Positions 1-20,000 of a DNA stretch of 20,000 nt are shown piece after piece (within the stretch, counting starts at the first letter, position 1; the number at the start of each line of letters is the position of its first letter). The translations under genes and the position numbers were made by a program. Source of the stretch: an uncultured virus (IMG/VR IMGVR_UViG_3300007597_000002) (Duplodnaviria; Heunggongvirae; Uroviricota; Caudoviricetes); the IMG/VR virus record IMGVR_UViG_3300007597_000002. The stretch is one strand, 5' to 3'. The notes below the pieces were generated by a model, which did no database searches, was not told where the DNA came from, and saw nothing but the letters and a program-made list of their open reading frames with translations.

Positions 1-1
1 G

Positions 2-79
2 ATTTTAGAGACGATAAATACAAATACCTTCACAGGTATTGAAGCGAGTCTTAAATTTAGTACATGGAAAAAAATATGA
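2..79 (+). CDS. 3' end of upstream gene, probably T4-like DNA primase (gp61) C-terminus (partial)
   Basis: Frame 2 reads ILETINTNTFTGIEASLKFSTWKKI-stop (TGA 77-79). This resembles the NT..G..A.L....WKK C-terminus of T4-like primases. The stop overlaps an ATG at 76 (ATGA). Confidence 0.6.
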   Translation: MLETINTNTFTGIEASLKFSTWKKI

Positions 80-744
80 ATGTTAGAATGATTAGTTATA
101 GTAAACCCTCTCGAGAGATGTATGATGAGGGTTTGTTAGATGTACAGGAGTTGGTTGCGTTCTGTGCACGTGTGAGCAATCCAAGTAACCAATTCAACAC
201 AGAGACATCAGAGAAGTTAATTAAGTATTTAATTAAACATCAACACTGGTCACCACTAGAGATGGTTAGTGCATGTTTAGAAATTGAAACTACTCGTGAT
301 ATAGCAAGACAAATGCTACGTCATCGATCTTTCTCTTTCCAAGAATTTAGCCAACGATATGCAGATCCAACCAAAGACTTATCTTTCGTTCTTAGAGAAG
401 CCCGACTCCAAGATACGAAGAATCGTCAAAATAGCGTTGAGAATAATAATCTAGCATTGGCTGCATGGTGGGAAGAAAGGCAGAAGCGAGTTATTGAAGA
501 AGCAAGAAATGCTTATGACTGGGCAATTACCAACGGTATTGCCAAAGAACAAGCAAGAGCAGTACTACCAGAAGGACTGACTGTTTCTCGTTTGTACATG
601 AATGGTACGTTGCGTAGCTGGATTCATTTTATCGAACTCCGATCTGCAAATGGTACACAAAAAGAACACCAAGAAGTCGCACGTGAGTGCGCAAAGGTAA
701 TTGCTGAGGTATTTCCTCTAGCAAATGAATTAGTAAAACTATAA
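76..744 (+). CDS. thyX: FAD-dependent thymidylate synthase ThyX
   Basis: ThyX signature RHRSFSFQEFSQRY, plus HWSPLE, EQARAVLP and LRSWIHFIELR...QKEH. Start at 76 (MNVRMISYS) is preferred over 64 because of the ATGA overlap with the upstream stop. Confidence 0.96.
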   Translation: MNVRMISYSKPSREMYDEGLLDVQELVAFCARVSNPSNQFNTETSEKLIKYLIKHQHWSPLEMVSACLEIETTRDIARQMLRHRSFSFQEFSQRYADPTKDLSFVLREARLQDTKNRQNSVENNNLALAAWWEERQKRVIEEARNAYDWAITNGIAKEQARAVLPEGLTVSRLYMNGTLRSWIHFIELRSANGTQKEHQEVARECAKVIAEVFPLANELVKL

Positions 745-762
745 AGAATAACAGGGCAAGAT

Positions 763-2556
763 ATGGAAATTGTGCATGGCATAAAGGTTGACTACAACCG
801 AGATAGTTTGTTTGACGAGTTGGGTAGAATTAGATTAAAAGAAAGTTACATGAAGGATGATGAGGTAAGTCCACAAGAGAGATTTGCTTTTGTCAGTAAA
901 ACATTTGGGAGCAATGAAGAACATGCGCAGAGATTATACGACTACAGTAGCAATCATTGGCTCAGTTATTCTACTCCCATTCTTTCTTTTGGTCGCAGTA
1001 AGCGTGGTCTGCCTATATCATGTTTCCTTAATTATATTGAAGATACAGCGGAGGGTCTAGTTGATAATCTATCTGAAACAAATTGGCTTAGTATGTTGGG
1101 CGGTGGTGTTGGGATTGGCTTTGGTATTCGTTCGGCTGACGATAAAAGTACTGGCGTTATGCCTCACCTCAAAATGTATGACGCATCTAGTTTGGCATAC
1201 CGTCAGGGTCGCACCCGTCGTGGCAGTTATGCTGCTTACTTATCTATTGACCATCCAGATATCATCAGTTTTTTAGAGATGCGCAAGCCTACAGGCGACC
1301 AAAACATGCGTACTCTAAACATGCACCATGGGATTAATATCCCAGATGCATTCATGGAAATCGTTGAAAAGTCAATGCTTGATTCTGATTTTGATGATTC
1401 TTGGAAATTGGTTGATCCAGCGTCAAATGAAGTTCGTGAAACAGTTTCTGCAAAAGAACTTTGGCAACGCATTCTTGAAATGCGTATGATGACTGGTGAA
1501 CCATATCTACACTTCATTGATGAGTCTAATCGTAAGATGCCTCAACACTTGAAAGATCTTGGATTAAAAATCAACCAGTCCAATCTCTGTTCGGAAATTA
1601 TTCTTCCAACTAATGAGAAGCGAACAGCTGTTTGTTGTTTGTCATCATTGAATTTGGAATACTATGATGAATGGAAAGATCATCCTTTATTCTTAAAAGA
1701 TGTAGCTGAGATGCTTGATAATGTTCTTCAATATTTTATTGACCATGCACCATCTTCTATTAAACGTGCTAAGTATTCTGCACAGCGTGAACGCAGCATT
1801 GGTATTGGTGCATTAGGTTGGCATGCTTATCTTCAAAAGAATAATTTGCCATGGGAATCTCCGATGTCTGTTGGTAGAAACAAACAGATTTTCAAAACAA
1901 TTAGGGAGAAATTAAATGAAGCGAATATTGAATTGGGTAAAGAGCGTGGAGAAGCACCAGATTGTGTGGGCACTGGATATAGGTTTAGTCATCTTATGGC
2001 TATTGCTCCCAATGCTTCTTCTTCCATTCTTATGGGGAATACTAGTCCTAGCATTGAACCTTATCGTGCCAATGCGTATCGACAAGATACTCTCTCAGGT
2101 TCTCACTTAAACAAGAATCGTTACCTTGATGTGGTTATTCAGAATGAATCAAAAACTCATAAAGAAGGTTGGGCAGACGAAGTATGGTCTAGTATCATTG
2201 CGAATGATGGTTCAGTTCAGCACCTCGATTGGATGGAAGACTGGACAAAAGATGTTTTCAAGACTTCTATGGAAATCGACCAGCGTTGGGTCGTTCAACA
2301 TGCGTCCGACAGACAAGAATATATTGACCAAGCACAATCGTTGAATGTGTTCTTTAGACCAGACAGTCATATCAAATACATCCATGCTGTGCATTTCCAA
2401 GCATGGAAACAAGGATTAAAGACTATGTACTACTGTCGCAGTGATAAGATCGCCAAAGCAGATAAAGTATCTAAGCGTATCGAACGTGAGGTTATCAAAG
2501 AGATTGATCTTCATGCACTAACAGAAGGTAATGATTGTCTGGCATGTGAGGGTTAA
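763..2556 (+). CDS. nrdA: Ribonucleotide reductase class I alpha subunit (short form, no N-terminal ATP-cone)
   Basis: PISCF, GGGVG, QGRTRRGS, SNLCSEI (thiyl-radical Cys), AVCCLSS, AIAPNASSS, KTMYY (radical-transfer tyrosines) and C-terminal CLACEG redox pair. Confidence 0.97.
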   Translation: MEIVHGIKVDYNRDSLFDELGRIRLKESYMKDDEVSPQERFAFVSKTFGSNEEHAQRLYDYSSNHWLSYSTPILSFGRSKRGLPISCFLNYIEDTAEGLVDNLSETNWLSMLGGGVGIGFGIRSADDKSTGVMPHLKMYDASSLAYRQGRTRRGSYAAYLSIDHPDIISFLEMRKPTGDQNMRTLNMHHGINIPDAFMEIVEKSMLDSDFDDSWKLVDPASNEVRETVSAKELWQRILEMRMMTGEPYLHFIDESNRKMPQHLKDLGLKINQSNLCSEIILPTNEKRTAVCCLSSLNLEYYDEWKDHPLFLKDVAEMLDNVLQYFIDHAPSSIKRAKYSAQRERSIGIGALGWHAYLQKNNLPWESPMSVGRNKQIFKTIREKLNEANIELGKERGEAPDCVGTGYRFSHLMAIAPNASSSILMGNTSPSIEPYRANAYRQDTLSGSHLNKNRYLDVVIQNESKTHKEGWADEVWSSIIANDGSVQHLDWMEDWTKDVFKTSMEIDQRWVVQHASDRQEYIDQAQSLNVFFRPDSHIKYIHAVHFQAWKQGLKTMYYCRSDKIAKADKVSKRIEREVIKEIDLHALTEGNDCLACEG

Positions 2557-2558
2557 TA

Positions 2559-3098
2559 ATGTTAGAAGGTATAAATCAGTGGGACTCTTTCTTCACAAAA
2601 GAAGAATATGATAATGTTGACAAAGAACTATTAAATCATGAGTGGGTTTTTGGTGCCAGTCCCAATAATAATTTACTTGAAGGTAATAAGGTAAGACAAT
2701 TCTGGTATAAAGACTTGATGGAGTCTGAATATATTAAAGAGTTGTTTAGATTCAGAACAGAAGATTATCTAAATGCAAAAGTAGAGACAATGCGTCTCTA
2801 CGCAAATGGACAATCACATGGAATGGCAGGACATATACATGAGGATGTTCCACCAGATGAACCTGGAATTTGTGGTAGTATAGTATATTTCTTTCAGGCT
2901 GACTGGAAACCAGAATATGGTGGGCATTTAATCTTCTTGTCACCAGAAGATCCAAACAGAGTGATGTTGTCAGTATTCCCGAGATCAAACTCCGCAGTTA
3001 TATTCAACTCAAAGTTATCTCACATGGCATTCGATCCATCAGTATACTGTACAAATCAAAGAATAAGCATAGCATATAAATTTAGGGTAAAAGAATGA
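2559..3098 (+). CDS. 2OG-Fe(II) oxygenase (prolyl-hydroxylase-like)
   Basis: HxD (HIHED), W...YGGHLIF, P..NSAVIFNSKLSH and terminal R-I-S-I (2OG-binding Arg). Confidence 0.85.
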   Translation: MLEGINQWDSFFTKEEYDNVDKELLNHEWVFGASPNNNLLEGNKVRQFWYKDLMESEYIKELFRFRTEDYLNAKVETMRLYANGQSHGMAGHIHEDVPPDEPGICGSIVYFFQADWKPEYGGHLIFLSPEDPNRVMLSVFPRSNSAVIFNSKLSHMAFDPSVYCTNQRISIAYKFRVKE

Positions 3099-4087
3099 TA
3101 GCAAAAACAAAATCAAATCTAACAGATCAACGAACATATTTCAAACCATTTAATTATCCATGGGCTTATGACGCATGGTTAAAACATGAACAAAGTCATT
3201 GGCTTCATACAGAAGTTCCAATGGCTGAAGACGTTAAAGATTGGAAGAAAAAACTAACTAATGAAGAAAAACACTTCCTCACAAATATCTTTCGATTCTT
3301 TACACAGGGTGATATCGACGTGGCTGGTGGCTATGTTAACAATTATCTACCTTACTTCCCTCAGCCTGAGATTCGTATGATGCTTATGGGGTTTGCTGCA
3401 CGTGAAGCACTTCACATTGCTGCTTACTCACATCTGATTGAAACTCTCGGCATGCCTGAATCCACTTACAATGAATTTCTTGAATATCAAGAGATGCGTG
3501 ACAAGCATGATTACGTTACAGAATTAAGTTCCAAGAATGGAACACTCTCTTCAACTGCAACCCACATTGCCGTGTTCAGTGCTTTCACTGAAGGGATGCA
3601 GTTGTTCTCTTCGTTCATCATGCTTCTTAACTTTCCTCGTCATGGTATGATGAAGGGAATGGGACAAATCGTTACTTGGTCTATCGTTGATGAAACAATG
3701 CACTCCGAGAATATGATTCGTCTGTTCAAAGAGTTTATTAAAGAAAATAATGAAATCTGGAATGATGAACTAAAAGGAAAGATTTATACCATTGCTGAGA
3801 AGATGGTTGAACTTGAAGATAAATTCATCGATCTCTGTTATGCCAATGGTGATATGCGTGAACTTTCTGCAGCTGATGTCAAACAATATATTCGTTATAT
3901 TGCTGATCGTAGATTGATCAGTCTCGGCATGAAAGGTATCTACAAAGTCAAACGCAATCCATTACCATGGGTTGAAGAAATGATCAATGCGCCAGTGCAT
4001 GGTAACTTCTTTGAGAATCGTGTGACAGATTATGCTAAAGGTGCTTTGTCTGGTAGCTGGAATGATGTATGGGGGAAAGCAGCATGA
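3095..4087 (+). CDS. nrdB: Ribonucleotide reductase class Ia beta subunit
   Basis: KPFNYPWA, FFTQGDIDV, EALHIAAYSHL (Fe ligands plus radical Tyr), FTEGMQLFSSF, DETMH and NFFENRVTDY. Confidence 0.97.
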   Translation: MIAKTKSNLTDQRTYFKPFNYPWAYDAWLKHEQSHWLHTEVPMAEDVKDWKKKLTNEEKHFLTNIFRFFTQGDIDVAGGYVNNYLPYFPQPEIRMMLMGFAAREALHIAAYSHLIETLGMPESTYNEFLEYQEMRDKHDYVTELSSKNGTLSSTATHIAVFSAFTEGMQLFSSFIMLLNFPRHGMMKGMGQIVTWSIVDETMHSENMIRLFKEFIKENNEIWNDELKGKIYTIAEKMVELEDKFIDLCYANGDMRELSAADVKQYIRYIADRRLISLGMKGIYKVKRNPLPWVEEMINAPVHGNFFENRVTDYAKGALSGSWNDVWGKAA

Positions 4088-4233
4088 TAGTAAAACAATT
4101 TAATTGCAATCATTGCGATGCAGAAGGAAAGATAACAATAAAGGGTGATGACTTTAATTTCGAAGATATCGTTCATTGCCCACTATGTGGTTCTGACATT
4201 TATGAAGAAGAAGGGTTAGACGAGGATGAATAA
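4084..4233 (+). CDS. Small zinc-ribbon/rubredoxin-like protein, 49 aa (not in ORF track)
   Basis: ATG overlaps the nrdB stop (ATGA). Translation: MIVKQFNCNHCDAEGKITIKGDDFNFEDIVHCPLCGSDIYEEEGLDEDE, with two CxxC knuckles and an acidic tail. It fills the intergenic gap. Confidence 0.85.
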   Translation: MIVKQFNCNHCDAEGKITIKGDDFNFEDIVHCPLCGSDIYEEEGLDEDE

Positions 4234-4236
4234 ATA
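4229..4236 (+). promoter_or_regulatory. Possible T4-type late promoter (AATAAATA)
   Basis: 7/8 match to the T4 gp55 late consensus TATAAATA, at a gene junction. TAAATA also arises often by chance in AT-rich DNA. Confidence 0.35.
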
Positions 4237-4242
4237 TGTCTT

Positions 4243-4665
4243 ATGTGGACATATCAAAATATCATTGTTGAAGAATTACCCGAATGTGTTGGCTTTGTTT
4301 ATTTAATTACGAACAAAGCCAACAGTCGTATGTATGTGGGGAAGAAACTATCAAAGTTTTCTAAAACATCCTACAAAATGGTCACATTAAAAAATGGGAC
4401 TAAGAAACGAAAGAAAATCAAATCTAAGATAGATTCTGATTGGTTAGATTATTATGGTTCCAGCGAAGAACTAAATAAAGATATACAGTCTCTGGGTAAG
4501 GAATCCTTTACTCGAGAGATTTTATTCTTTTGTAAATCAAAGGCTGAGTGTTCTTATATCGAGGCACGAGAGCAATTTGCAAGGAAAGTACTAGAGTCCG
4601 ATGCATACTATAATGGACAGATATCTGTTCGAGTGCATGGATCTCATATAAAAAATAAACTATGA
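4243..4665 (+). CDS. GIY-YIG superfamily nuclease (stand-alone catalytic domain)
   Basis: GFVYLITN...MYVGKK (GIY-YIG variant), DWLDYYGSS, conserved E (YIEARE) and YYN. Confidence 0.75.
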   Translation: MWTYQNIIVEELPECVGFVYLITNKANSRMYVGKKLSKFSKTSYKMVTLKNGTKKRKKIKSKIDSDWLDYYGSSEELNKDIQSLGKESFTREILFFCKSKAECSYIEAREQFARKVLESDAYYNGQISVRVHGSHIKNKL

Positions 4666-5813
4666 CATATCTACTATTCGCAGTAGCATTATCCCTTTCA
4701 GCTGTTGCAGCATGGTACGCCATTGCTGGACTTTGCGCAATTTTTGCTGCAGCAGTGATACCGATTGCCATTATGGGTTCTCTGTTAGAAGCAGCAAAAC
4801 TTGTAGTTGCATCATGGCTTTATAGAAACTGGAATGAAATTCCAAAACTTATGAAGTCATATTTCACAGTATCATTAGTAATTTTGATGTTGTTAACTTC
4901 TATGGGTATCTTTGGTTTCTTATCAAAAGCCCACTTAGATCAAGCAATACCAACAGGTGATGTTCAATCAAAGTTAGCTCTCATAGATGAAAAGATAAAA
5001 ACCGAAAAGGAGAATATCAATGCAAGCCGTAAAGAACTTACTCAACTCGATGCTCAAGTGGATCAAACCCTCAGCAGAACAACCGAAGCCAGTGGAGCCG
5101 ATCGTTCCATCTCCATCCGCAGAGGACAGCAAAAAGACAGAGCCAGAATCCTTACCGAAATCGGTGCAGCGCAAACCAAGATCGCCAAGTACAACGAAGA
5201 ACGTGCCCCGATCGCCAGCGAAGTCCGTAAAGTCGAAGCCGAAGTCGGTCCAATAAAATACATTGCTGCAGTATTGTATGGTGATAATCCAGAAACAGAC
5301 ATATTAGAAAAAGCTGTTCGTTTCGTTACAATGCTTATCGTAGTAGTGTTTGATCCACTGGCTGTACTATTATTGATAGCAGCAAACTGGAATCTTTCAC
5401 GTAGTAATAAAAAAGAAATAATTGATGCTGGAACTTTACCTGCTGAAGAACCACCAAAAGATCATATTTTAAATATAGAAGATAATATCGAGTCTGAAGA
5501 TAAAGTTACACCTATTCAGACCGATACTATAACAGAAGAAGATCTTGCTGTAACAGAACAGACTCATACGAAAGATTGGGAGCCAGAGTTATTTAATACT
5601 CTCCCGAATACCTACGTGACTCCTAAAGCAAATCACTTTATGACAAGCGTAAGAGAATTTCTTAAACCGAACAGAGATACTGCTCCAGGAGTTTCAGTTA
5701 AGACTATTGAGTATGATTCTGCAGGAAGAAGGATTACTCCTACAACTGAAGAAGAACGAGCTAAAACTATAGAAAAAGAAGTGGAAGATTTGCAAGACAA
5801 AAAACCTAAATAG
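4662..5813 (+). CDS. Multi-pass membrane protein with central coiled coil and acidic disordered C-terminus
   Basis: Three or four N-terminal hydrophobic segments, a heptad-rich region (residues ~100-195), a further TM (FVTMLIVVVFDPLAVLLLIAA) and an E/T/P-rich tail. ATGA overlap with the upstream gene. Confidence 0.85.
   Translation: MTYLLFAVALSLSAVAAWYAIAGLCAIFAAAVIPIAIMGSLLEAAKLVVASWLYRNWNEIPKLMKSYFTVSLVILMLLTSMGIFGFLSKAHLDQAIPTGDVQSKLALIDEKIKTEKENINASRKELTQLDAQVDQTLSRTTEASGADRSISIRRGQQKDRARILTEIGAAQTKIAKYNEERAPIASEVRKVEAEVGPIKYIAAVLYGDNPETDILEKAVRFVTMLIVVVFDPLAVLLLIAANWNLSRSNKKEIIDAGTLPAEEPPKDHILNIEDNIESEDKVTPIQTDTITEEDLAVTEQTHTKDWEPELFNTLPNTYVTPKANHFMTSVREFLKPNRDTAPGVSVKTIEYDSAGRRITPTTEEERAKTIEKEVEDLQDKKPK
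5020..5256 (+). CDS. Probable overprinted (+1 frame) gene: 78-aa basic Pro/Ser/Lys-rich protein with N-terminal amphipathic helix
   Basis: AAGGAG RBS at 5007-5012, 7 nt before ATG 5020. Host-frame codons shift to C-ending (GCC/ATC/ACC/GTC/TCC) across this interval and revert after the TAA at 5254-5256. Confidence 0.65.
   Translation: MQAVKNLLNSMLKWIKPSAEQPKPVEPIVPSPSAEDSKKTEPESLPKSVQRKPRSPSTTKNVPRSPAKSVKSKPKSVQ
5805..5812 (+). promoter_or_regulatory. Possible T4-type late promoter (CCTAAATA)
   Basis: TAAATA core at the end of the upstream gene, ~30 nt before ATG 5844. Confidence 0.35.
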
Positions 5814-5843
5814 ATCATAAGAATAACTATATGGGTTTAGCAA

Positions 5844-6401
5844 ATGGCAGAAATCAAAGTAGAAGCAAAACCTCTTTCTCGTTCTGAGAAAGAAGCACAA
5901 ATCAAAGACAAAGCGGGGATGGTAATCTGCATTTTAGCAGCATTACTAGCCATCAACACACTTGTTGGTGGATCAAACTCAAGCAAAATCCTAAACAACA
6001 CAATCGAAGCCAACAACACTTGGGCATTTTATCAAGCAAAGTCTATTAAGCAGACTTTAGCAGAAATGGCATATGACGATGCAGTTCGTGCCAATGATAA
6101 GAAAAAGTCAGAAGTACTAAAAAGCAAAATTGACAGATATGAAACCGATCCAAAAACTGGAGAGGGTAAAGTTGAATTGATGGCAAAGGCTAGAGGATTA
6201 GAAGCTGAACGATCAGTAGCTAAACAGCGCAGTCCTTTCTATACTTACGCAGGCAGTTTACTACAAATAGCAATTGTTTTATTGACAGCTAGTATTCTAG
6301 CAGTTAATCAAAATATGTTTAAAGCCAGTGTTGCAGTCGGAGCACTTGGAGCCTTTATTATGTCTCAGGCAGTTTGGTTATGGATTCCATTGATGATTTA
6401 A
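5844..6401 (+). CDS. DUF4337-like membrane protein
   Basis: TM (ICILAALLAI), NNTWAFYQAKSIKQ motif recalled from DUF4337, helical linker, then LLQIAIVLLTASIL and a final TM. Confidence 0.75.
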   Translation: MAEIKVEAKPLSRSEKEAQIKDKAGMVICILAALLAINTLVGGSNSSKILNNTIEANNTWAFYQAKSIKQTLAEMAYDDAVRANDKKKSEVLKSKIDRYETDPKTGEGKVELMAKARGLEAERSVAKQRSPFYTYAGSLLQIAIVLLTASILAVNQNMFKASVAVGALGAFIMSQAVWLWIPLMI

Positions 6402-6419
6402 CATAATCAGGAGAATGTT

Positions 6420-7034
6420 GTGGATCCGATTACTATTGGGTTGGCTTTTACTGCAGCCCAATCAGCAGTTGGTTACATCAAGCAAGCCATTGCATTGGGT
6501 AAGGACATAAACAGTCTATCAGGACAGTTTAGTAAGTTCTTCGAATCTTCAGATGCTATACATCGTGAACGAGCAAAGGTAAAAGCAAAGGCTAGTCGAC
6601 TCGGCAAGACTGATGCTGAGTTGGGTCATGAAGCCTTGCAAATCGCTATGCATAGCGATGCTCTACGTCAAGCAGAGCGTGATCTTAAAGATATGATTCT
6701 TTGGCAATTGGGTAAGCCTGAACTGTGGGAACACATGATCAAGGAACGTACTAGATTGTTCAAGGAACGTGCAGAAGCAGAGCGTGAAGAAGCTGAGCGT
6801 GTATTAGCCCACAAAAAGAAAATGGCTGATATGTTTATTTTTGGCATGTATTTTCTAGCGGTATCTGCTATTGTATTTGCATTTATTATGGGTGGTGTTG
6901 GTATTTATGCTCAAGCAGAAGAAAAAAGAATTTATGAACAAAAGCTGGCACAAAGAAATCTAGTTCTGCGCCAGCAACAAAAAGAACGTGAAGCACGTGA
7001 AAAGAAAGAACGTGAAGATTATGCTAAAAATTAA
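6420..7034 (+). CDS. Helical protein with C-terminal TM ('MDP' paralog 1)
   Basis: GTG start after an AGGAG RBS. N-terminus MDPITIGLAFTAAQSAVGYIK, coiled coil, TM (MFIFGMYFLAVSAIVFAFIMGGVGIYA) and charged tail. Confidence 0.85.
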   Translation: MDPITIGLAFTAAQSAVGYIKQAIALGKDINSLSGQFSKFFESSDAIHRERAKVKAKASRLGKTDAELGHEALQIAMHSDALRQAERDLKDMILWQLGKPELWEHMIKERTRLFKERAEAEREEAERVLAHKKKMADMFIFGMYFLAVSAIVFAFIMGGVGIYAQAEEKRIYEQKLAQRNLVLRQQQKEREAREKKEREDYAKN

Positions 7035-7046
7035 AGGATATGAAGT

Positions 7047-7160
7047 ATGCACTTCAACATAATTATTACAACGAACGATTTAATATTCCTTTTATCTACG
7101 ATACCCTTATTGATGGTTTTTACTGTAATGTTTAAAGACTGGCTTAAAGATCGGAAATAG
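7047..7160 (+). CDS. 37-aa single-TM peptide (not in ORF track)
   Basis: MHFNIIITTNDLIFLLSTIPLLMVFTVMFKDWLKDRK. AAGGA lies upstream and the ORF fills the gap between genes. Confidence 0.6.
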   Translation: MHFNIIITTNDLIFLLSTIPLLMVFTVMFKDWLKDRK

Positions 7161-7166
7161 AGTAAG

Positions 7167-7307
7167 ATGTATGAATGGATCTTAGCGTTAGCACTTGCGC
7201 AAGAACCTGTTAAAAAATGGCCAGAATGGGAATGTGTGCGATGGACATGGACTGGTGATGTTTATGAACGTCGTGTAGTTTGTTTAGAGTGGAGAAGGAG
7301 GAAATAG
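7167..7307 (+). CDS. 46-aa Trp-rich peptide with Cys pair (not in ORF track)
   Basis: MYEWILALALAQEPVKKWPEWECVRWTWTGDVYERRVVCLEWRRRK. The stop TAG abuts the next ATG at 7308. Confidence 0.7.
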   Translation: MYEWILALALAQEPVKKWPEWECVRWTWTGDVYERRVVCLEWRRRK

Positions 7308-8078
7308 ATGGATCCTCTAACACTCTTTGCACTGGCCAATGGAGCAGTTTCTGCGATCAAGGCTGGGTGTAAATTATACAAAGATATCAAAGGTGCAGCT
7401 GGAGATATAAAGGATGTGCTCAAAGATCTGGATGAGCAGTTTCATGGTAACTATGCAGCAAAGGGAAAGAAACCACCACCCGAAGCAATTAAACAGTTTA
7501 ATGAAGAAAAATCTAGAATAAAAGATTTAAACAAGAAAGACACTGGTGACATTTATTTTGAACTTGGTCAACATCTTGGTGCTTTCTTTGACAACCAAGC
7601 AAAGTGTATAGCAGTATTTGAGGCAGAAGAAAAACGATCATATGATTTATATACAGGTGATGATTCTCTAGGAAATCGTGCTCTTCAAAGAGTTTTGATG
7701 AAAAAGAAACTTGAGCAGATGGAAGTTGAGTTGCGTGAGATAATGATTTATCAAAGCCCACCTGAATTGGGTGCATTATGGACTGAGGTGTTACAACAAT
7801 CTAAGGTATTAAATGCAAGACAGTCTGCGGCACTCAAGCGTCATATTCAGATGCAAATGCAGCATGATAGAGAACATGCAGAATTGATGAGAAAGATAAA
7901 AACATTTTTTAAATGGTTTGCTATTTTTATGGGTGTGATTTTTCTTACAATGTCTGTAATGTGGTTTGTGGTACAAGACAGGATACAAAAGTATCCACAG
8001 TTGGGGACTGATTGGGTTCCTAAAACTGATCAACAAAGAAGACAAGAAGCCATGCCCAAACAATATATTGGACGCTAA
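7308..8078 (+). CDS. Helical protein with C-terminal TM ('MDP' paralog 2)
   Basis: GGAGG RBS. N-terminus MDPLTLFALANGAVSAIK, ELREIMIYQSPPELGALW segment and TM (FFKWFAIFMGVIFLTMSVMWFVV). Confidence 0.85.
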   Translation: MDPLTLFALANGAVSAIKAGCKLYKDIKGAAGDIKDVLKDLDEQFHGNYAAKGKKPPPEAIKQFNEEKSRIKDLNKKDTGDIYFELGQHLGAFFDNQAKCIAVFEAEEKRSYDLYTGDDSLGNRALQRVLMKKKLEQMEVELREIMIYQSPPELGALWTEVLQQSKVLNARQSAALKRHIQMQMQHDREHAELMRKIKTFFKWFAIFMGVIFLTMSVMWFVVQDRIQKYPQLGTDWVPKTDQQRRQEAMPKQYIGR

Positions 8079-8080
8079 AT

Positions 8081-8356
8081 ATGAAGACAATAGGATTATT
8101 ACTGTTTGCTTTTTCACTGAATGTATATGCAAACCCATTTACATACAACTATCAAGTAACCTGTGGTCCAATGGTGCCAATAATAAAATTTCTTTCTGAA
8201 AATCAACAAGAAAAATTAACATGGACAGGTTTAGATATAGCAGATGGTTCAGTATATTCTTTGTGGGAAGATAAAGATGGTAACTGGACGCTACTAAAAA
8301 AGAGTAAAGAAATTGCTTGCATTATAGGTTCTGGCACAAAGCCAAAGATTATATAA
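8081..8356 (+). CDS. Small exported protein, hypothetical
   Basis: Signal peptide MKTIGLLLFAFSLNVYA. Two Cys (VTCG, IACIIGSG) are compatible with a disulfide. Confidence 0.8.
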   Translation: MKTIGLLLFAFSLNVYANPFTYNYQVTCGPMVPIIKFLSENQQEKLTWTGLDIADGSVYSLWEDKDGNWTLLKKSKEIACIIGSGTKPKII

Positions 8357-8366
8357 AGGGATATGA

Positions 8367-9182
8367 ATGAAGTACTTACTATCGTTATTCTTAGTAATAA
8401 CAACTTTAACTGCAAATGCTTGGACTCAACGTCCACCAGAGCCAGTTGCTAACTGTGCCACTCATAGTCCTTATGGCTGGCCAGTTGCTAATCCTGCTGT
8501 TCAGCCAATCTGTCGTCAGGCATATCTCGTTGGCTATGATGCACCAGCAAAACTTCCACGCTACGTAACTTATACACTACTACCTCAAAATGCTTTGGGG
8601 TGTGTAGCACGCACTAATGCATTCACATCAGATCAATCTATTCAAAATGGTCCAAGACCAGATGACTACGCTGGTACAGGTTACGACAAAGGACACATGA
8701 GTCCTGATGGTGACTTGTCTTGGGATCAGCAGGTGGAATATGAATCATTCCTTATGACTAATATGTCTCCACAGGCAGGTTCTCTTAATCGTGGTATCTG
8801 GAAATTATTAGAAACTGCAGTTCGTGGTTGGACTGTTCAACGCAATCAGTCGTATACAATATTCGTTGGAGGTATCTACAATGAACAAAACAAGAAAATC
8901 GGCAGTGGTGTTATTGTTCCGCATAGTTTTTACAAAATTGTTATCAATAATCAAACAGGTGAAGTTGCTGGTTGGCAATTCCCGCATGTAGCACCTTATC
9001 CTAATTTGGGTAATGATCTAACTGCTTTCCGTAAGCCAGTTGCACAAATTCAATCAGAAGCAAATGTTGCTTATTCATTCCCAGCTGGTGCAAAAGAACT
9101 AGCACCTGGAACTGAATGGCCAGTTAGTTATGGTGATTTAACTAAAGCAAAACGTGCCAAATGTGGTGGGAGTGGAGATTAA
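8367..9182 (+). CDS. Exported DNA/RNA non-specific endonuclease (NucA/EndoG betabetaalpha-Me family)
   Basis: Signal peptide MKYLLSLFLVITTLTANA. DYAGTGYDKGHM (DRGH-type active site), ESFLMTNMSPQ..SLNRGIWKLLE and VPHSFYKIV. Confidence 0.92.
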   Translation: MKYLLSLFLVITTLTANAWTQRPPEPVANCATHSPYGWPVANPAVQPICRQAYLVGYDAPAKLPRYVTYTLLPQNALGCVARTNAFTSDQSIQNGPRPDDYAGTGYDKGHMSPDGDLSWDQQVEYESFLMTNMSPQAGSLNRGIWKLLETAVRGWTVQRNQSYTIFVGGIYNEQNKKIGSGVIVPHSFYKIVINNQTGEVAGWQFPHVAPYPNLGNDLTAFRKPVAQIQSEANVAYSFPAGAKELAPGTEWPVSYGDLTKAKRAKCGGSGD

Positions 9183-9572
9183 ATGGCTTACTCAGACAAA
9201 GTTATTGATCATTATGAAAATCCACGTAACGTGGGTTCTCTAGACAAAAACGATCCAACAGTTGGTACTGGTATGGTTGGTGCACCAGCATGTGGTGATG
9301 TGATGAAATTACAAATACAGGTAGATGAAGATGGTATTATTAGAGATGCTAAGTTCAAGACATATGGCTGTGGTTCAGCAATCGCCAGTTCGTCGCTGGT
9401 TACAGAGTGGGTTAAGGGTATGCATATTGATGATGCTGTTAACTTACGCAACTCTCAGATTGCCGAAGAACTAGCATTACCTCCAGTTAAGATTCACTGC
9501 TCTATACTTGCGGAAGATGCAATCAAAGCAGCAGTAAACGACTATAAAGAAAAACATGATCTCGTTAACTGA
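9183..9572 (+). CDS. iscU: Fe-S cluster scaffold protein IscU
   Basis: MAYSDKVIDHYENPRNVG, GAPACGDVM, KTYGCGSAIASSS and LPPVKIHC (HscA-binding LPPVK). All three Cys are present. Confidence 0.97.
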   Translation: MAYSDKVIDHYENPRNVGSLDKNDPTVGTGMVGAPACGDVMKLQIQVDEDGIIRDAKFKTYGCGSAIASSSLVTEWVKGMHIDDAVNLRNSQIAEELALPPVKIHCSILAEDAIKAAVNDYKEKHDLVN

Positions 9573-9882
9573 AAAAGCATACGAGAAAGTTAAATCCCAA
9601 CTTCAGAAACGTGGTAAGGGTATTGGCATTCGACTCGGTGTAAGGACTACTGGTTGCAGTGGTCTAGCATATACCATGGAATATGTTGACAAGTATGAGG
9701 CTGAAGTTGGTGTGACTAACTACGCTCAAAAAGATTTTGCAGTTCTTGTAGATATAAAGAGTGATGCTTATCTAAATGGATTAACCATGGATTGGGTACG
9801 TAATGGGCTCAATGAAGGATTTGATTTTAGTAATCCAAACGAAAGAGACCGCTGTGGTTGCGGAGAAAGTTTCAGAATATGA
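9556..9882 (+). CDS. iscA: A-type Fe-S carrier IscA
   Basis: [28 protein letters not shown] and CGCGESF. Confidence 0.93.
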
Positions 9883-10202
9883 TAACAATAACAGAGTCAG
9901 CAAAGACAAAAATTCTAGATCTTTTCGCAGAGGAAGGTAATCCTGACTTATGTTTAAGAACATTCGTACAAGGTGGTGGCTGCAGCGGAATGAGTTATGG
10001 ATTTACATTCGATGAGGTAATGAACGAAGATGATTTTGAAATACCTCTTGAGAAAACTAAAATACTAATAGACTCAATGAGCATGCAATATCTAACAGGA
10101 GCAACTGTGGATTACAAAGAAGATATACAAGGCTCACAATTTGTCATAACCAATCCAAATGCTCAATCAACCTGCGGATGTGGAAGTTCGTTTAGCGTAT
10201 GA
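9879..10202 (+). CDS. erpA: A-type Fe-S carrier, ErpA-like
   Basis: [39 protein letters not shown] and [23 protein letters not shown]. Start corrected to ATG 9879 (ATGA overlap). Confidence 0.9.
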
Positions 10203-10549
10203 AAAAACTTATACTACTATCACTGGTTCTGTGTTTAAATGGTTGCTCTGTTATTGCGCTATGGCCAAAACCACACGATCCAGTTATGTTTGATAATCTA
10301 GTTTCTACAAAGATTGCAGTTGAGAAGTTAAATTGTGACGACAAGAACTGGACAGATGCTGAAACTAAACTTCAACATCTTAAGGTTTATACTGAGTTGA
10401 GAAAAGATCCTCAGGCTATATCAATTGCTCAGCTACAAGAAGCAATTAGTAAAGCCAAAGCATCTGATAAAAAATTGTTCTGTGAATCAATCCTTAAAAT
10501 TAATAAAACAAGAATAGACGTCATAGTTGACGCATGGAGAGGAAGATAA
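10199..10549 (+). CDS. Predicted lipoprotein
   Basis: [16 protein letters not shown]: basic N-region, hydrophobic core and lipobox LNGC. The mature part is helical with two further Cys. Confidence 0.8.
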
Positions 10550-10550
10550 A

Positions 10551-10928
10551 ATGGAATTAGACCAAATCAAAGAAAAGATGAGTGCTGGCGAAGCCAAGGG
10601 CGCACTGATCGAAAAGGTAACATTTGCTGTGCTACCCATCATGTTTACCTGTGTGGTATACTTGATGAATGCGCTGAGTAATGTTAATCATCAACTCACC
10701 ATTCTCGAAAGCAAGATGCAGTTGGTGGTGACATCAGACAACAAACAAGCACCAAACATGGGTGCTGAACTGGCTCGTGAAAAACTGCGCCAAGACTTTA
10801 TGCAGGCTAACACAGAAGCACTATCCCGAAGCAGCTCCAACAAAGCTGTGCTGGACACTTTAGTATGGCGTGTGCAAGAGTTGGAAAAGCACAAAGAGAA
10901 ACAATCCAACAATAGTGGGAAGAAGTAA
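10551..10928 (+). CDS. Single-TM protein with C-terminal coiled coil
   Basis: ATG 10551 after GAGGA. TM VTFAVLPIMFTCVVYLMNAL followed by heptads. Confidence 0.8.
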   Translation: MELDQIKEKMSAGEAKGALIEKVTFAVLPIMFTCVVYLMNALSNVNHQLTILESKMQLVVTSDNKQAPNMGAELAREKLRQDFMQANTEALSRSSSNKAVLDTLVWRVQELEKHKEKQSNNSGKK

Positions 10929-11158
10929 TGTTGGAACAACTAAGAGAAGTAGCTGGTCTTGGTGGTCCAGCTGCAGTGTTAGCAAACGAACTTTTAGTTC
11001 TACGTGAACAATATGAATCACAACAACTAACACTGGAAGAGTTTCAGTTCTTAGTTCAACAAGTTGCAGAAGTAAAAGCAGCCCAAGAATTATCAACTGA
11101 TGAACAAGCACTTCGTTACATTGTTTCTGCTGCTACTGCGATATCTATGGTGGTATGA
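10928..11158 (+). CDS. Hypothetical small helical protein
   Basis: TAATG overlap upstream and ATGA overlap downstream; 76 aa. Confidence 0.8.
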   Translation: MLEQLREVAGLGGPAAVLANELLVLREQYESQQLTLEEFQFLVQQVAEVKAAQELSTDEQALRYIVSAATAISMVV

Positions 11159-11913
11159 AATACCGCACGATATTTATAAGTGATGTTCACTTAGGTACTC
11201 GTGATTGTCAAGCAGGTAAGTTAAATAATTTTCTTAAACACAATACATGCGACACACTGTATTTGGTTGGAGATATTATTGATGCATGGAAGATACAGCA
11301 GAACAAGTGGCGTTGGAAACAATCTCATACTAACGTAGTTCGTAGAATCCTTGGCCATGCCAAACGTGGCACAAGGGTTATATACGTTGCAGGCAACCAT
11401 GATGAGTTTTTAAGACCAATGATACCATATGGTTTCAGTTTTGGTCTAGTAGAAATACATAATCAAATAGAACATATCGGTGCTGATGGTAAGCATTACT
11501 TAGTTACACATGGTGATCTGTTCGATGGCATAACACGATTAGCACCTTGGATATCATTTTTAGGAGATAAATCATATGACTTCGTTCTTTCGCTCAATAG
11601 CAAGTTCAATTGGATACGTCATCGTATGGGTTTTGGGTACTTTAGCCTTAGCAAGTTCCTTAAACACAAAGTAAAAAAAGCTGTGGACTTTATGTTCCAG
11701 TTTGAAAAGAATCTAGCTGGATACTGTAAAAAACGTGGCTTTGATGGAGTTATCTGCGGTCATATACACCACGCTGAAATCAAAGAGATCGATGGTGTGA
11801 TATATATGAATGATGGGGATTGGGTTGAGTCATGTACTGCTTTAGTTGAGCATTACGATGGCAAGTGGGAAATTATTACATGGACCAAGGAAAAAGATGA
11901 TGTTACAGGATAA
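11155..11913 (+). CDS. Calcineurin-like metallophosphoesterase of PlcP/LpxH2 type (putative phospholipase C)
   Basis: FISDVHLG, LYLVGDIID, W.W.QSHTNVV, GNHDEFLR, HGDLFD, GVICGHIH and YMNDGDWVESCTALVE. It has GNHD rather than the GNRD of canonical LpxH. Confidence 0.85.
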   Translation: MKYRTIFISDVHLGTRDCQAGKLNNFLKHNTCDTLYLVGDIIDAWKIQQNKWRWKQSHTNVVRRILGHAKRGTRVIYVAGNHDEFLRPMIPYGFSFGLVEIHNQIEHIGADGKHYLVTHGDLFDGITRLAPWISFLGDKSYDFVLSLNSKFNWIRHRMGFGYFSLSKFLKHKVKKAVDFMFQFEKNLAGYCKKRGFDGVICGHIHHAEIKEIDGVIYMNDGDWVESCTALVEHYDGKWEIITWTKEKDDVTG

Positions 11914-12607
11914 AATTACCATAGTAGTTCCATGTAAGAATGAAGAGAACTACATTGCGCATTTGTTAATGCACTTGAGTCAACAACAAATAGGCAATAC
12001 AAGAATTATTATTGCAGACTGCTCCACTGACAATACACGAGAAGTCATTCAAAAAATGAAGGGTGATCTTAATGTTGAGGTCATCGATGGTGGTCCAGTT
12101 TCCTTTGCCAAGAACAGTGGCGCTAAACTAGCAACAACACCATACTTGCTGTTTATAGATAGTGATGTAAGATTTTTTGAAGATACAGTTATAACTGATT
12201 GTGTTAACATAATCGAAGAATGTCAATTAGATTTAGTTGGGTTGTATGTAAAATGTTATGATCGAGATAAAAGAGCACACATAGGCTTCATGATGTTTAA
12301 TTTTGTAAACAGATTAATGCAGTATAAAGTACCTTTCGCAGTTGGTGCGTTTATGCTAACTCGTCGCGATAAATTTGAACAGCTTGGTGGGTTCTCTGAG
12401 AAGTATGGAACCAGTGAAGACTTCTTCTTATCTAAACAGTACGATGTTAACAAATTTAAATTAGTGGACCATTTCTTCGGGCAGGACAGCAGAAGGTTTC
12501 AGATTATGGGGTACTTTGGTATGGCATGGTATCTGATTAAAAATTTCTGGAACAGAAACAACGAAAACTATTGGAATAAAGTAGACTATTCGAAATATTG
12601 GAAATAA
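11897..12607 (+). CDS. Glycosyltransferase family 2
   Basis: ITIVVPCKNEE, IIIADCSTDNT, AKNSGA, LFIDSD (DxD), GGFSE...EDFFLS and SRRF. Start ATG 11897 or 11900 after AAGGA. Confidence 0.9.
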   Translation: MMLQDKITIVVPCKNEENYIAHLLMHLSQQQIGNTRIIIADCSTDNTREVIQKMKGDLNVEVIDGGPVSFAKNSGAKLATTPYLLFIDSDVRFFEDTVITDCVNIIEECQLDLVGLYVKCYDRDKRAHIGFMMFNFVNRLMQYKVPFAVGAFMLTRRDKFEQLGGFSEKYGTSEDFFLSKQYDVNKFKLVDHFFGQDSRRFQIMGYFGMAWYLIKNFWNRNNENYWNKVDYSKYWK

Positions 12608-13258
12608 ATGAAAACCCTTGCTTTGTTTATGCGACATCCAGAATGTTCTACGGATTGCGCATATGCAATGGTGCATGCATTATCCTCTGAGTACCAAATT
12701 CGTATATTCGAAGAGAAGGAGTTGGATGATGATAATTTCTTTGAGCATCTTGATGTTATTGCTTTTCCTGGTGGTATCGGGAATAGTGACTCTTATCCTA
12801 ATTTCTTCACTCGAACAAGAGCGAATCGAATCGCCAGATTCTTGGAATGTGGTGGTCACTATCTTGGCATTTGCATGGGTGCTTATTGGGCTGGAAGCCG
12901 TTATTTCGATATACTTGATGATGTCAACCCTGTTCAATATATAAAGCAACTAAATGCAGATGTAAAAAGAAGCTACGGAACAGTAGCTTCAGTCACATGG
13001 AAAGACCAAAAAGAAGAAATGTACTTCTATGATGGTTGTGCACTAATTGGCGATGAAACTAAATTTAAAACTATTGCAAGATATAGCAATGGTGATCCGA
13101 TGGCAATCATCCAAGGTAGAATCGGTATCATTGGTTGCCATCCAGAAGCACCACTTTATTGGTACGAGAAACCTTGGTATTACATAAATAAACACTACCA
13201 TGGTGGAAAACATCATGAACTATTGCTAGACTTTGTGAACGAACTTACAGAGAAATAG
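12608..13258 (+). CDS. Class I glutamine amidotransferase-like protein (BPL_N type)
   Basis: FPGG, YLGICMGAYWA (nucleophile-elbow Cys) and GCHPE (His-x-Glu of the triad). Confidence 0.8.
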   Translation: MKTLALFMRHPECSTDCAYAMVHALSSEYQIRIFEEKELDDDNFFEHLDVIAFPGGIGNSDSYPNFFTRTRANRIARFLECGGHYLGICMGAYWAGSRYFDILDDVNPVQYIKQLNADVKRSYGTVASVTWKDQKEEMYFYDGCALIGDETKFKTIARYSNGDPMAIIQGRIGIIGCHPEAPLYWYEKPWYYINKHYHGGKHHELLLDFVNELTEK

Positions 13259-13266
13259 TTATTAGA

Positions 13267-13294
13267 AAATAACCCTACTGTCTGTAAGGTTTTA
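13267..13294. promoter_or_regulatory. Imperfect palindrome, operator-like (copy 1)
   Basis: AAATAACCCTAC-TGTCT-GTAAGGTTTTA. The 12-mer AAATAACCCTAC is identical to 15180-15191. Confidence 0.5.
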
Positions 13295-13330
13295 AACCCC
13301 TGTAAGTTGTTGATACCACAGGGGTTTTTT
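13294..13330 (+). terminator. Rho-independent terminator ending the accessory block
   Basis: Stem AAACCCCTGT (13294-13303) / ACAGGGGTTT (13318-13327), 14-nt loop, T-run to 13330. Confidence 0.8.
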
Positions 13331-13346
13331 GTCCTCCAAAAATGTA

Positions 13347-13375
13347 TTGACTTTTATTTGACTTTAGAGCATAAT
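13347..13375 (+). promoter_or_regulatory. Sigma70-type early promoter
   Basis: TTGACT (13347-13352), 17 nt, CATAAT (13370-13375). It is intergenic and followed by the AAGGA RBS of 13412. Confidence 0.75.
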
Positions 13376-13411
13376 AACTGTGTTAGGGTTGATTAAGGAA
13401 AAGGAATTGTG

Positions 13412-13585
13412 ATGACTATAAATGAATTGAATGTTGAATTGAATGATCTTGCAGAGCAAGAAAGAAACGCTGTTGCTGAGGCTGATTATGAATCATACAT
13501 GGATCGAATGATGGCTGAACACAACATGCGACAGTTTGAAGCATCATCTTATGATGAAGATGCAGTATCATATGGAGAAATGTAA
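13412..13585 (+). CDS. 57-aa acidic early protein (not in ORF track)
   Basis: AAGGA RBS. MTINELNVELNDLAEQERNAVAEADYESYMDRMMAEHNMRQFEASSYDEDAVSYGEM. TAATG overlap with the next gene. Confidence 0.8.
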   Translation: MTINELNVELNDLAEQERNAVAEADYESYMDRMMAEHNMRQFEASSYDEDAVSYGEM

Positions 13586-13812
13586 TGAGTGACTTGCAAT
13601 TAGAAATTGTTGATCTTTATGAAGAAGGGATGAAACCCATCTCAATCGCTGGGTTGTTAAAGATCCCATTGGAAATGGTGTACGACGCCATTCAGGCATT
13701 TGAAGAAGGGTTCGATGTTGACGAATCCATGGATGGTGACCATGAATCTGCATTGGCATCAGCAGGGTTTGGAACAGATGAAGATTATGGATATTATGGA
13801 GATAATGAGTGA
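13585..13812 (+). CDS. 75-aa very acidic protein, N-terminal HTH-like segment
   Basis: GGAG RBS. LYEEGMKPISIAGLLKIPLEMVY is HTH-like. Tail is DESMDGDHESALASAGFGTDEDYG. Confidence 0.8.
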   Translation: MSDLQLEIVDLYEEGMKPISIAGLLKIPLEMVYDAIQAFEEGFDVDESMDGDHESALASAGFGTDEDYGYYGDNE

Positions 13813-14111
13813 ATAAATTTGCAATGATGAAACAAAAGAATGCAATCGACAGTGAGATTCTGTTGATTACGCAAGAAGAATGTGCTGAGGTAACTCAGGC
13901 TATCAGTAAGGTATTTCGATTCGGTATGGATGATGAACACAATGGGCAAACCAACCGAGAACATCTTGAAGAAGAAATCGGTGACCTCATGTGTATGATT
14001 GATCTACTGATCGAAAATGGAATTGTTAGCGAGTCTGCAGTAATGACTGCAAAGAATGAGAAGTTGAATAAACTGATGACATGGTCTAGTATTTTTAAGG
14101 AAACTGTATGA
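13809..14111 (+). CDS. MazG-like nucleoside triphosphate pyrophosphohydrolase
   Basis: QEECAEV...LEEEIGDL (EExxE / ExxD metal motifs of the all-alpha NTP-PPase fold). GTG start after GGAG. Confidence 0.8.
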   Translation: MNKFAMMKQKNAIDSEILLITQEECAEVTQAISKVFRFGMDDEHNGQTNREHLEEEIGDLMCMIDLLIENGIVSESAVMTAKNEKLNKLMTWSSIFKETV

Positions 14112-14335
14112 ACGAAGTTACAATCCATGGCGTAAGTAAGCGTCAGAAGCGTATGTTGAACATCATGTGGAATCTTGACTCGGAGGAAGATTACTTTGAG
14201 TGGTACAATTCTCTAGATGAGAATCTACAGAAAGAAGCTGAGTTGTTGCAACGTCTGATCATCATGGCAGAACTGGACAACGAAGTACTTAATACATCTG
14301 GTGCCAAGGAACTATTAAAGAAATTTGCTTTGTAA
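14108..14335 (+). CDS. Hypothetical protein
   Basis: AAGGA RBS, ATGA overlap, 75 aa. Confidence 0.8.
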   Translation: MNEVTIHGVSKRQKRMLNIMWNLDSEEDYFEWYNSLDENLQKEAELLQRLIIMAELDNEVLNTSGAKELLKKFAL

Positions 14336-14353
14336 GAGGATATCGTGTATAAT
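14325..14353 (+). promoter_or_regulatory. Sigma70-type promoter
   Basis: TTGCTT (14325-14330), 17 nt, TATAAT (14348-14353), at a gene junction. Confidence 0.6.
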
Positions 14354-14488
14354 AAACCATTGAAACCTAGAAATCTTGTAGCAAAAGATTTGCGTACTCC
14401 GAAATACCGCATGCGTGTAGTAGAGAGTAAGGTTCAGTACATTCGACAACCAAAGCACAGAAAGGCAGACCATGGACTTGGAGTATGA
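14345..14488 (+). CDS. 47-aa basic peptide resembling alternative ribosome-rescue factor ArfA (not in ORF track)
   Basis: GAGGA then GTG 14345 (alternative TTG 14360). MYNKPLKPRNLVAKDLRTPKYRMRVVESKVQYIRQPKHRKADHGLGV. It fills the 14335-14472 gap. The ORF is well supported; the ArfA likeness is by eye. Confidence 0.65.
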   Translation: MYNKPLKPRNLVAKDLRTPKYRMRVVESKVQYIRQPKHRKADHGLGV

Positions 14489-14717
14489 GATTCATCGAGA
14501 AGGTTTAACACGAACAGTTAAAATTAAGAGTCATGCATATGATTTGATTGAGTTTACTATTCGTCAGAAACTTATTACCGAAACAGGGAAAGAATTATGC
14601 AATAGTGGTCATACATCTTTCTTTGAGACTAAAGAATTCGTTGAATTCTTTGGACCAATTATTAATGAAATGAAAGTGAGATTAGACAATGGCATTCCAA
14701 ACAGTATTCAAGAATGA
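14472..14717 (+). CDS. Hypothetical protein
   Basis: AAGG RBS, 81 aa, overlaps both neighbours. Confidence 0.75.
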   Translation: MDLEYEIHREGLTRTVKIKSHAYDLIEFTIRQKLITETGKELCNSGHTSFFETKEFVEFFGPIINEMKVRLDNGIPNSIQE

Positions 14718-14997
14718 AAAAGAGTTTGAAGAATTTAAAACATGGACAATTGGAGTTCTCCACGATGAACACATCAAAGATCTGTGCGTTACTTTTACCA
14801 AAAAAGATGGTACCGAAAGAGCAATGCGTTGCACCCTTGTCGAAGGAAACATTCCAGCAGACAAGAAACCAACATCCGAAGCCAGCACTGCAGGTCGCAA
14901 GACTAATGGATCCGCAATGGCAGTCTTCGATACAGAAAAGTCTGAGTGGAGATCTTTCCGCTGGGATTCAGTAACTAAAGTGGAGTTTACATTATGA
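14689..14997 (+). CDS. WYL_2 / SH3 beta-barrel (DUF2693-like) protein
   Basis: VTFTKKDGTERAMRCTL ... AVFDTEKSEWRSFRWDSV pattern typical of this T4-like phage family. Confidence 0.8.
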   Translation: MAFQTVFKNEKEFEEFKTWTIGVLHDEHIKDLCVTFTKKDGTERAMRCTLVEGNIPADKKPTSEASTAGRKTNGSAMAVFDTEKSEWRSFRWDSVTKVEFTL

Positions 14998-15185
14998 AAT
15001 CTAGTATTCTTGTGTGGCTTGGTGTCATTCTCGTTCTTATTGTTCTTGCACCACTTGCAACAATCTGGTCACTGAACACATTGTTCCCGATTCTCAACAT
15101 TCCAATGGGATTCGATACGTGGCTTGCATCCCTAATCCTAGCTGGAGTAGTGGGTGGAACAACTGGGGTTTCGTTTAAGAAATAA
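14994..15185 (+). CDS. Small two-TM membrane protein
   Basis: GGAG RBS. Hydrophobic segments flank IWSLNTLFP. Confidence 0.8.
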   Translation: MKSSILVWLGVILVLIVLAPLATIWSLNTLFPILNIPMGFDTWLASLILAGVVGGTTGVSFKK

Positions 15186-15207
15186 CCCTACACTGTTGAG
15201 GGTTATT
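15180..15207. promoter_or_regulatory. Palindrome, operator-like (copy 2)
   Basis: AATAACCCT-ACACTGTTG-AGGGTTATT (perfect 9-bp arms), ending 2 nt before the -35 box. Confidence 0.55.
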
Positions 15208-15209
15208 GT

Positions 15210-15238
15210 TTGACACTAATCGTGCTTTGAGGTATAAT
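15210..15238 (+). promoter_or_regulatory. Consensus sigma70 promoter
   Basis: TTGACA (15210-15215), 17 nt, TATAAT (15233-15238). Followed by AATAAATA (late-like, 15236-15243) and a GGAGG RBS. Confidence 0.9.
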
Positions 15239-15266
15239 AAATACTTATTATGGAGGTTCCAAACCT

Positions 15267-16370
15267 ATGAATGCAAATGCCGCAAAACGAAGAGCGAAGA
15301 ACAATGCGATCCTCAACAAGATCGTTGATGAGCCAGTGCTCACAGAAGAAAATTATAATTCAGATCTTAACCATGCACTTGGCTGGTACAATATAAACTT
15401 TGACGAGAAGAAACGTCGTAAGAGTGCACTTGAATACTTTGCCAAGGCTGGACAAAAAGCTGAAGTCATTGCAATCAATCGTGCCACTGATTTTGAAGTC
15501 AGATCTCTTGGAGTAGTCTGTCGTCTTGCATCACGTGATCAACCACTTAGCGAAAAGCACCAGAATTTTATTTCTGACACAGCATCAGAATTGGTTCGTA
15601 AGTACAAACTAATCAAAGAAGTTAAAAAAGCAGAAGTTGTTTCAACTCCAGTCGTTTCTATACAAGAACGAATGGAAGAATTAGCACGTAAACATGCAGC
15701 AGAATTCGATGGAGCAATAGATGACTTTATCACAACGAAGACAACGCAGTTCTCGGCAAAGAATTATCTACTTTCAAATGAAGTATCAGCACCAGTTGCA
15801 AAACGAATTGGAGAATTTTATGTACCACAACTCCAAGAAATCGAAGACGCAATTGCAGGAAACGACGATCAACTTGTCGAAGGATATTCATTCTTAACGA
15901 AAAAAGAATTGAAGAAGTATGCTGAGTTTTTGCGTGGCATTGTAGCTGACTGCCAACAACAGGTTCAGACTGCTAAAGCAAACAGGTCTCCACGTAAACG
16001 CAAAGCACCGCCACCATCCAAGGTTGTGGCACGTATGAAATTCATGCGTGAGTTTGTTGAACTAAAACTCAAGTCTTGCAAGCCAGAAGATATACTTGCC
16101 TCAAATGAACTTTGGGTGTATAATACTAAGTATCGTAAGGTTACTGTATACAAAGCAGAGGGTGGAACACTTTCTGTTAAAGGAACTACGATCCTTGGCT
16201 TTGATGTCAAGAATTCCAAGACACTTATGTTACGTAAGCCAGAAGAATTCTTTAAAGGACTTGCGATGGGCAAGCGTGCATTGAATGGTGCAATGAAAAC
16301 AATAACAACAAAACCGACTGTACCAAATGGTCGCATCAATGAAGAGTGTATTCTTCTCGGAGCATTTTAA
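15267..16370 (+). CDS. Conserved T4-like phage hypothetical protein (367 aa)
   Basis: GGAGG RBS and a long ORF. Helical N-terminus (ALGWYN), DDQLVEGYSFL, basic linker and beta-rich C-terminus (LWVYNTKYRK, VKGTTI, NGRINEECILL). Confidence 0.85.
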   Translation: MNANAAKRRAKNNAILNKIVDEPVLTEENYNSDLNHALGWYNINFDEKKRRKSALEYFAKAGQKAEVIAINRATDFEVRSLGVVCRLASRDQPLSEKHQNFISDTASELVRKYKLIKEVKKAEVVSTPVVSIQERMEELARKHAAEFDGAIDDFITTKTTQFSAKNYLLSNEVSAPVAKRIGEFYVPQLQEIEDAIAGNDDQLVEGYSFLTKKELKKYAEFLRGIVADCQQQVQTAKANRSPRKRKAPPPSKVVARMKFMREFVELKLKSCKPEDILASNELWVYNTKYRKVTVYKAEGGTLSVKGTTILGFDVKNSKTLMLRKPEEFFKGLAMGKRALNGAMKTITTKPTVPNGRINEECILLGAF

Positions 16371-17089
16371 TGGATTTTACATATATTGATGAAGGCATCA
16401 ATGCTGTCGTCATCGATAATTTCTTTAATGAAAATCAACTTAAAGAAATTATGACTGAGTTAAAATGGTTGACTAAAGAAAGTGTATTAGTTGGAGAGAA
16501 ACAACTCGATACTGCAGAGAATGAGTATGGTGCATTGGCTTCCAAAAGTGGAGTGTTTTTAGAATCTGTTTTCAATAACTGGAGACACTCAGCATTAATT
16601 TCTTCATCAGTACATCAGATGAATTCAAAAGAATTTCATAATGGATTGATGTCTCACAATGAATTATATAAAACTTTATTTTATTGTAATCATCGATCTC
16701 ATCTTCTTTCTTACTACCAGAATGCAGATTACTATGGTGCGCATTGTGATGCGTCATTCTATACAATGTTAAGTTACTTTCATACCGAACCTAAGAAGTT
16801 TAAGGGTGGCGAAATAATTTTGAGTTCTTATACTCAAGAAAAGAAAGCCACTATTGAAATTAAACCAAATAGGATTGTATTGATTACATCCAACACATGG
16901 CACGAAGTAGCAAAATTAGAGTCTGATGCCAACATGCCAAAGTATAGTGGTGATGGAAGATATTGTAATGCTATATTCTTGACTAGAATTGATGATAAAC
17001 AATGGGTACAAGATCCAAATGGTGGTGGTAAATATATTGATAACCCAGAAGTTGGTAAATATTCTGCAGATAAAGTGAGAAAGAAATGA
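16370..17089 (+). CDS. 2OG-Fe(II) oxygenase
   Basis: Start ATG 16370 (TAATG overlap). VVIDNFF, LLSYY...YYGAHCD (HxD), FKGGEI, WHEV and GRYC. Confidence 0.85.
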   Translation: MDFTYIDEGINAVVIDNFFNENQLKEIMTELKWLTKESVLVGEKQLDTAENEYGALASKSGVFLESVFNNWRHSALISSSVHQMNSKEFHNGLMSHNELYKTLFYCNHRSHLLSYYQNADYYGAHCDASFYTMLSYFHTEPKKFKGGEIILSSYTQEKKATIEIKPNRIVLITSNTWHEVAKLESDANMPKYSGDGRYCNAIFLTRIDDKQWVQDPNGGGKYIDNPEVGKYSADKVRKK

Positions 17090-17979
17090 TATTAATTGAT
17101 TATTCGCAGGTTGCCCTCAGTGCTATCTTAACCTTCCAGCGAGAGTTGAAGGGTACAGAAAGCGAGATTAAGAATTTGATTCGCCATGTAACACTATCCA
17201 CAATCAAATCATACAAGAAAAAGTATGGTAAAGAATATGGAGAAGTCATTGTATGTTGTGATGGTCGTAAGTACTGGCGCAGGGAATTCTTTCAATACTA
17301 TAAAGATGGTAGAAAGAAAACACGTGAAGCATCTGACTTAGATTGGCACTTGATCTTTGATACACTTAATGAGATGCGTCAGGATATCGCACAGCACTTT
17401 CCGTATCGTGTAATGCATCTAGATCGGTGCGAAGCAGATGACATCATTGCAGTACTCACAGAGTGGGCTCAAAACAATCAACTAGTACAAGAAGGATTGG
17501 TTGAGGATCCACAAAAGATTCTTATCCTTTCTTCTGACAAAGACTTCAAACAGTTGCAGTTATATCCTACTGTGAAGCAATGGTCACCGATGCAAAAGAA
17601 ATACATTACTGCATCTCAGAGAGAAATCATCGAGTATAAAATCGAACACATTGTTAAAGGTGATGCTGGTGATGGTGTTCCAAATATCCTAAGCAAAGAC
17701 GATGTATTCTCTTCTGGCGATAGACAAAAACCAGTCAGTGCAAAACGACTACAAGAATTCTTTGATAATGGATTTATTGCATGTAAGAATGACGAAGAAC
17801 GTCGTAACTGGCATAGGAATTCTACTCTGGTTGACTTCAAATTTATTCCAGAGCAGATTAAATCTGACATTATCGCAGAGTACCTAAGTAATAAACCTAC
17901 TGGTGACAAAATGTCGATCATGAACTACCTCATGGAACATCGTTGCCGATTTTTGTTAGATGAGATTGAGGACTTTTAA
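17086..17979 (+). CDS. rnh: T4-type RNase H / 5'-3' exonuclease (FEN-like)
   Basis: MILIDYSQ, CCDGRKYWRR..F.YYK..RK, EADDIIAVL, ILSSDKDFKQLQ and KGDAGDGVPNI. Confidence 0.95.
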   Translation: MILIDYSQVALSAILTFQRELKGTESEIKNLIRHVTLSTIKSYKKKYGKEYGEVIVCCDGRKYWRREFFQYYKDGRKKTREASDLDWHLIFDTLNEMRQDIAQHFPYRVMHLDRCEADDIIAVLTEWAQNNQLVQEGLVEDPQKILILSSDKDFKQLQLYPTVKQWSPMQKKYITASQREIIEYKIEHIVKGDAGDGVPNILSKDDVFSSGDRQKPVSAKRLQEFFDNGFIACKNDEERRNWHRNSTLVDFKFIPEQIKSDIIAEYLSNKPTGDKMSIMNYLMEHRCRFLLDEIEDF

Positions 17980-18411
17980 ATGAGAAAATATATTGTACAG
18001 ATCCTTCAGGAAATCCAAGATAATCCTAAGGTAATTGAAACCTATAAAGATGATGTTCCATTAAGGATTCTTTTCGAGTACGCATTCCTTTCAGAAAAGA
18101 AAATGATTCTTCCTGAAGGTGAACCACCATACAAACCTGCCGATGAACCATTGGGTATGACACCAACCAATTTGTTCAGTGAGATGAAGAAACTTTATAT
18201 TTTCTGCCGTGCAGATCTTACACCACTAAAGCGTGAGAGTTTATTCATTTCTTTCATCGAAGGATTGAAGAAAGAAGAAGCCAGTATTATCATTGCAGCC
18301 AAAGACCAGACTTTACATAAATTGTATCCTAAAATTACTAGGAAATTAGTCAGTGACGCTGGATTTATTCCTCCACTCCCTAAGAAAGTCAAAGAAAGTG
18401 CAACATCTTAA
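17980..18411 (+). CDS. Conserved T4-like hypothetical protein (possibly DUF6433-type)
   Basis: GAGG RBS. LPEGEPPYKP, KRESLFI..IEGL..EEA and KDQTL..LYPKIT. Lies directly after rnh. Confidence 0.75.
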   Translation: MRKYIVQILQEIQDNPKVIETYKDDVPLRILFEYAFLSEKKMILPEGEPPYKPADEPLGMTPTNLFSEMKKLYIFCRADLTPLKRESLFISFIEGLKKEEASIIIAAKDQTLHKLYPKITRKLVSDAGFIPPLPKKVKESATS

Positions 18412-18628
18412 ACCCGAGGATAGAGATTTTCTATTGTTTTTGATGTCATTAAAGGATGACGAATTTACGATGTTATTAAATAGTATGTCTGCCGATGATT
18501 GTATGAGAGTCGCTGTCATGATTCAAGAAGCAAAAGATGAATTCTATGATGACGTAATGGAAGCAGAAGGTATGCCTGATGCATTTGAGTTAATGAGAAA
18601 GATCAAGGCTAACATAGCCGATAACTGA
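18398..18628 (+). CDS. Hypothetical protein
   Basis: Likely GTG start at 18398 (VQHLKPEDRDF...). The ORF fills the gap to the next gene. Confidence 0.7.
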   Translation: MQHLKPEDRDFLLFLMSLKDDEFTMLLNSMSADDCMRVAVMIQEAKDEFYDDVMEAEGMPDAFELMRKIKANIADN

Positions 18629-18642
18629 GAGGAAAATATATT

Positions 18643-19362
18643 ATGCCTAATTGGTGTTACAATACTGTGACTCTGTCACATGAAGATAAAACTAAAATTG
18701 ATGCCTTCGAAGAAGAACTTCAAAAAGAAAAATCTGAGCCACTGAATCATCTGCGTCCAAATCCAGATGGCGCATGGGACTATGGTTGGTCAGTTGAAAA
18801 CTGGGGTACAAAGTGGGATGTTTCCATGCAAGATTGGGAACGAGAAGATGATAATACTATCGTAATGCATTTTGATTCTGCATGGGCTCCTCCAACCACA
18901 CTTTACGAATTTCTTTTCGGAGAAGGATGGGATGTTCGTGCATTATATCATGAACCTGGAATGGGGTTCATTGGTAAGTATGAAGATGGATGTGATGAAT
19001 ACTATGACTATGATATTAGCGATCGTGATTCAATTGAAGATCTGCCAGAAGATCTAATTGATTTTGGTGGCTTAATGGATGAAGTTGAGCGTTACGAAGA
19101 AGAACAAGAAGAAGAACGTCTTTCTGAATTAGAACGTACTGATTGGTTCAATGCATCAGTAAATCCTGTTCATATTGGTCGCTACGAAGTTCAAACTGAT
19201 GCTTGGCCATATCCACAATATTGTAATTGGGATGGTAAAACATGGAGTCGCTGGGATGGTGATGATGTAGTAGTTACTCTATGGCGTGGATGGGTTGGCG
19301 AAGAATGGGATGCTGCAAAGGCATTGGATGATATTCTATTCGAACAAGCAGAAACTAAATGA
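18643..19362 (+). CDS. DUF1281/YubB-Api92-like ferredoxin-fold protein with extra C-terminal Trp-rich domain
   Basis: MPNWCYN start, WDYGWSVENWGTKWDV, FDSAWAPP and YHEPGMGFIG. GAGG RBS. Confidence 0.75.
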   Translation: MPNWCYNTVTLSHEDKTKIDAFEEELQKEKSEPLNHLRPNPDGAWDYGWSVENWGTKWDVSMQDWEREDDNTIVMHFDSAWAPPTTLYEFLFGEGWDVRALYHEPGMGFIGKYEDGCDEYYDYDISDRDSIEDLPEDLIDFGGLMDEVERYEEEQEEERLSELERTDWFNASVNPVHIGRYEVQTDAWPYPQYCNWDGKTWSRWDGDDVVVTLWRGWVGEEWDAAKALDDILFEQAETK

Positions 19363-20000
19363 TATTCAATTTTAAAAAGAGTACGATAACTGTTGATTGT
19401 TTCACACACAGTAGAGCAGCATATGAGTTGTATACAATTCGTAAGGCTGTTCGATACTATCCAGAAACAATTAAAAAGATGGAACCATCTATCCCAATTA
19501 TTGATAGAGAAAGTGGCATCACAATACAAACACCAACACTAAAGAAGTGCACTGGACTAAATGGTTTGTATACTAAAGGTGCTATAATTCCACTGTGGAT
19601 GGATTTTATTTGTGAACCAAAAACACATGGACAAGATAAGTCTAGATTGGGACTAACTGATCAGAATAAAGTTCATAGTCTCCAAACTCATAGTCATGAA
19701 CAATTTCCAGGAATGTTTGATAACTACTATCATATGAAATTCGGTGGAGTTTGGAACATCGTAGAAAATACTGGAATTAAATTTATATGGACTCCTGCTA
19801 TCTGGAACTTAGAAGAATATGATCTAAACGATAAGATTATCATTCCATATGGACTAACATATTACGATGAGCAACCGCAAACTAATCTTAATATTTTTGT
19901 CAAAAAGGATGCGCCAAACTTTATCTTGAAGGCAGGTACTCCAATGATTCATATCATTCCTTTGACCGAAAGGGAAGTAGAATATAAATGTCATCTTGTA
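19359..20000 (+). CDS. Partial ORF, conserved phage protein (DUF6065-like/dUTPase-like fold possible); runs off window end
   Basis: ATGA overlap. Open frame MIFNFKKSTITVDCFT...TLKKCTGL...GAIIPLWMD...LKAGTPMIHIIPLTEREVEYKCHLV with no stop. Confidence 0.75.
   Translation, partial: MIFNFKKSTITVDCFTHSRAAYELYTIRKAVRYYPETIKKMEPSIPIIDRESGITIQTPTLKKCTGLNGLYTKGAIIPLWMDFICEPKTHGQDKSRLGLTDQNKVHSLQTHSHEQFPGMFDNYYHMKFGGVWNIVENTGIKFIWTPAIWNLEEYDLNDKIIIPYGLTYYDEQPQTNLNIFVKKDAPNFILKAGTPMIHIIPLTEREVEYKCHLV

Follow-up and report, generated by a model that had tools for sequence, protein, structure and literature searches.

A probable overprinted gene in the +1 frame of a coiled-coil membrane-protein gene in freshwater T4-like phages

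Within a membrane-protein gene in the stretch of uncultured-virus DNA analyzed here (20,000 nt of IMGVR_UViG_3300007597_000002, hereafter the window), the part that encodes a coiled-coil hairpin probably also carries, overprinted in the +1 frame, a second and genuine protein-coding gene that is under selection (Table 1). We base this reading on sequence comparisons and give it a probability of roughly 0.8. Two clades of freshwater T4-like phages (A and C) share the signals for starting translation, an open +1 frame with a conserved end, and reduced synonymous variation of the host gene limited to the overlap; the marine sister clade B and two lineages without the ORF lack these features. An overprinted gene nested in the coiled-coil region had been proposed from this one sequence, and comparative tests support the proposal.

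Table 1. Coordinates in the window of the host gene, the candidate nested gene and their parts.
Feature	Position	Strand	Details
Host gene	4662-5813	+	383 codons/aa; multi-pass membrane protein with coiled-coil hairpin; ORF call
Predicted antiparallel coiled-coil hairpin region, host residues 99-206	4956-5279	+	AF2 helices 99-139 and 143-206
Shine-Dalgarno AAGGAG of candidate nested gene	5007-5012	+	7 nt upstream of the ATG at 5020
Candidate nested +1-frame gene	5020-5256	+	78 codons plus TAA stop; overlaps host residues 120-198
Predicted N-terminal amphipathic helix, nested residues 2-15	5023-5064	+	AF2 helix, first-block pLDDT 84
Acidic Pro-rich variable linker, nested residues 18-45	5071-5154	+	6 Pro, 6 D+E, 3 K+R
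Polybasic Ser/Pro/Lys tail, nested residues 46-78	5155-5253	+	10 K+R, 0 D+E, 6 Pro, 9 S+T

The host gene and its membrane protein

The host gene belongs to a family of at least 8000 homologues, none of which carries a functional name; all sources call them "hypothetical." Hydrophobic segments of the protein lie at residues 1-53, 63-90 and 217-246, and AlphaFold2 (AF2) predicts helices at residues 2-55, 62-95 and 212-252 in addition to the two that form the hairpin. Block means of pLDDT (10 residues) run from about 77 to 92 across residues 101-190 of the hairpin, which sits between TM3 and TM4 and is followed, beyond TM4, by an acidic, disordered C-terminal tail with a net charge of -11. By the positive-inside rule the hairpin would be periplasmic, given the net charge of +2 in the loop at residues 53-66 and a cluster of Arg and Lys after TM4.

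Profile searches point to a remote, sub-threshold resemblance to DUF4407 (PF14362) and tetraspanins. The DUF4407 profile matched 17 of 38 family members (best E 2.8e-4) and the Tetraspanin profile 25 of 38 (best E 3.8e-5); since all these matches fall below the Pfam gathering score, membership in either family is not established. The protein encoded in the window had no DUF4407 match at E <= 0.1, and scans against PHROG and NCBIfam returned no match, Pfam giving sub-threshold hits only. Its neighbor cluster in the Atlas has been automatically named "putative DUF4407." PDB sequence profiles yielded a single designed coiled coil (E-value 0.34), and a Foldseek search with the predicted model found only generic coiled coils such as Vipp1 and SMC (E >= 0.08). 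Like the four-TM proteins of the DUF4407 and tetraspanin type, the host protein has TM helices of which the third and fourth are connected by a large helical loop; to our knowledge, neither family carries a nested gene.

The nested frame and its codon signature in the window

The sequence-only reading had described an AAGGAG ribosome-binding site 7 nt before a +1 ORF of 78 aa, about 30 C-ending codons among some 80 host codons across it, and a reversion of codon usage after the nested stop. All three features were recovered. C-ending codons make up 31 of 78 host codons within the overlap, against 15 of 119 before it and 14 of 185 after it, and usage reverts straight after the nested stop (ATT GCT GCA GTA at 5262). 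The patch has the highest C3 (0.41) of 11,499 sliding 78-codon windows drawn from all 81 ORFs of the 57-kb contig, where the mean is 0.141 (sd 0.052) and the best window in any other gene reaches 0.32.

Codon usage of the flanks predicts about 4.2 stops in the +1 frame over the patch. When synonymous codons are permuted within the patch itself, the +1 frame stays open with P ~0.45, so stop avoidance beyond composition is not demonstrated in the single sequence. For one sequence, the codon composition of the patch is enough to account for the open frame, and an ORF seen in a single sequence is thus weak evidence by itself; the weight of the case comes from the comparative data.

Conservation of start and frame in clade A

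We pooled clade A from two IMG/VR scans, obtaining 90 distinct sequences (161 with the window). Homologues had been expected to keep the internal ribosome-binding site and ATG and to be free of +1 stops. The nested ATG is present in 90/90 and the upstream hexamer is AAGGAG in 53 and AAGGAA in 35 (88/90 together), with two sequences carrying another hexamer. The +1 ORF extends for at least 71 codons in 89/90 (range 71-103). Lengths of 78 codons (41 sequences) and 75 codons (38) predominate, followed by 81 (3), 92 (2) and 85 (2) codons and by single cases of 71, 88 and 103 codons; one sequence has an ORF of just 9. Overall, well over a hundred relatives retain the nested gene under selection.

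Individual codons around the start follow the nested signals closely in 62 clade A sequences. Lys116 is AAG in 62/62, while two other Lys codons divide between AAG and AAA (31:31 at K104, 33:29 at K111), and codons 117-119, which form the spacer between Shine-Dalgarno (SD) sequence and ATG, are free to vary, with N118 split 44:18 between AAT and AAC. The T of the nested ATG is then kept in 62/62: residue 120 is encoded by AAT (GAT in two) and is never C-ending, even though it lies inside the C-rich patch, so the nested ATG is preserved. R123 (CGT) and K124 (AAA) are each invariant in 62/62. The C-rich composition is itself a property of the clade, with a median C3 of 0.33 in the patch against 0.11 in the flanks.

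Suppressed synonymous variation in the host frame

The expected reduction of host synonymous variation over the overlap was also found, confined to the interval from the SD sequence to the nested stop. In 15-codon windows, observed/expected synonymous change falls to 0.27-0.87 only across 5007-5247. Elsewhere it is 0.94-1.5 where enough pairs could be compared, with lower values in three sparse C-terminal windows, and the flanks without suppression include segments with amino-acid conservation of 0.95-0.99. These tests are pairwise counts whose pairs share phylogeny, so the p-values are indicative: the column median is 0.36 over the 75 columns of the overlap versus 1.23 over 256 columns (Mann-Whitney p = 2e-17), and 0.36 versus 1.18 when only amino-acid-conserved columns are used (p = 4.5e-9). 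Columns with a single codon number 11/47 in the overlap and 1/108 outside.

The suppression is structured along the nested frame. A first trough (0.34-0.53) covers the helix region, constraint is weakest (0.63-0.87) in the linker region, which overlaps the tip of the host hairpin, and a second minimum (0.27-0.57) covers the tail region. The two minima thus coincide with the conserved helix and basic tail, and the weaker middle with the variable linker. Mean column identity of the nested protein is 67%, as compared to 0.74-0.99 for conservation windows of the host protein. A BLOSUM comparison of seen and unseen host-synonymous variants gave p = 0.014 for the +1 frame and 0.046 for the antisense frame and did not separate the two. 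As a separate observation, A/G synonymous changes that would produce conservative Lys/Arg swaps in the +1 frame are nearly absent, which hints at an additional constraint.

Distribution among clades, origin and losses

The marine, Mosig-type clade B has the hairpin and no nested frame: the +1 frame is open in 0/59 sequences, with a mean of 8.1 stops per 81 codons. Its C3 over the region is 0.04-0.12, and synonymous observed/expected is about 1.0-1.37 over most of it, dipping to 0.66-0.81 near residues 178-193. In freshwater clade C the +1 frame is open in 34/35 sequences, and in 34/34 over residues 130-182, with 0.03 stops observed versus 2.8 expected (median P 0.01) and a synonymous observed/expected of 0.40-0.71 at residues 128-153. 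There is no C3 enrichment in this clade (patch 0.12-0.26 versus flank 0.10-0.30). Its start is less defined: 32/35 sequences have an ATG at the position of residue 130 and 22/35 have one at that of residue 120, and a clear SD is missing from many sequences of the clade.

The tree joins A with C (89/98) and recovers A as a single clade (99/99), leaving B and the outgroups outside. Because clade C keeps the +1 ORF without C enrichment, the nested ORF predates the C-rich patch. We infer that the +1 frame goes back to the ancestor shared by clades A and C, and that clade A may later have specialized in a tail rich in Pro, Ser and Lys, which brought the C-ending host codons along. Two ORF-less lineages sit on long branches (0.46 and 1.03 versus a median of 0.052) and are apparent losses of the nested ORF. 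In L191 and L192, identical in two contigs, the SD is lost, four stops are present and patch C3 is at its lowest (0.22).

Two other origins of the C-rich patch were considered. Recombination of a segment from a higher-GC relative, the outcome that would have counted against the initial proposal, is rejected, as the patch is common to the whole monophyletic clade A and was not acquired recently. The neighboring GIY-YIG gene is unlikely to have driven gene conversion here, since it is fixed (80/80 loci, 71-100% identity) rather than sporadic.

Properties of the predicted nested protein

The predicted product has a net charge of +10, no Cys and 13 Pro. No hydrophobic segment was found in it, the maximum Kyte-Doolittle mean over 19 residues being 0.06, so the protein is without a signal-like hydrophobic core. 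The helix at residues 2-15 is the only structure that AF2 predicts (mean pLDDT 64), and the hydrophobic moment of residues 2-16 (0.66) was reached by 0.12% of 5000 shuffles. Most of the remainder appears to be low-complexity and disordered. An amphipathic helix followed by a disordered Pro/Ser/Lys tail had been read from the translation, in agreement with these predictions and with the polybasic composition of residues 46-78, among which K47, K52, K60 and K71 are invariant.

Searches against Pfam, PHROGs and NCBIfam assigned no family to the nested protein, and PDB sequence profiles returned nothing. Scores in the ESM Atlas (0.78) were below the useful level, and no match turned up among 5.8 billion predicted proteins searched by word index. 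A profile search run exhaustively over 1.84 billion representatives recovered six unnamed ORF calls only, in the same or a related nested frame. One of these is a frameshift chimera (P0123, 120 aa) that switches from the host frame to the nested frame; a divergent 99-aa nested-type protein (P0124) had no relative in an IMG/VR scan. None of the databases searched names the nested gene. With these six calls as its only relatives, what we say of function is drawn solely from composition.

Alternative explanations for the constrained patch

Synonymous suppression alone does not tell what is constrained, and the signal could in principle come from a nucleotide-level element of about 240 nt (an RNA structure, an internal promoter or regulatory site, a protein-binding site or a packaging site), the +1 ORF being a by-product. 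The avoidance of conservative Lys/Arg-type changes is in keeping with such an element, as it is not obviously predicted by a purely coding constraint. We nevertheless consider it improbable. The patch folds no better than shuffles (z +0.86 sense, +0.38 antisense) and has no Rfam match at E <= 1, while the constraint sets in at the SD, is lifted over the 7-nt spacer, returns with the ATG and dies away at the stop. Moreover, clades A and C differ strongly in composition here and are both free of +1 stops, and a 14-codon insertion in the linker of two sequences (L010 and L022) is Pro/Thr/Val-rich in the +1 frame and leaves it open.

Selection on host codon usage, with C-ending codons favored for speed or accuracy over the hairpin and the +1 frame as a side effect, we regard as quite improbable. 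Clade C has the same hairpin, and there both the open +1 frame and the suppressed synonymous change occur without C3 enrichment; clade B has the hairpin with a low C3. The equally conserved host flanks are not suppressed, and residue 120 avoids C-ending codons where they are otherwise enriched. These observations outweigh two points in its favor: C3 enrichment by itself can open the +1 and antisense frames alike, and conservation of the host protein is highest in the enriched region.

SD-like sequences can stimulate frameshifting, and the chimeric metagenome protein described above reads as would be expected of programmed frameshifting into the +1 frame, which would yield a truncated, membrane-anchored fusion of TM1-3, part of the coil and the basic tail. 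The ATG kept in all 90 clade A sequences at an ideal distance from the SD and, in 15/62 sequences, a +1 stop immediately 5' of that ATG make this very improbable, and the chimera is one record that may carry an indel. Least credible of all is that the constrained frame is the antisense one whose codons are in register with host codons: it is stop-free over the patch in 56/62 clade A sequences and host third-position changes are non-synonymous there too, but it has no ATG or GTG start (only TTG, mirroring host Gln CAA), its ends vary, six sequences have an internal stop, and in clade C it is open in 12/34 as compared to 34/34 for the +1 frame.

Genomic setting and likeness to known systems

Pfam and PHROG scans of the ORFs on the 57-kb contig, which is part of a genome, place the gene in a replication and nucleotide-metabolism module and, in contrast to a spanin cassette, found no holin or endolysin family among them. 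In the distant relative Mosig, the host-gene homologue follows a glucosaminidase gene. Four freshwater metatranscriptome studies yielded RNA-library contigs that overlap portions of 4647-6401 (among them 4796-5263, 4669-5090 and 4923-5186); DNA carry-over is possible, and these contigs are mute on transcript start, strand, level and translation.

The arrangement recalls Rz/Rz1, in that a short Pro-rich gene (13/78 Pro) lies in the +1 frame wholly inside a phage gene for a coiled-coil inner-membrane protein. In lambda, Rz1 is embedded in the +1 frame of Rz and has 10 Pro in 40 residues (PMC6139136). The likeness ends there: without Cys, lipobox or signal peptide, the nested product is not an Rz1-type spanin, and the initial reading had already set it apart by its lack of Cys and lipobox and by the multi-pass host protein. 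The Rz i-spanin has a single N-terminal TMD and a periplasmic coiled coil that runs to the C-terminus, whereas hydropathy and AF2 give the host protein four hydrophobic segments, a hairpin between two of them and the acidic tail. In about 70% of embedded spanins, the overlap runs from ~0.4-0.5 to 0.9-1.0 of the length (PMC6139136); here it spans 0.31-0.52 of the 383 host residues.

Another comparison is with the "disruptin" class of phiKT gp28, a small cationic lysis peptide with amphipathic helical structure. Judged by features alone, the nested product, with its net charge of +10, differs in being helical only near its N-terminus and otherwise disordered and Pro-rich over its 78 residues, and in being encoded by an overprinted gene away from lysis genes. 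Like de novo overprinted genes, the nested frame has a narrower phylogenetic range and faster evolution than the ancestral frame, and its product is rich in Pro, Ser, Lys and Glu. An abundance of disorder-promoting residues in novel overprinted frames is attributed to Rancurel et al. in PMC6139136. It differs from such genes in general in its setting, a large T4-like dsDNA phage (~160-175 kb, judging from related contigs) whose coding space is not at a premium, and in lying within a gene family that no source names.

Proposed mechanism and implications

In the overprinted-gene reading, ribosomes would start internally at the AAGGAG/ATG on the host-gene mRNA and produce a protein of 78 aa in this phage and 75-103 aa across clade A. 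The protein would be cytoplasmic and mostly disordered, with its N-terminal amphipathic helix, acidic Pro-rich linker and polybasic tail. As functional possibilities, the sequence-only reading had named envelope remodeling or lysis and a basic DNA-binding peptide tethered to the membrane. From composition we tentatively suggest, as a possibility rather than an expectation, that the protein uses its helix to dock on the inner membrane face and its basic tail to bind a polyanion, so that it and the host protein would form a two-part membrane module from one transcript. The polyanion might be a nucleic acid (DNA or RNA), an anionic lipid or, in the host protein itself, the acidic cytoplasmic tail. 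A more specific version, which we regard as doubtful, is that of a de novo gene whose polycationic product docks via its helix and acts together with the host protein, either tethering phage DNA or RNA to the membrane in replication or serving as a spanin-independent cationic disruptor of the envelope.

Genes that are fully embedded out of frame are routinely overlooked in phage annotation. The case here is unusually clean, comprising a clade without the gene, a clade that has the gene without its compositional signature, and two apparent losses. These clade contrasts and losses make it a good natural system for studying the birth of a protein on a conserved coiled coil. It also bears on how dual coding shapes codon usage and on the reach of comparative signals for hidden genes. 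The phages carrying the nested gene are abundant freshwater T4-like phages, and the nested gene offers a candidate small cationic membrane- or nucleic-acid-binding factor for these uncultured viruses. If the more specific version of the mechanism is true, it would represent a new type of two-in-one membrane module, the two parts of which are forced to co-evolve nucleotide by nucleotide.

An overlapping reading frame with a conserved start

The sequence-only reading had described a 78-aa ORF in the +1 frame of a 383-aa membrane protein gene (the host gene), an AAGGAG ribosome-binding site 7 nt upstream of its ATG, and an excess of C-ending host codons above it. All three were recovered, with 31 of 78 host codons ending in C within the nested ORF, vs 15 of 119 upstream and 14 of 185 downstream. 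Among 11,499 windows of 78 codons from all 81 ORFs of the 57-kb contig, this patch ranked first in the fraction of codons ending in C (C3; 0.41 vs a mean of 0.141, sd 0.052), and the highest value in any other gene was 0.32. Under a null model of flank codon usage, ∼4.2 +1 stops would be expected in the patch (per-sequence P mostly 0.002–0.1). When synonymous codons were instead permuted within the patch, an open +1 frame had a P of ∼0.45; in a single sequence, openness is thus explained by the codon composition of the patch and carries no independent weight.

Coordinates of features in the window, unless a locus is named (L244, L245 and L246, same contig; L082, immuto).
Feature	Position	Remark
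SegE-like GIY-YIG gene	4243-4665	Pfam PF19835, E 8e-31
Host gene	4662-5813 (+)	383 aa
Metatranscriptome match	4796-5263	related strain
Ribosome-binding site	5007-5012	AAGGAG
Nested ORF	5020-5256	+1 frame, 78 aa
DUF4337 gene	5844-6401	
Coiled-coil gene	6420-7034	
Coiled-coil gene	7308-8078	
Paralogue 1	9556-9882	PHROG 17776
Paralogue 2	9858-10202	PHROG 17776
TctC-like solute-binding protein	L244:2508-3476	auxiliary
Ferritin-like	L245:9205-9648	auxiliary
Tet/JBP to transferase gene row	L245:13599-17246	outside window
Hsp20	L246:11261-11800	auxiliary
Immuto +1 ORF	L082:2233-2451	72 aa

Two IMG/VR scans yielded 160 loci with homologues at 56–100% protein identity, which together with the window gave 90 distinct sequences over the first 760 nt (clade A, freshwater). 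The expectation that relatives keep the internal start and the open frame was borne out. The nested ATG is present in 90 of 90, preceded by AAGGAG (53), AAGGAA (35), AAGGAT (1) or AAAGAA (1), and the frame stays open from that ATG for 71–103 codons in 89 sequences, the remaining one reaching only 9. ORF lengths were 78 (41 sequences), 75 (38), 81 (3), 92 (2) and 85 (2) codons, with 71, 88 and 103 once each. At the level of single sites, counted in the first set of 62 clade A sequences, the Lys codon forming the Shine-Dalgarno (SD) motif is always AAG and the Asn/Asp codon giving the A and T of the ATG always ends in T (62/62 each); two nearby upstream Lys codons split 31:31 and 33:29, an Asn codon two positions upstream splits 44:18, and the three spacer codons vary freely. 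A +1 stop immediately precedes the ATG in 15 of 62. Conservation at these codons is distributed as expected for a translation start. One variant, identical in two clade A contigs (L191/L192), has a decayed SD (AAAGAA), four +1 stops and a patch C3 (0.22) below that of every other clade A sequence (median 0.33).

One metatranscriptome contig, from a related strain with 23 differences, matches the window up to a point just beyond the nested stop, where the exact match ends; its further 149 nt are unlike the window. This end fits the patch being the gene's most conserved DNA.

Suppressed synonymous variation in the host frame

Pairwise differences were counted at sites with a shared amino acid and scaled to each pair's own rate per degeneracy class; the counts are not tree-based and pairs are non-independent, so that p-values are indicative only. 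The proposed suppression of synonymous variation was found over the overlap, with observed/expected ratios of 0.27–0.87 in 15-codon windows across 5007–5247, as compared to 0.94–1.5 in all other windows with enough pairs. Three sparse C-terminal windows (∼140 pairs each) gave 0.57–0.77, and further low windows near residues 335–339, where few sequences align, were treated as a small-sample effect. The unsuppressed flanks include stretches of 95–99% host protein conservation. Across 89 sequences, the column median was 0.36 inside (75 columns) vs 1.23 outside (256; Mann-Whitney p = 2e-17), and 0.36 vs 1.18 at columns with ≥90% amino-acid identity (p = 4.5e-9); single-codon columns made up 11 of 47 inside vs 1 of 108 outside. 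The two minima coincide with the nested protein's conserved helix and basic tail, and the weaker middle with its variable linker. Between 5025 and 5245, there is hardly any host-synonymous A<->G change of the kind that would exchange Lys and Arg conservatively in the +1 protein: the host codon is invariably GAA at E125, E142, E166, E192 and E194 and AAA at K124 and K158, while codons K104, E110, K111 and E117 directly upstream flip freely. Either Lys is specifically required or some nucleotide-level constraint is added.

Related clades and alternative frames

A search of 1.84 billion representatives with a profile built from the nested proteins returned six unnamed predicted proteins, one of which led to 46 more IMG/VR loci; 35 distinct sequences were analysed as clade C, a second freshwater clade. 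Over the N-terminal 250 residues, their host genes share 45–65% identity with the one in the window, and they lack C3 enrichment (patch 0.12–0.26 vs flank 0.10–0.30). The +1 frame is open for 54–92 codons in 34 of 35, with 0.03 stops observed vs 2.8 expected from flank usage (median P 0.01), and the synonymous ratio drops to 0.40–0.71 at residues 128–153. An ATG matching Met11 of the window's product occurs in 32 of 35 and a Met1-equivalent in 22 of 35; the product is rich in Trp, Leu and Lys, not Pro/Ser. Among the six proteins, P0123 (120 aa) follows the host frame to "...SQLDAQV" and then the nested frame through to its normal end, which may represent a contig indel or a natural frameshift variant.

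The constrained frame might instead be the antisense one in register with host codons. It is likewise stop-free in 56 of 62 clade A sequences, and when the host-synonymous variants that are tolerated were scored by BLOSUM, the two frames could not be told apart. However, it has no ATG or GTG, only TTG codons mirroring host CAA, and its ends vary, with an internal stop in 6 clade A sequences. On these alignments clade C is the decisive discriminator: over residues 130–182 all 34 sequences are stop-free in the +1 frame, but just 12 in the antisense frame. As for RNA structure, the patch folded no better than shuffles on either strand (z +0.86 and +0.38) and an Rfam search of it gave no family at E ≤ 1.

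Clade B, the marine sister clade of Pelagibacter phage Mosig type (59 distinct sequences), has an open +1 frame in 0 of 59, with a mean of 8.1 stops per equivalent 81 codons, a longest open run of 39 codons and a C3 of 0.04–0.12. Its synonymous ratio is ∼1.0–1.37 over most of the coiled-coil region, dipping to 0.66–0.81 near residues 178–193. Within this clade (Mosig clade, L081), the small dip (0.66) at host residues ∼183–193 sits at an invariant EAEVGPIKY motif, with no alternative frame open.

In a maximum-likelihood tree of 45 host proteins (midpoint root, consistent with the outgroups), A and C group together (89/98), A forms one clade (99/99), and B and two distant phages fall outside. 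The ORF-less lineages lie inside A (L192) and inside C (L281), on branches of 0.46 and 1.03 vs a median of 0.052. We read this as a +1 frame that arose in the A+C ancestor, exact placements being uncertain because of the long branches, and that was probably lost twice, with constraint relaxed afterwards; the Pro/Ser/Lys tail would have come later, in clade A, bringing the C-ending host codons along. The homologue in the outgroup Flavobacterium phage vB_FspM_immuto also carries a +1 ORF at the same relative position, starting at host codon 123 and encoding a basic N-terminus; available immuto genomes are near-alike, and this ORF may have arisen by chance, or may represent a nested frame that is older or of independent origin.

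The two proteins

The nested protein (pI 10.3, net +10, no Cys) was modeled by AlphaFold2 (54 sequences) as a helix at residues 2–15 (first-block pLDDT 84) and is otherwise disordered. The helix is strongly amphipathic (moment 0.66, matched by 0.12% of shuffles). Residues 18–45 form an acidic, Pro-rich, variable linker, and residues 46–78 hold 10 K+R, 0 acidic, 6 Pro and 9 Ser/Thr. For the host protein (38 sequences, mean pLDDT 63), the model contains transmembrane helices 2–55 and 62–95, an antiparallel coiled-coil hairpin 99–139/143–206 (10-residue block mean pLDDT ∼77–92 over 101–190), a helix 212–252 and a disordered C-terminal part. By the positive-inside rule, the hairpin would be periplasmic and the acidic tail 246–383 (net -11) cytoplasmic. 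The nested ORF spans host residues 120–198, the hairpin's distal half, and its linker coincides with the hairpin tip, where two clade A loci (L010 and L022) have a 14-codon insertion. At least 8000 proteins belong to the host family, all labelled "hypothetical"; its resemblance to DUF4407 (17/38) and Tetraspanin (25/38) stays below threshold.

Genomic setting

The window belongs to the contig of a T4-like phage. In the neighbourhood of the host gene are genes for ThyX, both subunits (large and small) of class I ribonucleotide reductase and a 2OG-Fe(II) oxygenase, together with the SegE-like GIY-YIG gene. Elsewhere, the contig encodes a clamp-loader subunit, RegA, DNA ligase, family B DNA polymerase, UvsX, a DnaB-like helicase, Tet/JBP, amino-acid:DNA transferase and dCMP deaminase. 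The GIY-YIG gene, which overlaps the start of the host gene by 4 nt, looks like a fixed resident rather than a sporadic homing endonuclease because it occurs in 80 of 80 clade A loci (identity 71–100%). Downstream, three more consecutive genes (5844–8078) encode coiled-coil proteins with hydrophobic segments and may form a cluster of membrane-associated proteins; the first two each adjoin the host gene in 25 of 80 loci. Two adjacent, slightly overlapping paralogues, a row of consecutive genes (Tet/JBP oxygenase, glutamine-amidotransferase-like protein, unassigned 212-aa ORF, amino-acid:DNA transferase PF18724) and three auxiliary genes are listed in the table; the row suggests hypermodified DNA bases in this phage.

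Possible function and known embedded genes

The alignments show start signals, frame, its end and synonymous sites to be conserved over a restricted phylogenetic range. Translation would begin internally on the host gene's mRNA, and the product would be a disordered polycation, free in the cytoplasm, whose helix lies on the membrane surface or serves for docking. In the function we consider likeliest, though with low confidence, the helix would sit on the inner leaflet of the membrane and the basic tail would bind a polyanion, which might be nucleic acid, anionic lipid or the acidic tail of the host protein.

Context here argues against a lysis role, because the 57-kb contig carries genes for replication and nucleotide metabolism, and none for lysis was found on it. 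Two observations in distant relatives favour such a role: the Mosig homologue follows a glucosaminidase gene, and the immuto homologue lies five genes downstream of a holin. The geometry resembles lambda Rz/Rz1, in which, according to an excerpt of PMC6139136, the Pro-rich Rz1 is embedded in the +1 frame of Rz. Unlike a spanin pair, and as the sequence-only reading had pointed out, the nested product has no lipoprotein signal or Cys and is not of Rz1 type, and the host protein is not a single-TMD i-spanin; a lysis cassette is also absent from the contig. In size class, charge and amphipathic helix, the only traits compared from an excerpt of 10.1101/515445, the product resembles the phiKT gp28 "disruptin", but most of it is disordered. 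The same excerpt of PMC6139136 attributes to Rancurel et al. the observation that the younger frame of overprinted genes is rich in Pro, Ser, Lys and Glu, and the window's nested frame, which appears younger and faster-evolving, shares this composition. We put the probability that the nested ORF is a real overlapping gene, unannotated until now, at about 0.8; such a gene is a variation on the known embedded-gene theme and is itself new.
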